Below are positions 1 to 64,000 of a stretch of DNA of 64,000 nucleotides, in pieces. The position numbers were made by a program, and so were the translations under genes. The first letter of the stretch is position 1. Each line of letters opens with the position of its first letter. Below the pieces are notes generated by a model. The model was given only the letters and a program-made list of their open reading frames with translations, was not told the origin of the DNA and ran no database searches. The DNA comes from Verrucomicrobiia bacterium. Its GTDB lineage: Bacteria > Verrucomicrobiota > Verrucomicrobiia > Limisphaerales > JADLHS01. The stretch lies in NCBI GenBank assembly GCA_036274115.1, contig DASUGI010000113.1, forward strand, positions 14,211-78,210. The letters are read 5' to 3'.

Positions 1-553
1 GCGTCTCGCCGAGGGGAATGATTTCGCGTCCCGCTTGAGTCGGTGAGCCAAACAACTCGTCACGGACATTCGTACCGATAACACACACGCTGCGCCCCTG
101 CTCTTCGTCGATTTCGTTGAACATGCGCCCGTACGCGATTTCATGTTCGAATAGTTCCAGCACCACCGGCCACGCACCCGAGCAAACCCAGGGACGGAAG
201 GTTTTGCCATTCGCCGCGATGGTGGGGCGCGGCACGCGATATTCCGGGGAAACTTTCGTCACCAATGGGGCGCTGGCCTGGAGCGCGTAAACGTCATTCA
301 TCGTCAACCCGGGCGCCTGGTCTTGAAGGTGGCGTTGCTCGACGGGCACCTCGCCGGGTTCAATGCGGATTTTTTGAAGCCCGCCAATCGCCACCAGCGC
401 CTCCTTTGCTCCCGTTTCCATTCCTTTCACCAGGGCCGACATCGCCACGAGACTGGAAACCCCCAGGATGATGCCGAGCATCGTCAGCAACGAACGGAAC
501 TTGTGCGCCCAAATCTCCTTCAGTCCGACAACGATCGCGTTCCAAAAGTTCAT
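1..553 (-). CDS. MacB/FtsX-type ABC transporter permease, N-terminal part (runs off window)
   Basis: Manual translation from ATG at 553: MNFWNAIVVGLKEIWAHKFRSLLTMLGIILGVSSLVAMSALVKGME, the typical MacB N-terminal TM motif; ATGA overlap with the upstream ATPase stop. Confidence 0.85.
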   Translation of the reverse strand, partial: MNFWNAIVVGLKEIWAHKFRSLLTMLGIILGVSSLVAMSALVKGMETGAKEALVAIGGLQKIRIEPGEVPVEQRHLQDQAPGLTMNDVYALQASAPLVTKVSPEYRVPRPTIAANGKTFRPWVCSGAWPVVLELFEHEIAYGRMFNEIDEEQGRSVCVIGTNVRDELFGSPTQAGREIIPLGET

Positions 554-1281
554 GGCGACACGCTTGCAACTGCCGGCTTGATTCGATTCAGTCCAGCCAG
601 CGTTTCGTCCACCTTGTCGGCAATCTTGCCATCCCGAATCTCAATGCGCCGCGGCGTGATGGCCGCAATTTCGGGATCGTGCGTGACCAGAATAATCGTC
701 CGGCCTTCCGTGCTCAGCTTGCGAAAGAGTTGCAGGATCAATTCGCCCGTATGCGAATCCAGATTACCCGTCGGCTCGTCCGCAAAAATAATCTTCGGAT
801 TGTTCACCAACGCGCGCGCAATGGCCACACGCTGCTGTTGTCCGCCGGAAAGCTGCGAGGGCCGATGCTTGCTGCGATTGGCGAGGCTGACGAGTTCCAA
901 CGCCTGAATCGCGCGCTCGCGCCGCTCGCGCCCGCCGATGCCGCCATAAACCATCGGCAATTCCACATTCTGAAGCACGGTCAGTTTCGGCAGCAAATTG
1001 AAGAACTGAAACACGAACCCGATCTTCTGGTTTCGAATGGCCGCCAACTGACGCGGCGACGCGTCCTGAATCATCGTGCCATCCAGCTTGATCGTGCCCT
1101 TGCTCGGTGTATCAAGGCAACCCACGATCTGCATCAGAGTGGATTTCCCGCTGCCCGACGGCCCAATGATGGAAATGAATTCGCCCGACTCAATGTCCAG
1201 CGATACGTCGTCCAGTGCCCGGATTTCCTCGCCGCCAAGATGGTAAATCTTGCTGACGTTGCGGATTTCGACCAGTGCCAT
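550..1281 (-). CDS. ABC transporter ATP-binding protein (MacB/LolD family)
   Basis: Walker A GPSGSGKST, signature LSGGQQQR, Walker B IIFADEPTGNLD, H-loop VTHD. Confidence 0.95.
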   Translation of the reverse strand: MALVEIRNVSKIYHLGGEEIRALDDVSLDIESGEFISIIGPSGSGKSTLMQIVGCLDTPSKGTIKLDGTMIQDASPRQLAAIRNQKIGFVFQFFNLLPKLTVLQNVELPMVYGGIGGRERRERAIQALELVSLANRSKHRPSQLSGGQQQRVAIARALVNNPKIIFADEPTGNLDSHTGELILQLFRKLSTEGRTIILVTHDPEIAAITPRRIEIRDGKIADKVDETLAGLNRIKPAVASVSP

Positions 1282-1305
1282 GACGCAGAGTTGAAGGATG
1301 ACCGG

Positions 1306-2481
1306 CTACGACGCAGCGGATGAAGCCTGGCGCTTGGTATCTTGCTTTTCGGAAGGCTTGTCCGTCGCCTCGACTTCCGGGACATCAATCTTGTCCTTGG
1401 GCGGCTGCTCCAGCGAAACCGTTTCTCCGGATGACAGGCCTTTCGTCACTTCCGCGTAGAAGTAATCCGAAACACCGATTTGCACGGGCCGTCGCTCGAA
1501 GCGTTTGTTCTTCGAAACATAAACGAACCGCTCCGTCTCCTGCGTGCCGGGATTGCGCTCCGTGAACACCGCCGCCAATGGCACAGCCACGACGTCCTCC
1601 GCTGCGGCCACGGGAATCTGGATGTTTGCCGTCATACCGGGACGAACGCGTGGGTCCACATTCTGCAGCAGGATGCGCACGGCAAAGCCTTTGATATTGT
1701 TCTTGATGGTGGCTTGCGGTGCGATGCGCTCCACCTTGCCAATCATTCTCAATCCAGCCACCGCCTCCACATGCACGTTCACTTCCTGCTTCGGGCTCAA
1801 ACGCGCCACGTCGGCCTGGTTGATATGCGCGTTGATAATCATGTCCGTCAGGTTCGCAATCGTGAGCACTTCCGTGCCGCTGTTGAAACCGCCAGAACCC
1901 GACACGGCTTGACCCACCGACACCGGCCGAGTCAACACCGTGCAATCAAAGGGCGCGAGGATGCGGGTCTTCCGCAATCGGTCGTCCACCAGTTCCATCG
2001 TCTTCTCCGCACGGCCCAGCGTGTTCTTGGCAAGTTCGTATTGGGTCTTCGTGTCCTCGAACAACTCCTTGGAGATAAGATTCTCCTCAAAGAGCGCCTT
2101 GCTGCGCATGTAGTTTCGCTCCGCCTGTTCGATTTCCAGCTTCGCGCGTTCAATCTCCTTCTGCTGCGATTCCTTCTCAATCTGAAGGTCGCGATCATCC
2201 AATTGGAACAACACCTCCCCTTTCCGCACGCTGTCACCGATGTCCACGGGCAATTGAAGGATTCGCCCATTGACTTCCGGCCTCACCGAAACCTGGTCCG
2301 CCGGGCCAATCTCGCCAGCGGCATTGATGGAAAAGTTAATGTCCCGCGATTCCGCCATCGCGCTCGTGGGTCGGCTCGACTTGGCGGAAGCGGTCTTGTC
2401 GCCGCTCTTTTTCTCACGCAACCACCAGCCGCCGCCCGCGATACAGGCGACGACGACAATAACAGTAAACCAGGTTTTCAC
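1306..2481 (-). CDS. Periplasmic adaptor subunit (MacA/HlyD family)
   Basis: N-terminal TM; lipoyl half VRPEVNGRI..VRKGEVLFQLD; coiled coil; ILAPFDCTV; RPGMTA; GLSSGETV. Confidence 0.92.
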   Translation of the reverse strand: MKTWFTVIVVVACIAGGGWWLREKKSGDKTASAKSSRPTSAMAESRDINFSINAAGEIGPADQVSVRPEVNGRILQLPVDIGDSVRKGEVLFQLDDRDLQIEKESQQKEIERAKLEIEQAERNYMRSKALFEENLISKELFEDTKTQYELAKNTLGRAEKTMELVDDRLRKTRILAPFDCTVLTRPVSVGQAVSGSGGFNSGTEVLTIANLTDMIINAHINQADVARLSPKQEVNVHVEAVAGLRMIGKVERIAPQATIKNNIKGFAVRILLQNVDPRVRPGMTANIQIPVAAAEDVVAVPLAAVFTERNPGTQETERFVYVSKNKRFERRPVQIGVSDYFYAEVTKGLSSGETVSLEQPPKDKIDVPEVEATDKPSEKQDTKRQASSAAS

Positions 2482-2659
2482 TATAATCGGCTAAGAATAG
2501 AACCTCACCCGCTGCGCGCAAACAGGAAAATACCGCAGCTTCCGAACCAGCACTCGCGAAGACGACGAACGAACCAGCGAATTTATTCAATCCGCAAGCG
2601 AAGACCTGCTACTTCGGCAAAACAAAATTCCTACTGTCGACTGACCTGCTATGCCGGTC

Positions 2660-3898
2660 TTAACTGCCTTTGACGTCGTAGCAGTAAATTAAATCCTGAT
2701 CCCGCAGGTAAAGTTTGCCATCGCAGATGACCGGATGCGTCCAGATGCGCCCCTGAGGACTGCGAATCTTAGACTGCGGGTCCAGTTTGAAACGCCCTTT
2801 TTCAGTCCAACCTTTGGGCGATGCCTCCACTAGAGCCAGCGTGCCGCTGCCTTCTTCGAGGCAATACAACATTCCATCCGCATAACCCACCGCGCCCTTC
2901 TTGAAGTCACGATGCGCCCAGACTTCCGCACCCGTTTTGAAGTCCTGACAAACCCAGGCGTAACCGTCCGAGTGACCATAAACATGATCGCCCACCAGGA
3001 TCACTCCGCCGTGGTGGTTTTTCATGACGGCATTTTCGTAAACAGTGGTCACTACGTTCTGGGGACTAATCGCCACCATCTTGCAACCGGCACCGTAGCC
3101 GGCTGTGACATACACGTTGTTGCCTTTGATGATGGGCGTGGGAATGACCGCAACCCGGCCCTTGGGAAAAGCAGCCTTCCACAGCACCTTGCCGTCCTTG
3201 GGTGAAATGCCGACGAAATTCTTTTCAACGAGTTGGACATACTGCGGTGCGCCATTGATCTGCGCCGCCATGATCGAAGAATAGTGCGCACCGTCAGTAA
3301 ACTCCGTGCTCTGCCAATTCTGTTTGCCAGTGACTTTATCAAAGGCCGCAATCGTGCCTTTCGACCCTCCCGGCGTGCACACGACCTGATTGCCATCCAC
3401 CAACACGGATTCGCAGTATCCCCAACCCGGAACTTTCCCGCCGAGATCCGTCATGTTGGTTTGCCACAAAACCTTTCCGTCCGTGGCGCTGAAGCAAACC
3501 AGATCGCCCCGTCCGCTCAATGCATAAATGCGGTCACCATCCACAGTCGGAGTGCCGCGTGGACCGTCACCCCAGCCGTTCTGAAGAATGCTGCCCAGTT
3601 TGGCCGTCCAGAGTTCCTTTCCGGTATTCGCATCCAGCACGAGCAGAACCTCACTGCCATCGCGCGTGCCGAGCGTGTAAAGTTTGCCCTTCACAATGGC
3701 CGGACCGGAATACGCCGATCCGGCATTCTCAAACAGCCAGACCCGCTTGGGCCCACCCTCGGGCCAGGACTTCAGCAATCCAGTTTCTTTGGAAACATCC
3801 GTTCGATCCGGTCCCCGCCATTGCGGCCAATCGGCAGCCGATAGCGTCAAGGTGGATACAACCGTCAGCGCAGCAAGTATGAGTTGGTGGTGTTTCAT
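2660..3898 (-). CDS. PQQ-binding-like beta-propeller protein (PVC-expanded family)
   Basis: Signal peptide then DWPQWRGPDR; repeated (D)xxTGKxxW blades; C-terminal WTHPVICDGKLYLRD. Confidence 0.88.
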   Translation of the reverse strand: MKHHQLILAALTVVSTLTLSAADWPQWRGPDRTDVSKETGLLKSWPEGGPKRVWLFENAGSAYSGPAIVKGKLYTLGTRDGSEVLLVLDANTGKELWTAKLGSILQNGWGDGPRGTPTVDGDRIYALSGRGDLVCFSATDGKVLWQTNMTDLGGKVPGWGYCESVLVDGNQVVCTPGGSKGTIAAFDKVTGKQNWQSTEFTDGAHYSSIMAAQINGAPQYVQLVEKNFVGISPKDGKVLWKAAFPKGRVAVIPTPIIKGNNVYVTAGYGAGCKMVAISPQNVVTTVYENAVMKNHHGGVILVGDHVYGHSDGYAWVCQDFKTGAEVWAHRDFKKGAVGYADGMLYCLEEGSGTLALVEASPKGWTEKGRFKLDPQSKIRSPQGRIWTHPVICDGKLYLRDQDLIYCYDVKGS

Positions 3899-4016
3899 CG
3901 TCGCAGTTCTTTGGTTTTCAGGTTTGGGCCGCGTTTTTGGACGCCAGTCCGTAGCTTGATATTGAATGAGTTTTGCGGAAAGGCAAAACCAGTCGGCCGG
4001 CGAAAAGCTGAGGAAA

Positions 4017-4751
4017 TCACTTTAGCGCGGTCCACTGGATGCCTTGGGCCAGCAACTTTCGGTAATTCTCGTTGCCGAATGCTTCCTTGCCGTGTCCCGG
4101 TTGCAGATAGACGACACGCGACTTGCCTTGAGTGCGCGCCCAGCCCAGCGGCTTCCCGCTCTTCGGATGCGTGGTCGTGATGAGTGGCGTTACGTCGTTG
4201 CTCACCCGGAAGCCCCAGTAAATCTCATCGTGAATGTCGAAGTCCTTCAGTCCCGCAGTTACCGGGTGATTCGTTGCTGCGATCACAACGCGGAAATCCA
4301 CATCATGTTCCCAACCGGCCGCCTCCGTAACCGTGCCTGGCTTCTTCGGATCTGGTTCCTGATAACGCCCACCGATGATCTGCTCGTATTCGGACCAATC
4401 CTGATACGACACCAGCGCGTGGTGCAGCACCACCAGGCCGACTCCCTTCTCGAACAGCGCCTTGAACCTGGCCTTTTGCGCGTCGCTGATCTTCTGCGGC
4501 ATGTCGTAGAGGACCACCACTTGATAGTTCAACAGATCGCTGCGGTCATAGACACTCGCATTCGTCTTGGAATGTTCCGCCACCGTAAATTCAATTTGCG
4601 CGTTCTCCGAAAACATCTGGAAGAACGGCTCACGCTCGAAGCCATGCCCGCCCGTCACGACGAGCACTTTGATCTTCTCGTCAGCCGCCCTTGCGTGATT
4701 CGTTGCAAGCAAGGCCACCGCGAACCCAACAAGCAGGAAAATCCACTTCAT
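4017..4751 (-). CDS. ThuA (trehalose utilisation)-like domain secreted protein
   Basis: Signal peptide; VLVVTGGHGF, GVGLVVLHHA, HPVTAGL, DEIY, GKSRVVYLQPGH; ATG at 4751 preferred over 4769. Confidence 0.85.
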   Translation of the reverse strand: MKWIFLLVGFAVALLATNHARAADEKIKVLVVTGGHGFEREPFFQMFSENAQIEFTVAEHSKTNASVYDRSDLLNYQVVVLYDMPQKISDAQKARFKALFEKGVGLVVLHHALVSYQDWSEYEQIIGGRYQEPDPKKPGTVTEAAGWEHDVDFRVVIAATNHPVTAGLKDFDIHDEIYWGFRVSNDVTPLITTTHPKSGKPLGWARTQGKSRVVYLQPGHGKEAFGNENYRKLLAQGIQWTALK

Positions 4752-4769
4752 ATCAAAAACCCCTTTCAT

Positions 4770-7235
4770 TTAATGCGCAGTTAAAAGGAACCTCATCAAA
4801 TCCCGCTGTTGCTGCTCGGTCAACCCCTTCAACAGACCTTCCGGCATCAACGAAATCGCCGACGCTTTCATGCTCGCCACTTTCGACTTGGGAATCTTCC
4901 GGCTCTTGCCGGTCGCCTGCCCGAGTTCAATTTCATCATCTGCATTCTTCAACAAAACGCCAGTCTCCACCTCCCCATCCGTCAATTGAACGTGGTACGC
5001 GATGTGATCGGGATTGATCGCCGCGCTGGGTTCGTTGATGTCCTTGAACACCGACGCGTAATCGCGATAGATCAAGTTGGAGAGGTCTGCGCCAATCGTC
5101 CCACCTTCACCACGAATCTGATGGCACTTGAAACAGCTGGCTTGTTCGCTGAAAAAGATCTCCTTGCCGCGCTGCCAACTCGCGCTCTCCAGTTCGGGAG
5201 CGCGATTCACCACCGCCGTCGCGAGATATGGCCTGGCCCATGGCAGCAAAACGCGGCGTAACGGCAGCGGTCGCGGACGCGGGTCTGCCGCCGTAAACCA
5301 ACTCACATCCAACCGCGGTGGAGCGCCGCCCGTCGCCAGCACAACCTCCAAGGGCAACCAACGATTCTCTTTGGGCTGTGTCGTAATCCGCGCCTCGCTA
5401 CTGCCGGTGCTGATGATATTGGTCCCGACCTTCAAATCCAGCGCCGCGTTTGCCTTAAGCACGAGGGTGACAGTCTCGGGTGGATACTCGTAATCGAGCT
5501 TCGATTCCGGTTGAACGGCGGGATGCAACATCGAGAACAAATCCAGTTGCGCGCGCAGCGTCAACTTGCCGTTCCGTTCAATGCACTTGAAGAACTGTTC
5601 ATGACCGCGGCTGCCTCTGGTCAACCCGCGTGTTGCGACTAAATCCAGGTGCGGCAACCAACCGCTCCACCTCCCATCACCTCGCGTTGGCCGCCAAATC
5701 GCTTCCACGCCGGTCAGGTCAGTCTGCAAATCGATGTCAGAATTGCCACCTGCGATCGCGCCAGGCAACGTCCAGGCGTAGTTCACGCCCTCCGTACGCG
5801 GACTTGTCTCGATCAGAAACGAGGCATTGCCGTCAACACGAACTGACTCGACGGCTAATTCAAATCGCGGCATGGTTCGCTGATTCTTGACGACCTGGTA
5901 GCCCGGACGGAAGGACTCAAAACGCTCACCCGCCGTGGCATATTTACCCATCGTGACCGAGTACTGTTCGGGAATCTCCAACACTTTCTTCAATCCAAGC
6001 GGGCGATCAAATACGATCTTTGTTTCAGTGGGACTCGTCGCATACGTGAGCACCGGCTGCGGCGCAGCCTTGTCGGTGTAGGAAATCTTGAACAACTTCC
6101 CCTTCCCTTGCGGTCCTGTGCCCCAATCCGGCTGGCCCGTGTGGCAGGCCACCAGCAAATCACCGTCCGGCGTCGGCACCGCGTCAATCGTCAGATACGC
6201 CGCGCACGCGATCAGATGATTCTGCGCCACGTAGCCCGCCGCTGTCTTGACCAATGTCGTGCGCCAGATTTTGCCGCGCGATTCTCCCGCCACAATGGCA
6301 TCGCCATGCCACCAATCCGGACCAAATACCTTTTTGCCCTCATTGAAATGCAATCCGCACGTGGACTGGTGCTGCGGTCCGTAATCAAACGTACTCGGTT
6401 CATCAATTACGTCGGGAAGATACTTCGGGTGACGCGGCGGAAAACCATAGTGTCTCCCCGGCTGAATGTGCAGCAGTTCGTCAAAGGGATTTCCATTCGG
6501 AAGCCACGTCGCTCCCTCCTGGTCCGTCGCAAACAAATCCCCAGCAGCGTTAAAGGCCATTCCCACGGGAAACCGCATGCCCGTGCAGATGATTTCGCGC
6601 CTTTTCCAATCGGGTGAAATCTTGATCACCGTGCCACGCTCACTGTGAATGTTGTAATCCGATTTGCCCGTGACCTTGTTAACGCGATATGCCTCATTCC
6701 ACGCATCAACTCCCAAACCGAAGAAGATGTAGCCGCCTTTATCCACGGCCACACCAATCGCGTCGAGATTCGAGCCCGCCGCCGAACTCGGTGGTTGCCA
6801 GCCACCCGTCACCGTTCGTAGTTCCGCCGTGCCGTCGCCCTTGTCGCGCAGATGAATAACGCGTCCTTGCCCCGGGATGTAAAGCCCATTCGCCCCCCAA
6901 CACATGCCGATGCTGGGCAGAATCTCGTTCTTGTCATTCTTGTAGAAATGAGTAGCCGTATCCTCCAATCCATCGCCATTCGTATCCTTGAGTTGAAGCA
7001 CATTCCCGTCGTAGCAAAGGGCGAAGAGCCGGCCATCCGGCGCGAACACGAGATTGTTGATGTTATTGACCTCCAGCGGCAATTCACGAACGGTGAATCC
7101 GGGTACGAGCATCTGGATCGGAGGCGGATTGGAGACAATCACCAATTGTTTTTCGATGCGCCCCACTGCGGCATTCGCGCTAACGGCAATACCGCCAAGC
7201 AAGCCGGAAACAATCAGCAACGCGCGCAGGTTCAT
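4770..7235 (-). CDS. PVC-type membrane-bound dehydrogenase-like protein with C-terminal cytochrome c domain
   Basis: N-terminal beta-propeller (PGFTVREL, GMRFPVGMAF, GRHYGFP); CFKCH heme motif; PSAAINPDH and SLMPEGL. Confidence 0.85.
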   Translation of the reverse strand: MNLRALLIVSGLLGGIAVSANAAVGRIEKQLVIVSNPPPIQMLVPGFTVRELPLEVNNINNLVFAPDGRLFALCYDGNVLQLKDTNGDGLEDTATHFYKNDKNEILPSIGMCWGANGLYIPGQGRVIHLRDKGDGTAELRTVTGGWQPPSSAAGSNLDAIGVAVDKGGYIFFGLGVDAWNEAYRVNKVTGKSDYNIHSERGTVIKISPDWKRREIICTGMRFPVGMAFNAAGDLFATDQEGATWLPNGNPFDELLHIQPGRHYGFPPRHPKYLPDVIDEPSTFDYGPQHQSTCGLHFNEGKKVFGPDWWHGDAIVAGESRGKIWRTTLVKTAAGYVAQNHLIACAAYLTIDAVPTPDGDLLVACHTGQPDWGTGPQGKGKLFKISYTDKAAPQPVLTYATSPTETKIVFDRPLGLKKVLEIPEQYSVTMGKYATAGERFESFRPGYQVVKNQRTMPRFELAVESVRVDGNASFLIETSPRTEGVNYAWTLPGAIAGGNSDIDLQTDLTGVEAIWRPTRGDGRWSGWLPHLDLVATRGLTRGSRGHEQFFKCIERNGKLTLRAQLDLFSMLHPAVQPESKLDYEYPPETVTLVLKANAALDLKVGTNIISTGSSEARITTQPKENRWLPLEVVLATGGAPPRLDVSWFTAADPRPRPLPLRRVLLPWARPYLATAVVNRAPELESASWQRGKEIFFSEQASCFKCHQIRGEGGTIGADLSNLIYRDYASVFKDINEPSAAINPDHIAYHVQLTDGEVETGVLLKNADDEIELGQATGKSRKIPKSKVASMKASAISLMPEGLLKGLTEQQQRDLMRFLLTAH

Positions 7236-7311
7236 GCCCGATAATCTCAGGTCCCGTTCCTCGAATCAACACTCTGCCCGAGCGCACGGGAGCGAGTGAA
7301 GCGTCAACATC

Positions 7312-7442
7312 GTAGCGCAGATTTGTAATCTGCTGTATCGCCGAATTACATTCGGCTAACCGCCATTTGCGACGACCCAAAGAGATTTCGAAGCCATGCG
7401 GATTCCAAATCCGCGATACAGCAGAATGCAATTCTGCGCTAC
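7312..7442. repeat. REP/REPIN-like palindromic element, family A (copy 1)
   Basis: GTAGCGCAG...CTGCGCTAC termini, four 17-nt hairpins (gcagatttgtaatctgc, gccgaattacattcggc, gcggattccaaatccgc, gcagaatgcaattctgc); homologous copy at 53626-53758. Confidence 0.85.
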
Positions 7443-7453
7443 AACCGCCGCAT

Positions 7454-8179
7454 CTACCTGGAAGCTTTCTTGAACTCCAATGGCAACGAAGCTCCGCCCT
7501 GCTGCCATTCACCCTTGAGAGCCGCACCATTGGTGCTCAACGTTCCCTCGTAAACGCCGCCAAACCCTCGCGTCTCGAAACGCACTTTGTCCTTCTTGAG
7601 TGTGATCGCGCTGATGGGAATTCCATTCGCACCCTGATCCAGACTATCCATCGTGCCGGTCGCGCCACCTGACGCGGTCTTCGTGAGGTTCACCCGCAAA
7701 CGCAGTTCACCCGCGCCAGTGGACAATGTCCCGTTCCACGTGCCTGCCAGTTTCTCCGCCGCCTGCTTGTTTGCCGCCAATTCCTCGGGCGACAGTTTTT
7801 CCTCCGACAACTTCGTCCCGCCCTTTTCCAGACTCAAAGGCAACACCACTGGCCCTTGCGACCACAGACCAGTCGCCTTTGTTCCCGTTGCATCCAGTGT
7901 TCCCACATAAAGTCCCTGCACCGACTTCACTTCCATCCGCAGCGTCTTGTTGCTCACCGTGGCTGGGTCCGCCGGGATATCACGCGCGCCCTGGTCAATG
8001 CTGTCCATCTTCGCGGACAGTCCACCACCAGCCCGCTTTGTGATTTTGAAAACCAAACGCAGCTTGGCCGCGCCAGTGTCGAGCGTTCCCTGCCAATTAC
8101 CCGTGACATCGTTGGTCGTCGCCGTCAGAAATTGAACCGACAGCAACATTCCCAGTGCGATAAACAATTTTATTTTCAT
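7454..8179 (-). CDS. Secreted protein made of two tandem ~105-aa beta-rich domains
   Basis: Signal peptide; duplicated GxWxGTL..LRL..MDSxDQGA..YxGTL..GxWxQG..LPL pattern. Confidence 0.8.
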   Translation of the reverse strand: MKIKLFIALGMLLSVQFLTATTNDVTGNWQGTLDTGAAKLRLVFKITKRAGGGLSAKMDSIDQGARDIPADPATVSNKTLRMEVKSVQGLYVGTLDATGTKATGLWSQGPVVLPLSLEKGGTKLSEEKLSPEELAANKQAAEKLAGTWNGTLSTGAGELRLRVNLTKTASGGATGTMDSLDQGANGIPISAITLKKDKVRFETRGFGGVYEGTLSTNGAALKGEWQQGGASLPLEFKKASR

Positions 8180-8194
8180 TCAAATGCCATCGTT

Positions 8195-9706
8195 TTAGCG
8201 CCTCACCCACCGGATCATTTCCAGCAGCTTCGGCGGTTGGCCGGTTCGCAGAATGCCGATGCGGAACACCTTGCCCGCCATCCACAACGCACCGGCCGTG
8301 GACGCCAGCAACAGCAGTGTCGTTCCAATCAAGTCGATCAACGGCGGGTCAGCCATGGTGCGATTCATCATGATGAATGGAGTGTAAAGCGGAATCCACG
8401 ACAGCACGCGCGCGAGCACACCGTTCGGGTCTTTGGGGATAAACGTCAGGGTCAGCAGCGGCACCATCATGATCATCGTAATCACGCCCATGTAGCTTTG
8501 CGCCTCCTTGAGCGTGTTGCAAACGCTCCCCAGCGCCAGGATGCACGCGGCATACATCATGTAACCGAGCACGAAGTAAACGCCGAACATCGGAATCAGG
8601 CTCGACGAATGCAGCACGGACAACATCTGATTCGTTATCATCGCCGCTCCGCCCGTTCCGCTGGTCTTCCACAACAGAATTCCCACCAACGCCAGCATCC
8701 ACGAACCGACCATCGTCAATCCCACCGCCGCAATGCCGAACAGTTTTCCCATCATCAACTCACCCGGCGTCACCGACGACAACAAGACTTCGATGATGCG
8801 ATTCGATTTCTCCTCGATGATGTTGCTCAGCAGCATCTGGACGATCGCGAAGATGGCCACCCACAGCAGGTAAACAAACGCGCTCGGCGCCCATTGCTTG
8901 ATAATGTCCGTGGCGCTGACCGCTTCCTTGCCGCTTTCCTTCTTTGGATTCAGACTGGCAAACGGCGCGTAGGTTTGCTCCACCTCGCGAATCACCGCGG
9001 CGTCCAATCCGCGCGCCAGATATTCCCGGCGACGAATCTCCGTGTTCACTGTCTCCTCGACTTCCTCGCGCAGCTTGGTGTCCGCGAGATTTCCGGCCCA
9101 ATACTCAATCCCCTGCCCGGTCGCGGACTTGTCTTTGGGCCGCCTGATTTGCTGGTCGATGTCTCGCGGAATCAGAATTGCCGCCGCCAGACCGACCTTC
9201 TGTCCATCTGCTTCGGCCTGTCGTTCTCCACGCAGATAAGGCTTCAATTCCTGCGCGAGCGTGGCAATCTCCGCGTCCGCGTTCAATCCGTCTGGCAACG
9301 GCGCCATCTGAAAGGCGCGGCGCGGTGGCTTGAAAGGTGGCGCTCCGGGTTTCAAGCGCGATTGCAGTTGCGCCAGGTAATTCGATTGCCCGCCCGAGCT
9401 GATGAACTCGTCGAGTGAACCTGGCGCGTTGCCGGGATCCGCATACTTGCGCCCATACTCTTTCAAGGCAGCGAAAACCTGGCCCTGATAGGAACGCTCA
9501 AGCTTCGCCTCGATAATCGGCGCAAGCGTTTTGGATTGATCCACGAGAACGAAGTGACGCGTCGGCGTGCCTTTCTTCTCCAACCAGATCGGCACTTGCA
9601 CGCTGAAGAAAATGATGAGCGGCACCAAAAGGATGCCGAGCCAAAAGCCCTTGGTCTTGGCATTCTCGGCGTATTCGCGAAACGCAACCAGGAAGGCGAA
9701 TTTCAT
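8195..9706 (-). CDS. ABC-2 type permease (NatB/YhaP-like)
   Basis: N-terminal TM, large periplasmic loop, IIEEKSNRIIEVLLSSV..LMMGK motif, several C-terminal TMs. Confidence 0.9.
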   Translation of the reverse strand: MKFAFLVAFREYAENAKTKGFWLGILLVPLIIFFSVQVPIWLEKKGTPTRHFVLVDQSKTLAPIIEAKLERSYQGQVFAALKEYGRKYADPGNAPGSLDEFISSGGQSNYLAQLQSRLKPGAPPFKPPRRAFQMAPLPDGLNADAEIATLAQELKPYLRGERQAEADGQKVGLAAAILIPRDIDQQIRRPKDKSATGQGIEYWAGNLADTKLREEVEETVNTEIRRREYLARGLDAAVIREVEQTYAPFASLNPKKESGKEAVSATDIIKQWAPSAFVYLLWVAIFAIVQMLLSNIIEEKSNRIIEVLLSSVTPGELMMGKLFGIAAVGLTMVGSWMLALVGILLWKTSGTGGAAMITNQMLSVLHSSSLIPMFGVYFVLGYMMYAACILALGSVCNTLKEAQSYMGVITMIMMVPLLTLTFIPKDPNGVLARVLSWIPLYTPFIMMNRTMADPPLIDLIGTTLLLLASTAGALWMAGKVFRIGILRTGQPPKLLEMIRWVRR

Positions 9707-10674
9707 CGGAACGATGCCTCCTTTGCTTCCGGTCCGACCAGTCGCACGAACACCTCGTGCAGCGTCGGTTCGGATTGATTGAAACTCCGCAGCCGGATGC
9801 CGCGGGCAAAGCAGGCTTGCAATACTGCCTCGGGCTCGGCTGCATCGCGCAACTCGAGTTCCCAGTGCCCGGCCAATTCCGGCTTTGCCGAACCATTCAC
9901 CGGAACCGGCGGCAACACTGAAACCACTCCCGGCAATTCGCGCAGTGGCGCAACATCGTCGCCCGTCTCAATTCGCACCCGGCGCGGCACGGTGCGTTTT
10001 GCCTCCGCAATCGTCCCGTCAAAAATCTTCCGCCCCTTGGCCATTAGCAGAATCCGGTCGCACAATCGTTCCGCGTGTTGCATCACGTGAGTGGAGAACA
10101 GCACCGTACGACCGCGCTTGGCCATGTCGCGGATGATTTCTTCCATCACCTGCTGATTCACCGGGTCGAGACCGGAGAAAGGTTCATCCAAGATGACAAA
10201 CTCCGGGTCGTGCGCAATGGACGCCAGCACCTGCACTTTTTGACCCATGCCCTTCGAGAGCGCTTCGGTGGGCTTGTTCGCAAAATCCTTTAAGCCGTAG
10301 CGCTCGAGCAGTTCGAACGCCCGGCGCTTTGCATCACGCCGCCTCAATCCCTTCAGCGTGGCGAAGTAAGCGATCACCGCCCAGCTCTTCATCTTTTTGT
10401 AAAGCCCCTTTTCCTCCGGCAGATAGCCAATACGCTGACGCACCTTCAGCGCCGAAGATTCTCCCAGCACCGTAATCGTTCCGCTGGTGGGCTTGATGAT
10501 CTCCAGGATCATCCGGATTGTTGTGGTCTTGCCCGCCCCGTTCGGACCAAGGAAACCGTAGATTGATCCCGCCGGGAGACTGAAGCTCACGTCGTCCACG
10601 GCCCGGAAGTCTCCGAATAGTTTGGTGACCCCGCGCAATTCGAGCGGGGTCGTTGAGGTCGCGTTCAGGTTCAC
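9703..10674 (-). CDS. ABC transporter ATP-binding protein (NatA/YhaQ-like)
   Basis: GPNGAGKTT, LSKGMGQK, ILDEPFSGLD; C-terminal EPTLHEVF; stop overlaps the permease start. Confidence 0.93.
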   Translation of the reverse strand: MNLNATSTTPLELRGVTKLFGDFRAVDDVSFSLPAGSIYGFLGPNGAGKTTTIRMILEIIKPTSGTITVLGESSALKVRQRIGYLPEEKGLYKKMKSWAVIAYFATLKGLRRRDAKRRAFELLERYGLKDFANKPTEALSKGMGQKVQVLASIAHDPEFVILDEPFSGLDPVNQQVMEEIIRDMAKRGRTVLFSTHVMQHAERLCDRILLMAKGRKIFDGTIAEAKRTVPRRVRIETGDDVAPLRELPGVVSVLPPVPVNGSAKPELAGHWELELRDAAEPEAVLQACFARGIRLRSFNQSEPTLHEVFVRLVGPEAKEASFR

Positions 10675-10766
10675 AGTTGAGATCGCGTTGCTGCCAGAGA
10701 CTATTCAGGAGACAACTCCAACGCCAGACTCTCACGCTTACAATTTCCGGCGATGATTCCAGCCGC

Positions 10767-12449
10767 TCACTTCGGCCCGGGCGCCATCATCTTGCGATTG
10801 ATCGCCAGGTTCATGCGATTGCCGTTGATGGCGATGGACCGGAATTCCTTGAACTTCTCAATTTCCGGCGCGCTCAACACCGGTCCGAGCCGGCCCAGCA
10901 CCCGTCCATAGATGTCATCCAGCAATTTCAAGTTCTTCTCCGCCTCGGCTTCCGACGCGATGTTGCGGAAATTCAGCGTCGGGGTGGTCTGGAAATCCGC
11001 GGGCAGACCGGCCTGCTCCAGCGCTGCCCGCGTCTCTTCCTGCATCAATTGATAAATCTGTTTCGCCTTTTGGTTCTTGGCGTCGCTATCGCCCGTCATC
11101 ATCGACTTGAACTGTTCCGCCGTCAGATAGCTCGCGATGTTCTGGGTGTAATCCTTGTATTGGCTCAGTTCCTCCGGCGTGAGCATGCTCTGAAGCTTTT
11201 GCAAAAACGCCGCCTCCTGCTCGGCGAACACTTGATTGAGCGCCTCTCCTGTCTTCCCATCCTTCAATACCTCCGTGATGCGATCAATGTTCTCCATCAC
11301 GTTATCCGCCAGCAGATCGAACATTTTCTCAGACATCTCCGGCGAAAGGTTGATCCGATTCGTAAAATCCTTGTAAATCATGCTCATGCCGGTCCGCTGC
11401 TGCTTGCGGATCAATTCAAACATCTCCGGATTGTCGGTCATCCCGCTCAATGGACTTGGTCCATTGGTTTTCGATGCGGCGATTTCGATGTTCTCTCGCC
11501 GCAATCGCCCGACCTCCCCGCGCAACTTCAACGTATCTGACGAAGGCGCAGCAGCAACCGTCGTTGTCGGCGCGCTTGCACTCGCAACGAGATTCGACAA
11601 TCGCTCGTTCTCCGCGATCAGATGAGCCGACGCCTCCTGCTGCTGGCGCAATGCCGCCTTGACTTCGTTCAATTTCGTCTGCGTGTTGTGGTGCATCACC
11701 CATGGAACCGCGACCCCTGCCGCCACTACTGCCGTGACAATTCCGACTTTCAATTTGGTCATGCTCATGATTTCCAGAAGAGTTAAGGTTGTTCCCGTGC
11801 CCGCCGCTGCACTGGCGAGTGCAGCCGATGAAATGGTAACTGCAAATCCCACTGGCGCCGCCGATACAGTTTGCGTCGCCAATACGGTCGCCAGGGCCGC
11901 GCCCGACAACGCCACCCCGCGCACCTTCAACAGTGATTCCAACTTGTTCAGCGCCCGATCCACGCGCTTGCGCGCCGCTTCCTCGTTGCTTCCCAGCGCT
12001 TCGCCCACCGACCGAAAATCTTTTTGCTCGAAGTAGCGCAACATGATGGCCGCGCGATCCTCCGCGCCCAACTGGTTCACCGCTTCATCCAGCACCGGCG
12101 CAATCAACGCAAAGTTCGCCGCGGAATGATCTTCACTGGCATTCATTTCTACCGCCTGCCTTTCTCGCGCCAGACGCCGACGCTCGCTCCGCATCACGTT
12201 GCTGGCCACAAAACACGTGTGCCGATGCAACCAACCTCCCAGCATGGATTCGCGCGAAAGCTTTTTGGCCATGCGCGCCAGGTCCGCAAACACCGTTTGG
12301 GTGACGTCCTCGGCCAGATGCGCGTCCCCGTTCACCAACCGCACCGCCGCGGAATAAACCAGGTCCACGTAGCGCGACACCAACTCGCGAAACGCCTCTT
12401 CCGAGCCGGTTTTACCGTATTCTGCGAGCAATTGTTGGGTTTCGGTCAT
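10767..12449 (-). CDS. ECF sigma-70 factor with C-terminal TM helix and extracytoplasmic domain
   Basis: Region 2 AFRELVSRYVDLVYSAA..AEDVTQTVF; region 4 LRYFEQKDFRSVGEALGSNEEAARKRVDRAL; TM GIVTAVVAAGVAVPWV; start set at ATG 12449. Confidence 0.9.
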   Translation of the reverse strand: MTETQQLLAEYGKTGSEEAFRELVSRYVDLVYSAAVRLVNGDAHLAEDVTQTVFADLARMAKKLSRESMLGGWLHRHTCFVASNVMRSERRRLARERQAVEMNASEDHSAANFALIAPVLDEAVNQLGAEDRAAIMLRYFEQKDFRSVGEALGSNEEAARKRVDRALNKLESLLKVRGVALSGAALATVLATQTVSAAPVGFAVTISSAALASAAAGTGTTLTLLEIMSMTKLKVGIVTAVVAAGVAVPWVMHHNTQTKLNEVKAALRQQQEASAHLIAENERLSNLVASASAPTTTVAAAPSSDTLKLRGEVGRLRRENIEIAASKTNGPSPLSGMTDNPEMFELIRKQQRTGMSMIYKDFTNRINLSPEMSEKMFDLLADNVMENIDRITEVLKDGKTGEALNQVFAEQEAAFLQKLQSMLTPEELSQYKDYTQNIASYLTAEQFKSMMTGDSDAKNQKAKQIYQLMQEETRAALEQAGLPADFQTTPTLNFRNIASEAEAEKNLKLLDDIYGRVLGRLGPVLSAPEIEKFKEFRSIAINGNRMNLAINRKMMAPGPK

Positions 12450-12554
12450 CGACTTAACACTAGTAAAGACCCACCAACCTGGAAAAGCGGACAAAAATCT
12501 TTGAGAAATTGAAGCGCGCTGGCCACTGGCCGGGCGACTGAATAAACTCCGCCA

Positions 12555-14402
12555 ATGCCAACGCACGCCCAGCGCCTGATTCACGCGGTTAGAACTGGCA
12601 ATCACGCGCGCCTGCGTGATCTATTGGCGCATTCGACCGACGTCGATGCCCGTTCGGCAGCCGGTCGAACGGCCCTGCACGCCGCCGCTGAGGAAGGTGA
12701 CCTGGAGGCCGCTCGCATTCTCATCGAGTCCGGCGCCGAGGTGAATGCGCGGACGAACAATGGGCAAACCCCTTTACATTTGGCGGCGGGCTACGGCGGC
12801 TTCTGCGATCTGGCAGACCTGGATCGAGACCGAGCCGATCCTTGCAACCGGCAGCGGCATCACCCAACGCATCCCGAAGTCGCCGAGGCCATCACTTCAA
12901 TCCTCAAAGAGCGAAACTCCCGGCTGCCGGACCAACTCGGGCCAACTGATACGATTCCTTCGGATCGGAAGGCGGAAATCTTTCTAGCCATGCTGGAGGC
13001 CTTCAGCGATTTGCGGGAACTGCATCGCGCCATCGTTTCGCGAGGCGTTGATGTTGATCAGGTTGATCCACACTTCGCTGAGTTTCTGCGCGGTCGCCCC
13101 CGCTATTTGCGGATGGTCGAGTATTTACTCGAGGCAAAAGCTGACATCAATGCGCTCGACGAAGCCGACAACTCACCGCTGCACTTCGCGGTGGAACTTG
13201 GACAGCCCGAGATGGTCGAACTGTTGCTGAAGCGCGGCGCGCGCATTCCTTCGCCATCCATGGATGACTCAACGCAGTGCCTGGTGTCGCTGGCTTTGGA
13301 TTACAGCAAGGTTGAGGTTGCGGAAATCCTGGTTCGTCATGGCGTCCCATTCAACCCAGGCGGCCTTCATCTTCACGAAGCGACCGGCAACGCCCGAAAA
13401 GAAGTTGTCCTCTGGCTGCTAGGACACGGCGCGGATATCAATCACACTTCCGACGATGGCAACACGCCGATAATGGATGCAGCCATGAACGGCCACCATG
13501 AAATGGTGGCTTGCCTGCTGGAACAGCGCCCGCAGATTCATTATTGCAACCAACAAGGGGAAGGGTTGTTGCATTGCGCTGCACGTTGGTATCAATGCCT
13601 TGCAGTTGTGCTGCCACTCGGTCTGCCCCTGAACCAACAGAGCGCTTCCGGCGCCACCCCACTCCATGCCGCCGCGCAATCCGGCGACCCGAGTGCCGTG
13701 CAGGCATTGATAGCTGCCGGTGCCTCCGTAAACGTGCAAGACCATACCGGCAACACGCCGCTGCACTGCATCTTCATCAGTGACGAATTCCGGCCCGATA
13801 TCGAGTTCCCCCTGTTCCTTCAATTGGTCGCAGGCGGCGCCGACCGCTCGATCCGGAACAAGGAGGGCAAGACGGCGTTCGATCTTGCGGTTCAGTGGAG
13901 GTATCCCGAGGAATATCACCTGCTGTTGCGGCCCGGACCTACCGCGATGTCCGCAGCTTCATTCGTCTGGTTGGGCGAACCCAAATACCGCGAGCTATTG
14001 CCGGACGCCATGGTCTCCGTGGAAATCGAGTCTCAGTTGTGGCCGTCGTGTGAGCATTATCTGCATGCGCTCAAGACCACAGATCTGGCAGTCCGCGAGC
14101 AAATCCGCCAGGCCGGCTCGGTCAGAGATGCCCTGCATCGGCTTCATGACTCCAAAGTGAAGCCGCCCAAGACGCTCGAGTGGGCGAGATTTCGTGACGA
14201 CGCCATGCGGGCTGCGTTGTTGGCCAGGGCCAGACAGCATCCGGCCATTGGCGAGTTGCTCCTCTCCACGGGCGACGCGCAACTGATCTCCGATGGCCAC
14301 TGCGATTCTTACTGGACGTCCGGACCAGACGTCCCGTTCAACGCCATTGGCAGGATGCTCATGAGCGTCCGCAATGAACTGCGCGACCGCAAACCCAGCT
14401 GA
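12555..14402 (+). CDS. Ankyrin-repeat protein with C-terminal NADAR (YbiA-like) domain
   Basis: Many G-T-P/A-L-H-x-A ankyrin motifs; C-terminal WPSCEHYLHALK..QHPAIGELLLSTGDAQLI..DSYW..NAIGRMLMSVR. Confidence 0.85.
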   Translation: MPTHAQRLIHAVRTGNHARLRDLLAHSTDVDARSAAGRTALHAAAEEGDLEAARILIESGAEVNARTNNGQTPLHLAAGYGGFCDLADLDRDRADPCNRQRHHPTHPEVAEAITSILKERNSRLPDQLGPTDTIPSDRKAEIFLAMLEAFSDLRELHRAIVSRGVDVDQVDPHFAEFLRGRPRYLRMVEYLLEAKADINALDEADNSPLHFAVELGQPEMVELLLKRGARIPSPSMDDSTQCLVSLALDYSKVEVAEILVRHGVPFNPGGLHLHEATGNARKEVVLWLLGHGADINHTSDDGNTPIMDAAMNGHHEMVACLLEQRPQIHYCNQQGEGLLHCAARWYQCLAVVLPLGLPLNQQSASGATPLHAAAQSGDPSAVQALIAAGASVNVQDHTGNTPLHCIFISDEFRPDIEFPLFLQLVAGGADRSIRNKEGKTAFDLAVQWRYPEEYHLLLRPGPTAMSAASFVWLGEPKYRELLPDAMVSVEIESQLWPSCEHYLHALKTTDLAVREQIRQAGSVRDALHRLHDSKVKPPKTLEWARFRDDAMRAALLARARQHPAIGELLLSTGDAQLISDGHCDSYWTSGPDVPFNAIGRMLMSVRNELRDRKPS

Positions 14403-14460
14403 CTTCCGGCTTTCGCGACTACGGTTCGCACCGGTATTCTCCTGACGTGAGACTCACGAG

Positions 14461-16419
14461 ATGAGCGAGCGCCCCGAACCACGCCAGGAGCAACTCCGCT
14501 CCTCCCGCGAGCGCTACCGCCGCTTCGTCCAGGACTACAAGCACCATCGGCTCGACGACGCAGAAGACCAAAAGCCTGCCGATAGTTCTGCCAAAACCCC
14601 TGACACTCCACCGAAGGAATCCAAACAGGAACGCCGCGCCACCCGCCGCAAATACGTGCGTGAGTATCTGCGCTGGCTGAAACCGCATCGCTACGCCATC
14701 GGCGTGCTCTTCCTGCTCGCCCTGGTCACTGCCGGTTTCGAAATGATTGAGCCACTGTTCATGCGGTTCATCATCGACCGCGTTCTCCTGAACGACAAAC
14801 TGGCTTCGGCATCGCGCCTCAATCATCTCCACATTGCGGGCGCGCTTTTTGTCGGCGTTATCGTGCTCACCCGGCTCGCCGATACTCTCAGGGATTACCG
14901 TCAGCGCCTCGTAAACGTCCGCGTGATGTTGTCCCTGCGCGAATCGCTCTTCGACCGCTTCCTGCACCTGCCCCTTCCCAAACTGTGGGACATGAAAACC
15001 GGCGGCATCCTCTCGCGCCTGACCGGCGATGTGGACACCACCACCGGCTTGTTGCAAATGGCCATTATGTCGCCGGTCGTTTCGGTCATTCGTTTGATCA
15101 TTGCCGTCGCACTGCTCATGCACCTTAACTGGCGACTGGCATTCACGGCGCTGGCCATTATTCCCGGCCTCATCGTTTTAAGTTTTATCATGTCACGCCG
15201 CGTCCGGCCGATATATCGAGCGATGCGCAAGGACGTGGAACTCATCGATGGCCGCGTGGGTGAAACGTTCTCAGGCATTCGCGTCGTCCGCGCCTTTGGC
15301 CGCGAACTGCGTGAACTGTTTGACTACATGCTCGGTCGCCACACCGTGCTGCGCAAAGAGATGTTCGCGCACCGCCGCGAAATGGTTCTCTGGACGTCCT
15401 GGGGGTTGTTGCTGGGCGCCGTCAACGTCATCATCGTCTGGTATGGCGGCTATCTGCATATCGCAGGTGGCGCATCCATCGGCGACATTATGGCGTTTCA
15501 ATGGTACACCTTCCTGCTGCTCAATCCGGTCTGGAACATCGTTAACACCTTCTCGGAACTCCAACGCTCCTTGGCCGCGATGGAACGCGTCTTCGAAATT
15601 CTTGGCATGGAACACGACAAACCCGACAAGCCGAATGCCGTCGATGCTCCAACCATCGTCCGTGAAATCCGCTTCGAGAACGTGCACTTCGAGTATCGCA
15701 AGGACCAGCCCGTCGTGCGCGACTTCAATGTTGTTGTACCCGCCGGTTCAGTCGTCGCGCTCGTCGGGCGAAGCGGTGCCGGCAAAACGACGGTCACCGA
15801 TCTCGTCGCCCGCTTCCACGATCCCACTCAAGGCCGCATTCTGGTCAACGGAACAGACATCCGCGACTTTCGCCTCAGCACTTACCGGGATCTGCTGGCC
15901 ATTGTGCAACAGGACGTATTCCTGTTCGACGGTTCGGTCCGCGACAACATTGCCTATGGCCGCCATGACGCCACGCCTGCTCAGGTCGAAGACGCCGCGC
16001 GCCGTGCCAATGCCCACGAGTTCATCATCAAGCTTCCCAATCAATACGAAACCTTTGTTGGCGAACGCGGTGTCAAACTCTCCGGCGGCCAGCAACAACG
16101 ACTCGCCATCGCCCGCGCCGTGCTCGCCTCCCCGCAAATCCTGATTCTCGACGAAGCCACCAGCAACCTCGACACCGAAAGCGAACAACTCATCCAGGCC
16201 TCGATGGCGGACTTGCTCGCCGGACGCACCACCTTCGTCATCGCCCATCGCCTCTCCACCATCCGCCGCGCCAACCTGATTCTGCTCATGGAAAACGGAC
16301 GCGTCATCGAACGCGGCACTCACGATGAACTGATGAACGCCCGCGGTGACTATTACCGCATGGTGTTGCGCCAAATGGAATCTCACGGCCACCAAGGCGA
16401 AGAAGTTCTGAAGGAATGA
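14461..16419 (+). CDS. Fused ABC exporter (MsbA-like TMD+NBD)
   Basis: Six-TM domain; GRSGAGKTT, LSGGQQQR, ILDEATSNLD, IAHRLST. Confidence 0.93.
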   Translation: MSERPEPRQEQLRSSRERYRRFVQDYKHHRLDDAEDQKPADSSAKTPDTPPKESKQERRATRRKYVREYLRWLKPHRYAIGVLFLLALVTAGFEMIEPLFMRFIIDRVLLNDKLASASRLNHLHIAGALFVGVIVLTRLADTLRDYRQRLVNVRVMLSLRESLFDRFLHLPLPKLWDMKTGGILSRLTGDVDTTTGLLQMAIMSPVVSVIRLIIAVALLMHLNWRLAFTALAIIPGLIVLSFIMSRRVRPIYRAMRKDVELIDGRVGETFSGIRVVRAFGRELRELFDYMLGRHTVLRKEMFAHRREMVLWTSWGLLLGAVNVIIVWYGGYLHIAGGASIGDIMAFQWYTFLLLNPVWNIVNTFSELQRSLAAMERVFEILGMEHDKPDKPNAVDAPTIVREIRFENVHFEYRKDQPVVRDFNVVVPAGSVVALVGRSGAGKTTVTDLVARFHDPTQGRILVNGTDIRDFRLSTYRDLLAIVQQDVFLFDGSVRDNIAYGRHDATPAQVEDAARRANAHEFIIKLPNQYETFVGERGVKLSGGQQQRLAIARAVLASPQILILDEATSNLDTESEQLIQASMADLLAGRTTFVIAHRLSTIRRANLILLMENGRVIERGTHDELMNARGDYYRMVLRQMESHGHQGEEVLKE

Positions 16420-16799
16420 GCAAGAACATTGACGAGTTCTGGACAACCGTAGAACGCGCGCTTGTTGCTTCGGGCGGTGATATGGAACGAAAATGTGAAT
16501 TGCTCACGGCAGAACTGGAGCGTCTGTCCGGCGAGAAATCAAAGGCATTTAACCAGCATTTGCGTGATTTGTTCCATCGCGCATATATCTGGGATTTGTG
16601 GGGAGCGGCATACCTGATGAATGAGGGGTGTCGCGACGATTCCCTTATGGATTTCAGATACACCTTGATTTCCCTGGGCCGAACCGTTTGCGAAAACGCA
16701 TTGGCGAACCCCGATTCCCTCGCCTTGGTGAATTGGACTTGGGGTGAGCGGATTGGTGGAAACGCAGGTTCAGCAGCTCAGCCTGCCTTTGGGCGTTGA
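16416..16799 (+). CDS. DUF4240-like protein, probably C-terminally truncated
   Basis: DEFW..AYIWDLWGAAYLMNEGC.DD..DFR..LISLGR..ALANPDSLA; tail after PDSLA does not resemble the family. Confidence 0.65.
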   Translation: MSKNIDEFWTTVERALVASGGDMERKCELLTAELERLSGEKSKAFNQHLRDLFHRAYIWDLWGAAYLMNEGCRDDSLMDFRYTLISLGRTVCENALANPDSLALVNWTWGERIGGNAGSAAQPAFGR

Positions 16800-16838
16800 G
16801 CGCTCGCCAAAGTGACTGGCGGTCGCCATCCTGCGCGG

Positions 16839-17960
16839 GTGAGTGTTCAAGAAATCGCGGCTGAGGTAATCCGTCGTACGAATCGGGAGAAACCGGCAGA
16901 TGCGGCGTTGCGCGAGGTGCTGAGGCGTCAGCGCAACTTGCCGCCATTTGATGCCGCAGAGGTCAGCCACATCGTTTTCCGGCATTATCGCTGGCACGGG
17001 TGGTTGCGACAGGAACGCAATTTGGAAGGCAAGTTGCGGTTGGCGCAGCGCCTTGAAGACCGATTCAAGGCCAATCCAGATTCCATTCCGCTGGCGGATT
17101 TGCGAGCCAGGGCGGTGCCCGCGTGGTTGCTCGACGAAATGGAAATCAATGAGGCGTGGCTGCGTGCGTTACAACGCGAACCAAAGCTCTGGCTCCGTGC
17201 GAAGCGAGGGCCGGAGAGATCGCTGGCGGGGAAGCTTGGCTTGATTGAGACGCCCGGGATGTCAGGGGCATTTATCTATGAAGGCGAGGCGGACTTGTTC
17301 AAGTCGCCAGAATTTCACGCGGGTGAGTTTGAGATTCAGGACATCGCTTCGCAGGCGGTCGGGTTGCTCTGCGATCCGAAACCGGGTGAAACCTGGTGGG
17401 ACGCTTGTGCCGGCGAAGGTGGCAAGCTGCTCCACTTATCCGATTTAATGCAGAACAAGGGGTTGATCTGGGCCAGCGACCGGGCTGCGTGGCGATTGCA
17501 GAAGCTCAAGCGGCGTGCGGCGCGGGCGAAGGTTTTCAATTATCGCGCGGAACTTTGGGAGGGCGGAGCGAAGTTGCCAACAAAAACAAAGTTCGATGGC
17601 GTGTTGGTGGATGCGCCGTGCAGCGGCATTGGGACGTGGCAGCGGAATCCACATGCGCGGTGGACGACGGATGTGAAGGATGTGCTGGAATTGGCCGAGG
17701 TGCAGAAACGATTACTGGCGAATGTCGCGGGTTCGGTCAAACCAGGTGGGAAGTTGGTCTATTCCGTTTGTACTTTGACCGGGAAGGAAACGGTCGAAGT
17801 CGTGGAGGAGTTTAGCCGGACGCATGTGGATTTTGAGTCGATGACTTTGCCGGTGGAATTAGTTAGCCGCACTCCCACGAGTGCAGCCACCGTGACGATT
17901 GGGCCGCAGGATTTGGGCGGGAACGGGATGTTTATCGCGGGCTGGCGGCGCAGGAAATGA
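16839..17960 (+). CDS. RsmB/NOP2/Sun family RNA m5C methyltransferase
   Basis: FEIQDIASQ, DACAGEGGK, VLVDAPCSGIGT, LVYSVCT; GTG 16839 preferred. Confidence 0.9.
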   Translation: MSVQEIAAEVIRRTNREKPADAALREVLRRQRNLPPFDAAEVSHIVFRHYRWHGWLRQERNLEGKLRLAQRLEDRFKANPDSIPLADLRARAVPAWLLDEMEINEAWLRALQREPKLWLRAKRGPERSLAGKLGLIETPGMSGAFIYEGEADLFKSPEFHAGEFEIQDIASQAVGLLCDPKPGETWWDACAGEGGKLLHLSDLMQNKGLIWASDRAAWRLQKLKRRAARAKVFNYRAELWEGGAKLPTKTKFDGVLVDAPCSGIGTWQRNPHARWTTDVKDVLELAEVQKRLLANVAGSVKPGGKLVYSVCTLTGKETVEVVEEFSRTHVDFESMTLPVELVSRTPTSAATVTIGPQDLGGNGMFIAGWRRRK

Positions 17961-17989
17961 CTGTCACCAGATTGTAACATTGCCGTAAC
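17961..17989 (+). promoter_or_regulatory. Putative Pho box (three direct repeats, 11-bp period)
   Basis: CTGTCAC 17961, TTGTAAC 17972, CCGTAAC 17983, directly upstream of the PhoB-like gene. Confidence 0.7.
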
Positions 17990-18045
17990 GCGCTTGTTGC
18001 TGCGTTTGCGTTGTGTGGCGATGCGGCTCATGCTATCAAGCGACC

Positions 18046-18729
18046 GTGACAAAGCAGAAGATTCTGGTGGTGGACGACGAGCCGGAGGCGGTTGAACTGG
18101 TGGAGTTCAATCTGAAGCAAGCCGGCTTTGAGGTCGCCACGGCGGCTGATGGCGGCGAGGCACTCAAGAAAGCTAAAGCAAGTCTGCCGGCGTTGGTGGT
18201 GCTGGATTTGATGTTACCGGAGGTTGATGGGTTGGAGGTTTGCAAGCTCATGCGTCGGGACGCGACCACGGCGAAGATTCCCATTCTCATGCTCACCGCA
18301 AAAGCTTCAGAGATTGACCGTGTGCTCGGGCTAGAGCTGGGCGCGGACGATTACCTGACGAAACCCTTCAGTCCGCGTGAACTGGTGTTGCGCGTGAAAA
18401 AAATCCTGGATCGCAGCGGGAACAAGACTGAGGCGCGCGAATCCCTGCGGTTTGGCGATCTGGTGATTAATGTCCCGAAGCACCTTGCAGCTTGGAAAGG
18501 CAAGGCCTTCGATTTGACTGCGACGGAGTTCAAGCTGCTCACCGTGCTGGCGCAAAGGGCCGGGCGGGTGCAATCGCGCGACGCACTGCTGCGGGACGTT
18601 TGGGAGTATGACAGCGTGATTGACACGCGGACTGTGGATACGCACCTGCGACGATTGCGGGAGAAACTTGGACCGGCGGCAAGGCATCTCGATACCGTGC
18701 GCGGCGTTGGCTATCGGTTCATCGAGTAG
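18046..18729 (+). CDS. OmpR/PhoB family response regulator (PhoB/PhoP-like)
   Basis: ILVVDDE, LDLMLP, MLTAK, GADDYLTKPFSPREL, RTVDTHLRRLREKL, TVRGVGYRF. Confidence 0.92.
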   Translation: MTKQKILVVDDEPEAVELVEFNLKQAGFEVATAADGGEALKKAKASLPALVVLDLMLPEVDGLEVCKLMRRDATTAKIPILMLTAKASEIDRVLGLELGADDYLTKPFSPRELVLRVKKILDRSGNKTEARESLRFGDLVINVPKHLAAWKGKAFDLTATEFKLLTVLAQRAGRVQSRDALLRDVWEYDSVIDTRTVDTHLRRLREKLGPAARHLDTVRGVGYRFIE

Positions 18730-18802
18730 TTGGCGCACCGCAACCGCCGTGTCGGCAGAAATCCTTCCCATTCACATCTCGTGCGGAGTAGCGTTTGTGA
18801 AC

Positions 18803-19978
18803 ATGCCAACCTCGCTCACCATCTTCTTCGGGGTCATTTGCCTTCTGGCGTTGCATTTCTGGTGGCGTTGGCGGCTCGAACGCGAGCGGAAGTCCTGGCG
18901 TGCCGAGTTGGGGCGGCGTGAAAATCAGGAGATGGTGGCGGAAGCGGAAGGACGCGCGCGGCAGGATGCCCTGTTGGACAGCATGATTGAAGGCGTCCTC
19001 GTTCTGGACGAAACGAATCGCGTGCAGTTTGCCAACCGCGCCTTTGCCGAAATGTTTGCCACGACGGGTATGTTAAGTGGCAAGCCCGTGTTGGAGGCGG
19101 TTCGCACCCATGAAGTCGCGGAGATTGTTGAACAGACGAATCAGGGCGGCCGCGTCATTGATCATGAGATGAAACTGCCCGGCGACCCGGAACGGTGGTT
19201 GCAAGTCAATGCGGCGGCGATCACGAATGTGGATCGGCGGCGTCTGGGCACGGTGCTGGTCTTTCATGATTTAACGCGGATAAAGCGCCTGGAACGCACG
19301 CGCGAGGAGTTTGTTGGCAATGTCAGTCACGAGTTGAGGACCCCGCTGTCGTTGATCAAAGGTTACGCGGAAACGTTGCTGGATGGGGCGCAGGACAATC
19401 CGGAGGTCGCAACGAAATTTCTTCAGACGATCGATCGGAATGCCCGACGGTTGGATTTGCTCATTCAGGATTTGCTCACGATCTCCGCGCTGGAGTCGGG
19501 GCGGATTGCAATCAGCCGACAGCCGGTCGCGTTGCGGGCGGTGGTTGAGCGCGGATTTGCCGATATAAAGTCTCAGGCTGAGGCGCGCCGGGTGAAACTG
19601 GTGAATGAACTCCCGGATTTAACTGGGGAGGCCGATGAAACGCGAGTGGAGCAAGTAGTGGGCAATCTGCTTGAGAACGCTGTGAAGTACGGTCGTGAAG
19701 GCGGCACGGTGACGGTCGGTGGGCGGGCAGTGGCAAACAATCAACTGGAAATTTTTGTGCGGGACGATGGTCCCGGCATTCCGGCCGAGGCGCGCGAGCG
19801 AATCTTCCAAAGGTTTTACCGGCTGGACAAGGCCCGTTCCCGCGAGCAGGGCGGGACGGGGCTGGGTTTGGCCATTGTGAAGCACATTGTGCAGGCGCAC
19901 GGCGGCCGGGTTTGGGTGGAAAGCGAGCCCGGAAGGGGCGCGGCCTTTTTCTTTACCCTGCCGCAGCGCGCCAGTTAA
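18803..19978 (+). CDS. PAS-domain sensor histidine kinase (PhoR-like)
   Basis: N-terminal TM, PAS, EFVGNVSHELRTPLSLIKGYAETL, FYRLDKARSREQGGTGLGLAIVKH. Confidence 0.9.
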   Translation: MPTSLTIFFGVICLLALHFWWRWRLERERKSWRAELGRRENQEMVAEAEGRARQDALLDSMIEGVLVLDETNRVQFANRAFAEMFATTGMLSGKPVLEAVRTHEVAEIVEQTNQGGRVIDHEMKLPGDPERWLQVNAAAITNVDRRRLGTVLVFHDLTRIKRLERTREEFVGNVSHELRTPLSLIKGYAETLLDGAQDNPEVATKFLQTIDRNARRLDLLIQDLLTISALESGRIAISRQPVALRAVVERGFADIKSQAEARRVKLVNELPDLTGEADETRVEQVVGNLLENAVKYGREGGTVTVGGRAVANNQLEIFVRDDGPGIPAEARERIFQRFYRLDKARSREQGGTGLGLAIVKHIVQAHGGRVWVESEPGRGAAFFFTLPQRAS

Positions 19979-19992
19979 CGCGCGCCAGCGGA

Positions 19993-20385
19993 TCAGGGAT
20001 TGTCGCGCGTGCCGCCCGTGGCCGGTTGCGTCTGCGGTTGTTCCGCAGATTGGACCTGGTTGGCGTTTTCGTACACGGAGATGTTATTGATTACCTGTAG
20101 ATTGCCCTGGGTGTTACGGGCGATCTGCTCGGCAGCATTCTTCTGGTCCTGGCTTGAAACCCAGCCGCTAAGCTGGACCTTGCCGCCGTAGGTCGACACC
20201 CTTACGCCGTCAAACTTGTAGGTCGGCGCATCCTGAAGCGCTGTTTCCACTCGGTGGGTGATATTCTCATCATCCAGCATCCTTCCCGCGGTACGGCCGC
20301 CTTCTCCGGAGGTTCGGCAGCCCACGACGCTTAATGTTGCGGCCAGCAGCACTGGCAGCCCAAGTAACTTCAGATTTGTTTTCAT
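19993..20385 (-). CDS. BON-domain lipoprotein (OsmY-like)
   Basis: Lipobox LSVVGC; DDENITHRVETAL..GKVQLSGWV..VINNI. Confidence 0.85.
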   Translation of the reverse strand: MKTNLKLLGLPVLLAATLSVVGCRTSGEGGRTAGRMLDDENITHRVETALQDAPTYKFDGVRVSTYGGKVQLSGWVSSQDQKNAAEQIARNTQGNLQVINNISVYENANQVQSAEQPQTQPATGGTRDNP

Positions 20386-20468
20386 AGAATCATTTCCTGC
20401 TTGATGAAAGATGCGCTGCGAATTGTTGTCCCTTCCATAGGGCATATTACCCAAAATCAGTATGCGGC

Positions 20469-20987
20469 TCAGAAGCGCAAACGAACGCCGAAGCGCCAAA
20501 GGGCCAGATTGGGGCTGTCCTCCGGGAACACGCCACGAATGTCAATGAACACGCCCGTCATGCGGTTCAACCGGAACTCTGCGCCGCCGCCCACCTGGCC
20601 GGTCCATTGAGGTTCGTCATGAAATTGGCGACCAAACCCGATCAGGGCATAAGGTGCGAGCGACCACTTCTCAATCGGATAACGGGCGAGCGCACTGAAA
20701 TCAATGTGGTTGGGTAAATCCCAATCATCGATATACGTTTCCGCGCTCGCGCCGAAGTAGCGGGTGAAATAGTAATTCACTCCCGCACCAAGGCCGATGG
20801 TATCATCGTCGGCAAAATTCTCCCGATTGCGGGTAGCGCCAACGCCAAAGAGATCGAGGCTGAATTCTTTTGCATCAAACTTGCGGCCTCCCTCCGTGTA
20901 TTCGAACGAGTTTTGCATAGGGCCGCCGATTGCCGTGGAGGCGATCAGCAGCATCGAGGAAGCGAGAACGGTGAGTTTGTTATCCAT
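20469..20987 (-). CDS. Small outer-membrane beta-barrel protein
   Basis: Signal peptide; amphipathic strands (GLGAGVNYYF, LAPYALIGFG, GGGAEFRL); terminal Phe in GVRLRF. Confidence 0.8.
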   Translation of the reverse strand: MDNKLTVLASSMLLIASTAIGGPMQNSFEYTEGGRKFDAKEFSLDLFGVGATRNRENFADDDTIGLGAGVNYYFTRYFGASAETYIDDWDLPNHIDFSALARYPIEKWSLAPYALIGFGRQFHDEPQWTGQVGGGAEFRLNRMTGVFIDIRGVFPEDSPNLALWRFGVRLRF

Positions 20988-21155
20988 AGCCAATTTTTGC
21001 GTAACTTGGAATAGACAAAGAGATTTCCAAGTGGGGTAAGTGCCCCAAGGCGCCAGGCACAAATGCTCAATCCGTTTACGGCTTTGGCTGAAGCTTCGCG
21101 AGCGAAGCGGAAGAGAAATCGCGTCACGATTATGTCAAGCCGACGGTGGCGGACC

Positions 21156-22328
21156 CTAAGGCACGATGCCGTCGACTGAGAAGACCTGATGAAGAACGGC
21201 GCCGCTGCTCCCGCCAGTGGAGGTGCCACCTCCGGGAAGATGAATCCAGCCATTCACCAGAGCGGAACCGGTCACGCCGTGCACCGCGATCGGCAAGGGT
21301 TCAAGGCGATACCACCGATTCTGCGCGGGCACATACATCTCCATTTCATCAAAGACGCCATTAGGTCCCTCGCCGCCGAAGACAAAGAAATTGCCGTTCG
21401 CAGCGATGCCGTTGATTCCGCCGCGCGCTGTGGGCATGGGAACGCGGGTGCTCCATTGATTCAAAACGGGATCGAACACTTCAAGAATGTTCGTCATCGC
21501 GCTTTGGAATCCGGCAGCCAGTCGCCCGCCCACGACGTAAATCTTCCCATCAATGGCGCAGGCGGCGATGTGATTGCGCTGGGTCGGAAGGTTCGGAAGT
21601 ATTTGCCACGTGTTGCTGGTCGCATGGTAAACGGCAAAGTCATTTCCACGCGGGGGCCGACCGCCGGCAACATAGATGCGATCGCCTATCACGACCGCCG
21701 TGCCCGCGCTACGCGCCGTCGGCATGACCGCCCGATAGGTCCAGTTGCTGGTGACAGGATCGAATTCCTGAACGTTGTTGACGTAAGCTGAGCCCGTGTC
21801 GGTTTGCCCGCCAATGACATAAACTTTGCCGTTTGCGACCGCGGGCATCGGATGATTGACGCCCAACAGGAGTGGCGCACCCAGCCGCCAGGTATTCGAC
21901 ACCGAATCGTAAACCTGCACGGTGTTGACGGTCACTCGTGAGGCCGGATAGCCGCCGAGGACGTAGATTTTTCCATCCAACTCAGCGACTCCCATTTCGG
22001 AGTTGGCTTCAATCAGGTTGGCGCGTGTGCCCCAGCGACTGATGACCCGAAAGAATTGCCGCGTGTTGGTGGTCAGTATGCCATGGGGACTGCTTGCTTC
22101 GAGGACGTCTTGCCAGCCGCCGACTGCCACTGGTGATGATTGCAGTGTGCCGACGCCGGTCCAGGAAAGGAGGACGTTGCTGGAAGTCTTTGACAGCCTG
22201 GCTGGCCCATGAACATTTTGAGAGTTTGCCGGCAGGACGATCAACGCCATAAAGGCAACGAGCGTCAGGAGTCTGAGAAGACGGAAACGCGGGCTTTGTT
22301 GCGCGGGCATAACCGAGAGCGAAGGCAT
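21156..22328 (-). CDS. Secreted Kelch-repeat beta-propeller protein
   Basis: Signal peptide; six GKIYVxGG..Y/FDP..W repeats. Confidence 0.9.
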   Translation of the reverse strand: MPSLSVMPAQQSPRFRLLRLLTLVAFMALIVLPANSQNVHGPARLSKTSSNVLLSWTGVGTLQSSPVAVGGWQDVLEASSPHGILTTNTRQFFRVISRWGTRANLIEANSEMGVAELDGKIYVLGGYPASRVTVNTVQVYDSVSNTWRLGAPLLLGVNHPMPAVANGKVYVIGGQTDTGSAYVNNVQEFDPVTSNWTYRAVMPTARSAGTAVVIGDRIYVAGGRPPRGNDFAVYHATSNTWQILPNLPTQRNHIAACAIDGKIYVVGGRLAAGFQSAMTNILEVFDPVLNQWSTRVPMPTARGGINGIAANGNFFVFGGEGPNGVFDEMEMYVPAQNRWYRLEPLPIAVHGVTGSALVNGWIHLPGGGTSTGGSSGAVLHQVFSVDGIVP

Positions 22329-22442
22329 GCTTCCTTGTAAACCTGGAGCGACTAAAAATCCAGCCGCACGGTTTCGGGGACTGCTTGTGGCAACAAAAAT
22401 CCCGTCCCCCTGCGAAGGTGAACGGGATGATGGCGTTGAAAG

Positions 22443-22853
22443 TTACTTGGCGGCGGCTTCGCGCTTGGCAACCCAGTCGCGCGAACGGGGTTGACCATCG
22501 CGTTGAGTCTCTGACTTGCCGGTAATAGTGTCACCGCTGATTTTGCCCGTGTATTTGGTGACCACTTTGTTGCCTTGAAATTCGCGGGTGACCTGGAAGG
22601 ACACTTCGTCGCCCTTGATTTTGCCTTCTTCAATGGCGGTGTCGTTGTTGCGTCCGGAAACGGTGCCGGTCACCTTTTCGCCTTCGACTTTGAGCTTGAA
22701 GGTGGTTTCGCGCACCTGGCCGTTCTGGTTGGTGTTACTCGATTTCCATGTGCCGTTCAGGTCAGGTTTTTTATCCTGAGCACTTGCGGTGACGGCGAGC
22801 ATCAGGAGCGCGCACGCGGTGAGTTGGAGGATGGATTTGAGAGTTCGTTGCAT
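22443..22853 (-). CDS. Secreted hypothetical beta-rich protein
   Basis: Signal MQRTLKSILQLTACALLMLAVTASA; LNGTWK..FKLKVEGEKVTGTV..YTGKISGDTITGK. Confidence 0.75.
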   Translation of the reverse strand: MQRTLKSILQLTACALLMLAVTASAQDKKPDLNGTWKSSNTNQNGQVRETTFKLKVEGEKVTGTVSGRNNDTAIEEGKIKGDEVSFQVTREFQGNKVVTKYTGKISGDTITGKSETQRDGQPRSRDWVAKREAAAK

Positions 22854-23169
22854 ATGTTTGGTAGTTTTGTTGTTAATGGGACAGTGCCTTTGACGGCGTT
22901 TAAATGGGGACATTCAATGCTTCCTTTAGGCAACGGTAGCGGTTTTGTCGAGCTTCTTTCGGGAAGTGATGGTCCACAAATTGCGCACGAAAGCCCGGGG
23001 GAATAATTGAGACCAGCGGTGCACAAAGTAGTTGCATTTGAAGAAACCGAGTGCATGGTGCGTCGAGAATTCGGCGAATTTGTTGTGGTGCCAAATTTCA
23101 AGGAGCAGGGCGAACTTTCCTCACATGAGATCTCACTGACGAGAGCCTGGCCCTGAAGCGGAAGACGTA

Positions 23170-23607
23170 ATGCGTATGGAGAGCAAATCAAAGCTGGGCA
23201 AAGTGCTGGCGTATCAGAACGTGGGCTTCCTGGTAATTATCTCGCTCGGGTTTCTGGATGAACTGACAAGGCTGTCGTCGCTGCTGTTTGGGGAGGCGCG
23301 TTGGGAGTTTCGCAAATCCACATTGGGGATGTTGATGGTGCTGGCTGTCTGGTTTCTGGTGAGCATGTCCACTCGGCGCATTCTGGACCGGCTTCGTTAC
23401 CTGGAGAAGTTCATGCGCGTTTGCGCGTGGTGTCATAATATCGACTATAAGGGACAATGGATGCCCTTGGAGCGCTTCCTTCAACAAGGCTTCGATACGC
23501 CGACCACACACGGCATTTGCCCCAAGTGTTTGGCCGAACAAAAGGCAGCCATCGAGCGGGGCCGCCGGTCACAGGCCGAAGCCTCATTAAAGACCGCAAG
23601 TTCCTAG
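23170..23607 (+). CDS. Two-TM membrane protein with C-terminal CxxC..HGxCxxC domain
   Basis: Two hydrophobic segments, then VCAWC..W..THGICPKC. Confidence 0.7.
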   Translation: MRMESKSKLGKVLAYQNVGFLVIISLGFLDELTRLSSLLFGEARWEFRKSTLGMLMVLAVWFLVSMSTRRILDRLRYLEKFMRVCAWCHNIDYKGQWMPLERFLQQGFDTPTTHGICPKCLAEQKAAIERGRRSQAEASLKTASS

Positions 23608-23722
23608 GGCGTTGGTTGTTCAAGAGATTTTTCGACAGGGCGCCTCCCATATTTTGGGGACTCGCCTGAAGTCCCGTTTCCTGCCAGAATAAGGCGTGAT
23701 TTTCCCGGGAATTCGCACAGGG

Positions 23723-26700
23723 ATGCGGCTCGCGTTCTTATACTGTTTTCTGGCGGTATCGACGGTGCATGCGCAATTGCGCATCACTGAATTCATGGCT
23801 TCGAACGCCAGCACTCTGGCGGATGAGGATGGTTCGTACGAAGACTGGATTGAAATCCAGAACAACTCTCCGATCGCGGTTAATCTCCTGGATTGGTCGC
23901 TGACCGATGACGATGGGGACCTGACCAAATGGAGGTTCCCCGCCACCAATCTGCCGCCGGGCCAGTTCCTGATTGTTTTCGCTTCTGACAAGAATCGCCG
24001 CAATCCCGGAGCGCCGTTGCACACCAACTTCAAGCTGGGCGCCGACGGTGAATATCTTGCCCTGGTGGATCCCATGGGAACGATCGTGACACAATTCGCA
24101 CCCGAGTTTCCGGCGCAAGTGACCGGTGTTTCGTACGGACTCGCTTCAGTTGCGAGCAATGTGACCCTGGTCGCCACCGGCGCGACGGCGCAGGTTCTGG
24201 TACCTTCCATCGCGAATGGCGGAAGCGTTCTAAACTATAATTGGACTGGCGCCACGACGAATGAACCGTTCAACGCGTCCTCCTGGAGCAGCGGTGCGAC
24301 GGGTGTGGGTTTTGGGACGGCGGATGTCGGGCTGAACGTTCAGGCGTCGATGCTGAACAATAATGCATCGGCCTTTATGCGGCTGCCTTTCGTGCTAAGT
24401 GATCCGACGAATGTTTCGTTGCTGACGCTTCGATTGAAATATGATGACGGCTTTGTGGCGGGGATCAACGGAGTCGAATTGGCCAGGGCCAACGCACCCG
24501 TCGAGGATCTTGACTGGAACTCTGTGGCAACAGCGGGGCACGGCGCAGGCACTTTCGAGAGCATGTCGCTGGGCGTCCCGACCAACATGCTGCGGGCCGG
24601 CACGAATATTTTGGCGATCCAGGGACTGAACGTGGCAGCGACAGACACTTCGTTTCTCATTTTGCCAGAGCTGATCGGGACGATGATCGCCGGGGAAAGC
24701 ACCAGTGGGCTTTACTTTACGCAGCCGACTCCGGGAACTGAAAACCTGGGTGGCGCCACGATGCCCGGGCCTGGAATCGCCAATGTCACGCACACGCCAT
24801 ACCTTCCGCTCGACAACGACAATCTCGTGATTACCGCCAAGGTCTTTGCAACGGCCAATCCCCTGGCAAGCGTGACGCTTTTTTACCGGGTGATGTTTGT
24901 CTCGGAAGTCGGCGTGCCGATGTTCGATGATGGCCTCCATGGTGATGGGGCTGCGGGGGATGGTGTTTACGGCGCAACTATTCCGGCGAGTGCCAGCACG
25001 AACGGGCAGATGGTGCGCTATTACATTCGTGCTCAGGACAATGTCGGCAATGTCTCTCGTCTGCCGGTATTTACTGATCCAGCGAGCACGGCGCAATATT
25101 TTGGGACGGTGGTGAACCCCAACTACGTCGCCAGCGCGCTGCCAGTCGTTCATTTGTTCGCTCCGGCCACGGTCCTGCAACCGGGCCCGACCACGACGCA
25201 AACCGGCGCGGATTCGAATGCGGGCGGGCGCATTTCCCTCTATTTCGACGGCGAGTTCTATGACAACGTGTTCATGTTCCTTCGCGGTAACACGACTGCC
25301 GGTTACAACAAGAAATCCCACCGCATCCGTTTCAATGACGAGCACAAGTTCCGGAATCGGGAGACGGGCGAAAGGCTGAAGAATACGTCGTTCGTGGCCG
25401 ATTATCCGGACCCGACTTACATGCGACAGGGACTGAGCTATTGGCTTTGCAATGAAATCGGCGCGTCGGGTCCGCTGTACGCGCCCTACCGGCTTCAGCT
25501 CAACGGGCAGTTCTATCAACTCGCAAATCACAATGACGTGCACGGCGAGGAATTGCTCGAGCGCCTTGGCTACGATCCGAACGGCGCTCTCTATAATGCG
25601 GCGGGAACGATTCAGCCCGGCGGCAGCAGCACTGGCGGCTTTGAAAAGAAAACCCGCCGTTGGGAAGGCAACACGGATTACGTTCAGCTTGCAAATGCCA
25701 TTTCCGAGTCACTCACTGTCGCCCAGCGCCGCACCAATATTTTCGACCGACTCGATTTGCCACAAGTGATCAGCTACATGGTGGCCGCTCGTTTTGTTCA
25801 CGAGAACGATGACGTCTGGGCGAACATGAGCATCTACCACGACAACGATGGCGATGATCTCTGGCGCATCATTCCGTTTGACATGAATCTCTCCTGGGGG
25901 GCGGCGTTCATGGATTCAGCCGAATACAGCGGCATTCAAGCAACGAACGACAATCTCAAGAGCTTTCCCCTCTATGGATCTTCCCAGGCGATACCGTCCA
26001 GCGGTGGGGGGAACTGGAACCGCCTTTACGACGTCATTTTCAGTGTCCCGCAAACACGCGAGATGTTTTTGCGGCGCATGCGCACCGTGCTGGATGAGTA
26101 CGTGAAAGCTCCCGGAACGGTCACCAGCAACACGCCAGTTTATCAAAAAGTGGTGGCATGGCGGAATCTGATTGCGACTGACGCGTCGTTTGACCGCGCG
26201 TGGTGGGGATGGCCGGGCAAGGGAGGGCAATGCAACTTCGATCCGGGAATTAATCTCGCCAACGGCGTTACCAGCCTGCTCACGGATTTTCTCGATAATC
26301 GGCGGCGGCACTTTTATGGGAAGCACTCCGTGACGAACACCGCCCTGCCGACCGGGATTCATAAAAGCACGAAAGCCGGGATTCCGCTCGCCCAGCCCAC
26401 CAATGCCGTGCTTTCCATCGTTGCCTGGGACTACAATCCGCTTTCCGGCAATCAGGACCACGAGTATGTGCAATTGACGAACTCCAATAATTACGCCGTG
26501 GACATTTCGGATTGGGAGATGAATGGCGGCATTTACTTCAAATTCAAGAAAGGCACCGTCGTGCCGGCGAACAGCTCCATTTATGTGTCGCCAAACGTCC
26601 GGAGCTTTCGTTCCCGAACCACCGGTCCTCGCGGCGGACAAGCACTGTTTGTTGTCGGACCTTACGAAGGGCATTTGAATGCCTGGGGTGAATCCCTGGT

Positions 26701-29700
26701 GCTCAACGATGCCGCGGGTCGCGGTGTTACCACGAATACTTTTACCGGCAATCCGTCATTGGCCCAGCGTTATTTGCGCGTCACGGAAATCATGTACAAC
26801 CCGTCGCCCCTGCCGGCGGTCAACGGCGACGCGCAGCAGTTCGAGTACATCGAACTTAAGAATATTTCCACGGACACTTCTTTGAACCTTGCCGGCGTGC
26901 GTTTCACGAACGGGATCTATTTCAACTTTAGCGGCAGCGCCGTCACGAGTCTTGCCCCCGGGCAGACGGTGTTGGTGGTCCGAAACCAGGCGGCGTTTAC
27001 GGCGCGATTTGGCCCTGGCTTCAGCATTGCGGGTCAATACTCAGGCGCGCTCAACAACGGCGGTGAACTGCTGCGATTGGAAGACGCCGTGGGCGAGAAG
27101 ATTCTGGAGTTTGAGTACAACAACAGTTGGTATCCGCTTACCGATGGACTGGGTTTTTCGCTGGTTATCGTGGATGCGAATGCTCCCTGGGATTCCTGGG
27201 GACAAAAGAGCAGTTGGCGGGCGAGCACGCTGAATGGCTCGCCCGGCATTACTGATCCCCTTCCGCTCGCAATCGCCCCAATCGTCGTCAGTGAAGTGCT
27301 CACGCACACGGATTTCCCGCAGTTGGACTCCGTGGAGTTGCATAATCCCACCGGGACGAACGTGAACATCGGTGGCTGGTTTCTTACGGACGATTTTTAC
27401 GCGCCGAAGAAATACCGCATACCCACCAACACCATCATCCCGCCGAACGGGTATCTGGTGTTCAATGAAAATCAGTTCAACGTCGGAGCGAATGCGTTTC
27501 GGTTCAACGAGCATGGCGAGTTCGTTTATCTGTTCTCTGGTGATTCGGCCACCAATCTGTCGGGCTATGTCCACGGTTATGAGTTTGGTGAGGCTCCCAA
27601 CGGAGTGAGCTTTGGCCGTTACACCAACAGCCAGGGCGATGTGCAATTCGTGCTTCAGAGGGCCATCACCCTGGGAACGAACAACGCGTATCCCAGAGTC
27701 GGTCCGGTTGTCATGTCGGAAATCATGTACCGACCGCCCGATACAAATGGTTCCAACAACGACCTCGATGAGTTTATTGAACTGCAGAATATCACGGTCA
27801 CCAACGTGCCGCTGTACTCTGTTGCCGCCCCCACCAACACGTGGCGGTTGCGCAATGCCGTGGACTTTGATTTCCCGTCCAGTCAAACCCTGGCTGCCGG
27901 GGCGCGCTTGCTCGTCGTCGGATTTCACCCCACGAACACGACTCAGCTTGCGGCCTTCCGCTCGAGGTACGGCGTTTCCAACACGGTTCCCATTTTTGGG
28001 CCTTGGTCCGGGACGCTGAACAATTCCGGCGAAACCATTGAACTGAAACAACCGGACACGCCGGACGAAGCGACCGGTTTCGTTCCATTCATCATGATTG
28101 ACAAGGTCGCGTATCGTCGGGACGCGCCGTGGCCGGCAGGCGCGGACGGCATCGGCAATTCGCTTCAACGTGTCAACCACGCGGGATTTGGGAACGATCC
28201 CACCAACTGGTTTGCCGCTGGTATTACGGCGGGGCGGGCAACCCTTCCCAACGTTGCACCCGCAGTGTTGATTCTCTCGCCAGCGTCCGGCCAGGTTATC
28301 AACGGATCGAACCTCCTAGTCTCAGTCACCGCGGACGATCCGGACGGAAGTGTTACGCTCGTTGAGTTGTTTGCAAACGACGCGCTGATTGGCCAGTGGT
28401 CAGCGACCACCACAAACTTCAATTGGATGGGTGTTTCCTCGGGCACATACGAGTTGCGCGCGCGCGCGGTTGACAATCTCGGGGCGGTGAGCGTCTCCAC
28501 CAACGTTTCGATTACCATGTTAGCGCCACCGCCGGTGGTGACACTGCTTTCACCGACCGACAATGCCGTTGTCGTTTCGGGTGCCACCACCAACTTGTCC
28601 GCGACGGCTACAAGCGGAGGCGGCAGCGCCGCGTTGGTGAACTATTTTGTGGACGGCAACTTGATCGGCGGTGTGAGTGAACCGTTCGTCTTGCCGTGGA
28701 CGGCGGGCTCGCCCGGATACCACACCATTTCTGCCATCGCTTACGATAACCTGGGACAACCCAGCAGCGCGGTTTCCAATGTCGTCTTTGTTCAAGCCGT
28801 TGCCATCAATCCGGTGCTGATTGCGGCCAGCTCTGAGTGGCGTTATCTCGACAACGGCGTGGATCAGGGAACGAGTTGGCTGCAACCTTTGCTTGTGGAC
28901 ACCACTTGGAAAACGGGGGCAGCGAAATTCGGGTTCAACAACAACGGAAACTCCGGCATCGCAACGGTGCTGAGCTACGGCCCGGACAGCGGCAATCGCT
29001 ATCGGACCTACTATTTCCGTCGCCCGTTTGTGATACCGACCCTGAGTGGAATGACCAATCTGCTTTTGGAAGTGCAGCGGGATGATGGCGTGGCGCTGTA
29101 TTTGAATGGCGCAAACTTGTATCGCAATAACCTTCCCGCCGGTACGCTGACGTATTCTCAACTGGCTACCAACGCCACGGACAACGGCAACACCTGGCAA
29201 TCCGCGATGCTGCCGCTGACGGGCCTGGTCGTCGGAACAAACCTCCTGGCGGCGGAAGTGCACCAATCCAGCGCCAGCAGCAGCGATAGCGCTTTCGATC
29301 TGAGACTCACCTTGCTGGGATATAACCTCGGTCCGGCATTGTTGGTGCAGCTCACCAATGCTTCGGTTGCTGCTGGAGGAAATGTAACTTTTACTGTCAC
29401 TGCGACGGGCAGCGCGCCTTTGTCTTATCGGTGGTACTTCAACAATGTTGCGCAATCCAGCGTCACGAATTCGCTCACGATCGCGAACGCCCAGGCATCC
29501 GATGTTGGCAACTACTACGTGGTGGTATCGAACACCATTGGCGTCGTCACCAGCCGCGTTGCGACGCTCACACTGGCGAGTGCGGACACTGACGGCGACG
29601 GCATGCCAGACGAATGGGAATTAGCGAATGGCACCAATCCCGGTGCGAACGATGGTGGCGCCGATCCGGATGGCGATGGTCATTCCAATTTGCGCGAATA

Positions 29701-29959
29701 CTGGGCCGGCACGAGCCCGACCAATGCTGCGAGCGCGCTGCGGTTTAATTCCGTTTCCAGCGTCGCCGCAAACCTGGTCTTCACCTTCGACGCCGTTTCC
29801 AATCGGGGTTATACGGTGCAAACGCAATCAGTGTTAAGTGGAGCGTGGCAAAAGTGGGTGGACATCAATGCCGTCGCGACGAACCGAACGCTTTCGCTAA
29901 CAAATGGCGTTAGTGGAACAAATCGATTCTATCGACTGGTTACGCCGCTGCAACCGTAG
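23723..29959 (+). CDS. Giant secreted protein: lamin-tail domains, CotH kinase, Ig-like domains, DxDGDG repeats
   Basis: ITEFMASN..DWIEI and EIMYNP..EYIEL (lamin tail); LRGNTT..KKS, ENDD..NM, IPFDMNLSWG (CotH); DDPDGSV (Ig-like); DTDGDGMPDEWE; C-terminal RFYRL. Confidence 0.85.
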   Translation: MRLAFLYCFLAVSTVHAQLRITEFMASNASTLADEDGSYEDWIEIQNNSPIAVNLLDWSLTDDDGDLTKWRFPATNLPPGQFLIVFASDKNRRNPGAPLHTNFKLGADGEYLALVDPMGTIVTQFAPEFPAQVTGVSYGLASVASNVTLVATGATAQVLVPSIANGGSVLNYNWTGATTNEPFNASSWSSGATGVGFGTADVGLNVQASMLNNNASAFMRLPFVLSDPTNVSLLTLRLKYDDGFVAGINGVELARANAPVEDLDWNSVATAGHGAGTFESMSLGVPTNMLRAGTNILAIQGLNVAATDTSFLILPELIGTMIAGESTSGLYFTQPTPGTENLGGATMPGPGIANVTHTPYLPLDNDNLVITAKVFATANPLASVTLFYRVMFVSEVGVPMFDDGLHGDGAAGDGVYGATIPASASTNGQMVRYYIRAQDNVGNVSRLPVFTDPASTAQYFGTVVNPNYVASALPVVHLFAPATVLQPGPTTTQTGADSNAGGRISLYFDGEFYDNVFMFLRGNTTAGYNKKSHRIRFNDEHKFRNRETGERLKNTSFVADYPDPTYMRQGLSYWLCNEIGASGPLYAPYRLQLNGQFYQLANHNDVHGEELLERLGYDPNGALYNAAGTIQPGGSSTGGFEKKTRRWEGNTDYVQLANAISESLTVAQRRTNIFDRLDLPQVISYMVAARFVHENDDVWANMSIYHDNDGDDLWRIIPFDMNLSWGAAFMDSAEYSGIQATNDNLKSFPLYGSSQAIPSSGGGNWNRLYDVIFSVPQTREMFLRRMRTVLDEYVKAPGTVTSNTPVYQKVVAWRNLIATDASFDRAWWGWPGKGGQCNFDPGINLANGVTSLLTDFLDNRRRHFYGKHSVTNTALPTGIHKSTKAGIPLAQPTNAVLSIVAWDYNPLSGNQDHEYVQLTNSNNYAVDISDWEMNGGIYFKFKKGTVVPANSSIYVSPNVRSFRSRTTGPRGGQALFVVGPYEGHLNAWGESLVLNDAAGRGVTTNTFTGNPSLAQRYLRVTEIMYNPSPLPAVNGDAQQFEYIELKNISTDTSLNLAGVRFTNGIYFNFSGSAVTSLAPGQTVLVVRNQAAFTARFGPGFSIAGQYSGALNNGGELLRLEDAVGEKILEFEYNNSWYPLTDGLGFSLVIVDANAPWDSWGQKSSWRASTLNGSPGITDPLPLAIAPIVVSEVLTHTDFPQLDSVELHNPTGTNVNIGGWFLTDDFYAPKKYRIPTNTIIPPNGYLVFNENQFNVGANAFRFNEHGEFVYLFSGDSATNLSGYVHGYEFGEAPNGVSFGRYTNSQGDVQFVLQRAITLGTNNAYPRVGPVVMSEIMYRPPDTNGSNNDLDEFIELQNITVTNVPLYSVAAPTNTWRLRNAVDFDFPSSQTLAAGARLLVVGFHPTNTTQLAAFRSRYGVSNTVPIFGPWSGTLNNSGETIELKQPDTPDEATGFVPFIMIDKVAYRRDAPWPAGADGIGNSLQRVNHAGFGNDPTNWFAAGITAGRATLPNVAPAVLILSPASGQVINGSNLLVSVTADDPDGSVTLVELFANDALIGQWSATTTNFNWMGVSSGTYELRARAVDNLGAVSVSTNVSITMLAPPPVVTLLSPTDNAVVVSGATTNLSATATSGGGSAALVNYFVDGNLIGGVSEPFVLPWTAGSPGYHTISAIAYDNLGQPSSAVSNVVFVQAVAINPVLIAASSEWRYLDNGVDQGTSWLQPLLVDTTWKTGAAKFGFNNNGNSGIATVLSYGPDSGNRYRTYYFRRPFVIPTLSGMTNLLLEVQRDDGVALYLNGANLYRNNLPAGTLTYSQLATNATDNGNTWQSAMLPLTGLVVGTNLLAAEVHQSSASSSDSAFDLRLTLLGYNLGPALLVQLTNASVAAGGNVTFTVTATGSAPLSYRWYFNNVAQSSVTNSLTIANAQASDVGNYYVVVSNTIGVVTSRVATLTLASADTDGDGMPDEWELANGTNPGANDGGADPDGDGHSNLREYWAGTSPTNAASALRFNSVSSVAANLVFTFDAVSNRGYTVQTQSVLSGAWQKWVDINAVATNRTLSLTNGVSGTNRFYRLVTPLQP

Positions 29960-30043
29960 CCAATTTACTTGCGCAAGGGGCGTGCTGTGTTCAGCTTGTC
30001 GTCACTTGAGCTTCACGCCATAGCTAAAATCCAAGAAGACCGT

Positions 30044-30253
30044 ATGAAGAAACTCATTGCACCAATCTCGCTTGCCTTGTGCGCCGTTGTTCTCCTGAGC
30101 GGATGCGTGGCGGCGATTGGTAATCGCGGAACAAACCCCAGTAACGCTACGTTAGGGCAGCAACTGATCGACCTCCAAAAGGCCAAGGAATCCGGCGCCA
30201 TCAGTGACGCGGAATACCAGGCTCAGAAAGCAAAGTTACTGGAAAACAAGTAG
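30044..30253 (+). CDS. Small SHOCT-domain lipoprotein
   Basis: Lipobox LLSGC; LGQQLIDLQKAKESGAISDAEYQAQKAKLL. Confidence 0.8.
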   Translation: MKKLIAPISLALCAVVLLSGCVAAIGNRGTNPSNATLGQQLIDLQKAKESGAISDAEYQAQKAKLLENK

Positions 30254-30333
30254 CGCGGACTCGCTTAATCAATAAGCAGTCGTCGTGATGCGTGGTTCGA
30301 CCGGGCTGCTGCGGTATTTGCGGCAGCCCCAAG

Positions 30334-31872
30334 TCAGCTCACTCCCATTCCGATCAGGAACTCGATATTGCTGCCGGTTTTTTTGAGTTTGCCGAGCAGC
30401 AGTTCCATCGCTTCCACGGGCGGGACACCAGTCAGCGCCCGGCGCAACAGGACGATCTTGTTGAGTTCGTCCGGATGATAGAGCAATTCCTCTTTCCGCG
30501 TGCCGGAGCGTTCCACGTTGATGGATGGGAAAATGCGCCGATCCACGAGCGCGCGGTCGAGATGGACTTCCATGTTGCCCGTGCCTTTGAACTCTTCAAA
30601 GATGACTTCATCCATGCGTGAGCCCGTGTCCACCAGCGCCGTGGCAATGATGGTGAGCGAGCCGCCTTCCTCGATGTTGCGTGCCGCGCCGAAGAAGCGC
30701 TTGGGCTTGTGCAGCGCGTTGGCATCGACACCGCCGGACAGAATTTTGCCGGAGTGCGGTTGCACGGTGTTGTAGGCGCGGGCGAGGCGCGTAATGGAGT
30801 CGAGCAGAATGACGACGTCGCGCTTGTGCTCGATCATGCGCTTGGCTTTCTCGATGACCATTTCGGCGACCTGCACATGGCGCTCCGGCGGTTCGTCGAA
30901 CGTCGAGGAAATCACTTCCGCGCCGACGCACGTGCGCTCCATGTCCGTGACTTCTTCGGGGCGTTCGTCAATCAACAGGATGAACAGATAGGACTCCGGA
31001 TTGTTTTTCAGGATCGCGTTGGCGAGCTTCTGCATCAGCACCGTTTTGCCGGTGCGCGGCGGTGCGACGATGATGCCGCGCGTGCCTTTGCCGATGGGGC
31101 ACACCAGGTCCAGCACGCGAGTCGATAACTCTTCCTTGCCGGTTTCGAGAATGAAGCGCTTGTTGGGAAACAGTGGCGTCAGGTTCTCGAAATGTGTTTT
31201 GTCCTTCGCTTTGTCCGGCTCTTCGCCATCAACGGCTTCAACTTTGAGCAAAGCGAAAAACTTTTCCTTCTCCTTGGGTGGCCGGATCTGGCCCGCGATC
31301 AGATTGCCGGTCTGCAAATCGAAGCGGCGAATCTGGGAGGGTGAAACGTAAATGTCCTCAGGACAGGGGAGGTAATTGAAACTCTGCGAGCGCAGAAAGC
31401 CAAAGCCTTCCGGCAACACCTCCAGCACACCTTCGGAAAACAGGACGCCAGCACGCTCGGCGTTCTTCTGCAGGATGTGGAAAATGACCTCGTGCTTGCG
31501 CATCGTGCCGAAATTCTCCACGCCGAGGTCCTTCGCCATCTTGTTGAGATCATTCATCTGCATCGCCTGGAGCTTGGCGATGTTCAGTGAATGTGCGATT
31601 TTGTCGCGCTCACCGCGGCGGGATTCGTAGCGCTCCGGACGTTCCGGCGCCGTGGGAACGTCGGGCTCTATGGGCCGCGTTGGCGGTTGCAGCTCGGCTT
31701 CTTCCGCCGGCGCTGGTTGAGGCGCGGGGGCCGCTGCCACGGATTCAGGCTGGGCCGGGGCAGTTGGCGGCGGCGTAAGTGGTGCCGCTTCGGCAGCATC
31801 CAAGGGCAGGTCTGCTCCCTCCTTTGCTTTGGCAGATTTGGTTTTGGCCTTCTTGGTGGCAACTCTTGGCAT
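30334..31872 (-). CDS. rho: Transcription termination factor Rho with N-terminal low-complexity extension
   Basis: [60 protein letters not shown]. Confidence 0.98.
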
Positions 31873-32014
31873 AAAATAGTTCCTCTCGGGTTAACTGTTC
31901 CGACCGGGCGAGACTCACATCGTCAAACGCAAGGTCCAATAAACTGCTTGGACGACCAACGATTGATTTAGTTCAAATTGGCTGGCTACCGGTCGGAGCG
32001 CGCGAAATTCAGAC

Positions 32015-34189
32015 TTAATACGGCAAGGGGAATCTCGCGGTCAGTTCACGCACACGTTGACGCACCTTGGCAATCGCGTCAAGATTCTTTATGTCCAGCA
32101 ACACCTCAGCGATCATGTCGGCAATGGCCGCCATTTCCGTTTCTTTCATGCCGCGAGTGGTGACCGCCGGTGTGCCGAGGCGAATGCCGCTGGCCTGGAA
32201 GGGCGACCGCGTTTCAAACGGAATGGTGTTTTTGTTCGTCGTAATGCCGGCTTCATCAAGCGCGATCTGACAATCCTTGCCGGTGATTCCACGCGCGCCG
32301 ACGTCCACCAGCATCAGATGATTGTCAGTTCCACCACTGACGAGCCGGAAACCATTTCGCTTCATTCCATCTGCCAGCGCGGCAGCATTTTTTACGATGG
32401 CTTGCTGATAAGACTTAAAGGCGGGCTGCAACGCCTCATGAAAACAGACGGCTTTGCCCGCGATCACGTGCATGAGCGGTCCGCCCTGGATGCCCGGAAA
32501 TGCCTGGGAATCGATTTCCTTCGCATACTTCTCTTTGCAGAGAATCAGGCCGCCCCGCGGTCCCCGCAGCGTCTTGTGCGTGGTTGTAGTAACGAAGTCG
32601 GCGTGCTCAATCGGGCTGGGATGAAGTCCGGCGGCGACTAAACCGGCGATGTGCGCAATGTCGGCCAACAGATACGCGCCGACCTCGCGGGCGATTTCGC
32701 CCATGCGCTTAAAATCAATGATGCGGGGATACGCGCTGGCGCCGACCGTGATCATTTTCGGCCTGTGCTCGCGTGCCATGCTGGCGAGTTGATCATAATC
32801 AATGCGCTCGTCGTCCTTGCGCACGCCGTAGTGAACGATTTCAAAAAATTTCCCGGAGAAATTAGCCTTGTTGCCGTGCGTCAGGTGCCCTCCGTGGCTC
32901 AGATCCATGGTGAGCATCTTGTCGCCCGGTTTCAGGAAGGCGAAATAGACGGCCATGTTGGCGCCGCTGCCGGAGTGCGGCTGAACGTTGGCGTGCTCCG
33001 CGCCGAAGAGCTTCTTCGCGCGATCAATCGCCAGTTGCTCGACGACGTCCACATTTTCACAACCGCCGTACCAGCGTTTTTTGGGGTAGCCCTCGGCGTA
33101 CTTGTTCGTGAGTACCGAGCCTTGCGCCTCCATGACCGCGGGGCTGGTGAAATTTTCGCTGGCAATGAGTTCGATGTTTTCCTGCTGACGCAGACGTTCG
33201 TGTTCGAGGACTTCAGCGACGGCTGAATCAACGGCTCGCAATCGGTATTCGGGTGAGATAGTTCTGGATTCCATCTTGTTTACTCGGCGCTCGTGACGAC
33301 CGCCTTCGAATTTGGTGGTGAGAAAAATGTCGAGATAATGCTTGGCCTGGTCGGCGGTGGTGAATTTACCCGAAAGGCAAAGCACGTTGGCATCATTGTG
33401 CCGGCGGGTAAGTGACGCCGATTCGCCGTCGCACACCATGGCGGCGCGCACGCCGGGCACTTTGTTAGCCGCTATGCTCATGCCGATGCCCGTCGTGCAA
33501 ACCAGCAGGCCATACTCGGCCTTGTGGCTGGCCACCATGTTGGCGACATGGAGTGCGTAATCCGGGTAATCCGTGGACTCTTTGCTGTGAGTGCCAAAAT
33601 CGGTGAACGTCACTCCGCGTTCCTGCAAATACCGCTTCAGCGCCTCTTTCAGGTCGAAGCCGCCGTGGTCTGCGCCGATGGCAACGGTCGCCGTTTTTCC
33701 AGCCGCAACCGCTTTCGCCATGACGCTGGTTTCGCCTTGCTCAATGAACCGAAGCAGTGACGCGATGCCCTGTTCAATTTGATCGCGGCAACTCAAATAG
33801 ACCTCATACGAACCGCCAATCGGATCGCTGATGTCTTTCTCAAACGGATCGAGCGTTTCATCAAACTCGCGCAGCAGAAAGGTTTTTTCCGCTGCCTGGG
33901 GATAAAGCAACGTGATGGTATCCACATGGCTGTGCGTCATTCCCAGAATGAAATCCGCCTGTCTCACCAGGTCCGCCGTAAGCATTTGACTGCGCTGGCG
34001 CGAGATGTCCACGCCCAGTTCCTTCATGGCTTGCACCGAATAGGTGCTGGGAGGTAATCCGTCCGCAGCGCCCAGGCCAGCCGACACCGCCCGATAATCA
34101 GTACGACCCCGTGTGGCATGGCGGAACAGGCCTTCAGCCATGGGGCTGCGGCAGATGTTACCAGTGCAGACGAAAAGAAAGGTCTTCAT
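32015..34189 (-). CDS. glyA: Triple fusion: LMW protein phosphatase + ribose-5-phosphate isomerase B + serine hydroxymethyltransferase
   Basis: CTGNICRS and [63 protein letters not shown], all in one 724-aa ORF. Confidence 0.95.
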
Positions 34190-34259
34190 TCAATCAGCGG
34201 CGGGAAGTGTGGTCAGTGTCACCGAATCGTCAACCCAGAATAATTTGTCTGACAGCTTG

Positions 34260-35312
34260 TCAGGGGCGCGCCCGGCGCACCACGGCCAATCCTTTTAGCA
34301 AGTCGACGGCACGTGCCAGCGTGGGATCCCGCAGCACCGGCGCTTCGGGTTCAGTATCCGTTCCAACCGGGAATTCACCTTCGAGACTGAAGCCGTCACG
34401 CCGTGCGCGTACCAGGTCGGCTTCATTGGGGCGACGCCGCGTGGGCCGATTCGTCGGGGTGGCGAGTGAACCGGCGGAGGCTGACGCCAGATTTGTCTTT
34501 GTGCTGATCACGTACGGATCTTCCAAAAACGCGCGCTCCAATTCGGGAGAGATTTTCACTTCGATATCCGGCTTCACTCCTTTCGAAAGCGCCTCACCAC
34601 TCCCCAGTTTGACGGGTGCGGTGGCGATGCGCAGTTGCTGTCCGTTCTTCAACTGGAAATCCTGCGTGGTCATCGCGGCGCCCCGAGTCGTTCCGCCCAG
34701 AATCAAAGCAACTCCAGCATCCCGCAACACCGCGGCGAGGGCTTCGGCAGCACCGATGGTCTCCGTGTTTACCAACACAGCTACGGGCCACGTGAAAGCG
34801 TCATCTTTTTCCGTTGATTTGATCGGGCCTTTCCCCCAGTCGAGCAACGGCCGTTGCGTTGGCACAAACAAGTCCGCCGCGGCGGCTGCGGCCGCGTAAT
34901 CTTCTCCGCCAGCAAATCGCAGATCGAGAACCAAACCAATCAGCTTGTTGGTCGCCGCCAGAGTGATGCATTGGCGGCGAATTTCCCCGGGGAGCGACGA
35001 CGTCACCTGGCCGACGCGCAAGCACGCGATGCGATCGTCGATAATGGTGACTTTGGTGATTGCGGACGCATTGGTTGAACTCTTGGAATCGTCCCCCACC
35101 AATCTTACCTTTCCGCGAAGGCTGTTGAGGAGACCTTCAATCGACGCGCGATTCAACTCGGAATCACTCGTCCCGGCCAGATGTTCGCGAACGAGGGCGC
35201 GAACCTCGTCAAAATCCGGCGGAGTCTCGGAAACGCCTCGTGCTGTCGGCGAGGTTGCCACCAGACCAAAGAGCGACAGCAGCAGGAAATAACGAATCAA
35301 TACAGTTCTCAT
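34260..35312 (-). CDS. S41 (CtpA-like) peptidase homologue lacking PDZ and catalytic residues
   Basis: GLVLDLRFAGG, PVAVLVNTETIGAAEALA, GGTTRG, GVKPDIEV, DPTLARAVDLLKG. Confidence 0.8.
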   Translation of the reverse strand: MRTVLIRYFLLLSLFGLVATSPTARGVSETPPDFDEVRALVREHLAGTSDSELNRASIEGLLNSLRGKVRLVGDDSKSSTNASAITKVTIIDDRIACLRVGQVTSSLPGEIRRQCITLAATNKLIGLVLDLRFAGGEDYAAAAAAADLFVPTQRPLLDWGKGPIKSTEKDDAFTWPVAVLVNTETIGAAEALAAVLRDAGVALILGGTTRGAAMTTQDFQLKNGQQLRIATAPVKLGSGEALSKGVKPDIEVKISPELERAFLEDPYVISTKTNLASASAGSLATPTNRPTRRRPNEADLVRARRDGFSLEGEFPVGTDTEPEAPVLRDPTLARAVDLLKGLAVVRRARP

Positions 35313-35388
35313 GTCAAATGGAGTAGCCACCACAGGAAATCACTATGCAGGTGTTCCGGGTGATTCTCAAGCCGCGAATCAGATGGAA

Positions 35389-36762
35389 TCAGGTGCTGCT
35401 GAGCTCCTGCCAAAGCAAAGCGCCGAGCCGCTGGCCCTGCGCAAAAATATCCAGATCGAACTTCTCATTCGGCGAATGAGCGTTGTCGTCGGGTAATGCG
35501 AGTCCCAGAAGTAGGGTGTCAGCCCCAAGGATTCTTTTGAATTGGTTGACAATGGGAATCGAACCACCTTCGCGGAGCAAGACCGGTTCACGTTCAAAAG
35601 CCCGTCGCAAGGCGCGCAAGGCGGCTTGCGCGTCGTTGCTCTTTGGCGAAACCAGATACGCTTCTGCGCCGTGACCGACCTTCACTTCCATGGTCACGGT
35701 GGGCGGGCAATGCTTTTTCAGGAACGCGACGACCAGTTTGTTAATCCGCGCCGGCTTTTGGTTCGGCACGAGGCGCGCCGTGATTTTTGCGCGAGCCGAC
35801 GATGGCACAATGGTCTTGCTGCCTTCGCCTTGATAACCACTGGTGAGACCGTTGATTTCAAAGGTCGGACGGGCGGTGCGCTGTTCGTCCGGGGTAAAGC
35901 CCTTTTCACCGAAGAGTTCCGGCACACCGATGAATTTGCGATAGGCAGAGGCTTTGAATGGTAACCGAGCGAGTTCCTTCCGTTCGTATTTGCTGAGCGA
36001 AACCACGTCGTCGTAAAACCCGGGAATGGTGATGCGGCCTTTCGCGTCGTGAACTTTGGCGAGCAGGCGGCAAAGGGCCGTAGCCGGGTTCTCCACCGTG
36101 CCGCCAAAAAGTCCGGAGTGGAGGTCGCGCGACGGGCCGCGGAGAGTGAGTTCAAATGCCGTAATGCCGCGAAGCGCGTAGGTCAGAGCCGGATGATTGG
36201 GGCTCGGGATGCCGGTGTCTGAAATGACCACGGCATCGCACTTTAATTCCTGACGACGTTCCTGAAGAAATCCTGCGAGACTCTTGCTGCCGACTTCCTC
36301 TTCGCCTTCGATGACGAACGTGAGGTCGCAGGGAAGGGGCGTGCCCGTTTTCAGATAGGCCTCAACCGCTTTGAGGTGGGCCAGGTTTTGACCTTTGTTG
36401 TCGCTGGCGCCGCGTCCGAACAGGGAACGGCCCTGAATGGTTGGTTGAAACGGCGGTGTTTTCCAGAGTTCAAAAGGTTCGGGCGGCTGAACGTCGTAAT
36501 GGCCATACACCAGGAAGTGACGGCGGCGCGTGACGGATTTGGTGCGCGGGGTTTTCGCGACCACAATCGGATTTCCGTCCGTCGGGCAAAGTTCGGCCTC
36601 CAGTCCCAGGTCGCGGCAGTGGTTCACCAGCCACTCGGCGCAAGCCGCCATATCCGGGCGATGTTCGGGTTGGGCAGAAACGCTGCGAAAGCGGACGTAA
36701 TGGCAAAGTTCGTCAACGAAGCGCGGTTGGTTGCGCTGGAGATAGTTCAGGACGTCATCCAT
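35389..36762 (-). CDS. M20 family metallo-dipeptidase
   Basis: YGHYDVQP, GRGASDNKGQ, EGEEEVGS, DLHSG, GGSIP, HSPNE. Confidence 0.93.
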   Translation of the reverse strand: MDDVLNYLQRNQPRFVDELCHYVRFRSVSAQPEHRPDMAACAEWLVNHCRDLGLEAELCPTDGNPIVVAKTPRTKSVTRRRHFLVYGHYDVQPPEPFELWKTPPFQPTIQGRSLFGRGASDNKGQNLAHLKAVEAYLKTGTPLPCDLTFVIEGEEEVGSKSLAGFLQERRQELKCDAVVISDTGIPSPNHPALTYALRGITAFELTLRGPSRDLHSGLFGGTVENPATALCRLLAKVHDAKGRITIPGFYDDVVSLSKYERKELARLPFKASAYRKFIGVPELFGEKGFTPDEQRTARPTFEINGLTSGYQGEGSKTIVPSSARAKITARLVPNQKPARINKLVVAFLKKHCPPTVTMEVKVGHGAEAYLVSPKSNDAQAALRALRRAFEREPVLLREGGSIPIVNQFKRILGADTLLLGLALPDDNAHSPNEKFDLDIFAQGQRLGALLWQELSST

Positions 36763-36862
36763 GGCGGAAGTATTGGGAAACGCGGGCGAAAGCCAAGCGG
36801 ATTGCGGAAGGCCAAAGGCTCAAACAGCAAGGTCGCCCCAGCGCCAGGGTTGATGAGTGTTC

Positions 36863-39715
36863 TTACTTGAGCTGCCTGCGCAGGAGATCCTGCAACGGGT
36901 TGGTTTTGGGCGGAGCATTAGTGGCCACATTATTTGTCGAGCCCGCTTCAGGGGCGGCGTTCGTAGTGGGTTTGTTGCCCAATAAGTTACCGATGGCGCG
37001 AGCCGCGTCACCAAGCTTGCCGGCTTTCTCGGTGTCCAGGTTATTAAGCAAGGTTGAAACCGCCGTGCCTGCGAGTGCTTTGCCTTCGATCTTTCGATCA
37101 GGCTTCTCCAACGTGCCTATTAATGAGATGAACCTGGGCAGAGCGACATAGTCGTTGGTGTCTGTGTTGGAAAGCTTGATCTTCCTCGCGTATTCGGCGG
37201 CAAGGGCGATGTCGACGGGCAGACTTAAGCGAGAATTCTGAAGGTCATCGGCGATCTGAATCGATCCCGCGGAGTTCAAACGAAGGGCGGGACTCTGGGC
37301 GACAAACTGGGCAACGTCGATCTTACCGTCGCCAGCGCGGAGGTTGCTGTTGACGTATTCTAAAGGTGATCGGAGCAGTTCAGGAGTTTGCAGTGTCAAA
37401 GCCACGCCCGCGACGACCGTCTGCAGCATTGGGCCAACGATTTGGATGTTTGCGTTGGTGAAACTGAAATCGATCGCGCCGTTGAGATTAGTGCGAAGAT
37501 TGCGCCCCGTTACGCCCGCCCCTTGTATGTCGACTTTGGCGATGAGTGTGCCTTGCGCCCGCCCTTGATACCTGGGTGAAAACGTATTTGCCAATGGCGC
37601 GACCGGCACGCCGTCCGCGTTGAAGGCGACGTTGTATTTATAGCCGGGCACACTGAGATCCAGGTCAGCCGTGGCCGAAACCGGCGCATTGTTCAACGTG
37701 AGCTGGAAGGGCTTGAGGAGAACATGGCTGCCATCCAACAGCAGGCTGGCTTGAACATTGGCGGCATCGATCTCGCGCAAGTAGAGGCGGCCAATCGTGG
37801 CGTCCACTGTGAAATTGCTGAGGGGTAACTTCACGGGCGCGGGCTCTTGCTGCGGACCGGGCGCGGGAGTTTTCGCGGGAGGAATGTTGGTTGCCGTGGT
37901 CGTGCTCTCAGGTTTGTTGGCGAACAAATCGTAATAGCTGGTAACGTCCAACGATTCGGCGGCGAGTTTTAAATTGCCCGTGATGGCGTCGGCTTCGTTG
38001 AGGTCGACAACCCCGGTCAGATTCGCTTCGTTTTTGGCGCGAGGAGTCGGAGTCAATTTGAGACTGCACTGCTGCAGGTTGGCGACCTTGTTGGAAACGG
38101 AGGCATCCACGCCCATTGCCAGTTCCAACGGAGCGCCGGTAACGCCTGCCAATTTGATGCCATTCAAAGCGAGCTTGCTGTTGATGGAGTCACCTTGGCC
38201 GCTGTGATTGATGACTCCGTTGAAGGAAATCTCGTCGATGGCCGTCGGGCCGTTGCCCAGTTTGGCGGAAAAGTTCTTGATGCTCTTGTCGATCTCGATA
38301 CTCAACCGTTTGCCGCCGTCCTTGGAAAAGAGCTTTCCTTTGGCGTTGGCGACTCCGGCCAGATCCAGTCCCGGAGCGAAGGCGCGCCAGTCAGCGAGGT
38401 TGAGATTAATGAGGGCAAAATCGAGTGAGGCATCAGCGGCATTGACGGTATCTCCGAAAGCCAGAGTCAGTGGATTGCTCAAGGTTGCACTCATCAAAGG
38501 CTGCTGATTCTGCGTGCCGTTCAAGTTGACTGCTTTGAGCAGGAGCGATTTTGCGGCGCTGTCGAACGTGACGTCATAAGTGCAGTTGAGGTCAACCATG
38601 GGGGACGTGACATTTCGTTGGATCGTCTGGAGGCGCGCGATGTCCAGTCGCCCCGCGAGCGAAATCATCCGACCCGTTTGAGCGATGGTAATGTCGGTGG
38701 TGTCGTTGATGGTGGTGGTGCCAAAATCGATCCCCTTGGCCGCGCCAAAAAGGTTGAGGACCTGCCGGTCAAACGAGGTGACCTCCAGCTTGAGCTTGCC
38801 TTCAATCTTTGCGGCGTCAAACGGGCCGGTTAAGCGCACGCGCCCCAGTGAGGCGGTGCCTTTGTTGAATTGCAGCGCCAGTTGCTTGACCTCGCTGGGG
38901 GTCATATCGCAATCCAGTTTGCCGATCAACCCGCCGAGTTCCGCAAATTCACCGGTCGCCTTGCCCACCGAGAATGAAGCGGTTCCTTTTAGCGACGCGG
39001 GTTGCAGGTTGTCTTGTAAGGCAAAACTCAAATCGCTGTTCAGCAGGCACGGAAGTTTGGCGACTGAAGGCGTGCCCACCGCTTGCTCCATCGCCAGCGC
39101 CGTCGAAAAGGTGAGCGTGCCAGTGCCGCCGTTCCTGACGTTCTTGATCGAGAGATTGGCGTTGGCGAGTTCAGTCAGCGTCTTTCCACCCTCCTTTGAG
39201 ATTTTGGTGTGCCTGAGAGTCGCGTTGCGCAACGTGAGTGATTTCAATGTCACTTGCGGCGGTTTGCCTCCAGACTTTGCAGGCGGTTTGGGTTGAGTCG
39301 ATTTCGGAACGAGCCCATCGGTGTTCTTACCCCCTTGAGCATCTTCGACGATGTTGATCGTGGGTGAATCCAGCAGGACATCTTCGACGACGATATTTCC
39401 GCGTACCAACGCGAGCAGGTTGTAACGAGCGTGCACCTGCCTGGCATCAAACAATGTTTCCGCCCCGTCGGGTGTGAGCTTAACCTGATTCAAGGTGAGC
39501 TGAGTGAATGGACTGAACTCCGCCTTGCCAACGGTGAGGGTGGAATGGAGCGCCTTGCCGACGCGCGGCACGACCACGCGCTCCACGAACCAACCGCTGC
39601 TCACCACGAAGTATGCAATGAGCAACAGGAAAATGAGGAAGAGCAAAGCCCGGAAAAGCTTCGCGGCAAGACTCCTTTTTGACGTCTCTACTTGTTTCAG
39701 TCTTATCTGTGACAT
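36863..39715 (-). CDS. AsmA-like (bridge-like lipid transfer) protein
   Basis: N-terminal TM anchor, long beta-rich body, IGTLEKP near C-terminus, amphipathic tail. Confidence 0.8.
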   Translation of the reverse strand: MSQIRLKQVETSKRSLAAKLFRALLFLIFLLLIAYFVVSSGWFVERVVVPRVGKALHSTLTVGKAEFSPFTQLTLNQVKLTPDGAETLFDARQVHARYNLLALVRGNIVVEDVLLDSPTINIVEDAQGGKNTDGLVPKSTQPKPPAKSGGKPPQVTLKSLTLRNATLRHTKISKEGGKTLTELANANLSIKNVRNGGTGTLTFSTALAMEQAVGTPSVAKLPCLLNSDLSFALQDNLQPASLKGTASFSVGKATGEFAELGGLIGKLDCDMTPSEVKQLALQFNKGTASLGRVRLTGPFDAAKIEGKLKLEVTSFDRQVLNLFGAAKGIDFGTTTINDTTDITIAQTGRMISLAGRLDIARLQTIQRNVTSPMVDLNCTYDVTFDSAAKSLLLKAVNLNGTQNQQPLMSATLSNPLTLAFGDTVNAADASLDFALINLNLADWRAFAPGLDLAGVANAKGKLFSKDGGKRLSIEIDKSIKNFSAKLGNGPTAIDEISFNGVINHSGQGDSINSKLALNGIKLAGVTGAPLELAMGVDASVSNKVANLQQCSLKLTPTPRAKNEANLTGVVDLNEADAITGNLKLAAESLDVTSYYDLFANKPESTTTATNIPPAKTPAPGPQQEPAPVKLPLSNFTVDATIGRLYLREIDAANVQASLLLDGSHVLLKPFQLTLNNAPVSATADLDLSVPGYKYNVAFNADGVPVAPLANTFSPRYQGRAQGTLIAKVDIQGAGVTGRNLRTNLNGAIDFSFTNANIQIVGPMLQTVVAGVALTLQTPELLRSPLEYVNSNLRAGDGKIDVAQFVAQSPALRLNSAGSIQIADDLQNSRLSLPVDIALAAEYARKIKLSNTDTNDYVALPRFISLIGTLEKPDRKIEGKALAGTAVSTLLNNLDTEKAGKLGDAARAIGNLLGNKPTTNAAPEAGSTNNVATNAPPKTNPLQDLLRRQLK

Positions 39716-39879
39716 AGCAACTGCGTGTTGGCGATTGCACGGAGGCGGAACGAAGCTGTGACTGCCGCCAACCGAAGACTACAACGAACTCCCATCTCTT
39801 CAACCCGGAAAAAGCTCGTCGCGGTCCGGTTCAGTGTCCAAAATTCGACGCCGTTCCAAAGCTTGGACATATTTGAGCC

Positions 39880-40605
39880 GTGAAAGTCTCGATCATCGTG
39901 CCCGCTTTCAACGAAGAGCGATTGCTTGGCCAAACTCTGGCCCAAATCAATCTGGCGCGAAAATCCTTCTCGAATCCGGGATGGGAATCGCAGTTGATCG
40001 TGTGCGACAACAACTCGACCGATCGGACGTCGGAGATCGCGAAGGAAAATGGCGCCATTGTGGTGTTTGAACCGGTCAACCAGATCGGTCGGGCGAGAAA
40101 TCGGGGCGCTTCCATGGCCACCGGCGACTGGCTGCTCTTCATTGATGCCGATTCACAACCGACGGCTGAATTGTTCGCCGATGTGGCGGCAGCGATCGTC
40201 ACCGGAAAGTATCTGGCAGGTGGCAGCACGTTGCGGCTGGCTGGGAATCATCACATTGCGAAAGTCATTACCGGATTATGGAACTGGGCGAGTCGCCTTC
40301 GCGGGCTCCTGGCGGGTTCTTTTATCTTTTGCGAAGCAGCGGCATTTCGGAAGATCGGCGGATTCAGTTCCGAGTTTTTTACCGGGGAAGAGCTGGATTT
40401 GGGTAAACGCCTCGCCGCGTTGGCGAGAGAGACCGGTCGCAAGATCATCATCCTCCATCGCCACCCGATGCTCACGTCCGATCGTAAGGTGCATCTTTAC
40501 TCGACATGGGAAAATCTGAGTTTCATGTTGAAAGCGGGATTGCAGCCGGGTCGAGTAATGCGTGACAAGTCCGCTTGTTATGCGTGGTACGACGGGCGGC
40601 GCTGA
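39880..40605 (+). CDS. Glycosyltransferase family 2
   Basis: SIIVPAFNEE, DNNSTD, ARNRGA, FIDADS. Confidence 0.92.
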   Translation: MKVSIIVPAFNEERLLGQTLAQINLARKSFSNPGWESQLIVCDNNSTDRTSEIAKENGAIVVFEPVNQIGRARNRGASMATGDWLLFIDADSQPTAELFADVAAAIVTGKYLAGGSTLRLAGNHHIAKVITGLWNWASRLRGLLAGSFIFCEAAAFRKIGGFSSEFFTGEELDLGKRLAALARETGRKIIILHRHPMLTSDRKVHLYSTWENLSFMLKAGLQPGRVMRDKSACYAWYDGRR

Positions 40606-40637
40606 ACCGACGCGGTGATTGCGCGTCCAAACTATCA

Positions 40638-41591
40638 ATGCACTTCACAGCCAAAATGGTTTGCATGCTGGCGGCAGCGCTGCTGACGATTTCTGCCGCT
40701 CGGGGACAAGAGGCGTTTGAACTGAATATCGGCGAACTGGGCGAGGTGGCCCAGGCAGCTCAGGAGTGGGCCAGCGAAAACCTGGATGAAGAGGTCTTGA
40801 AATCGTTGCCCGAAGTCGATCGTGACCAGGTTGAAAAATTTCTTAAACAATTCCAGGACCAGCTTAAGGGGCAATATGTTCTGGACCTTGCCGCATTGAA
40901 GGACGCGGCTAAAGCAATCCTTCCCGTGCTGGCTGCTCATGACGAAACGCAGCCTTACGCCGCATGGTTGCGTTCGCGTCTGGACTATTTCGATGTCGCG
41001 GAGCAACTGCGCCGGGACCAGCCTGCGCCCAAAGCTGACGAACCGCCCCGGACGCAGCCAAATCCATCGCCTGTCCTGGAGCAGAAAGTCTGGAAACAAC
41101 AACTCAGCGAACGCGAGTGGCCCAAAGGCGCGGCGGAACTCGTGCCGAAACTCAAACCGCTGTTTGCGGCCGAGCGTGTGCCGGAGCAACTGGTCTGGAT
41201 CGCTGAAGTGGAATCAGGGTTTAATCCGGACGCACGCAGTCCCGTGGGAGCGGCTGGGCTGTTTCAGTTGATGCCTGAAACTGCGAAAGGACTGGGTTTG
41301 CGTCGTTGGCCTTTTGATCAGCGGTATCAGCCCGAACCCAGCGCCCAGGCGGCTGCGAAACACCTGAAGCGTTTATACTCGATGTTTGGTGACTGGCATC
41401 TGGCTCTGGCCGCTTACAACGCCGGCGAGGGACGGGTGCGCGGTCTGCTCGACCGCAATCAAGCGCGCAGCTTCGATTCGATTGCCACACAGCTTCCGGC
41501 GGAAACGCAGATGTACGTGCCGAAGGTGGAAGCAACGATTCTTCGACGTGAAGGAGTTGCACTCAGCAGTCTCGGCAAAAACCGAAAGTAG
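40638..41591 (+). CDS. Lytic transglycosylase (SLT/MltD-like)
   Basis: [43 protein letters not shown]. Confidence 0.92.
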
Positions 41592-41651
41592 CCGCCACCG
41601 CGTCACAGGTTGTTCCCCCTCACATTTGTCGCGGTGCTTTTGCAAATCGCC

Positions 41652-41810
41652 GACGCCAAACTTCCGTGCCTCGTAACTTGCCGCACACACCACACCACGT
41701 TGTGTTGGAGGCGACCCGACGATGACGGGCTTCCCTTTCAACGCCGGATTGTCCCGCTGCTCCACGGACGCGTAAAACGCATCCATGTCGAGATGAAAGA
41801 TGACGTGAAA
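41652..41810 (-). pseudogene. dinB: N-terminal remnant (~52 codons) of DNA polymerase IV
   Basis: [47 protein letters not shown], then homology ends; no start codon at the expected position. Confidence 0.85.
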
Positions 41811-41841
41811 ACTTTGGTGGTAGCGGTTGTCGCGTCCGGCA

Positions 41842-42690
41842 CTATCGCGGCCCGACCTCCTTCGAAAGCTGCTCCAGTCTACTCCGTTCCGCATCAGAAA
41901 GACTCTGCAAGCCGTGCTTTCCAACTTTGTCGAGCAGCCGGTCCACTTCTGCGATTTTTTCGCTGCGACTGCGGTTCTCCGCATAGCGCCGTTCCCGTTC
42001 GCCGCCAAATCGAGCGTCGGGTTCCACAACGCGCGACTTCCAGAGTCCCAGCGGATCAAAAATCAAGGCCACCAGGATTGCGACCGAAAGGCCCATGACC
42101 AACGCAAACAACCACGGTTCCGCAAACATCAACCGCGGATACAGCGCCGTCGCCACCAGCAATCCGACAATCGCGCCGCCGAGATGCGCATCATGACCGA
42201 TGTTGCCAATCTGCTTGCGGTGCGAGACGAAAGATATAATCAGGAAAAGCGGCGCATAAATAGACGCCGGTATGCCAATCGGGATGAAGAACAGCATGAC
42301 GCTCGTGCCCGGCAGCAGAAAAATGGCTGCAAAAATCACCCCGCACACTCCACCGGACGCTCCCAGGGCGCGATAGTCGTGATGCCGATGAATGATTAAC
42401 GAAAGCAGCGAACCGCCCAGAATCGATGTCACGTAAATGAACAACAAACTGGCCCAGCCATAGATGATCTCGATGTTCTTGCCGAAGCTGTAAAAGCTGA
42501 ACGCGTTGAAAGCAAAGTGCCACCAGTCCGCGTGAATCAATCCCGACGTGAGCATCCGCTCATACTCCTTGTTCCGCAAAATCGCATATGGGTTGAAGAT
42601 CCAACGCTCTCGCAAATCGGGCCGACGAAACGCCACGAACGTGGCAATTCCGGTAACAACCAGGATCAAGACGGTTAGCGGTGCGGTCAT
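41842..42690 (-). CDS. Rhomboid intramembrane serine protease with C-terminal helical tail
   Basis: [20 protein letters not shown]; tail [22 protein letters not shown]. Confidence 0.9.
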
Positions 42691-42855
42691 TGAATTCTCA
42701 CTCGTTTAACTTCCGTAGGTTAGGAAATGACAGGAGTGGCGTCAAAACGAACGCCGTCGCTCTCGAATGAGGAGATGGCGGAGTATTGGACACCTTTGGA
42801 GAGGGATTTGTCGCAGCTTGCAATCGGGAAGGAGTCGTTCCAATCTTGGCACATT

Positions 42856-43587
42856 ATGAAAACCAGTTCTTCCACTTTTGCCCTGGCAGTTACCGTTGCG
42901 CTACTGGCCGGTTGCGGCCCGAAATCTTCGAACGATAGCTCCTCGACATCCCAACCCTCCGAGACCGCCTCCACTGGACAGCAGCTTCAAGAGGCGGCCT
43001 CCAAAGTGGTGGCCGAAGCAGCCCCCGCGGTCAAACAGCAGGCGCAAGAAACCTTCGCCAACCTGAGCCAGCAACTGATCGATTCCACCAAGGGCGGCAG
43101 CACGGACGCACTGCTCAAGAACATCAGCACGGACCTGCAGGGGCGCGTCAGCAAACTGGCCACTTCGCTTTCCGACAATGCCGCAGTGAAGGAACAGTTG
43201 AACTCAGCCGTGCAAGCGTTGCTCGGGAACAAGGACATTGATGCCATCGCCGGGCTGAACGCGCTTACCTCAGCCAAGTTGACCCCGGAGCAAACGACGA
43301 TGGTGAAGGATGTTTACAATGCCGGTGCCGCGCTGGTCACCCAGCGCAATTTCTCCTCCATCGAAGGCATGAATACCGATGTCGCCCGGCTGGCGACCTC
43401 TGTCTGGAAAGGCAACTACACCGAGGCGCTGACGCCATTGCAGAAGCTCTACAGTCAAGCCACCCTCACCGCGCCCCAGAAGGAACTCCTCAGCGCTACC
43501 TACGACAAATACATGCCCGCCGGGTGGAAAGATGCCGCCGGCACGGTTCAGAAGGGCCTGGATACTCTCAAGCAGTTCAGCAAGTAA
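42856..43587 (+). CDS. Hypothetical lipoprotein
   Basis: Lipobox LLAGC, S/T-rich linker, helical body, typical codon usage. Confidence 0.75.
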   Translation: MKTSSSTFALAVTVALLAGCGPKSSNDSSSTSQPSETASTGQQLQEAASKVVAEAAPAVKQQAQETFANLSQQLIDSTKGGSTDALLKNISTDLQGRVSKLATSLSDNAAVKEQLNSAVQALLGNKDIDAIAGLNALTSAKLTPEQTTMVKDVYNAGAALVTQRNFSSIEGMNTDVARLATSVWKGNYTEALTPLQKLYSQATLTAPQKELLSATYDKYMPAGWKDAAGTVQKGLDTLKQFSK

Positions 43588-43617
43588 ATCGTCCGGACAA
43601 CTCGTACCGTAGCAGTG

Positions 43618-43641
43618 CGGAGCGCCGATCTCCTGATCGGC
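43618..43641. repeat. REP family B singlet downstream of RAYT
   Basis: CGGAGCGCCGATCTCCTGATCGGC. Confidence 0.85.
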
Positions 43642-43647
43642 GCGCTT

Positions 43648-44415
43648 CTATCTCCGCTTCAAGTCGGTCGCTTTGCCTGTCGGCAGAATCAATCGCCGAT
43701 ATTCATCCCGAAACCTTGCGCCGTTGAATGGCCATTCCGCAGCCGCCCGGCAAAGCTTTGCCTTCACAGAATTGTTCTCGATGTAACGAATCGCTTTCTT
43801 CTCCTGTTCCTCGTTGCGCATGAACGTATCCCAATACTCGCGCTGCCAAAACGATTGGAGCGCCGATCTCCCGATCGGCTCGTTGCCAGCAGCGTCGAGC
43901 CGATCCGGAGATCAGCGCTCCGCCCGCAGTTGCGCCAACGCTTTAGGGGCAACAAATTTCTTCCATGCCACCACCATTTTCCAAAGCGGCATCTCCCACA
44001 CATGCACCAGCACATGCACGTGATTGGGCATCACACACCACGCCAGCAGTTCGTAACGCTCGTTGTGAAAGAATAGCAATGCTTCCTCGCAAAGCATGGC
44101 GATGTCTGGCCGTCGCAACCAACACTCGCCGACACCGCGATCCAGATACGCTTCCAGTTTCGTTCGCTTCTCTCGCACGTCTTCGATGGCAAGCAGATGT
44201 TCCCATTCACTGCGCCGCGAGCTGGGCATCGAATCCTCCAGCCGGAAGGTAACGAACTGCACGAGGCCGGGGAAATCACAATGCGGCAGATAACCGCGCT
44301 CGTGCCAGCCCAGGAAACCGAGCCGACGTTCGGCGTCGGTGAGTTTGCGACCGGACCAGTGATTTTTGTCGGCCACGAGTTCGCGAAGGTATTCTCGTTT
44401 GGGCTTCGCGTGCAT
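43648..44415 (-). mobile_element. REP-associated tyrosine transposase (RAYT, HUH/Y1) interrupted by in-frame TGA at 43912-43914
   Basis: RGYLPH, FVTFRL, HUH motif MPNHVH; same frame continues after the TGA with FWQREYWD..RYIENNSVKA..EWPF to TAG at 43648-43650; flanked by REPs. Confidence 0.9.
43857..43921. repeat. REP family B doublet inside the RAYT coding sequence
   Basis: 26-bp inverted arms (24/26 match) 43857-43882 and 43896-43921. Confidence 0.9.
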
Positions 44416-44419
44416 AATT

Positions 44420-44495
44420 CGGAGCGCCGATCTCCCGATCGGCTCGTCTCAAAATTCAAATGCCCCAACTTGCCGATCAGGAGATCGGCGCTCCG
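44420..44495. repeat. REP family B doublet between RAYT start and acnA stop
   Basis: CGGAGCGCCGATCTCCCGATCGGC...GCCGATCAGGAGATCGGCGCTCCG. Confidence 0.9.
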
Positions 44496-44497
44496 CT

Positions 44498-47368
44498 TTA
44501 CGCCTTCGCGATCAACTGCCGCAGCACATACGGCAGAATTCCCCCATGCTGGTAGTAATCAATCTCAATGGGAGTATCGATGCGGCAACGGACGCTGACC
44601 TCTTCCACACTGCCGTCTTTGCGGGTGATCTTGAGCGTTAAATCCTGTTGCGGTTTCAGATTTTCATCGAGGCCGACGACGTCGTAAGTCTCCGAGCCGT
44701 CGAGCTTCAGGGTTTGCGCGGTCGTGCCTTCCTTGAATTGCAACGGCAGCACCCCCATGCCGACGAGGTTGCTGCGATGGATGCGCTCGAAACTTTGCGC
44801 AACGACGACCTTCACGCCCAACAGGTTCGTGCCTTTCGCGGCCCAGTCACGCGATGAACCCGTGCCGTATTCCTGTCCAGCGATGACGATGAGCGGAATG
44901 CCCGCCTGCTGATATTTGATGGAAGCGTCGTAGATGCTCAGTTTTTCGGGACTGGCCGAACTGGAGTTCGGCGCTCCGAAGTAAAGCGTGTTGCCGCCTT
45001 CCTCGCCGCCAAGCATCAGATTCTTGATGCGAACGTTGGCAAACGTGCCGCGCGTCATGACGCGGTCATTACCGCGACGCGAGCCGTAGCTGTTGAAGTC
45101 GGCGGGCAGAACGCCATTCTCCAGAAGGAATTTCCCGGCCGGCGAACTTTTCTTGATTGAACCAGCGGGTGAGATGTGATCGGTCGTGACGCTGTCGCCA
45201 AAAATGCCGAGTGCCCGCGCGCCGGTGATCGGTTTGATGCCCCGCGGTTCGAGCGAAAAATTCTCGAAGAACGGCGGTTCCTGAATGTAGGTGGAATTGC
45301 GATCCCACTCATACACGTTACCCGTGCTGGCGGGGATTTCGTTCCACTTCGGATTCTGCGCGGCAAAATCCTTGTAGAGCTTGCGGAAGACTTCGGGCTT
45401 GAGCGCGGATTCCATTGCGTCGCGAATTTCCTGCAAGGTCGGCCAGATGTCGGCGAGGTAAACCGGCTTGCCATCCTGGTCGTTGCCGATGGGTTCGCAA
45501 CTCATGTCAATGTCCACGCGGCCCGCGAGCGCAAACGCGACGACGAGCGGCGGCGACATCAGAAAGTTCGCTTTGATGTTCTGATGCACGCGCGCTTCAA
45601 AGTTGCGGTTACCCGACAACACCGCAGCAGCCACGAGATCATTGTGCACTACGGCTTCTTCAATGGCCGGATGCAGCGGACCGGAATTACCGATGCACGT
45701 AGTGCACCCGTAGCCGACGAGATTAAACCGCAGCTTGTTGAGATACTTTTGCAGGTTCGTCTTCTTGAGGTAATCGCTGACGACGCGCGATCCCGGAGCG
45801 AGCGACGCCTTCACCGTCGGGGCCACCTTGAGTCCGCGTTCGACCGCCTTCTTCGCCAGCAAACCCGCCGCGAGCATGACGCTGGGGTTCGAGGTGTTGG
45901 TGCAACTGGTGATGGCCGCGATGAGCACTGAGCCGTTGCGGACCTTGCCTTTGATCGCGGGCGCATGGGCCGAAATTGGATCAGGCGTAGGACGGTTTTG
46001 AGCCATTTCGCGCTCGGTAGTCGGATTCGTGCCGGCGGCAACGGCTTGTGCAAGCGAAACGGGATCCTGATTGCCCCCGCCCGGTTGATAATCTCCATCC
46101 GAAGTCACCGCGATGGTCGTGGCAAAGGCGCTACGTTGCTTGCCGAAACCATTTTCAGTAACCGGCCGTTGGAACGCGCTGAAGAATTCGCGGCGCAGGT
46201 TCGGGAGTTCGATTCGATCCTGTGGACGCTTCGGACCCGCGACGCTGGGTTTGACCGTGCCGAGATCGAGCTCGACCACTTGCGAGTAGTCGACGTCGCC
46301 AAGATTCGGAATGCCCCACAGGCCCTGGGCGCGATAGTAATTCTCGTAGAGCTTGCAGTCGCCGTTGGTGCGTCCCGTAGCGCGGAGATAATTCACGCAC
46401 TCTACATCGATCGGGAAAAGGCCCATCGTCGCACCGTATTCCGGCGCCATGTTGGCAATGGTCGCGCGATCCACGACCGGCAACGCGACGGCGCCCGGAC
46501 CAAAGAACTCAACAAACTTGCCCACGACTTTCGTCTTGCGCATGAGCTGCGTAACCGTGAGCGCGAGGTCAGTCGCAGTCACACCTTCCTCGAGCGCGCC
46601 GGTGAGATGCACGCCAACAACGTCCGGCGTGAGGAAGTAAACCGGTTGCCCGAGCATGCCCGCTTCCGCTTCGATGCCGCCAACACCCCAGCCGACGATG
46701 CCGAGGCCGTTGATCATCGTGGTGTGGGAATCCGTGCCGACGAGCGTGTCGGGATAGTAAACGCCATTCGCACTGAGGACGCCTTTGGCGAGGTATTCGA
46801 GATTCACCTGGTGCACGATGCCGATGCCCGGCGGGACGACCTTGAACGTGTCAAACGCCTGCATGCCCCACTTGAGGAATTGGTAGCGCTCACGGTTCCG
46901 CGTGAACTCCAGATCCAGATTGCGCTCCATCGAGTCGCTGCCGCCCGAGAAATCCACCTGCACTGAGTGATCGACCACGAGGTCCACCGGCACGAGCGGC
47001 TCAATGATCTTGGGATTCTTGCCGAGTCGGGCGACAGCGCTGCGCATGGCGGCGAGGTCCACCAACAGAGGCACGCCGGTGAAGTCCTGCAACACGATGC
47101 GCGCCACGACGAACGGGATTTCTTCCGTGCGCGCTTCAGTCGGTTTCCAATTAGCGAGCGCACGCACGGCAGCTTCACTCACGCGTTTGCCATCGCAGTT
47201 GCGCAGGACGGATTCCAGCACGAGGCGGATGGAGACGGGGAGTTTGGAGATGGGGCCGACGCCGGCCTTCTCCAGCGCGGGCAGCGAGTAAAAGCCGCCT
47301 TCCTTGCCATTGCCGAGGTCAAAGTTTCTGAGAGTCTGCGAATCAAACGGGTTCTGTGCGTTGCTCAT
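44498..47368 (-). CDS. acnA: Aconitate hydratase A
   Basis: [68 protein letters not shown]. Confidence 0.97.
44955..44978. repeat. REP family B-like singlet inside acnA, in frame
   Basis: Minus strand CGGAGCGCCGAACTCCAGTTCGGC versus consensus CGGAGCGCCGATCTCCNGATCGGC, with a compensatory stem change. Confidence 0.7.
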
Positions 47369-47450
47369 AAAATCCAAAGGCCGCGTTTGCGGCCAAATCA
47401 GCCAAAACTGTGAAGATTACAGGAGCGCCCGTCAAGAACTGGTAGTGCTG

Positions 47451-47551
47451 CAAAGCGGTGCTGAAGCCACCGCAGTCCAGACGCTTCGCGAACCAGCAGC
47501 CTGGTGGTTTGCGCGAAGCGTCTGGACTGCGGCGCGTTTACCGCCGCTTTG
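47451..47551. repeat. Palindromic intergenic element, family C
   Basis: 21-bp perfect inverted repeat CCGCAGTCCAGACGCTTCGCG (47470-47490 / 47512-47532) within CAAAGCGG..CCGCTTTG termini. Confidence 0.8.
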
Positions 47552-47596
47552 GCAATGAGCTGCTAAATCACCAAAGTTCAACCCTGCTGAAGAACT

Positions 47597-48559
47597 TTAG
47601 GTATGAGGACAAACAAACGTCTCCCCAATCTGCTTCAAGGCCAAACGCTCGGGCTCACGTTGCAGCGCGACTTGAATGCGCTCGATCGGTTCATTCATCG
47701 GCTCATCGCTCAGCTTGAAGGTCTGATGGTGAATCGGAATGATAAAGCCAGCGCCAGCCGCATTCGCCATGTTCACGGCCTGTTCCGGCGTGCAGTGATA
47801 ACGAATCCACGGATCGTAAGCTCCAATCGGCATCATCACGGCGTCGAACGGGCCGCGTGAACGCAGGTCGCCGAACAACGGAGTATTCGCCGTATCACCG
47901 CCGAAAACGATTGCCCGACCTTCGCGACGAAGAATGTAGCCGTTGTAACCGCGAGCGATTTTGTCATCCGGCCAGCGTTTGCCCCAGTGATTTACTTCGA
48001 ATGCTTCGATGCGCAGTTCGCCTCGATCTGTCTTAAGCGTGAAATCTTCGCCCCACTTGAGTTCAGTTGGTGGTTTGCTCTTTGGTTTCCCCAACAAGTC
48101 AGACGTGTTCCTGGCCGCAACCATCGTCGTCTTGCCAATGAACGAATCCAATGACGCCAGGTCCAAATGATCCATGTGAGGGTGCGAAAGCAGCACGAGA
48201 TCAATCGGTGGCAGCTCCTTCAATCGCAGCGCCGGAGCGATGTAGCGCTTCGGGCCAGCGGTCCCAATTCCAACATCAACTCCGCAACGATTGCCCAGCG
48301 TAGGATCAGTCAGAATGCGAACGCCGTAGAAATTGATGAGAACCGTCGCATGGCCAATCCAACAAATGGTCACCGCATTATCGGACCACTTCGCAAGTTC
48401 AGGTTTTACCGGTGCAGGGAGAACACTTCGTCCACTGTCCGCGATGATTCGACGCAACCAACGGGCAGCCCGACTTTGCGAAAGTCCCAGCCAGCCTCCA
48501 CCTGCGGCCGTTCCAAATAATGCGGAATAGCCGAGGAACTTGCGCCGGTTATACTTCAC
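47597..48559 (-). CDS. Tat-exported MBL-fold metallo-hydrolase (NAPE-PLD/RomA-like)
   Basis: RRKFL Tat motif; WIGHAT, SHPHMDH, FGGDT, MPIGAY, PIHHQTF. Confidence 0.9.
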   Translation of the reverse strand: MKYNRRKFLGYSALFGTAAGGGWLGLSQSRAARWLRRIIADSGRSVLPAPVKPELAKWSDNAVTICWIGHATVLINFYGVRILTDPTLGNRCGVDVGIGTAGPKRYIAPALRLKELPPIDLVLLSHPHMDHLDLASLDSFIGKTTMVAARNTSDLLGKPKSKPPTELKWGEDFTLKTDRGELRIEAFEVNHWGKRWPDDKIARGYNGYILRREGRAIVFGGDTANTPLFGDLRSRGPFDAVMMPIGAYDPWIRYHCTPEQAVNMANAAGAGFIIPIHHQTFKLSDEPMNEPIERIQVALQREPERLALKQIGETFVCPHT

Positions 48560-48613
48560 GCGAACAAGTTGGGCGAGGTCGCAAAACTGTCAAGCTGAGT
48601 CGGGTCACTCAAA

Positions 48614-48829
48614 TCACCGGCTAGCTTGATCGCCTTCTCGAAAGTGCGGCAACCACCGCCAAAACTCAGTCTGCTGATTCCCGTTTTGAGTTCCGTGCGG
48701 CGAAGTGGTGTTAGGATAGCGCGAAGCGCAGCCTGAAACCATGCAGAGCCCCACCAATAAGGTTAAGTAGCAGATTCTCTGTGCCTTCCGGGTCGTTTTG
48801 AAAGGCACAGTTTCCATCCTAAAAGCCAA
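48614..48829 (-). CDS. Possible small lipoprotein
   Basis: Hydrophobic stretch ending MVSGC; fills the gap between two minus-strand genes; no homology recognised. Confidence 0.35.
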   Translation of the reverse strand: MAFRMETVPFKTTRKAQRICYLTLLVGLCMVSGCASRYPNTTSPHGTQNGNQQTEFWRWLPHFREGDQASR

Positions 48830-48841
48830 AGTTCGTCTGCG

Positions 48842-50170
48842 CTAGCTCAACTTCCAGGGCTTCCGGAAATCGCGCGTCAGCAGCTTGCTGGCTTCCTTGT
48901 CGCCGATGATCTTTTCCTTCTTCGGATCCCACTTGAGGGTGCGACCGGTCAGCATGGCGATGAGGCCGAGGTGTCCGGGAATCGCGGAGTGATGCGCTGT
49001 TTCCACCGGAGTGATCGAGGGCTTGCGAGACTTTACACAGTCCAGGAAGTTGCCGTAATGGTCGCTGGATTCGTAAAGCTTCACCTTGCGCAAATCTTCA
49101 GGCAGTCGGCGTGAGTCGGCCCATTCTGGATTTGACGACTCAAAAGCGTTGCCCCGGCTCACCCACACCCAACCGTCTGTGCCAATCCATTTCGTCCCGC
49201 CACGAATGTCGCGATGCCCGCCAGCGATCACCATTTCGATATCATTCGGATATTTCAGATTGATGCGATACTTCGTGCAGGTGTTCCAAATGGCGTCCTG
49301 GGGAGGAAACTCTCCTTGTCCCGAGATCTCCAAAGGCCCGGAGTTATCGCAATCCATGCCCCAGTGCGCGATGTCAACGTGATGCCCGACCCAGTCCAGC
49401 AACTGTCCGCCGCCCGTGTTGTAATTCCAACGCCAGTTCTTGTGAATGCGGCACTCGATGTAGGGCATCATTTGCGACGGCCCAATCCAGAAATTGTAAT
49501 CCAGTTCCGGCGGCGGCTCGGTCACGGTTTTCTTGTCCTTGGTGTTCGCAAAATCGCTATGCCCACCGGGCAAACCAACCTCCACACGTTTGATTTTTCC
49601 GATTAGACCATTGCGAACAATCTCCGCCGCGTAATGGAAATGCCGCTCCGAGCGCTGCCACGATCCGGTCTGCCAAATGCGTTTGTTCTTCTGAACCGCC
49701 TTCACCATCGCCTGTTGCTCGGCAATCGTCCGGGCCAGTGGTTTTTCGCCGTAAATGTCCTTCTTGTTTTTCGCCGCTTCCACTGCCACCAACTCGTGCC
49801 AATGATCGGGCAACGCCAGCATCACGGTGTCAATGTCCCTGCGCGCCATCATCTCGCGGAAATCGCTATACATCTTGCAATCCTGATTCTTGTAGCGCTT
49901 GTTGACAGTGTCGGCGGCTTCTTTCAGATGGTTCTTATCCACATCGCAAACCGCCACGATCTGGCAGTCCTTCTGTCCGAGGAACGCCCCCATGTTGCTG
50001 CCGCCCTGCCAACCGCATCCCACAATGCCCATGGTGATGCGATTCGACGGAGCGGGACGATCCTGCCCAAAGCCGCGGGACGGCAGAATCGTTGGCGCAA
50101 CTAACGCCAGCGCTGTGGTAGAGATGAATTGACGACGCGAGATGCCGGACGAAGCAGACTTGGGTTTCAT
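48842..50170 (-). CDS. Tat-exported Gfo/Idh/MocA oxidoreductase
   Basis: SRRQFI; GIVGCG, VAVCDVD, PDHWH, YGEKPL, QTGSWQRS, DWVGHHVD. Confidence 0.93.
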   Translation of the reverse strand: MKPKSASSGISRRQFISTTALALVAPTILPSRGFGQDRPAPSNRITMGIVGCGWQGGSNMGAFLGQKDCQIVAVCDVDKNHLKEAADTVNKRYKNQDCKMYSDFREMMARRDIDTVMLALPDHWHELVAVEAAKNKKDIYGEKPLARTIAEQQAMVKAVQKNKRIWQTGSWQRSERHFHYAAEIVRNGLIGKIKRVEVGLPGGHSDFANTKDKKTVTEPPPELDYNFWIGPSQMMPYIECRIHKNWRWNYNTGGGQLLDWVGHHVDIAHWGMDCDNSGPLEISGQGEFPPQDAIWNTCTKYRINLKYPNDIEMVIAGGHRDIRGGTKWIGTDGWVWVSRGNAFESSNPEWADSRRLPEDLRKVKLYESSDHYGNFLDCVKSRKPSITPVETAHHSAIPGHLGLIAMLTGRTLKWDPKKEKIIGDKEASKLLTRDFRKPWKLS

Positions 50171-50280
50171 GTTGAGTCAATGACGCCTGAATCCGGCGCA
50201 AGATTCGAGAAAAATCTTGCACGACACGGATTCGAGGATTTGACATGGAGAATCGTCTCCTCGGTTGGTGTCCTGATTTG

Positions 50281-50333
50281 AAGCTTGGAGTTCCGCGTTT
50301 ACGCGGCTCGGAGCCGCCTGAAGGCGGAACTCC
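50281..50333. repeat. Palindromic element family D (copy 1)
   Basis: AAGCTTGGAGTTCCGCGTTTACGCGG..CCGCCTGAAGGCGGAACTCC; inverted homologue at 53774-53816. Confidence 0.8.
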
Positions 50334-50388
50334 GAACGAAATCAGAACACAGGCTGGCCTTGTCTTTCATGGATGATTCTACAACGAT

Positions 50389-50781
50389 ATGCCTATGAAT
50401 CTGGAACATCTTGGCCTCAACCACCCGGATGCCGTCGCCGCGGCGGCGTGGTACGAACAAAACCTCGGAATGAAAATTGCCCGGAAGTTTGGTCCTCCGG
50501 GTCTGGGCCACTTCCTGGCCGATGCGCAGGGAAAGATGATGATTGAGTTCTACCACAACGCCCTCGCCCCCGTGCCGGACTTCAAGGCGATGAATCCCAT
50601 GTCGTTCCACATCGCGTTCTTTGTGGATGACGTGCCGTCAGCGCGCGAGCGCCTGATCAAAGCCGGTGCGACCGCTCAGGGCGACGTGAACACCAACGAC
50701 GATGGCGATCAACTCGCGATGGTGCGCGACCCGTGGGGATTGCCGGTGCAGTTGGTGAAGCGGACGAAAGCGATGCTGTGA
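50389..50781 (+). CDS. VOC/glyoxalase family protein
   Basis: LEHLGL..WYEQNLGM..MIEFY..HIAFFVDDV..RDPWGLPVQL. Confidence 0.88.
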   Translation: MPMNLEHLGLNHPDAVAAAAWYEQNLGMKIARKFGPPGLGHFLADAQGKMMIEFYHNALAPVPDFKAMNPMSFHIAFFVDDVPSARERLIKAGATAQGDVNTNDDGDQLAMVRDPWGLPVQLVKRTKAML

Positions 50782-50787
50782 GTCGCC

Positions 50788-50886
50788 GCAGGACAGGCGT
50801 CGCGCCTGTCTCAAACTTGAAAGGATTCCGCTTAGTTCGTTGACCCGTTGGCAGAAAGAGTGAGACAGGCGCGACGCCTGTCCTAC
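50788..50886. repeat. GTAG-type REP doublet, family E, between convergent genes
   Basis: GCAGGACAGGCGTCGCGCCTGTCTCA / TGAGACAGGCGCGACGCCTGTCCTAC. Confidence 0.85.
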
Positions 50887-53459
50887 CTCTTCGGTTCAAC
50901 ACTGCAATCCACCAACTTCACATCCGCCTCCTTCACTAGGTCCGGCTTGGAAATCTCCTTGAACCGTGAATTGTGAATGCGCACGCCCTTGATTTCCGCA
51001 CCCGGGAAGCCCCGGATGTCCAGCACGCGCTGAGCCTTCGCCACATTCAAGTCTTCGATGACGAGATCGCGCACGACGGGTTTGTGCGGTCCATTGGCGC
51101 CTTCCTCGTAAACGAAATCAATCTGTAACGCCGCGTCAGCCACGGTGCCGACGGTGACATTGCGAACGAAGATGTTTTCCACCACGCCACCGCGAACAGC
51201 ATTCGACTTGAAGCGAATGGCACGATCGAGATTCGGGCTGTCCATCGTGCAATCCTCCACAAACACATTGCGGCAGCCCCCGGAGATTTCGCTGCCAATC
51301 GTCACGCCACCGTGCCCGTCCTTCATCGTGCAGCGGCGGATGACGATATTCTCCGCCGGCACGCCAATGCGCCGTCCGTCGTTGTTGCGACCGGACTTGA
51401 TGGCGATGCAATCATCGCCGGTATCGAACACACAATCTTCAATCAACACATCGCGGCACGCCTCAGGATTGCAACCGTCGTTATTCGGCCCGTGCGATTC
51501 AATGTGAACTCCGCGCACGATGACGTTGGTGGACAACACCGGGTGCAATTCCCACATCGGCGAGCGACGGATGCGCACGCCTTCGATCAATACATTCTGA
51601 CATCGGAACATTTCGATGAAACTGGGCCGCAGATAATCCCCTTGGCCGAACTTGCGTTCTTCCACCGGCGTCCCCTGCTCCACCATTTTGCCGAGGCGTT
51701 TGCGGGCGTTGTCCTGTTTGGGTGCGCCATCGTTCCAGCCATGTTCCTTCTTTCCCTTCCACGGCCACCAGTTGTCCGCAGCGGCTTGACCATCGAGCAC
51801 ACCTTGTCCGGTGACAGCGACATTCTGCGCTCCATAGGCGTAAATGAGTGGCGAGTAATTGAAACATTCCATCCCTTCAAACCACGTCCGCACCGCCGGC
51901 AGATACGCCGCTGGATCGGTTTTGAATTTGATCGTTGCTCCCTGGTCGAGATGCAAATTCACCCCACTCTTCAAATGAATCGGCCCGGTGAGATATTCGC
52001 CCGCGGGCACAATGACTTTTCCACCGCCAGCCTGGTGACACGAATCAATCGCTTTGGCGAAGGCGGCACTGCTGTCGGTCTTGCCGTCCGCCGCCGCGCC
52101 CAGTTGAAGAATGGAAACCTCCATGCTTGGGAAAATTGGTGGTTTGATGCGCTCCAGAATCGCCGGCACTTGCTCCCATTCTTTAGCGACCGAAAGTCTC
52201 GGAGGCATCACCGGAGAAGTCGAGCGCGTCTCCACCACCATCGGCATCTTGTGCATTTTCTGCAACTCGATGCCGGCAAGGATGAACGGGCCAACTCCCT
52301 TCAGGTCGTTGTAAACAATCGGCTCGCGCAAGTAATACTCGTACGAACCGTCTCGCCCATAACCGAGTCCCGCCACCGAACAGCATTGCGTCAAAGAAAT
52401 GTCACCGCGCTCATCGCGTTTAATCAGGCGCTGAATGATCCCGCGATAACCAGTGTCCGCAACGCTCTCGTACTCCGCCGCCGACAGGTAACCTTCGTTG
52501 ATACCTTTCGCCAGCGCATAAACGAACATCGCCGCGGCCGTCGCTTCGAGGTAATTGCCTTCGCGTCCGCCCTGATCCATCACTTGCCACCATAGTCCGT
52601 TCGTTGCGTCCTGCCATTTCACAATCCCGGCGACCACCTGCTTGAACTGCGCAATGATCTCCTTTCGTCCGGGATGATCCTTGGGCAGAAAATCCAACAC
52701 ATCCACGCAACCCATCGCAAACCAGCCCAGCCCGCGTCCCCAGAAATTTGAAGATGTTCCGGTGGTCTTGTTCGCCCACTCCTGCTGCTTGCTCTCATCC
52801 CAGCCGTGGTAGTAGAGACCGGTCTTCGCATCGTAGAGATGCTCGTTGATGAGGCGGAATTGTTTGACGATGTCGTCATAATCTGACGCCGGTCCTTTGA
52901 ACTCTTTGACGTACTCGGCGTAAAACGGCGCGCCCATGAACAGGCCATCCAGCCACATTTGGCTGGGATACCGTTGCTTGTGCCAAAACCCGCCCTGGCT
53001 CGTGCGCGGGTGCGTCTGCAATTGTTTGCGCAACAGATCGGCGCACTTTTTGTAGCGCTCATCGCCAGTGAGCTTATACAGCGCGATGGCAGTTTTCCCG
53101 GGCGCAATGTTGTCGATGTTGTAATCCTCAACCTTGTAGCCGTGAATGTTCCCCTCCGCGTTCAGGAACGATCCAATCGCATCTTTGCTGAACTCGACGT
53201 AAACCGGCGTCGGGATTATTTCGTTCAACTTCAGTAGCGACAACGTGAACAAACCGGCCGTGTAATCCCATTTCGCGTTGCGGCCCTCTCGCCACGCCAG
53301 CTTGTCGCCGCGGCGATTGATTTCGGAATCCGCCATGCACACGGACCACTCCAGCGGACTGCGCCCCGAAACTTTTGTGTCGTGCGCCCGGGCTGATAGT
53401 GGAGTGCATAAGGCGACCAGCGCTACGGCCGCAATGAGCTGAAGATTCAGTGTTTTCAT
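50883..53459 (-). CDS. Secreted GH105 (unsaturated rhamnogalacturonyl hydrolase) + GH28 (polygalacturonase) fusion
   Basis: GH105: WDYTAG, GGFWHK..QMWLDGLFM, WGRGLGW; GH28: NNDG, GDDCIAIKSG, GHGGVTIGSE, RFKS. Confidence 0.9.
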   Translation of the reverse strand: MKTLNLQLIAAVALVALCTPLSARAHDTKVSGRSPLEWSVCMADSEINRRGDKLAWREGRNAKWDYTAGLFTLSLLKLNEIIPTPVYVEFSKDAIGSFLNAEGNIHGYKVEDYNIDNIAPGKTAIALYKLTGDERYKKCADLLRKQLQTHPRTSQGGFWHKQRYPSQMWLDGLFMGAPFYAEYVKEFKGPASDYDDIVKQFRLINEHLYDAKTGLYYHGWDESKQQEWANKTTGTSSNFWGRGLGWFAMGCVDVLDFLPKDHPGRKEIIAQFKQVVAGIVKWQDATNGLWWQVMDQGGREGNYLEATAAAMFVYALAKGINEGYLSAAEYESVADTGYRGIIQRLIKRDERGDISLTQCCSVAGLGYGRDGSYEYYLREPIVYNDLKGVGPFILAGIELQKMHKMPMVVETRSTSPVMPPRLSVAKEWEQVPAILERIKPPIFPSMEVSILQLGAAADGKTDSSAAFAKAIDSCHQAGGGKVIVPAGEYLTGPIHLKSGVNLHLDQGATIKFKTDPAAYLPAVRTWFEGMECFNYSPLIYAYGAQNVAVTGQGVLDGQAAADNWWPWKGKKEHGWNDGAPKQDNARKRLGKMVEQGTPVEERKFGQGDYLRPSFIEMFRCQNVLIEGVRIRRSPMWELHPVLSTNVIVRGVHIESHGPNNDGCNPEACRDVLIEDCVFDTGDDCIAIKSGRNNDGRRIGVPAENIVIRRCTMKDGHGGVTIGSEISGGCRNVFVEDCTMDSPNLDRAIRFKSNAVRGGVVENIFVRNVTVGTVADAALQIDFVYEEGANGPHKPVVRDLVIEDLNVAKAQRVLDIRGFPGAEIKGVRIHNSRFKEISKPDLVKEADVKLVDCSVEPKR

Positions 53460-53625
53460 TTTCGGTGATTAATCAGCGATTACCCACAACACGACTCTCC
53501 CGCGCGCTGAGATGTTCAATTGTGACACAGGATTCTCGACGCGATTGCGCCTGGCAGCAAAGGATTTCACCCATTGAGTTGTTCCGTTTCCTTGTTGGAT
53601 TGTGCACTGGCTCAGAAGCACCACC

Positions 53626-53758
53626 GTAGCGCAGAGTTGCACTCTGCCGTATCGCCGAATTTCATTCGGCACGGTATCAATTCCTCCAGACGCGCCTTGC
53701 GTTTGCGGGGCGTAGCGGATTGGAAATCCGCGATACAGCAGAGTGCAACTCTGCGCTA
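53626..53758. repeat. REP/REPIN-like family A (copy 2)
   Basis: GTAGCGCAGAGTTGCACTCTGC..GCCGAATTTCATTCGGC..GCGGATTGGAAATCCGCGATACAGCAGAGTGCAACTCTGCGCTA. Confidence 0.85.
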
Positions 53759-53773
53759 AGCACCCCCCCTTCA

Positions 53774-53816
53774 GCCTTAGGCGGTCGGAACCGCGTACAC
53801 GCGGAACTCCAAGCTT
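53774..53816. repeat. Palindromic element family D (copy 2, inverted, partial)
   Basis: GCCTTAGGCGG..CCGCGTACACGCGGAACTCCAAGCTT. Confidence 0.75.
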
Positions 53817-53846
53817 CCAATCAGGAAACGGCCGTTCAGACTTGGT

Positions 53847-53923
53847 CTCGTTCTCCTCCTCGTCGTCGTCCTCGCTTCTTTCAACGGCAATTCGAGGACG
53901 AGAACGAGGACGACGACGAGGAG
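53847..53923. repeat. Inverted simple-sequence element (CTCGTC-like / GACGAG-like arms)
   Basis: CTCGTTCTCCTCCTCGTCGTCGTCCTCG ... CGAGGACGAGAACGAGGACGACGACGAG. Confidence 0.75.
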
Positions 53924-53945
53924 GCAGTGATTTCTCCACCTTCGC

Positions 53946-54042
53946 TTGATCTTAATCTTCATCTTAATCTTTTTTCTTACTCTCAATCCGAAGCGCGGCC
54001 GAAGCGGCAGATTAAGAATAAGATTACGAGCAAGATTAAGAA
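53946..54042. repeat. Inverted simple-sequence element (TCTTAA-like / AGATTA-like arms)
   Basis: TTGATCTTAATCTTCATCTTAATCT ... AGATTAAGAATAAGATTACGAGCAAGATTAAGAA. Confidence 0.75.
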
Positions 54043-54081
54043 ACCCAAGCCGCCCAGAGGTTCGAATCGCAGTAGGTCAAT

Positions 54082-54110
54082 TTGACAAGTCCTTCCCTTT
54101 TTGGAATTCT
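54082..54110 (+). promoter_or_regulatory. Putative sigma-70 promoter for the riboswitch-kup transcript
   Basis: TTGACA (54082-54087), 17-bp spacer, AATTCT; predicted TSS coincides with the riboswitch 5' end. Confidence 0.55.
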
Positions 54111-54115
54111 CAAGG

Positions 54116-54246
54116 CGCAGCCAAAGTCCGGCAAATGTCGGACGCGGGGGAACCAACGCCCGGAAATTCCGGACGCGGGGCGAAGACGGAAAAACCGTCG
54201 GGCCACTTTCAAGGCCCAGCCCGTCAGCTAACCTCGTCGGCGAGTG
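54116..54246 (+). ncRNA. c-di-AMP (ydaO/yuaA) riboswitch
   Basis: Ordered class motifs GCGGGGGAACCA..GGGGCGAA..GGGCC..GGCCC-AGCCCGTCAGCTAACCTCGT-CGGCG with intervening hairpins, in the 5' leader of a K+ transporter. Confidence 0.88.
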
Positions 54247-54297
54247 AAAGGGCAGTCTCGTGAAGCGCGCGTCGCCTCTCAGATTCCCGCCAAAAAC

Positions 54298-56244
54298 ATG
54301 GAAACCGAAAGCAGTGCGGGCCAAACCGGCCCCACTCAGGACAATGCCGATGCTCCCCAACCGGAGCATTCGCACGGAACAAATCGCTGGCTGGTGCTTG
54401 GGCTTGGCGCGCTGGGCGTCGTTTACGGCGACATCGGGACGAGTCCGCTCTACGCTTTGCGCACCTGTTTTTCGTCCAACGGCGGAGTTGCGCCCACGCA
54501 CGACAACGTCCTGGGTGTGCTGTCCCTCATCTTCTGGTCGCTCCTGCTGATTGTGTCGGTGAAATACATCGCCTTCGTGATGCGCGCCGACAATCGCGGT
54601 GAAGGCGGCATTCTTGCCCTGCTCGCGCTGGCCTTCCCCGAACGAGAACAAGCTTCCTCCAGTCGAGCGCACTGGCTGTTAGTGGCGGCCGGCGTATTCG
54701 GCGCTGCGCTGCTTTACGGAGATGGGTTGATCACTCCCGCAATCACTGTGCTCGGCGCCGCCGAAGGATTGGAAGTAGTCACGCCGCTTTTTAAGCCCTA
54801 CGTCGTTCCACTTACCATCCTCATTCTGATCGCGTTGTTCAGCGTGCAACGCATCGGAACGGGTGGCGTCGGGAGAATCTTTGGCTGGGTGATGCTCGCG
54901 TGGTTCATCACTCTTGCCGCGCTCGGTTTGAAACAAATTCTTCGCACCCCGGAAGTCTGGCTGGCAATCAACCCGCTCTACGCGATAAAGTTTTTCCAGG
55001 CGAACGGATTTGCCGGCTTCCATGAACTGGGGGCCGTCTTCCTCGTACTGACCGGGGCGGAGGCGTTATACGCAGACATGGGCCACTTCGGCAAACGTCC
55101 CATCCGTGTGGCATGGTTCACCCTCGTGCTGCCGGCGCTGTTCCTGAATTACCTCGGACAAGGCGCGCTCGTGCTGGCACACCCCGAGGCTGCCAGCAAT
55201 CCGTTTTTCCGGCTCGCACCCTCCTGGACCCTCTATCCGCTGGTCGCGCTGGCTACGGCGGCCGCGGCTATCGCATCGCAAGCGCTTATCACAGGATCTT
55301 TTTCGCTCACGATGCAGGCGATCCAACTTGGCTACGTGCCGCGCATGGCCATCGAACACACCTCATCCTCGGCACGTGGCCAGATCTACATTCCCTGGGT
55401 CAATTGGGGCCTGATGTCTGCGTGCATTGCCATCGTGCTGAGCTTCCGGTCATCCGACAACCTCGCGGCCGCCTACGGCATTGCGGTCGTGATGACCATG
55501 ATCATCACCACACTGATGCTTTTTTTCGCCACGCAAAAGCTGTGGAAATGGACGGTGTGGCAAGCCGGCGTTTTCTGCGGAGTGTTTCTATTTGCGGAAG
55601 TCGCCTTCCTCAGCGCGAACATTTCCAAGGTCACGCATGGCGGCTGGCTGCCACTTGCCGTCGGCGTCTTCGGCTTCACCCTCATGTCCACCTGGAAAAC
55701 CGGGCGCCGACGACTTCGCAATCGTTTGGTCAAAAGCCTGCTCCCCATTGAGGACTTTCTGAAAGACGTCGCCGAGACCAACCCGATTCGCGTCCCCGGC
55801 ACTGCGATTTTCCTGTCGGGCAATCCCGACGGCACACCCGCCGCGCTGACCCACAATTTCAAACACAACAAAGTCCTCCATAAACGCGTTGTGCTGCTGA
55901 CGATCGTTGTCGAGGAAATTCCCTCCGTCGAACCGGAGCGCCGACTCACCATCACGGAACTCGGGCACGATTTCTATCGCGTGATTGGCCGCTACGGGTT
56001 CATGGAAGAACCCGACGCCCTGGCGCTGCTCAAACTGTGCAAGCCTCACGGACTCAATTTCCGCGAAATGGAAACCACCTTTTTCCTCAGCCGCGAAACC
56101 ATCATCCCGTCCGAACGCCGCGGTTTATCGCGCTGGCGCAAGCGGCTCTTCTCTCTCATGGCCCGCAATTCTCAACCCGCCAACGCCTACTTCCGTCTCC
56201 CGCCGAATCGCGTGGTAGAGCTGGGTTTACAGATAGAAATCTAA
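54298..56244 (+). CDS. kup: KUP/HAK/KT potassium uptake permease
   Basis: GVVYGDIGTSPLY, ADNRGEGG, GDGLITPAI, TGAEALYADMGHFG, GQIYIP, TFFLSRET, RVVELG; ATG 54298 chosen because the upstream sequence is riboswitch. Confidence 0.96.
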   Translation: METESSAGQTGPTQDNADAPQPEHSHGTNRWLVLGLGALGVVYGDIGTSPLYALRTCFSSNGGVAPTHDNVLGVLSLIFWSLLLIVSVKYIAFVMRADNRGEGGILALLALAFPEREQASSSRAHWLLVAAGVFGAALLYGDGLITPAITVLGAAEGLEVVTPLFKPYVVPLTILILIALFSVQRIGTGGVGRIFGWVMLAWFITLAALGLKQILRTPEVWLAINPLYAIKFFQANGFAGFHELGAVFLVLTGAEALYADMGHFGKRPIRVAWFTLVLPALFLNYLGQGALVLAHPEAASNPFFRLAPSWTLYPLVALATAAAAIASQALITGSFSLTMQAIQLGYVPRMAIEHTSSSARGQIYIPWVNWGLMSACIAIVLSFRSSDNLAAAYGIAVVMTMIITTLMLFFATQKLWKWTVWQAGVFCGVFLFAEVAFLSANISKVTHGGWLPLAVGVFGFTLMSTWKTGRRRLRNRLVKSLLPIEDFLKDVAETNPIRVPGTAIFLSGNPDGTPAALTHNFKHNKVLHKRVVLLTIVVEEIPSVEPERRLTITELGHDFYRVIGRYGFMEEPDALALLKLCKPHGLNFREMETTFFLSRETIIPSERRGLSRWRKRLFSLMARNSQPANAYFRLPPNRVVELGLQIEI

Positions 56245-56314
56245 GGACGCCTGGTGCGCGCCTTGGCACAACATTAGCATTGAACATTTTCCACTGGTAA
56301 GCATCTTAATCTCC

Positions 56315-56701
56315 GTGAAGTCGCTCAGAACATTGCTGACCTTGCTGCTGGTGGCCGTATGGCCGCTGGCCACGAGTCATTGTAACCTTGAGCAACTGCC
56401 CGGCTTCGAATTTCTCTCCTGCGCAATTGACGCGGATGCTGCCCACGCCGAAAGCGATTGCGAGACTGATAGCTGCGCCTCAATCGAATCAGGTGTCTAT
56501 AAAACGGAGGATAATCAACAAACGGTGCCCACGCCGCCGTCGTTCACGTCCGAATTCCTGACAACGATGCTGCTGGCACAAACAGAACTGGTCAGCACAA
56601 GCATCAACGATTTTGCCCCTGCACCGCCGGAACTCCCAAAGTCCTGGCAATTTTCTTTCCGCACGGCTCTGTCGCCGCGCGCTCCCTCACTCGTTTCGTA
56701 A
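56315..56701 (+). CDS. Cys-containing exported leader protein (DUF2946/CzcI-like) ending in RAPS
   Basis: Signal-like N-terminus, HC..C..HAESDCETDSC, Pro-rich linker, C-terminal WQFSFRTALSPRAPSLVS; first gene of metal efflux operon. Confidence 0.7.
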   Translation: MKSLRTLLTLLLVAVWPLATSHCNLEQLPGFEFLSCAIDADAAHAESDCETDSCASIESGVYKTEDNQQTVPTPPSFTSEFLTTMLLAQTELVSTSINDFAPAPPELPKSWQFSFRTALSPRAPSLVS

Positions 56702-56800
56702 CGCGTCCTTGCCGACGCCTCTCTGATGGTCGCGGTGTGTTCGCACATCGCAAAGTGATTCACCGTAGGTCTTAGCCTGTGTGCTTTGGTCTAATTGATT

Positions 56801-58111
56801 ATGAAACGATTGAACTTTTGGTTGCCGCTTGTGACGACTGTGCTGATCGGCGCGATGACGCCGAACGCAGTGTGTCAGGAGACGAACTCCATTCCGCCCA
56901 CCGCAAGCGTGTCGTTGGACACGCTCGTGACCGAAGCGTTGGAGAAAAATCCTGAACTCAAATTCTATGAAGCGGAATTGGCTGTCGCACGGGCCGGCCG
57001 CAAGAGCGCTGGGTTATGGGCCAACCCGGAAGTGAGCGGCAGCATAGGCCAGAAACGCACCACCGCCGGCGGGCTTTCCGAGGAAGGCCTCGCCTGGTCA
57101 GCCAGCGTGGTGCAACCCTTCGAATGGCCCGGCCGGATGGGCCTGCGCAAAGCAATTGCGAATCGCGACATCGAACTTGCTGAACTGGGCTATCAACGAT
57201 TCAAGGTCGCGCTCGCGTCACGCGTTCGCACGCTCGCGTACGGGCTGTTTGCCGCACAGGAGAAATCCGCCGCCGCCAGCGAAGTGGCCGAACGGTTCAA
57301 GGCGCTCCGCGAGATCCTGATTCAACGCGATCCCGCCGGCCTCACGCCGCTGCTGGAAACCCGTGTCATCGAAGCCACCGAACTCAACGCGCAACGCAAA
57401 GCCACCGAAGCCCAACTCGCCGTCGACTCGGCCTTGCTGGAGTTGAATCAACTTCGCGGCCAGCCCACTGGCACGCGGGTTGTCATCGCCCCATCGCAAC
57501 TGGATTTCCGCCCACTGGAAGAACGCGAGCGCCTGCTTGCGCTTGCACGCACCAACAACTTTGAAATGCGGATGCGCGCCGCCGAACTCGCCCAACAGGG
57601 CTTCCGGGTCGATCTTGCCAGGAACGAACGCTACCCCGCCATCTCTGTTGGTCCGAGCATTTCGGAGGAAAATGCCGGTGATCGTGAGCGGATCATCGGT
57701 GTGGCAGTATCCCTGCCCCTGCCCCTTTGGAATCGCAACAGCGGGAACATCGAAGTCGCTAAAGCACGCCAAACCCAGGCGGAGGTTTCCCTGCAAGTCA
57801 CCGAGCGCGAAATCCAACGGCAAGTCCTCGCCGCCGCATTGACCTACGAAACCAAGTTGCGCGAGATGGCCAAGTGGCGTCCAGACTCCGTGCAGCATTT
57901 CAAGGAAGCCGCCGAACTCGCGGACCGTCACTACCGTCTCGGCGCCGTACCGATTTCCACCTACGTCGAATTGCAGCAGCAATATCTCGAAGCCGTCGAA
58001 AGTTTGCTCGACACCAAACGCGAAGCACTCGCCGCCGCCGCGCAACTCGAAGTGCTCACCGGACTGCCCGAGCCGCTCGCACGCAGCACAGCGGGAGGAG
58101 AATCAAAGTGA
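56801..58111 (+). CDS. TolC-family outer membrane factor (CzcC-like)
   Basis: ALEKNPEL, ANPEV, QPFEWPG, SLPLPLWNRNSGNI, YRLG. Confidence 0.9.
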   Translation: MKRLNFWLPLVTTVLIGAMTPNAVCQETNSIPPTASVSLDTLVTEALEKNPELKFYEAELAVARAGRKSAGLWANPEVSGSIGQKRTTAGGLSEEGLAWSASVVQPFEWPGRMGLRKAIANRDIELAELGYQRFKVALASRVRTLAYGLFAAQEKSAAASEVAERFKALREILIQRDPAGLTPLLETRVIEATELNAQRKATEAQLAVDSALLELNQLRGQPTGTRVVIAPSQLDFRPLEERERLLALARTNNFEMRMRAAELAQQGFRVDLARNERYPAISVGPSISEENAGDRERIIGVAVSLPLPLWNRNSGNIEVAKARQTQAEVSLQVTEREIQRQVLAAALTYETKLREMAKWRPDSVQHFKEAAELADRHYRLGAVPISTYVELQQQYLEAVESLLDTKREALAAAAQLEVLTGLPEPLARSTAGGESK

Positions 58112-58112
58112 G

Positions 58113-58440
58113 CCGGAACGCTCGCCCTCACTCCGGCCCTCTCCCCCAGGAGAGGAGGAAACCCGCTTCCGCCTCACCAGCAGCAAAGCGACAGGATTGC
58201 TCGAGGCTTTGTCTTCCAAATGAGCAAAAGACTGAAGCTGACATCGTCCTTTACGAATCACCCAACCGCATCACGTCACACTGCCTCTCGACGAACCGGA
58301 GCGCCTCCTCTCCCCGTCCCTCTCCTCCATTCGGAATGGAGGAGAGGGTGGCCGGAGGCCCGGAGAAGAGGTGCTCCATTGTTCGAAGGTTCAAAGCGCT
58401 GACCTCGTTTGGGAAAAATCTCCCCCGAGAGGGGCCCGAA
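58113..58440. repeat. Insert with CCCTCTCC..GGAGAGG palindromes (family H) between czcC and czcB
   Basis: CCCTCACTCCGGCCCTCTCCCCCAGGAGAGG (58125-58155), CCCTCTCCTCCATTC-G-GAATGGAGGAGAGGG (58318-58348); AAGTGAG direct repeat at 58106 and 58439. Confidence 0.7.
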
Positions 58441-59214
58441 GTGAGAACGAGCGTTAATCTAATATTGATTGCCTTGCTCCTCATTCTCACTGGTTGTGGC
58501 CACAAGCACGAAGCGGGAGACGGACACAGCCACGACAAGGATGGTCACGGCCATGCGGAAGAATCGCCCTCGGGCGCGTCCTTCAAACCGAACCAGGGTG
58601 TGCTCGTGACCGACGAGACGCGGAAGATTCTCGACCTGCAAACCGCCGAAGTCGCGGAGCAAAAGCTGCCCGCGCAAATCCGTTTCAACCTGCAGGTTTT
58701 CGGCGAAAAGCATCATCACGCCCTCCAGGAGGCCGACCACACCGGATGCGATGTTCACGGCTCGGGATTTCTTCCGCCAGACAAGGTCACTTCCGTTCGC
58801 GCCGGTCAGCCCGTCCAGGTGCAGACCCGCGACAATACTGCGCTAACCGGAGCCGTTCTCGCCGTCGAACCGGCGCTTGCCCTTGGCGAAACTGAAATCA
58901 TCGTCGGCCTCACCAACGCGACTCATAAGGTGAAGCCGGGTGAATTCCTCTCCGCCGTCATCACCCAACCTCGCGACAACACGGTCATGGTCATTCCACG
59001 CTCCGCCCTGCTGCGTACCGCGGAAGGCACCTTTGTTTATACGGTAAACGGCGATGCCTACATGCGGACCGCAGTCAGGATTGGCACCGAAGCCGACGGA
59101 AAACTGGAAATAACTGACGGCCTGTCAGCCGGTGATTCCGTCGTCACCAAACCGGTCGAAACGCTTTGGCTTGTCGAACTCCGCGCCACCAAGGGCGGCG
59201 GGCATTCCCACTAA
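58441..59214 (+). CDS. His-rich, shortened RND adaptor lipoprotein (CzcB-like); alternative in-frame start GTG 58108
   Basis: Lipobox LTGC, HKHEAGDGHSHDKDGHGH, VRAGQPV, VKPGEFL, IPRSALL, VRIG..EITDGLSAGDSVV. Confidence 0.82.
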   Translation: MRTSVNLILIALLLILTGCGHKHEAGDGHSHDKDGHGHAEESPSGASFKPNQGVLVTDETRKILDLQTAEVAEQKLPAQIRFNLQVFGEKHHHALQEADHTGCDVHGSGFLPPDKVTSVRAGQPVQVQTRDNTALTGAVLAVEPALALGETEIIVGLTNATHKVKPGEFLSAVITQPRDNTVMVIPRSALLRTAEGTFVYTVNGDAYMRTAVRIGTEADGKLEITDGLSAGDSVVTKPVETLWLVELRATKGGGHSH

Positions 59215-59221
59215 TTTAAAA

Positions 59222-59806
59222 ATGATGAACTCTCCTGAAACCAAACAACTCCAATCGAAGAAAACCCTCGCCAGCTTCATTTTCCTGAGCCGCTGGCTGC
59301 AAGCCCCGCTCTACCTGGGCTTGATCATCGCGCAGGCAGTTTATGTCTGTCGTTTCCTGCTCGAACTGTGGCATCTCATCGGCTTCGCTCTGTTCAATCA
59401 TGCTGCGCCGGCGTCCATTCCCAAGGACGTCACGGACCCGGAAATGGTCGTGATGCTGACCGTGCTGGGACTGATTGATGTCGTCATGATCGCCAATCTG
59501 CTCATCATGGTGATCGTTGGTGGTTATGAAACGTTTGTGTCGCGCCTCCAACTTAAAGACCACCCCGACCAACCGGAATGGTTATCCCACGTGAATGCCG
59601 GCATTCTCAAAGTCAAACTGGCCACGGCGCTCATCGGCATCTCTTCAATCCACCTGCTCAAGACATTCATTAACGCCGCCAACAAAGACATGGAAGAAAA
59701 GACCATGCTTTGGCAGGTCATCATCCACGTAACCTTCGTGGCATCGGCCATCGCACTGGCGTGGATTGATCGCCTGACGTTCAAGCCGGCCAGCGCTGAA
59801 CATTGA
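59222..59806 (+). CDS. YqhA / UPF0114 (TIGR00645-like) membrane protein
   Basis: SRWLQAPLYLGL, VLGLIDVVMIANLLIMVIVGGYETFVSRL, PEWLSHVNA..LKVKL, ISSIHLLKTF. Confidence 0.88.
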   Translation: MMNSPETKQLQSKKTLASFIFLSRWLQAPLYLGLIIAQAVYVCRFLLELWHLIGFALFNHAAPASIPKDVTDPEMVVMLTVLGLIDVVMIANLLIMVIVGGYETFVSRLQLKDHPDQPEWLSHVNAGILKVKLATALIGISSIHLLKTFINAANKDMEEKTMLWQVIIHVTFVASAIALAWIDRLTFKPASAEH

Positions 59807-59815
59807 CTCCCGCCC

Positions 59816-62800
59816 ATGCTCAATCGCCTCCTGGAATTCTCCGTCCGCCAGCGCGTATTCGTGCTGTTGGCGACGTTGGTTCTGATTGGCATTGGCATTT
59901 ACTCCGCGCTCCGGCTGCCGATCGATGCCGTGCCGGACATCACCAACGTGCAGGTGCAGGTGAACACCGTCGTGCCCGCGCTCGCGCCCGAGGAAATTGA
60001 AAAGCTCGTCACCTTTCCGATCGAAAACGAAATGGCCGGCATTCCCGGACTCACCGAACTACGTTCGCTCTCCAAGTTCGGCTTGTCTCAGGTAACGCTG
60101 GTCTTCGAGGAAGGCACGGACATCTATCGCTCCCGCCAACTGGTGAGCGAACGCTTGCAGACGGTTGTCGAAGACTTGCCCGCGGGCCTCACGCCAAAGC
60201 TCGCGCCCATCAGCACGGGCCTGGGCGAAATCTTTTACTACGTCGTGGAGTATGAAGCGAACCTCAATCGCGGCACGCTCTCATTAGCACCGGGCTTCAG
60301 CCCGGTGAATGGCGGCGCGGAATCACCTTCAGCCGCTTCAGCGGCTTCCCGCCCGGATGAAACCGTTGAAACGGTTTCTGACATTGCGCCACAAAACGCC
60401 GGGCTGAAGCCCGGTGCTAATGAAAACCGGATTCCCGCAACCCGCGAAGCCCAGTTGATGGAGCTAAAGCTCATTCACGATTATCAAATCAGGCCGCGTC
60501 TTCGCTCCACCCCCGGCCTTGCCGAAGTCAATTCCTCCGGCGGCTACGAAAAACAAATCGTCATCCAGCCCAATCCCGACAAACTCAAGAGCGTCGGCAT
60601 GTCCTTCAGCGAAATCGCCGACGCCATCGGTGAAAACGTCGAAAACGCCGGCGGCAGCGTCATCCAACTCGGTGGCGAACAGGTCGCCGTGCGCGCCGCG
60701 GGTCGCGTGCAAACGGTTGAGGAGATCGAACAACTACCCTTGAAGTTTGGTTCGCGCGCCACCCCCTTGCGCGTTCGCGACGTCGCGGATGTGACCATCG
60801 GCAAATCCGTTCGCACCGGCGCTTCCACTTACAACGGTGAGGAAGCCGTGCTGGGCGCCGCGTTGATGCTTGCGGGCGAGAACAGCCGGCTGGTTGCGAA
60901 CGCCGTGGACGCCAAGCTCAAGGAGATTCAGCCGAAGCTTCCTCCCGGCGTGAAAATCATCCCGGTTTACGACCGCACCGTGCTGGTGGACCGCACGATT
61001 CGCACCGTGGAAACGAGTTTGTTTGAAGGCGCCATTCTCGTCGTGGCCGTCCTGCTCATCATGCTCGGCAACTGGCGCGCCGCGCTCATCGTGGCGCTGG
61101 CAATTCCCCTTTCCCTTCTGTTCGCCATGACCGGCATGGTGCAAGGTCGCATCTCCGGCAACCTCATGAGCCTTGGCGCAATCGACTTCGGCCTCATCAT
61201 TGATGGCGCGGTGGTGATGGTGGAGAACATCATCCGGCATCTCGGCGAGAAGCAGCACAAACTCGGACGCCGCCTCACTCCCACGGAACGAGCGCACGAA
61301 GTGCTCATTTCCGCGAAGGAAGTCGCCAGCCCGATGTTCTTCGGCGTGGTCATCATCACTGTGGTTTACTTTCCCATCCTCGCGCTCACGGGCATCGAAG
61401 GAAAAATGTTCAAGCCGATGGCTATAACGGTCATCTTCGCGTTGGTCGGCGCGCTGGCCTTGTCGCTAACGCTCATGCCGGCGCTCTGCTCCTATTTTCT
61501 CGGCGGCAACATCAAGGAGGAAGACAGCTTCCTCGTGAAGTTCGCCAAGCGACTCTATGCCCCCACGCTAAATTACGTAATGCATCACCGCTGGCCGGTC
61601 TCTGGCGGCGCGGTCGGACTGCTGGTTCTTGCCGGATTTCTTTTCACCCGCCTTGGCGCTGAGTTCGTACCGCAACTGGATGAAGGCTCTTTCGCCACGC
61701 ACATGATTCGCACCACCAGCATCGGCATTGACGCCAGCGTGGACATGCAAAAGCGCGGCGAGAAGGTGCTCTTGGAGAAATTCCTGGAGGTCGACTACAC
61801 GTTCAGTCGTCTCGGTACCGCCGAAGTCGCCACTGACCCGATGGGCGTCAACGTTGCGGACACTTACATCATGTTCAAGCCGCCCGAGACGTGGCGGAAG
61901 ATTGATGGCCGCACTGCCACCAAAGATCAACTCGCCAATCTCATGGCTGAGGAACTCGGCAAGCACGTCCCTGGCGAAGCGCATTTGTTCAGTCAACCCA
62001 TCGAAATGCGCTTCAACGAAATTCTCGAAGGCACCCGCGCCGACATCGCGGTGAAAGTGTTCGGCGAAGACTTCGCCGAAATCGAACGGATCGCCAGCGA
62101 AGCCCGCGAGATCCTGGAGAAGATTCCCGGCGCAGCCGACGTGGAATTCGACGCCCTTGGCAAATCACCCTTGCTCGAAATCATTCCCAAGCGCGAGGCC
62201 ATGAGCAAATACAACCTGCACGCGGCTGAGTTGAATCGCGTGGTCAACACTGCACTCGCCGGTCAGGAAGTGGGCAAGCTCATTGACGGCAACCGCCGTT
62301 TCGACATCGTCGTGCGGCTGAGTGAAGACCTGCGCGAACAGATGGACGAACTCAAGCGTCTGCCCGTACGCGTGGACGATGGCGGCTTGCTCACGCTCGG
62401 CCAGATCGCGGACTTCAAAGTCTCCGAACAGGTCGCCGCCATCACGCGAGAATTCGGTCAACGCCGCGCGGCCATCATGATCAACCTGCGCGGGCGCGAC
62501 GTGGAAAGCTTCGTCCTCGAAGCTCAGCAAAAGATTGCTCAAATCAAACTACCCGAGGGCTACTCCATCGAGTTCGGTGGTCAGTTCAAGAACTTGCAGG
62601 AAGCTCGCGCCCGACTCTCCATCGTCGTACCGGTCGCACTCGCGCTGATCTTCGTGCTCGTGTTCATGGCCCTTCACAGTTTGCGCCAAACGCTGCTGGT
62701 TTATACCGGCATTCCCCTGGCCGTGACGGGCGGCGTGTTTGCGTTGTGGGCGCGTGGACTGCCCTTCAGCATTTCCGCGGGCATCGGCTTCATCGCGCTT

Positions 62801-63097
62801 TCCGGCGTCGCCGTGTTGAACGGGTTGATGATGATTTCCTACTTCAACCTGCTGCGCGAACAAGGCCGCGATGTGACCACCAGCGTTCGTGAAGGCGCGA
62901 TGACCCGATTGCGCCCCGTGCTGATGACTGCCTTGGTTGCCTCGCTGGGTTTCGTTCCGATGGCGATTGCCACTGGCGCCGGCGCGGAAGTGCAACGCCC
63001 GCTGGCCACCGTCGTCATTGGCGGCATCCTGAGCTCCACTTTCCTCACCCTCGTTTTGCTCCCGACGCTTTACGAGTGGTTGGAGCGAAATCGGTAG
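59816..63097 (+). CDS. czcA: CusA/CzcA heavy-metal efflux RND permease with in-frame palindromic insertion
   Basis: LPIDAVPDITNVQVQ, GLGEI, SLGAIDFGLIIDGAVVMVEN, RLRPVLMTA, QRPLATVVIGG. Confidence 0.93.
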   Translation: MLNRLLEFSVRQRVFVLLATLVLIGIGIYSALRLPIDAVPDITNVQVQVNTVVPALAPEEIEKLVTFPIENEMAGIPGLTELRSLSKFGLSQVTLVFEEGTDIYRSRQLVSERLQTVVEDLPAGLTPKLAPISTGLGEIFYYVVEYEANLNRGTLSLAPGFSPVNGGAESPSAASAASRPDETVETVSDIAPQNAGLKPGANENRIPATREAQLMELKLIHDYQIRPRLRSTPGLAEVNSSGGYEKQIVIQPNPDKLKSVGMSFSEIADAIGENVENAGGSVIQLGGEQVAVRAAGRVQTVEEIEQLPLKFGSRATPLRVRDVADVTIGKSVRTGASTYNGEEAVLGAALMLAGENSRLVANAVDAKLKEIQPKLPPGVKIIPVYDRTVLVDRTIRTVETSLFEGAILVVAVLLIMLGNWRAALIVALAIPLSLLFAMTGMVQGRISGNLMSLGAIDFGLIIDGAVVMVENIIRHLGEKQHKLGRRLTPTERAHEVLISAKEVASPMFFGVVIITVVYFPILALTGIEGKMFKPMAITVIFALVGALALSLTLMPALCSYFLGGNIKEEDSFLVKFAKRLYAPTLNYVMHHRWPVSGGAVGLLVLAGFLFTRLGAEFVPQLDEGSFATHMIRTTSIGIDASVDMQKRGEKVLLEKFLEVDYTFSRLGTAEVATDPMGVNVADTYIMFKPPETWRKIDGRTATKDQLANLMAEELGKHVPGEAHLFSQPIEMRFNEILEGTRADIAVKVFGEDFAEIERIASEAREILEKIPGAADVEFDALGKSPLLEIIPKREAMSKYNLHAAELNRVVNTALAGQEVGKLIDGNRRFDIVVRLSEDLREQMDELKRLPVRVDDGGLLTLGQIADFKVSEQVAAITREFGQRRAAIMINLRGRDVESFVLEAQQKIAQIKLPEGYSIEFGGQFKNLQEARARLSIVVPVALALIFVLVFMALHSLRQTLLVYTGIPLAVTGGVFALWARGLPFSISAGIGFIALSGVAVLNGLMMISYFNLLREQGRDVTTSVREGAMTRLRPVLMTALVASLGFVPMAIATGAGAEVQRPLATVVIGGILSSTFLTLVLLPTLYEWLERNR
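60281..60423. repeat. 143-bp palindromic element (family G) inside czcA
   Basis: 25-bp perfect terminal inverted repeats TCATTAGCACCGGGCTTCAGCCCGG; inner hairpins AGCCGCTTCAGCGGCT and AAACCGTTGAAACGGTTT. Confidence 0.9.
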
Positions 63098-63159
63098 GGA
63101 CGAGTTCCACCTCGTCCCAAACTTAAACCAAATCAGGGACCGGTGGAACGCGTCCCTAC
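63094..63159. repeat. GTAG-type REP doublet, family F, overlapping czcA stop
   Basis: GTAGGGACGAGTTCCACCTCGTCCC ... GGGACCGGTGGAACGCGTCCCTAC. Confidence 0.85.
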
Positions 63160-63168
63160 CAACCCAAT

Positions 63169-63625
63169 ATGAAATCCATCAAACTATTCACCCTCGCCGT
63201 CGCAGTGTGCGCCACCCTCGCATTGCCGGCCCTCGCCCAGGAAAACCACGGTCATTCACACGTTGCCACTCCCAAAGGCGGACGCGCCCTCGACAAAACC
63301 TCGCCGCTCGCTGAGTTGGTCATCGAGAAGGACCGCACCGTTACCATCAACTTTTACATCGCGGACACGAAACCCGTCGCCGTCACCACGCAGACCGTCA
63401 CCCTCATCGCCGACGCAAAGAGCGGCAAACAAACCCTTGAGTTTGAGAAGAAGGGTGACCCGTTGGCGAGCAAGACCAAGCTGCCCGAAGGCGACGGGTA
63501 CAATCTGGTGGTGCAATTCAAAACAAACCGCCGAAGCCAAGCCACAGAACTTCCGCTTCAAGCTCGACCTCCGCACCTGTGGCGAATGCAAGCGCGCGGA
63601 ATACGCCTGCGCCTGCCATCACTGA
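63169..63625 (+). pseudogene. Frameshifted periplasmic His/Cys-rich putative metal-binding protein
   Basis: Signal peptide + HGHSH..PKGGR; removing one A from the A4 run at 63520-63523 joins ..VVQFK to QTAEAKPQNFRFKLDLRTCGECKRAEYACACHH*. Confidence 0.7.
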
Positions 63626-63738
63626 TATCGGCACTTGGAAATCCGGCTGGACAGGCATTTCTCAAAGGCCCAGCCTTGCGCCATGAACCAACATGGACTG
63701 CAGCTTGAGCTCTACCAGACGTCAGTTGCCTTGCGCGC

Positions 63739-64000
63739 ATGAACATTCCCGGCATCACTTGGCAGGGCGAAAGCATTGATGACGTCGAGATATTGCGCGA
63801 GCTGCCTTCGGACCTGGCCCGAATACTAAGCGACACCAACGGCTTCATTGTTCACGACGGGGCTTTGCATGTTCGAGGAGCTTGTTTGACACCAGAGTGG
63901 CATTCGCTTCGCGAAGCACTGCACGGCACGACGGCGCTACACAAACTTTATGAGAGCGTTCATCCGAGCGACATCCCTTTCGCACAAGACCAGGTCGGCG
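63739..64000 (+). CDS. SMI1/KNR4 (SUKH)-like protein, N-terminal part (runs off window)
   Basis: Manual translation: MNIPGITWQG..LPSDLARILSDTNGFIVHDGALHVRG..IPFAQDQVG (LP..L..NG and IPFAxDxxG pattern). Confidence 0.6.
   Translation, partial: MNIPGITWQGESIDDVEILRELPSDLARILSDTNGFIVHDGALHVRGACLTPEWHSLREALHGTTALHKLYESVHPSDIPFAQDQVG

Follow-up and report, generated by a model that had tools for sequence, protein, structure and literature searches.

An RAYT gene of a Verrucomicrobiia bacterium that carries its own REP family as an in-frame doublet, with a probably recent nonsense mutation

In the window analysed here, a stretch of 64,000 nucleotides from a Verrucomicrobiia bacterium (GenBank assembly GCA_036274115.1, contig DASUGI010000113.1, positions 14,211 to 78,210 of the forward strand), we identified an RAYT gene which, like about 100 of its relatives, carries in frame a doublet of the REP family that flanks it, and which was likely inactivated in recent time by an ordinary CGA>TGA transition and not by a switch. 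We put the probability of this reading at about 0.8. The stop codon is ordinary and REPs within RAYT genes are known; it is the pattern found across the clade that could matter.

Translation of the minus strand gave a frame of 255 codons (43648..44415), which ends naturally at the TAG 43648..43650 and contains a single internal stop, the TGA at 43912..43914. The protein around the stop reads ...LRAER*SPDRLDAAGNEPIGRSALQSFWQREYWD...RYIENNS.... The 5' part of the gene (43912..44415, minus strand), consisting of 167 codons and the premature TGA, holds an N-terminal extension, the HUH motif and helix alphaC, and the 3' part (43648..43911, minus strand, same frame) holds the remainder of the REP-coded loop, the WQ motif, the helix of the catalytic Tyr and the TAG. 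Both halves match NF047646, the model of REP-associated tyrosine transposases, the 5' part with an E value of 4e-6 and the 3' part with 5e-12 at model positions 101-145; the match of the 5' part to Pfam Y1_Tnp (E 0.0018) was below the cut-off. The protein read through the stop scored 73.2 bits against NF047646 and the intact orthologue P0002 scored 81.3 bits, the cut-off being 80 bits. The best solved relative, by sequence and by fold, is TnpA-REP of E. coli (PDB 4ER8). On these grounds the identification of the gene as an RAYT, made in a preliminary description from the DNA letters, was correct.

The motifs could be placed on the 4ER8 structure. The HUH motif of the RAYT/TnpA-REP class (TnpA-Y1 class 2) is present as NHVH at residues 131-134, and His132-Val133-His134 (44014..44022, minus strand) align to the HUH strand of 4ER8. 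The codon of the catalytic Tyr211 (43783..43785, minus strand) aligns to the YIYINP helix of 4ER8, in which Y115 is the catalytic Tyr of the E. coli enzyme (PMC3479197), and is untranslated owing to the stop. The stop separates the HUH motif from Tyr211, as had been proposed, and also from the WQ motif. The Y---NP signature is present in the orthologue of the related genome G028 and absent from the window gene, which reads YIENNS beyond the stop, with Ser216 (43768..43770, minus strand) at the place of the conserved Pro (Pro in 119 and Ala in 1 of 120 homologues). The setting of the gene is also that of an RAYT: its flanking REPs recur throughout the genome, for the most part as inverted doublets, it is the one gene of this type in this assembly (G000), and the RAYT gene of G028 occupies the same chromosomal place, next to the aconitase gene. 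By its sequence, the locus is an RAYT-type (TnpA-REP) gene; REP-dependent ssDNA cleavage and strand transfer would be the activity of the intact enzyme.

The REP unit is a 23-nt repeat with a GGAG foot and a 7-bp hairpin. Forty copies of the 23-nt pattern were found in the genome at one mismatch or fewer and none in a reversed control; therefore the repeat is far above chance. Upstream of the gene there is a doublet (44421..44494) with arms at 44421-44443 (plus strand) and 44472-44494 (minus strand), and downstream, 6 nt past the stop codon, a single REP (43619..43641, plus strand); the preliminary description was thus right that REPs flank the gene on both sides but wrong in taking the downstream flank for a doublet. 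The inner doublet (43857-43921) is of the same family and in frame, as both the translation and the arm positions confirmed. Its antisense arm (43857..43879, plus strand) codes for the last part of the loop that precedes the WQ strand, and its sense arm (43899..43921, minus strand) holds the C>T change that makes the TGA, the only internal stop of the gene; the remaining four local arms that had been listed do read CGA there. The claim that a G-U pair keeps the hairpin intact holds for the mRNA strand, on which the doublet folds with the U of the stop codon paired (-56.5 kcal/mol); the opposite strand has a mismatch at that point. A sixth local copy (44955..44977, minus strand) lies in frame within the aconitase gene and is also found in G028; it codes for the peptide GAPNSSSA, and this REP is identical in G028 despite the divergence of the surrounding genes (L001).

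The inner arms are identical to the flanking arms of the locus at 21-23 of 23 bases, which would fit a recent insertion of the doublet by the window RAYT into its own gene, briefly tolerated and then followed by inactivation, as the preliminary description had supposed. This explanation is extremely improbable, since the same insert is found in the same frame and at the same site in 115 of the best 120 homologue matches (68-84% identity) and in the intact orthologue of G028, from which the window gene is separated by a dS of about 1.5. Of the 118 homologues that could be parsed (2 could not), 115 have 53-62 residues between HUH and W, all 115 with the same REP-coded peptide before WQ that it had been suggested to look for, and the other 3 have 35; in insert-free relatives the distance is 39. 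Nearly all members of the clade have the doublet in one and the same frame and at one place, the loop that leads from helix alphaC to the WQ strand. The G028 gene adjoins the same aconitase gene and has the same REP type, and outside the insert its comparison with the window gene gave a dN/dS of 0.06, which implies that selection acted for most of the branch of the window gene.

For comparison at the DNA level, 220 loci were collected, 218 of which could be parsed; after 47 near-duplicates had been merged at a loose threshold, by which distinct alleles may have been merged too, 171 distinct loci from genomes and metagenomes remained. The insert clade accounts for 105 of them and insert-free genes for 65; the last, L022, was left out. 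Presence of the insert required 4-5 changes on a tree of 167 rows. The length of the inner doublet, taken modulo 3, is conserved in 95 of 97 loci; of the 103 flanking doublets 63 conform, and 18 would contain a stop if read in the corresponding frame. Of 100 inner antisense arms, 6 have the variant that changes Leu to Phe; among flanking arms oriented likewise it occurs in 45 of 168, kin not being independent in this count. The frame retention and the avoidance of the Phe variant show that selection has long acted on the insert as coding sequence, with the frame kept, no stops and the Leu codon favoured. At the same time it remains a good hairpin. The original insertion may have been made by an RAYT, but long ago, with purifying selection since.

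Some relatives depart from the common form of the insert. In L051, L116, L117, L195, L209 and L211 a third REP arm is present in frame in the same loop, giving HUH-to-W distances of 216-240 nt, which points to a further insertion or duplication at the site. The excluded L022 is a distant RAYT (39% identity) whose loop also holds an in-frame insert, of different appearance, which suggests that this loop is a recurrent target. In GTC-type loci (such as L007, L084 and L142) the inner antisense arm has a double change which keeps the hairpin pair and alters two residues; it was seen in 23 of 100 inner and 8 of 309 flanking arms. In L114 the frame is open and the catalytic Tyr is replaced by Asn.

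To return to the TGA, hairpin repeats are hard to assemble and the depth is low (2-10), so that an assembly or consensus error in an intact gene, the outcome which would have overturned the preliminary description, had to be considered. Its likelihood is negligible, because the site is bridged, without any difference, by contigs from two samples of a different study. The stop site is covered with 0 differences by contigs of X1, possibly the source run, of X2 (43765-44071) and of X3 (43857-43999), X3 being another sample of the study of X2, and that study differs from the possible source. X4, from a third study, has the same allele only 8 letters from the end of its contig and was not counted as bridging. 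No CGA allele was seen among the variant rows listed for these four runs out of 22, which were compared as contigs, a form that hides rare alleles.

Among the 100 inner sense arms, the codon at the position of the stop is CGG in 56, CGA in 41, CAG in 2 and TGA in 1, that of the window gene; in the flanking arms TGA occurs in 2 of 309. The corresponding column of the 120 homologues (codon 168) has Arg in 113, Gln in 3, Trp in 1 and a gap in 3. Of the 105 insert-clade genes 8 have a stop or frameshift, and of the 65 insert-free genes 5, both sets having been retrieved by best score, which favours intact genes; most lesions are transitions in Trp codons or small deletions, and only the window gene has a stop inside the REP. 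These counts give no sign that the internal REP raises the rate of breakage. Nor is the REP position a hotspot of C>T, which shows no excess among the genome matches (3 of 119) or in the inner arms as compared with the flanks. Nonsense and frameshift pseudogenes of RAYTs are reported as common in passages of Nunvar et al. 2013 (PMC3686654), which describe them together with declining REPs, a likeness to the present case. The stop is thus likely an ordinary CGA>TGA decay that has left a recent pseudogene, not a programmed switch.

That the gene was silenced by one C>T, as had been stated, is correct as to the stop and overstated as to its being the sole lesion. Besides Ser216, Gly232 replaces a Ser found in 117 of 120 homologues, the SS motif, Ser-Ser, having become Asn231-Gly232, and all these changes arose on the branch of the window genome itself. 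General decay of the gene was considered and rejected: 3 of 132 conserved columns are changed in the window gene, the median of intact homologues being 4, and dN/dS is low. Decay beyond the stop therefore rests on these two sites.

The preliminary description had further proposed a reversible switch, in which the stop would be reverted by gene conversion from other REPs, or by excision of the doublet, and so turn REP proliferation on and off. About 40 copies with CGA in the genome could serve as donors, inner REPs do track the flanking type across the clade, and for the RAYTs of Neisseria a reversible switch based on slippage in homopolymers has been put forward (Bertels and Rainey, 10.1101/2021.07.10.451892); there, in the passages available, an inactivated RAYT likewise goes with REPIN decay and reversible gain and loss is suggested. 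The lesions in Neisseria, however, recur in homopolymer tracts, whereas that of the window gene is one point mutation without recurrence in 100 loci; a lesion recurring in independent lineages, as a phase-variable gene should have, was thus not found. In addition, TGA shows no excess in the inner arms over the flanks, the allele is identical in all 4 runs compared as contigs, and the homology that donors could offer is only about 23-27 nt. Exact removal of the 65-nt doublet shifts the frame, and the deletions seen in nature are irreversible, being a frameshift in L068, a collapsed arm in L210 and the loss of half of alphaC in P0074, P0080 and P0102. Even after reversion, Ser216 and Asn231-Gly232 would persist. 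We consequently regard a switch, by either route, as improbable.

The TGA lies inside a stable mRNA hairpin, and readthrough, as selenocysteine or stimulated by the hairpin, could in principle give a full-length protein. We consider this highly improbable: Arg predominates in the column of the homologues and Cys occurs in none of them, TGA is the commonest stop of the genome (1311 of 2295 long frames) with RF2 present, and neither a selB match over the cut-off nor a tRNA with a TCA anticodon was found in the assembly, which is 87% complete. Restart at the internal ATG 43821 was rejected as probably not viable; the predicted product keeps the Tyr helix and loses the WQ strand, and TnpA-REP of E. 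coli is a monomer (PMC3479197).

The single transition in an Arg codon supplied by the REP truncates the protein before the guide-binding strand and the catalytic Tyr, with Pro216 and the SS motif changed as well; no active enzyme would then be made from the window locus, and the REP family would presumably no longer be renewed here. Exact copies of the window REP type number 70 in G028, which has the intact gene, 24 in the window genome, 12 in G018 and 11 in G026, the last two genomes having nothing that matches the G028 protein at more than 54% identity, and 0-2 in the other 20 of the 24 genomes of the genus. Dependence of the REPs on the enzyme would be expected to produce such a gradient (PMC3686654; 10.1101/2021.07.10.451892). 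Exact matches make up 32 of 40 REPs here and 80 of 94 in G028, a barely lower proportion in the window genome, which fits a recent loss of the enzyme. Seven RAYT matches are present in the assembly and no other one is flanked by the window REP family; with 417 contigs and 87% completeness, both the lower copy number and the absence of a second cognate RAYT are weak evidence.

Across the clade, the 10-nt core of the hairpin falls into five types, and the type of the inner REP, that of the flanking REPs and the sequence of helix alphaC vary together, in conflict with the tree obtained from the remainder of the gene. Since arms and flanks could not be typed at every locus, the tests used 100, 99, 80 or 72 loci. 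In 99 loci the inner core differed on average by 1.05 bases from its own flanks, by 2.23 from the flanks of the nearest relative and by 3.60 from all others; of 19 tip-disjoint pairs whose flanks differ, 16 have inner arms that go with their own flanks, 2 show the opposite and 1 is a tie; and the inner type equals the upstream flank type in 67 of 72 typed loci. Cassette and flanks are at variance in L032, L040, L152, L153 and L187. When alphaC and the insert are removed from the gene, the types lie scattered on the resulting tree, with 35 changes compared with 40.9 for shuffled labels. Trees holding the AGC or the ATC type together were rejected (p-AU 1.4e-5 and 3.2e-5), these types having been named after a first tree had been seen. 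An exchange involving the inner REP, part of the switch that had been proposed, is thus supported on evolutionary time scales and fails as a switch.

The part of the protein that follows the REP type could be narrowed down. In 80 loci, the excess mutual information with the upstream-flank type averaged 0.66 bits for residues 153-165 and 0.35 bits for the REP-coded loop, and 0.02 and 0.04 bits for the N-terminal and C-terminal domains, kin not being independent. The peaks at residues 153, 156 and 160 would share one face of a helix. Helix alphaC (residues 149-165; 43922..43971, minus strand), whose sequence tracks the REP type in the clade, corresponds at the level of the region to the hairpin-binding helix of the E. 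coli enzyme, although the residue register between the two is ambiguous, with gaps on both sides. AlphaC of E. coli TnpA-REP enters the hairpin's minor groove, with base contacts by R78 and K82 (PMC3479197), and in passages of Corneloup et al. 2021 (PMC8266576) it is speculated that the equivalent helix reads the cognate REPs in other groups. Sister pairs of differing type have DNA identities of 72-96% on both sides, of 42-55% in alphaC and of 56-75% in the doublet, and the alphaC of these sisters matches that of same-type genes on other backbones at 77-92%. L141 and L153 share an identical upstream flank and have different cassettes. Strictly independent pairs on starred branches are too few, 4-6 per type, with a median p of 0.06-0.25 and a direction that is almost never reversed. 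Relative to G028, the window locus itself shows no swap.

These patterns suggest, tentatively and at somewhat less than even odds in our judgement, that in this clade of Verrucomicrobia RAYTs the hairpin-reading alphaC and the in-frame cognate doublet form an exchangeable cassette of about 120-150 bp. The enzyme's choice of hairpin would be determined by alphaC, which would travel with the adjacent cognate doublet when RAYT genes recombine with one another. A new cassette recombined into an RAYT backbone would bring a new specificity and the first cognate REP at once, and the flanking REPs, then those genome-wide, would follow. General homogenisation of backbones combined with selection matching the helix to the REP would give a similar picture, and some of the metagenome contigs could be chimeric. 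Our literature searches, several of which were swamped and whose coverage left subscription journals outside, returned no description of an exchange of such a cassette or of helix and REP together.

The nearest parallel is TnpA-REP subclass 2.4 (RAYT group 4), in which, as in the window clade, REPs have been reported to be inserted in frame at a point between HuH and Y (Quentin et al. 2018, PMC6006769). According to passages of that paper, however, the variable insert of subclass 2.4 lies between beta3 and alphaC and is called peripheral, whereas that of the window clade comes after alphaC and before beta4, a region linked in the same source to REP recognition. The feet differ too: the REPs of subclass 2.4 have a GT[AG]G foot or a double foot, and the arms of the window clade have GGAG or GGAA after a variable base. 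The order of elements was taken from a model of P0002, which has a strand at 134-141, a helix at 146-166, an unstructured stretch at 167-193 and a strand at 194-203, so that the insert follows the helix; with a mean pLDDT of 58 (72-82 in the helix region, 40-60 after the insert), the model was used for this order only. The term Verrucomicrobia does not occur in the supplement text of PMC6006769, whose table uses genome codes. The window clade therefore resembles subclass 2.4 in its working, while membership, judged by the place of the insert and the foot, is not established.

TnpA-REP of E. coli, although the best match by sequence and fold, differs from the window gene in having no internal REP, a shorter N-terminus and a GTAG foot (Messing et al. 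2012, PMC3479197). In-frame single REPs and dimers have been described in unrelated genes of Opitutus terrae and Rickettsia (Di Nocera et al. 2013, PMC3733652). In passages of that paper, intragenic REPs are frequent in O. terrae, itself a verrucomicrobium, which agrees with the REP in the aconitase gene here, but the repeats described are of the GTAG or CGTC kind, unlike the window REPs. Closely related RAYTs flanked by different classes of REPs are the orthoswitch of PMC3686654, passages of which call its mechanism unknown and, in contrast to what we see in the window clade, do not tie it to a segment of the protein or to an internal REP.

How an RAYT changes its REP partner was thus left open in 2013, and in passages of the 2021 work the hairpin-reading residues outside E. 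coli are still speculative. If the cassette is real, it would provide a mechanism for the orthoswitch, name the residues of specificity and explain why the internal doublet is retained. The five REP types, each with a distinct alphaC on shared backbones, offer natural pairs for swap experiments, and confirmation would yield a small code by which a single-strand DNA nuclease could be retargeted.

A few further observations were made around the locus and in the genome. Two RAYT-like loci, L217 (contig C376 of G000) and L219 (C195 of G000), have no flanking copy of the window REP family or of a second REP family by the strict pattern. This second family of G000, with a GCGG...CCGC stem and 135 loose matches, accompanies several similar insert-free RAYT pieces at contig ends (L214-L216 and L220, on C26 at two places, C97 and C181), a number of copies above the norm for RAYTs, or else a collapsed repeat. 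At 41653-41810 on the minus strand (L001 1307-1464) the window has a short 5' piece of what we take, from its motif, to be dinB, which ends abruptly. In G028 the matching dinB-like piece begins directly beside the downstream REP of the RAYT gene, indicating that the neighbourhood was rearranged next to the REP.

Follow-up and report, generated by a model that had tools for sequence, protein, structure and literature searches.

Introduction

Metal-sensing arrest leaders are known from two Proteobacteria copper systems, CruR and CutF. Stalling on CutF is proposed to melt an RNA structure over the downstream initiation site (PMC9973294; bioRxiv 2025.02.05.636593, both in the parts available to us), and CutF-like genes often precede OEP (CusC/CzcC) genes (PMC9973294, in part). 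Since such genes ahead of CzcC-type genes are already in print, the class is known. Stalling of CruR/DUF2946 leaders is shown in PMC12992588. A genome-wide arrest survey covered RAPP and RGPP, and the word RAPS does not occur in the available part of PMC12992588. Among the RAP arrest peptides, ApcA stalls with Pro in the P site, and its homologues carry Gly or Ser in the A site (PMC7897499, in part). RAPS is one of the motifs used in the search for RQH peptides (PMC10987492, in part). The same source states that RAPP-like motifs in ordinary proteins mostly do not stall and that upstream residues matter.

We analyzed a stretch of 64,000 nucleotides from a Verrucomicrobiia bacterium, hereafter the window, in which an earlier note had singled out a small ORF ahead of czcC as a candidate metal-sensing, export-coupled arrest leader. 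Our literature search, mostly at the level of listed records, returned no description of a RAPS leader family or of an anti-AUG helix. Verrucomicrobia are not named in those supplements of PMC9973294 that were examined, and its full protein list may be held elsewhere.

A leader ORF heads a czcCBA-like locus

The 128-aa ORF proved to be real, with 129 homologues at E≤0.001 in a single-sequence search, and the gene order around it is kup, leader, czcC, czcB-like adaptor, UPF0114 gene and CusA/CzcA-family pump (Table 1). The C-terminal end of the leader is RTALSPRAPSLVS. The gap to czcC, previously given as 100 bp, was close to the true value; the exact czcC ATG lies 99 nt past the leader stop. 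A paralogue check found a single leader copy in its own genome. The leader matched no family in Pfam (E≤1) or NCBIfam, and a search of 56200-56900 against Rfam gave no match at E≤1. One RNA sequencing run covers just 57131-57326, a piece of czcC, and is silent on expression and start site; two further sequencing runs match parts of the leader and the czcC start without a differing letter.

Table 1. Features of the leader locus in window coordinates.
Feature	Position	Strand	Basis
-35-like hexamer TTGAAC	56280..56285	+	TTG at -39..-33 of the start codon across homologues
-10-like hexamer CATCTT	56302..56307	+	ends 7 nt before GTG
Leader ORF, 128 aa	56315-56701	+	GTG start; ORF list and homologue search
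Signal-peptide-like residues 1-21	56315..56377	+	K2/R5, then hydrophobic core
Putative Cys/His/acidic metal site H22, C23, C36, H44, C49-x4-C54	56378..56476	+	conservation
Putative arrest sequence W111-Q-F-S-F-R-T-A-L-S-P-R-A-P-S125	56645..56689	+	invariant residues, synonymous variation
RAPS codons; predicted P-site codon Pro124 at 56684	56678-56689	+	stall register by analogy with ApcA
Anti-start strand: last codons L-V-S and stop	56687..56701	+	core 56691-56701 pairs with 56809-56799
Intergenic hairpin 1, 5 bp here	56703..56718	+	family: 88% of cells paired, 4/5 pairs with two-sided change
Intergenic hairpin 2, 8 bp	56732..56751	+	family: 82.5% paired, 7/8 pairs with two-sided change
czcC start region, ATG 56801, predicted hidden by leader tail, without Shine-Dalgarno	56799..56813	+	folding
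czcC-like outer-membrane factor	56801..58111	+	Pfam OEP E 6.5e-40
Short czcB-like periplasmic adaptor (start approximate)	58435..59214	+	TIGR01730 E 2e-18, TIGR00999 E 4e-15, both under cut-off
czcA-like heavy-metal RND pump, DFGxIxD transmembrane motif	59816..63097	+	TIGR00914 1279 bits, above cut-off; CusA/CzcA family

Reading of the ORFs recognised no regulator in the operon or in the next 15 kb, in line with the earlier claim of an operon without a metal-responsive regulator, and no CzcR/CusR-type response regulator scored over cut-off in its own, 87%-complete genome.

The UPF0114 gene (YqhA, TIGR00645; 59216-59806) lies between czcB and czcA and is also found within or adjoining the operon at two homologous loci (L047, L052). 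The czcB-like adaptor has only about 260 aa and a His-rich N-terminal part. This short form is common to many homologous loci, and elsewhere czcC runs directly into czcA. Behind czcA, a small exported His/Cys-rich gene (63169-63625) is split over two frames near 63520, by either a frameshift or an assembly error; its homologues are intact at L043 and L053 (73% identical). The window also carries a rho gene (about 30349-31584, minus strand), and the genome holds a second, partial rho match.

The proposed promoter, TTGAAC and CATCTT 16 bp apart with 7 nt to the GTG, has the hexamers and spacing described, and its TTG is conserved in the family: 156 of 162 homologous loci have it in the expected range, compared with 21 of 162 in a control window. 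An xAxxxT element at 16-18 nt spacing was present in 79 of the 162 loci, most commonly 7 nt from the start codon (49 of 83 sites). A consensus promoter scan found none at the leader. The start codon is GTG in 131, ATG in 22 and TTG in 11 of 164 homologues. Because the -10-like hexamer ends 7 nt before the start codon, transcription would begin at the GUG, and the leader mRNA looks leaderless.

The leader family is tied to heavy-metal efflux genes

We aligned the 120 listed matches of the single-sequence search and built a leader profile from 55 members, which gave 660 matches among 7,988 proteins scored. By this profile the leader is present in 175 of 301 genomes of the same order. A survey of 401 genomes across the phylum found it in 35, of which 30 belong to one family of another order. 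Leader records are mostly titled Verrucomicrobiota, and a few metagenome-assembled records bear other names. Judged from these searches, the leader is a Verrucomicrobiota family without a Pfam name, and relatives beyond the phylum are possible.

From 204 loci we kept 191, dropping 8 with less than 200 nt downstream, 4 with an ATG outside 75-145 nt and 1 without an ATG ORF; 170 were left after removal of duplicates. The reported position ahead of efflux genes was borne out across the family. Among the first 95 loci, 77 have a czcC-like tblastn match within 700 nt downstream and 4 a czcB-like one. In 4 of the remaining 14 a czcC match lies further along, and the six of these exceptions that were scanned gave three OEP, one adaptor, one weak response-regulator match and one protein without family. 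Conversely, where loci were picked by czcC alone, the leader stands directly upstream in 26 of 29 (RAPS in 25, RSPS in 1). A czcC search in 81 genomes of the family labelled f6 gave no match and is uninformative. The DFGxIxD motif, which we take as the mark of CzcA-type divalent-metal pumps, is present in 29 of the 30 loci having that part in range. The nearest upstream ORF at 51 loci was never of the MerR, ArsR, Fur or two-component type (AraC and LysR once each).

Several loci depart from this layout. At L020, L021, L022, L025 and L027 the gene directly before the leader encodes a multicopper oxidase, hinting at a copper-linked subgroup. At L063 a 201-aa protein with a weak response-regulator receiver match follows the leader in place of czcC. 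Genomes G442, G446, G588, G611 and G672 hold 4-6 leader copies each, some about 10 kb apart, suggesting several metal-efflux operons each with its own leader. At L230 the ORF ahead of a close czcC homologue has RAPPLA at its end, 124 nt from the ATG, and is not matched by the leader profile; this is a different leader in the same slot.

RAPS is conserved at the peptide level

The conserved parts of the 120 listed homologues are a hydrophobic N-terminus, a Cys/His cluster and the end PPELxxxWQFSFRTAL[PS]PRAPS[FL][VA]S, and the middle is variable. RAPS is found in 118 of them, with W111, F113, R116, A118, R122, P124 and S125 invariant. At the 170 unique loci RAPS occurs in 161 and RAPP in none, and its Arg is written with five codons, its Ala with four and its Pro with four. 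Since the motif is kept while its codons vary, selection acts on the peptide, and the conservation that the earlier note had asked to see for RAP[PS] is there. Many loci came from pattern scans that include RAPS. As these scans required the motif, its fair test is given by the profile-picked and czcC-picked loci, the pattern-free sets being the 301-genome order survey, the 401-genome phylum survey and the 29 czcC-picked loci.

The view of RAPS as a variant of a known stalling motif agrees with its natural occurrence among ApcA homologues and with the G105S form of ApcA, which arrests at wild-type level (PMC7897499, in part). The invariant W-x-F-x-x-R-x-A upstream of RAPS would fit a tunnel segment. 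Consecutive prolines are absent from the last 15 residues here (SPRAPS); most homologues read LPPRAPS, with Pro at position 120 in 68 of the 120 listed.

Membership in DUF2946 (PF11162), the family of the copper-responsive leader CruR, did not hold up. The profile search gave no match for the protein at E≤1. Four of the 55 profile members matched (best E 0.062), none at the gathering cut-off, and in the reverse direction true DUF2946 members of the same order scored at most 7.8 bits on the leader profile.

The N-terminus carries a hydrophobic core and a candidate metal site

The signal-like N-terminus was confirmed, by hydropathy rather than by SignalP: the peak 11-residue value is 2.45 in the leader and at least 1.95 in all 164 homologues. 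The AlphaFold model contains a confident helix at residues 2-20 only and no folded domain (pLDDT 63, pTM 0.29). Cleavage after A-T-S would expose His-Cys at the mature N-terminus.

The Cys/His/acidic cluster is present and conserved, its residues being more widely spaced than had been drawn. C23, C36, C49 and C54 are kept in 115, 116, 113 and 116 of the 120 listed homologues, respectively. A Cx3-5C match is found in 146 of 164 leaders, as Cx4C in 110, Cx3C in 20 and Cx5C in 16. The cluster lies 64-70 residues before the RAPS Arg in 135 of the 164, a spacing that should suffice for tunnel and translocon. His-rich, nearly Cys-free leaders (L039, L044, L061; proteins P0098, P0104, P0113) keep the RAPS tail, suggesting a switch of metal specificity. 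Because His-rich stretches take the place of Cys in some members, metal binding is favoured over disulfides.

The leader tail is complementary to the czcC start

The last 11 nt of the leader are complementary to 56799-56809, across the czcC AUG. Folding from the predicted start site gave pair probabilities of 0.89-1.0 for ten pairs and 0.51 for the last, and the helix is predicted with P of about 0.99 at the window locus. According to the same calculations, the three nucleotides of the AUG are unpaired in the free RNA with probabilities of 0.01, 0.02 and 0.00, and with a ribosome footprint at Pro124 with 0.50, 0.98 and 0.82; a footprint 8 codons earlier leaves AUG pairing unchanged. Two footprints around Pro124 were modelled, -12 to +15 and the shorter -12 to +9, and the AUG opens with both. 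With the footprint, the computed cost of opening the initiation region fell from 10.9 to 5.6 kcal/mol at the window locus and on average from 8.8 to 6.1 kcal/mol at 143 main-group loci. The drop exceeded 1 kcal/mol in 88 of these 143, compared with 40 for the earlier footprint. This predicted helix would fill a gap in the earlier reading, namely how stalling reaches czcC.

Across the main group the helix has P>0.5 at 77 of 143 loci, all within the 115 that end in Ser-stop, compared with 1 of 150 control gene pairs and 0 of 56 Met-Lys-start pairs from the leader's own genome. When the tail was recoded synonymously, P>0.5 was kept in only 21 of 150 variants. Codon choice is narrow at the very end of the leader. 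In 114 Ser-stop leaders the penultimate codon is GTT for 50 of 51 Val and GCT for 46 of 48 Ala, whereas in the bodies of the same leaders GTT makes up 29% of Val and GCT 22% of Ala codons; the last Ser is TCN in 113 of 114. The conserved V/A-S-stop end could be explained as an RNA signal rather than a protein one. Loci picked by czcC gave P>0.5 in 11 of 25, and at least 8 of the 11 pairs in 19 of 25.

A Shine-Dalgarno-like word precedes the downstream start at 3 of 170 loci and is found at 28 of 302 control genes of the leader's own genome, about background; low use of Shine-Dalgarno sequences is described for several Verrucomicrobiota (PMC10783764, in part). The helix may depend on the two conserved intergenic hairpins, which would draw its ends together.

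Other RNA features were considered and set aside. Only 3% of the main group shows an alternative register in which the tail pairs with the -15..-3 region. As for hairpin 1 as a general intrinsic terminator, at least 5 T in the next 9 nt were found in 9/115, 4/28 and 3/27 loci; the terminator-like hits of a sequence scan lay on the opposite strand and did not exceed chance. Folding of the whole region gave weak z-scores (-1.72 and +0.67).

Covariation and limits of the helix

Cognate tails and starts paired better than swapped partners in 31 vs 12 of 78 edge-disjoint tree pairs (p=0.005), and none of 10 slid registers was significant in this test. The Ser-stop group gave 21 vs 6. The helix alignment of 49 rows (48 of 58 eligible loci and the window) has two-sided changes in 5 of 11 pairs and 86% of cells paired. 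In the same alignment the three helices jointly exceed 500/500 shuffles and 6/6 slides, a shuffle result that leans in the helix's favour because the structure was drawn from the same sequences. At one of the helix pairs, czcC codon 2 tends to be AAA where the tail has U and AAG where it has C (counts 41, 17, 7 and 40, among kin that are non-independent).

Covariation weakened under stricter tests. An energy version gave p=0.049. The later-fetched 76 loci alone gave 15 vs 11 (p=0.56), the helix having first been spotted in the first 95. With a tree from the downstream protein the result was 15 vs 6 (p=0.08), and register +3 gave 14 vs 5. Single-column covariation on supported branches was not significant, and RNAalifold returned 0 consensus pairs for the gappy 49-row alignment. 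As an isolated, A-U rich duplex, the tail pairs no more strongly with the start than with other czcC 20-mers.

The helix was found in none of the 28 main-group leaders without terminal Ser and in 2 of 27 of the L067-L095 group. Since it is missing there, the family probably has more than one output. The L067-L095 loci, mostly from one family in another order, and L051 lack the AUG helix and have a strong shared post-stop hairpin. In 13 of the 27, hairpin 1 begins inside the footprint or the last codons, and a U tract is rare.

A related arrangement was seen at L207. On its reverse strand (ORF at 1350-1761 when the locus is reversed), a true member of DUF2946, scoring over cut-off, ends in RAPPVAFILG. 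Its tail holds 11 nt that are complementary to a segment with an ATG about 70 nt further downstream, and this segment lies 16 nt ahead of where the next gene probably starts. This is possibly the same tail-masking in another leader family.

Discussion

We propose that the ORF is a cis-acting arrest leader whose tail hides the czcC AUG, that a stall at R-A-P/S opens it and that metal probably prolongs the stall, and we give this reading a probability of about 0.55. A sigma-70-type promoter would start the mRNA at the GUG, and the signal peptide would engage Sec while translation runs. The ribosome would then stall with Pro124 in the P site and Ser125 in the A site, aided by WQFxxRxA in the tunnel. 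In the normal state, export pulling or folding would free the stall, translation would terminate and the helix would re-form. Binding of periplasmic Zn, Co, Cd or Ni (or, in some subgroups, Cu) some 68 residues before the arrest point would prolong the stall, so that the AUG stays open and czcCBA is translated. With an efflux pump as the target and a stall that would open the czcC AUG, metal is expected to lengthen the stall, as proposed for CutF and in contrast to CruR. A bolder version has a slightly less than even chance in our view: a phylum-specific module of bacteria that make no use of Shine-Dalgarno sequences, in which a leaderless, secreted RAPS peptide senses periplasmic Zn, Co or Cd across the membrane and its terminal Ser and stop codons serve as an anti-AUG strand co-evolving with the first czcC codons, a single stalled ribosome then freeing the AUG.

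The same helix could serve an arrest leader whose signal is Sec pulling or the state of periplasmic disulfides, with metals acting only indirectly. RAP motifs are best known as export monitors (PMC10987492, in part), the four conserved Cys could make two disulfides, and the CutF model itself invokes disulfides (bioRxiv 2025.02.05.636593, in part). We consider this improbable, as the family goes with heavy-metal RND operons rather than with sec or dsb genes, and the one-Cys, His-rich members L039, L044 and L061 keep both tail and place. The output might also be transcriptional as in CruR, the stalled ribosome shielding the C-rich leader end from Rho while polymerase pauses at the hairpins. Since Rho is encoded in the genome, inside the window itself, a layer of the CruR kind is possible. 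The end of the leader is rich in pyrimidines, two conserved intergenic hairpins follow it, about 40% of loci have no predicted AUG helix, and hairpin 1 starts inside the footprint in 13 of the 27 loci of the L067-L095 group. The rarity of a U tract after hairpin 1 (9/115) speaks against intrinsic termination, not against Rho. A Rho-based output would, however, leave the codon choice and the register-specific complementarity to the AUG unexplained, and as a full account we rate it a shade more improbable still.

Two further readings do without a regulatory stall. Ribosomes finishing the leader could open the helix and perhaps re-initiate on czcC, RAPS being a short pause and control lying at the promoter. 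The stop codon does pair with nucleotides at and before the AUG, the footprint of a terminating ribosome also opens the region (positions read 3 nt off), and trans-acting regulators elsewhere in the genome are possible. Plain coupling of this kind has no need of an invariant 15-residue tunnel segment, nor of a Cys/His cluster at near-fixed spacing (64-70 residues, 135/164), and we think it distinctly improbable. Finally, the product could be a periplasmic protein acting in trans on the pump, with its C-terminus as a binding motif. Like czcI, the gene stands before czcC; czcI2 is leaderless, and CzcI quenches CzcCBA (PMC10127602, in part). Against this, CzcI lacks a C-terminal proline motif (PMC9973294, in part), the model of the leader predicts no folded domain (pLDDT 63, pTM 0.29), tblastn gave 0 matches in 72,556 plasmids, and the constraint on the tail acts on nucleotides. 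A role of this kind appears very improbable.

If the bolder version is true, the CzcCBA pump here would be the first one controlled by an arrest peptide, and the DUF2946 leaders of the phylum may do likewise (L207). The leader family would carry the principle to divalent-metal RND efflux in a phylum abundant in soil and freshwater. It may also answer how an arrest peptide can switch a gene on where there is no Shine-Dalgarno sequence to hide. Because the mechanism is specified to the base pair, it is directly testable by synonymous and compensatory changes.

Comparison with known systems

The language-model look-alike of the leader, DUF6769 (PF20558) of Bacteroidota, scored 0.96 with 140/256 features shared; its profile matches 1 of 55 leader members at E 0.23, and we treat it as a lead only. 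The Atlas structure rows all had TM<0.35. CzcI and CzcI2 of Cupriavidus metallidurans are likewise small exported gene products encoded directly before czcC, czcI2 being leaderless (PMC10127602, in part). As far as the available descriptions go, CzcI has no C-terminal proline motif and is a periplasmic pump quencher, whereas the leader has an invariant RAPS.

CruR/DUF2946 and the leader are both first genes of metal-homeostasis operons with an export signal, assigned here by hydropathy (PMC9426467, in part). In both, the spacing between a Cys motif and a RAP motif placed three residues before the stop is conserved. In what the sources at hand describe, CruR has CXXC, RAPP and 45 residues between them; the leader has Cx4C (110/146), RAPS and about 68 residues. 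CruR acts via Rho and switches uptake off, whereas the leader is proposed to switch efflux on.

With the ApcA/RQH RAP arrest peptides and SecM the leader shares R-A-P and a small A-site residue near the C-terminus, and an N-terminal localisation signal (PMC7897499, PMC10987492, both in part). There the stall opens a downstream RNA structure, and the same is predicted here. In the portions of these papers available to us, those peptides precede yidC, secA or secDF and serve as export monitors, whereas the leader heads czcCBA. It differs from ApcA and RQH in its own metal-type cluster and its own upstream segment WQFxxRxAL.

CutF of Rhodobacter capsulatus and the leader are both small and Sec-exported, with a Cys metal site (putative here) and a C-terminal stall motif (PMC9973294, in part). 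With 128 aa, a signal-like N-terminus and a 99-nt gap, the leader falls within the CutF-like rules given in that part of the source (<150 aa, signal peptide, same-strand neighbour at ≤1000 nt). A hidden downstream Shine-Dalgarno, a further mark of CutF-like genes, is missing here, and the predicted helix hides the AUG instead. CutF stalls at an EF-P-sensitive PPP, whereas the leader has RAPS without consecutive prolines at the stall. CutF hides the cutO Shine-Dalgarno in a stem-loop, whereas the pairing predicted here joins tail and AUG across about 100 nt. By analogy, our best reading is that the leader would work like CutF and SecM.

Follow-up and report, generated by a model that had tools for sequence, protein, structure and literature searches.

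A dispersed four-hairpin repeat in frame within a predicted loop of a probably working CzcA-family permease of a Verrucomicrobiia bacterium

The czcA gene of a Verrucomicrobiia bacterium carries, in its own reading frame, one copy of a dispersed repeat with four hairpins. We hold with considerable confidence that an IS200-type Y1/HUH transposase likely placed this repeat, and that a pump which probably still works likely tolerates it as a loop predicted to be disordered. Family spread, orthologues, dN/dS and a structure model bear out the original prediction, made from the letters of the window (the whole stretch of 64,000 nucleotides analyzed), that a REP-like mobile repeat has entered a periplasmic loop of an apparently intact CzcA in frame. 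In-frame palindromic insertions as such are already known, so that a single one is a modest finding; what is added here is the repeat family, which has four hairpins and is not of GTAG type.

The element and its loop in CzcA

The features under discussion are given in window coordinates.

56795..58111, + strand: czcC-like outer membrane factor of the same cluster (profile match, context)
58372..59214, + strand: czcB-like periplasmic adaptor of the same cluster (profile match, context)
59816..63097, + strand: czcA/cusA-family RND permease, 1093 aa, uninterrupted (TIGR00914, 1279 bits against a cut-off of 701; model, fold search)
60254..60433, + strand: whole non-native segment of CzcA, residues 147-206 (60 aa), where orthologues have a 7-aa loop (orthologue alignment)
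60279..60425, no strand assigned: whole four-hairpin REP doublet (REPIN-like), 147 bp or 49 codons, without target duplication (family ends and fold)
60279..60307, + strand: left outer arm, a conserved TY-TCA-TTAG leader and a hairpin (9-bp stem, 2-nt loop), read SLAPGFSPV (family profile)
60331..60346, + strand: left inner hairpin, conserved in the family, read within SAASAAS (fold, family profile)
60360..60377, - strand: right inner hairpin, inverted relative to the left one, read within ETVETV (fold, family profile)
60397..60425, - strand: right outer arm, an inverted copy of the left one; the frame that reads GLKPGANE is its only stop-free one (frame check)

The predicted palindrome at 60281-60423 was confirmed exactly: it is 143 bp long, its terminal inverted repeat is perfect over 25 bp and has no strict extension beyond 25, and the two inner hairpins are present at about 60331-60346 and 60360-60377. 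Its boundary had to be moved. Because conservation in the family extends two bases beyond the 143-bp call at both ends (a T at -2 in 147 of 154 ends, a pyrimidine at -1 in 152 of 154), the true element is 60279-60425, which is 147 bp and a whole number of codons. The 143-bp stretch folds better than its shuffled versions both as DNA (z -8.7) and as RNA (-93.7 kcal/mol, z -11.0), with 0 of 200 shuffles as good in either case. Since each terminal arm is a hairpin by itself with TTAG in front, the element is a REP doublet with four hairpins, REPIN-like in its build.

The czcA frame is open through the element and reads SLAPGFSPV..ETVETV..GLKPGANE between GLGEIFYY and LMELK, in agreement with the original prediction; both other forward frames contain stops across the element, which leaves the czcA frame as the only stop-free one on this strand. 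A loop of about 48 residues had been expected. An added loop is indeed present, and its size differs, with 60 residues in place of 7 native ones and hence a net gain of 53; 12 of its codons (9 + 3) flank the repeat and lie outside it. The site corresponds to ZneA 142-147 and belongs to what we take to be the PN2 part of the N-terminal periplasmic porter region.

In a structure model built from 83 rows, mean pLDDT was 88.7, and values below 50 occurred solely at residues 154-202, modeled as coil between a strand ending at 146 and a helix starting at 210; the low loop pLDDT partly follows from there being a single aligned row. The structure mapping proposed with the prediction thus places the insert in a predicted coil loop of an RND-fold model. 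The inserted peptide is likely a predicted disordered surface loop, and likely has no function of its own.

The remainder of the protein is that of a heavy-metal RND permease of the CzcA/CusA type, with a TIGR00914 score above the cut-off and an RND fold. The model matched CusA with TM scores of 0.89/0.94, and CusA and ZneA with 0.84-0.89 by query. Sequence and fold resemble those of CzcA, CusA and ZneA (TIGR00914; PDB 4K0E, 3NE5) along the full chain, and the difference from ZneA is the 53 extra residues in a loop that is about 5 residues long there. The gene runs for 1093 codons without a stop or frameshift. Residues D457, D463, E470, R1033 and T1038, conserved acidic and basic transmembrane residues among them, are kept, and we take them to have transport roles. 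The dN/dS of czcA to relatives was 0.05-0.10, as compared with 0.04-0.08 between pairs of empty alleles, and that of two filled alleles, from the genome of the window (G000) and a relative (G008), was 0.099 outside the insert at pS 0.51. Collectively, the sequence comparisons and the model suggest that the pump with its insert is intact and probably working.

Other repeats lie near czcA. The gap between czcC and czcB (58114-58350) holds further palindromic repeats, from families abundant in G000, and a GTAG-type palindrome pair at 63093-63160, directly 3' of czcA, provides the TAG stop of the gene; CzcA is without the 10-30 residue C-terminal tail of its relatives. A TIGR00645 (YqhA-like) gene stands between czcB and czcA at 59132-59806, and tblastn detected none at that place in the czcB and czcA loci of relatives that were checked. 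The small exported, probably metal-binding gene after czcA (63169-63625) has a frameshift near 63520 relative to seven relatives. The same frameshift is found in contigs of two other runs and is therefore real in the strain; given this gene, the czc cluster may be in partial decay. Positions 60295-60504 are matched without a difference by a contig of 210 nt (depth 5) from an RNA library, which was itself found through this stretch and may contain DNA. No other long piece of that library lies in an 8-kb stretch; this one takes in the hairpin plus the next 79 bases, and may represent either carried-over DNA or a fragment of stable, structured RNA.

Empty and filled alleles at the CzcA loop

The nine closest czcA orthologues were drawn from 30 relatives (loci L011-L018 and L025). 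The spacing across the loop was 40 in seven of the nine, versus 93 here, and the alignment that had been proposed to define the empty site accordingly returned a native 7-residue loop in these seven. An order-wide search in which the filled segment served as query led to 30 fetched loci, and 27 of them had native spacing. Among the matches listed in two collection scans, a single one of 114 loop matches exceeded 54 and was a distant paralogue; these scans rank uninterrupted matches first and are unsuited to counting filled alleles. The combination that was to speak against the prediction, a 25-mer with no other genomic copy and a loop common to the orthologues, is not what was found: the family has other copies and the orthologues lack the loop.

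G008 holds a homologous insert at the same codon, with the same arms, related flanking codons and spacers that are 67% identical, compared with a family median of 49% (sd 6). The G000 and G008 inserts differ by offsetting 3-nt indels, and the frame is kept in both. A second in-frame copy lies in the linker after residue 565 of the G008 czcA, and its spacers are 78% similar to those of the first. The same loop is occupied in G013 by a 49-residue insert of different, GTAG-type repeats, and in G407, which belongs to another family, by a 45-residue insert of yet other repeats. As judged from these alignments, the CzcA loop is filled at least three times independently. This marks a porter-domain loop of CzcA that seems to have tolerated about 50 extra residues three times independently, and that may be useful for tagging.

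The distribution of filled alleles does not follow the phylogeny. The rpoB tree makes G006, which has an empty czcA, the sister of G000, and a czcA tree of 14 rows, from which the insert columns had been removed, rejects a grouping of G000 with G008 (AU p 0.001). Because these two filled alleles are not sisters, the pattern does not fit one insertion that was then inherited vertically. A recent exchange of the insert between the two genomes by homologous transfer was considered and rejected, since identity of the flanks shows no rise, and no recombination tract was visible in those flanks. Re-insertion at the same site could account for the patchiness, as could an old recombination over a short tract or ancestral polymorphism carried through a star-like radiation.

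The repeat family and a candidate transposase

The arm pattern was matched in 18 of 24 genomes of the genus and in 51 of 201 genomes of the order, with 0 matches for a reversed control. Copies of the genus were taken from the matches listed, 16 further matches lying outside that list, and copies of other families from 100 stretches of a longer list. Across the family the layout is an outer arm, about 21 variable bases, an inner hairpin, a variable center, the inverted inner hairpin, variable bases and the inverted outer arm, with arms and inner hairpins conserved and spacers variable. No direct repeat was found at the ends in 70 of 72 elements. The highest load was about 100 arm matches in one genome. 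A scan of G000 for the exact 25-mer, as had been suggested, gave 2 occurrences, both within the czcA element; other copies came from the family profile, which recovered 3 full copies and 1 half copy. Those outside czcA are on contig C33, within the nuo operon or next to it; two are intergenic, and the half copy stands at the contig end. Short repeats of G000 fall into dozens of distinct families (92 copies of the most frequent 16-mer), and the genome has 9 Y1 transposase-like loci, of which several are RAYT-like.

Among the matches listed for the genus, 80 full copies were parsed and two unparsed ones dropped; 14 of the 80 are within real genes. These 14 represent 8 sites in 7 genes: czcA twice, and once each a glycoside hydrolase, a P-type ATPase, a cytochrome c peroxidase, a xanthine dehydrogenase, gcvP and a radical SAM queE-like gene. 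Four shorter genic remnants are in gcvP, an FtsX-like permease and ureF. In other families, 1 of 82 copies among the matches listed is clearly genic, at the same gcvP site (G130) and in the TVETV frame, and one long frame around a copy (L449) is neither clearly genic nor clearly non-genic. The gcvP loop (L071, L137, L380, L041) holds the element in two members of the genus and in one genome of another family. The gcvP copy is reduced to a single arm in G017, and a translated heptamer array follows the gcvP loop. When seven loops that the family fills in relatives were checked in G000, 6 held a different palindrome or a heptamer array and 1 was empty. These in-frame palindromes and arrays of other families are on contigs C53, C67, C107, C160, C187 and C367, in loops of the glycoside hydrolase, P-type ATPase, xanthine dehydrogenase, FtsX-like permease, queE-like gene and ureF.

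In several relatives, a Y1 transposase of 150 residues is enclosed by paired arms about 590 bp from each other, with an outer arm and an inner hairpin on both sides. The gene stands between nuoH and nuoI in G008, G005, G013, G017, G032 and G016 (split over two contigs in G016), and these proteins of the genus are 87-91% identical to that of G008. It is found at the same place in G072 and G083, which belong to other families, making eight genomes in all. At least three families of the order have this IS200-type transposase with double-hairpin ends fixed at the nuoH-nuoI junction (L149:1390-2010, which is on G008:C11, L401 and L402), under strong purifying selection. More distant versions with similar ends occur at other places in G007, G004 and G003. 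The transposase has a dN/dS of 0.03-0.07 at pS 0.3-0.7 and carries a Y---Q--HH motif. Its score with the IS200 model NF033573 was 55-63 bits (62.3 in one scoring; cut-off 55), and with the RAYT model NF047646 it was 23-28 bits (24.4 in one scoring; cut-off 80); by these scores it is of IS200 type and not a RAYT.

In its build the 147-bp element resembles both ends of the transposase unit, joined without the gene. Given the shared ends and the missing target duplication, the IS200-type Y1/HUH transposase is likely the mobilizer of the element. In G000 itself, nuoH and nuoI adjoin each other with no transposase in between; the best match elsewhere is 39% (the genome is 87% complete), and for this reason there is no sign of current mobility in G000. 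The repeat flanks none of the 9 Y1 loci of that genome. In the proposed mechanism, the transposase would recognize single-stranded hairpins, and the doublet would be inserted without duplicating its target. Most insertions in genes would destroy the gene and be lost. The survivors would be those that keep the frame, fall in a tolerant loop (in this case past the end of the strand at residue 146, in the presumed PN2 part of the porter) and are read in frame to give small, uncharged or acidic residues.

Survival within genes, rival explanations and known systems

The right outer arm permits a single frame only, and the length of the spacer sets whether the right inner hairpin is read as a TVETV-like peptide, a PLKR-like peptide or a stop. 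The TVETV-like reading is found in all 14 genic full copies (8 sites), versus 12 of the 53 non-genic orientations that are open (Fisher p 4e-5 with 8 sites, 1.3e-4 with 7). In other families the TVETV baseline was higher, at 28 of 58 open orientations, which weakens the test; p is then about 0.003 for 8 sites, calculated by hand. The frame preference is real, yet less extreme than the first p value. The inner peptides of genic copies contain 9% K/R, 6% large hydrophobic residues and 45% A/S/T, as compared with 20%, 22% and 22% for peptides of the PLKR frame. One favored frame, together with a few loops that are reused by unrelated repeats, adds testable signs of survival within proteins.

The arms of genic copies are conserved at silent sites. 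In 5 orthologous pairs, they differ at 2 of 52 four-fold sites versus 21.3 expected from the flanks (czcA arms, 0 of 11 versus 4.8), and the spacers of orthologous genic pairs are 61-84% identical. Codon bias was rejected as the cause, since the arms use several rare codons in a rough table made from long open frames. Conservation peculiar to coding copies was rejected likewise: of 54 arm bases, 2-6 differ in 6 intergenic orthologous pairs and 0-6 in 7 genic pairs. Because intergenic pairs are about equally conserved, the conservation of the arms is the usual REPIN pattern persisting in genes. Mismatches of the worse arm to the consensus averaged 0.43 in 14 genic copies and 1.84 in 64 non-genic copies.

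The silent-site conservation, held despite rare codons and beside diverging spacers, would also suit an embedded element that is still a live substrate, its arms being refreshed, or the doublet re-inserted or copied between alleles, by a domesticated transposase or by conversion from other members of the family. The patchiness of filled alleles on both trees, the second in-frame copy in the G008 gene, the six loops that hold another repeat in G000 and one intergenic site with copies at background spacer identity (0.42) all point the same way. We nevertheless regard this account as doubtful: intergenic pairs keep their arms about equally, which makes arm conservation a trait of the family; just three full copies are present in G000, whose nuoH-nuoI site lacks the transposase; and no excised or empty allele was seen among the contigs of the runs compared, contigs being prone to drop rare variants. 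A broader form of it is equally tentative. There, a domesticated IS200-type transposase fixed in the nuo operon would sustain the four-hairpin family, genic copies would be live, and a few permissive loops would be re-colonized or refreshed by competing families, with protein selection picking the frame. If true, protein loops would be long-term niches for mobile DNA, beyond graves.

It is unlikely that the hairpin is kept, now under host selection, because it acts through the RNA, for instance by pausing ribosomes or stabilizing the czc message. The very stable RNA fold, the conserved silent sites and the closeness of genic copies to the consensus would agree with such an effect, but most orthologues have no hairpin, unrelated repeats occupy the same loop, only one arm of the gcvP copy is left in G017, and constraint on the protein confounds the consensus comparison. 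A crippled pump, with czcA an early pseudogene that is open by chance, is less probable still. The accessory gene downstream is frameshifted, in two other runs as well, and the C-terminal tail of CzcA is shortened by another repeat that supplies the stop; against this stand an uninterrupted frame, a dN/dS like that of empty pairs, two species that hold the insert in frame through offsetting indels, and the conserved transmembrane residues. Assembly error at a hairpin repeat is scarcely credible, even in a fragmented assembly of 417 contigs in which the possible source run, together with the like arrangement in G008, is all that bridges the left junction. One contig of that run spans the stretch with 0 differences, a contig from a different study equals 60279-60657 with 0 differences and so covers the right junction, and the G008 insert at the same codon is diverged. 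The runs that contain the stretch are soil metagenomes, and we take the host to be a soil verrucomicrobium. We favor the likely tolerated insertion of a mobile repeat into a probably working gene.

The original prediction had likened the element to the Rickettsia palindromic elements (RPEs). The likeness in behavior holds, as a palindrome lies in frame in an apparently intact gene and within a loop; identity does not, for no sequence link was found and most copies are intergenic. The insert peptide had no match at E up to 1 in NCBIfam, a library that presumably contains RPE models, an Rfam search of the element gave no match, and the CGTC end tag of RPE type is absent from it. According to the accessible parts of PMC10969869 and PMC3733652, RPEs are likewise palindromes of about 150 bp in frame in apparently intact proteins, and nearly half of them lie in genes. 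The genic share among the matches listed is lower here, both in the genus and in other families, where one copy was clear, and a candidate transposase is present. A closer published precedent, as far as the available portion of PMC3733652 goes, is provided by the GTAG-tagged REPs and REP dimers of Opitutus terrae, which are likewise in frame in ordinary genes of a verrucomicrobium. Its list of 70 intragenic REPs includes a dimer in the RND permease Oter_1122 (residues 511-526); double insertions in a single gene occur there, and a location in loops is suggested.

With REPIN-RAYT systems, as described in the portion of 10.1101/2021.07.10.451892 at hand, the family has in common two inverted palindromic arms with a variable spacer, an element like fused transposon ends, and a single-copy transposase at a fixed site under purifying selection (here in eight other genomes and not in G000). 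REPINs are almost exclusively extragenic in that account; this family is mostly extragenic too, and the czcA copy is an exception. It differs in its extra pair of inner hairpins and in a transposase that is not a RAYT by NCBIfam. The stem is preceded by TTAG or TTAA, not by GTAG at the hairpin foot, and the copies in G000 fall short of the hundreds of a REPIN population. Of the classical features of a MITE, terminal inverted repeats are present and a target site duplication is not. As GTAG, RAYT identity, RPE homology and target duplication all fail, the element was not filed as a REPIN, an RPE or a MITE. A GTAG REP of Haemophilus shares the hairpin core with the family. No description of the repeat family was found in the open-access literature, and the family and its likely transposase appear to be undescribed.

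The transposase resembles TnpA-Y1 subclass 1.2 (PMC6006769) and IS200 Group 3 (PMC5581495), as far as the accessible text of these sources extends, in being an IS200-like protein of low copy number without recent duplicates. Subclass 1.2 is described there as having the Y---Q--HH motif, generally without terminal hairpins, and as mostly cyanobacterial or Bacteroidetes; Group 3 is described as flanked by abundant 16-mers. The likeness to subclass 1.2 is one of motif and copy number, and the transposase here departs from it in having double-hairpin ends and a matching repeat family. It adds a candidate to an IS200-like group whose substrates are left unclear in those portions of the two sources.
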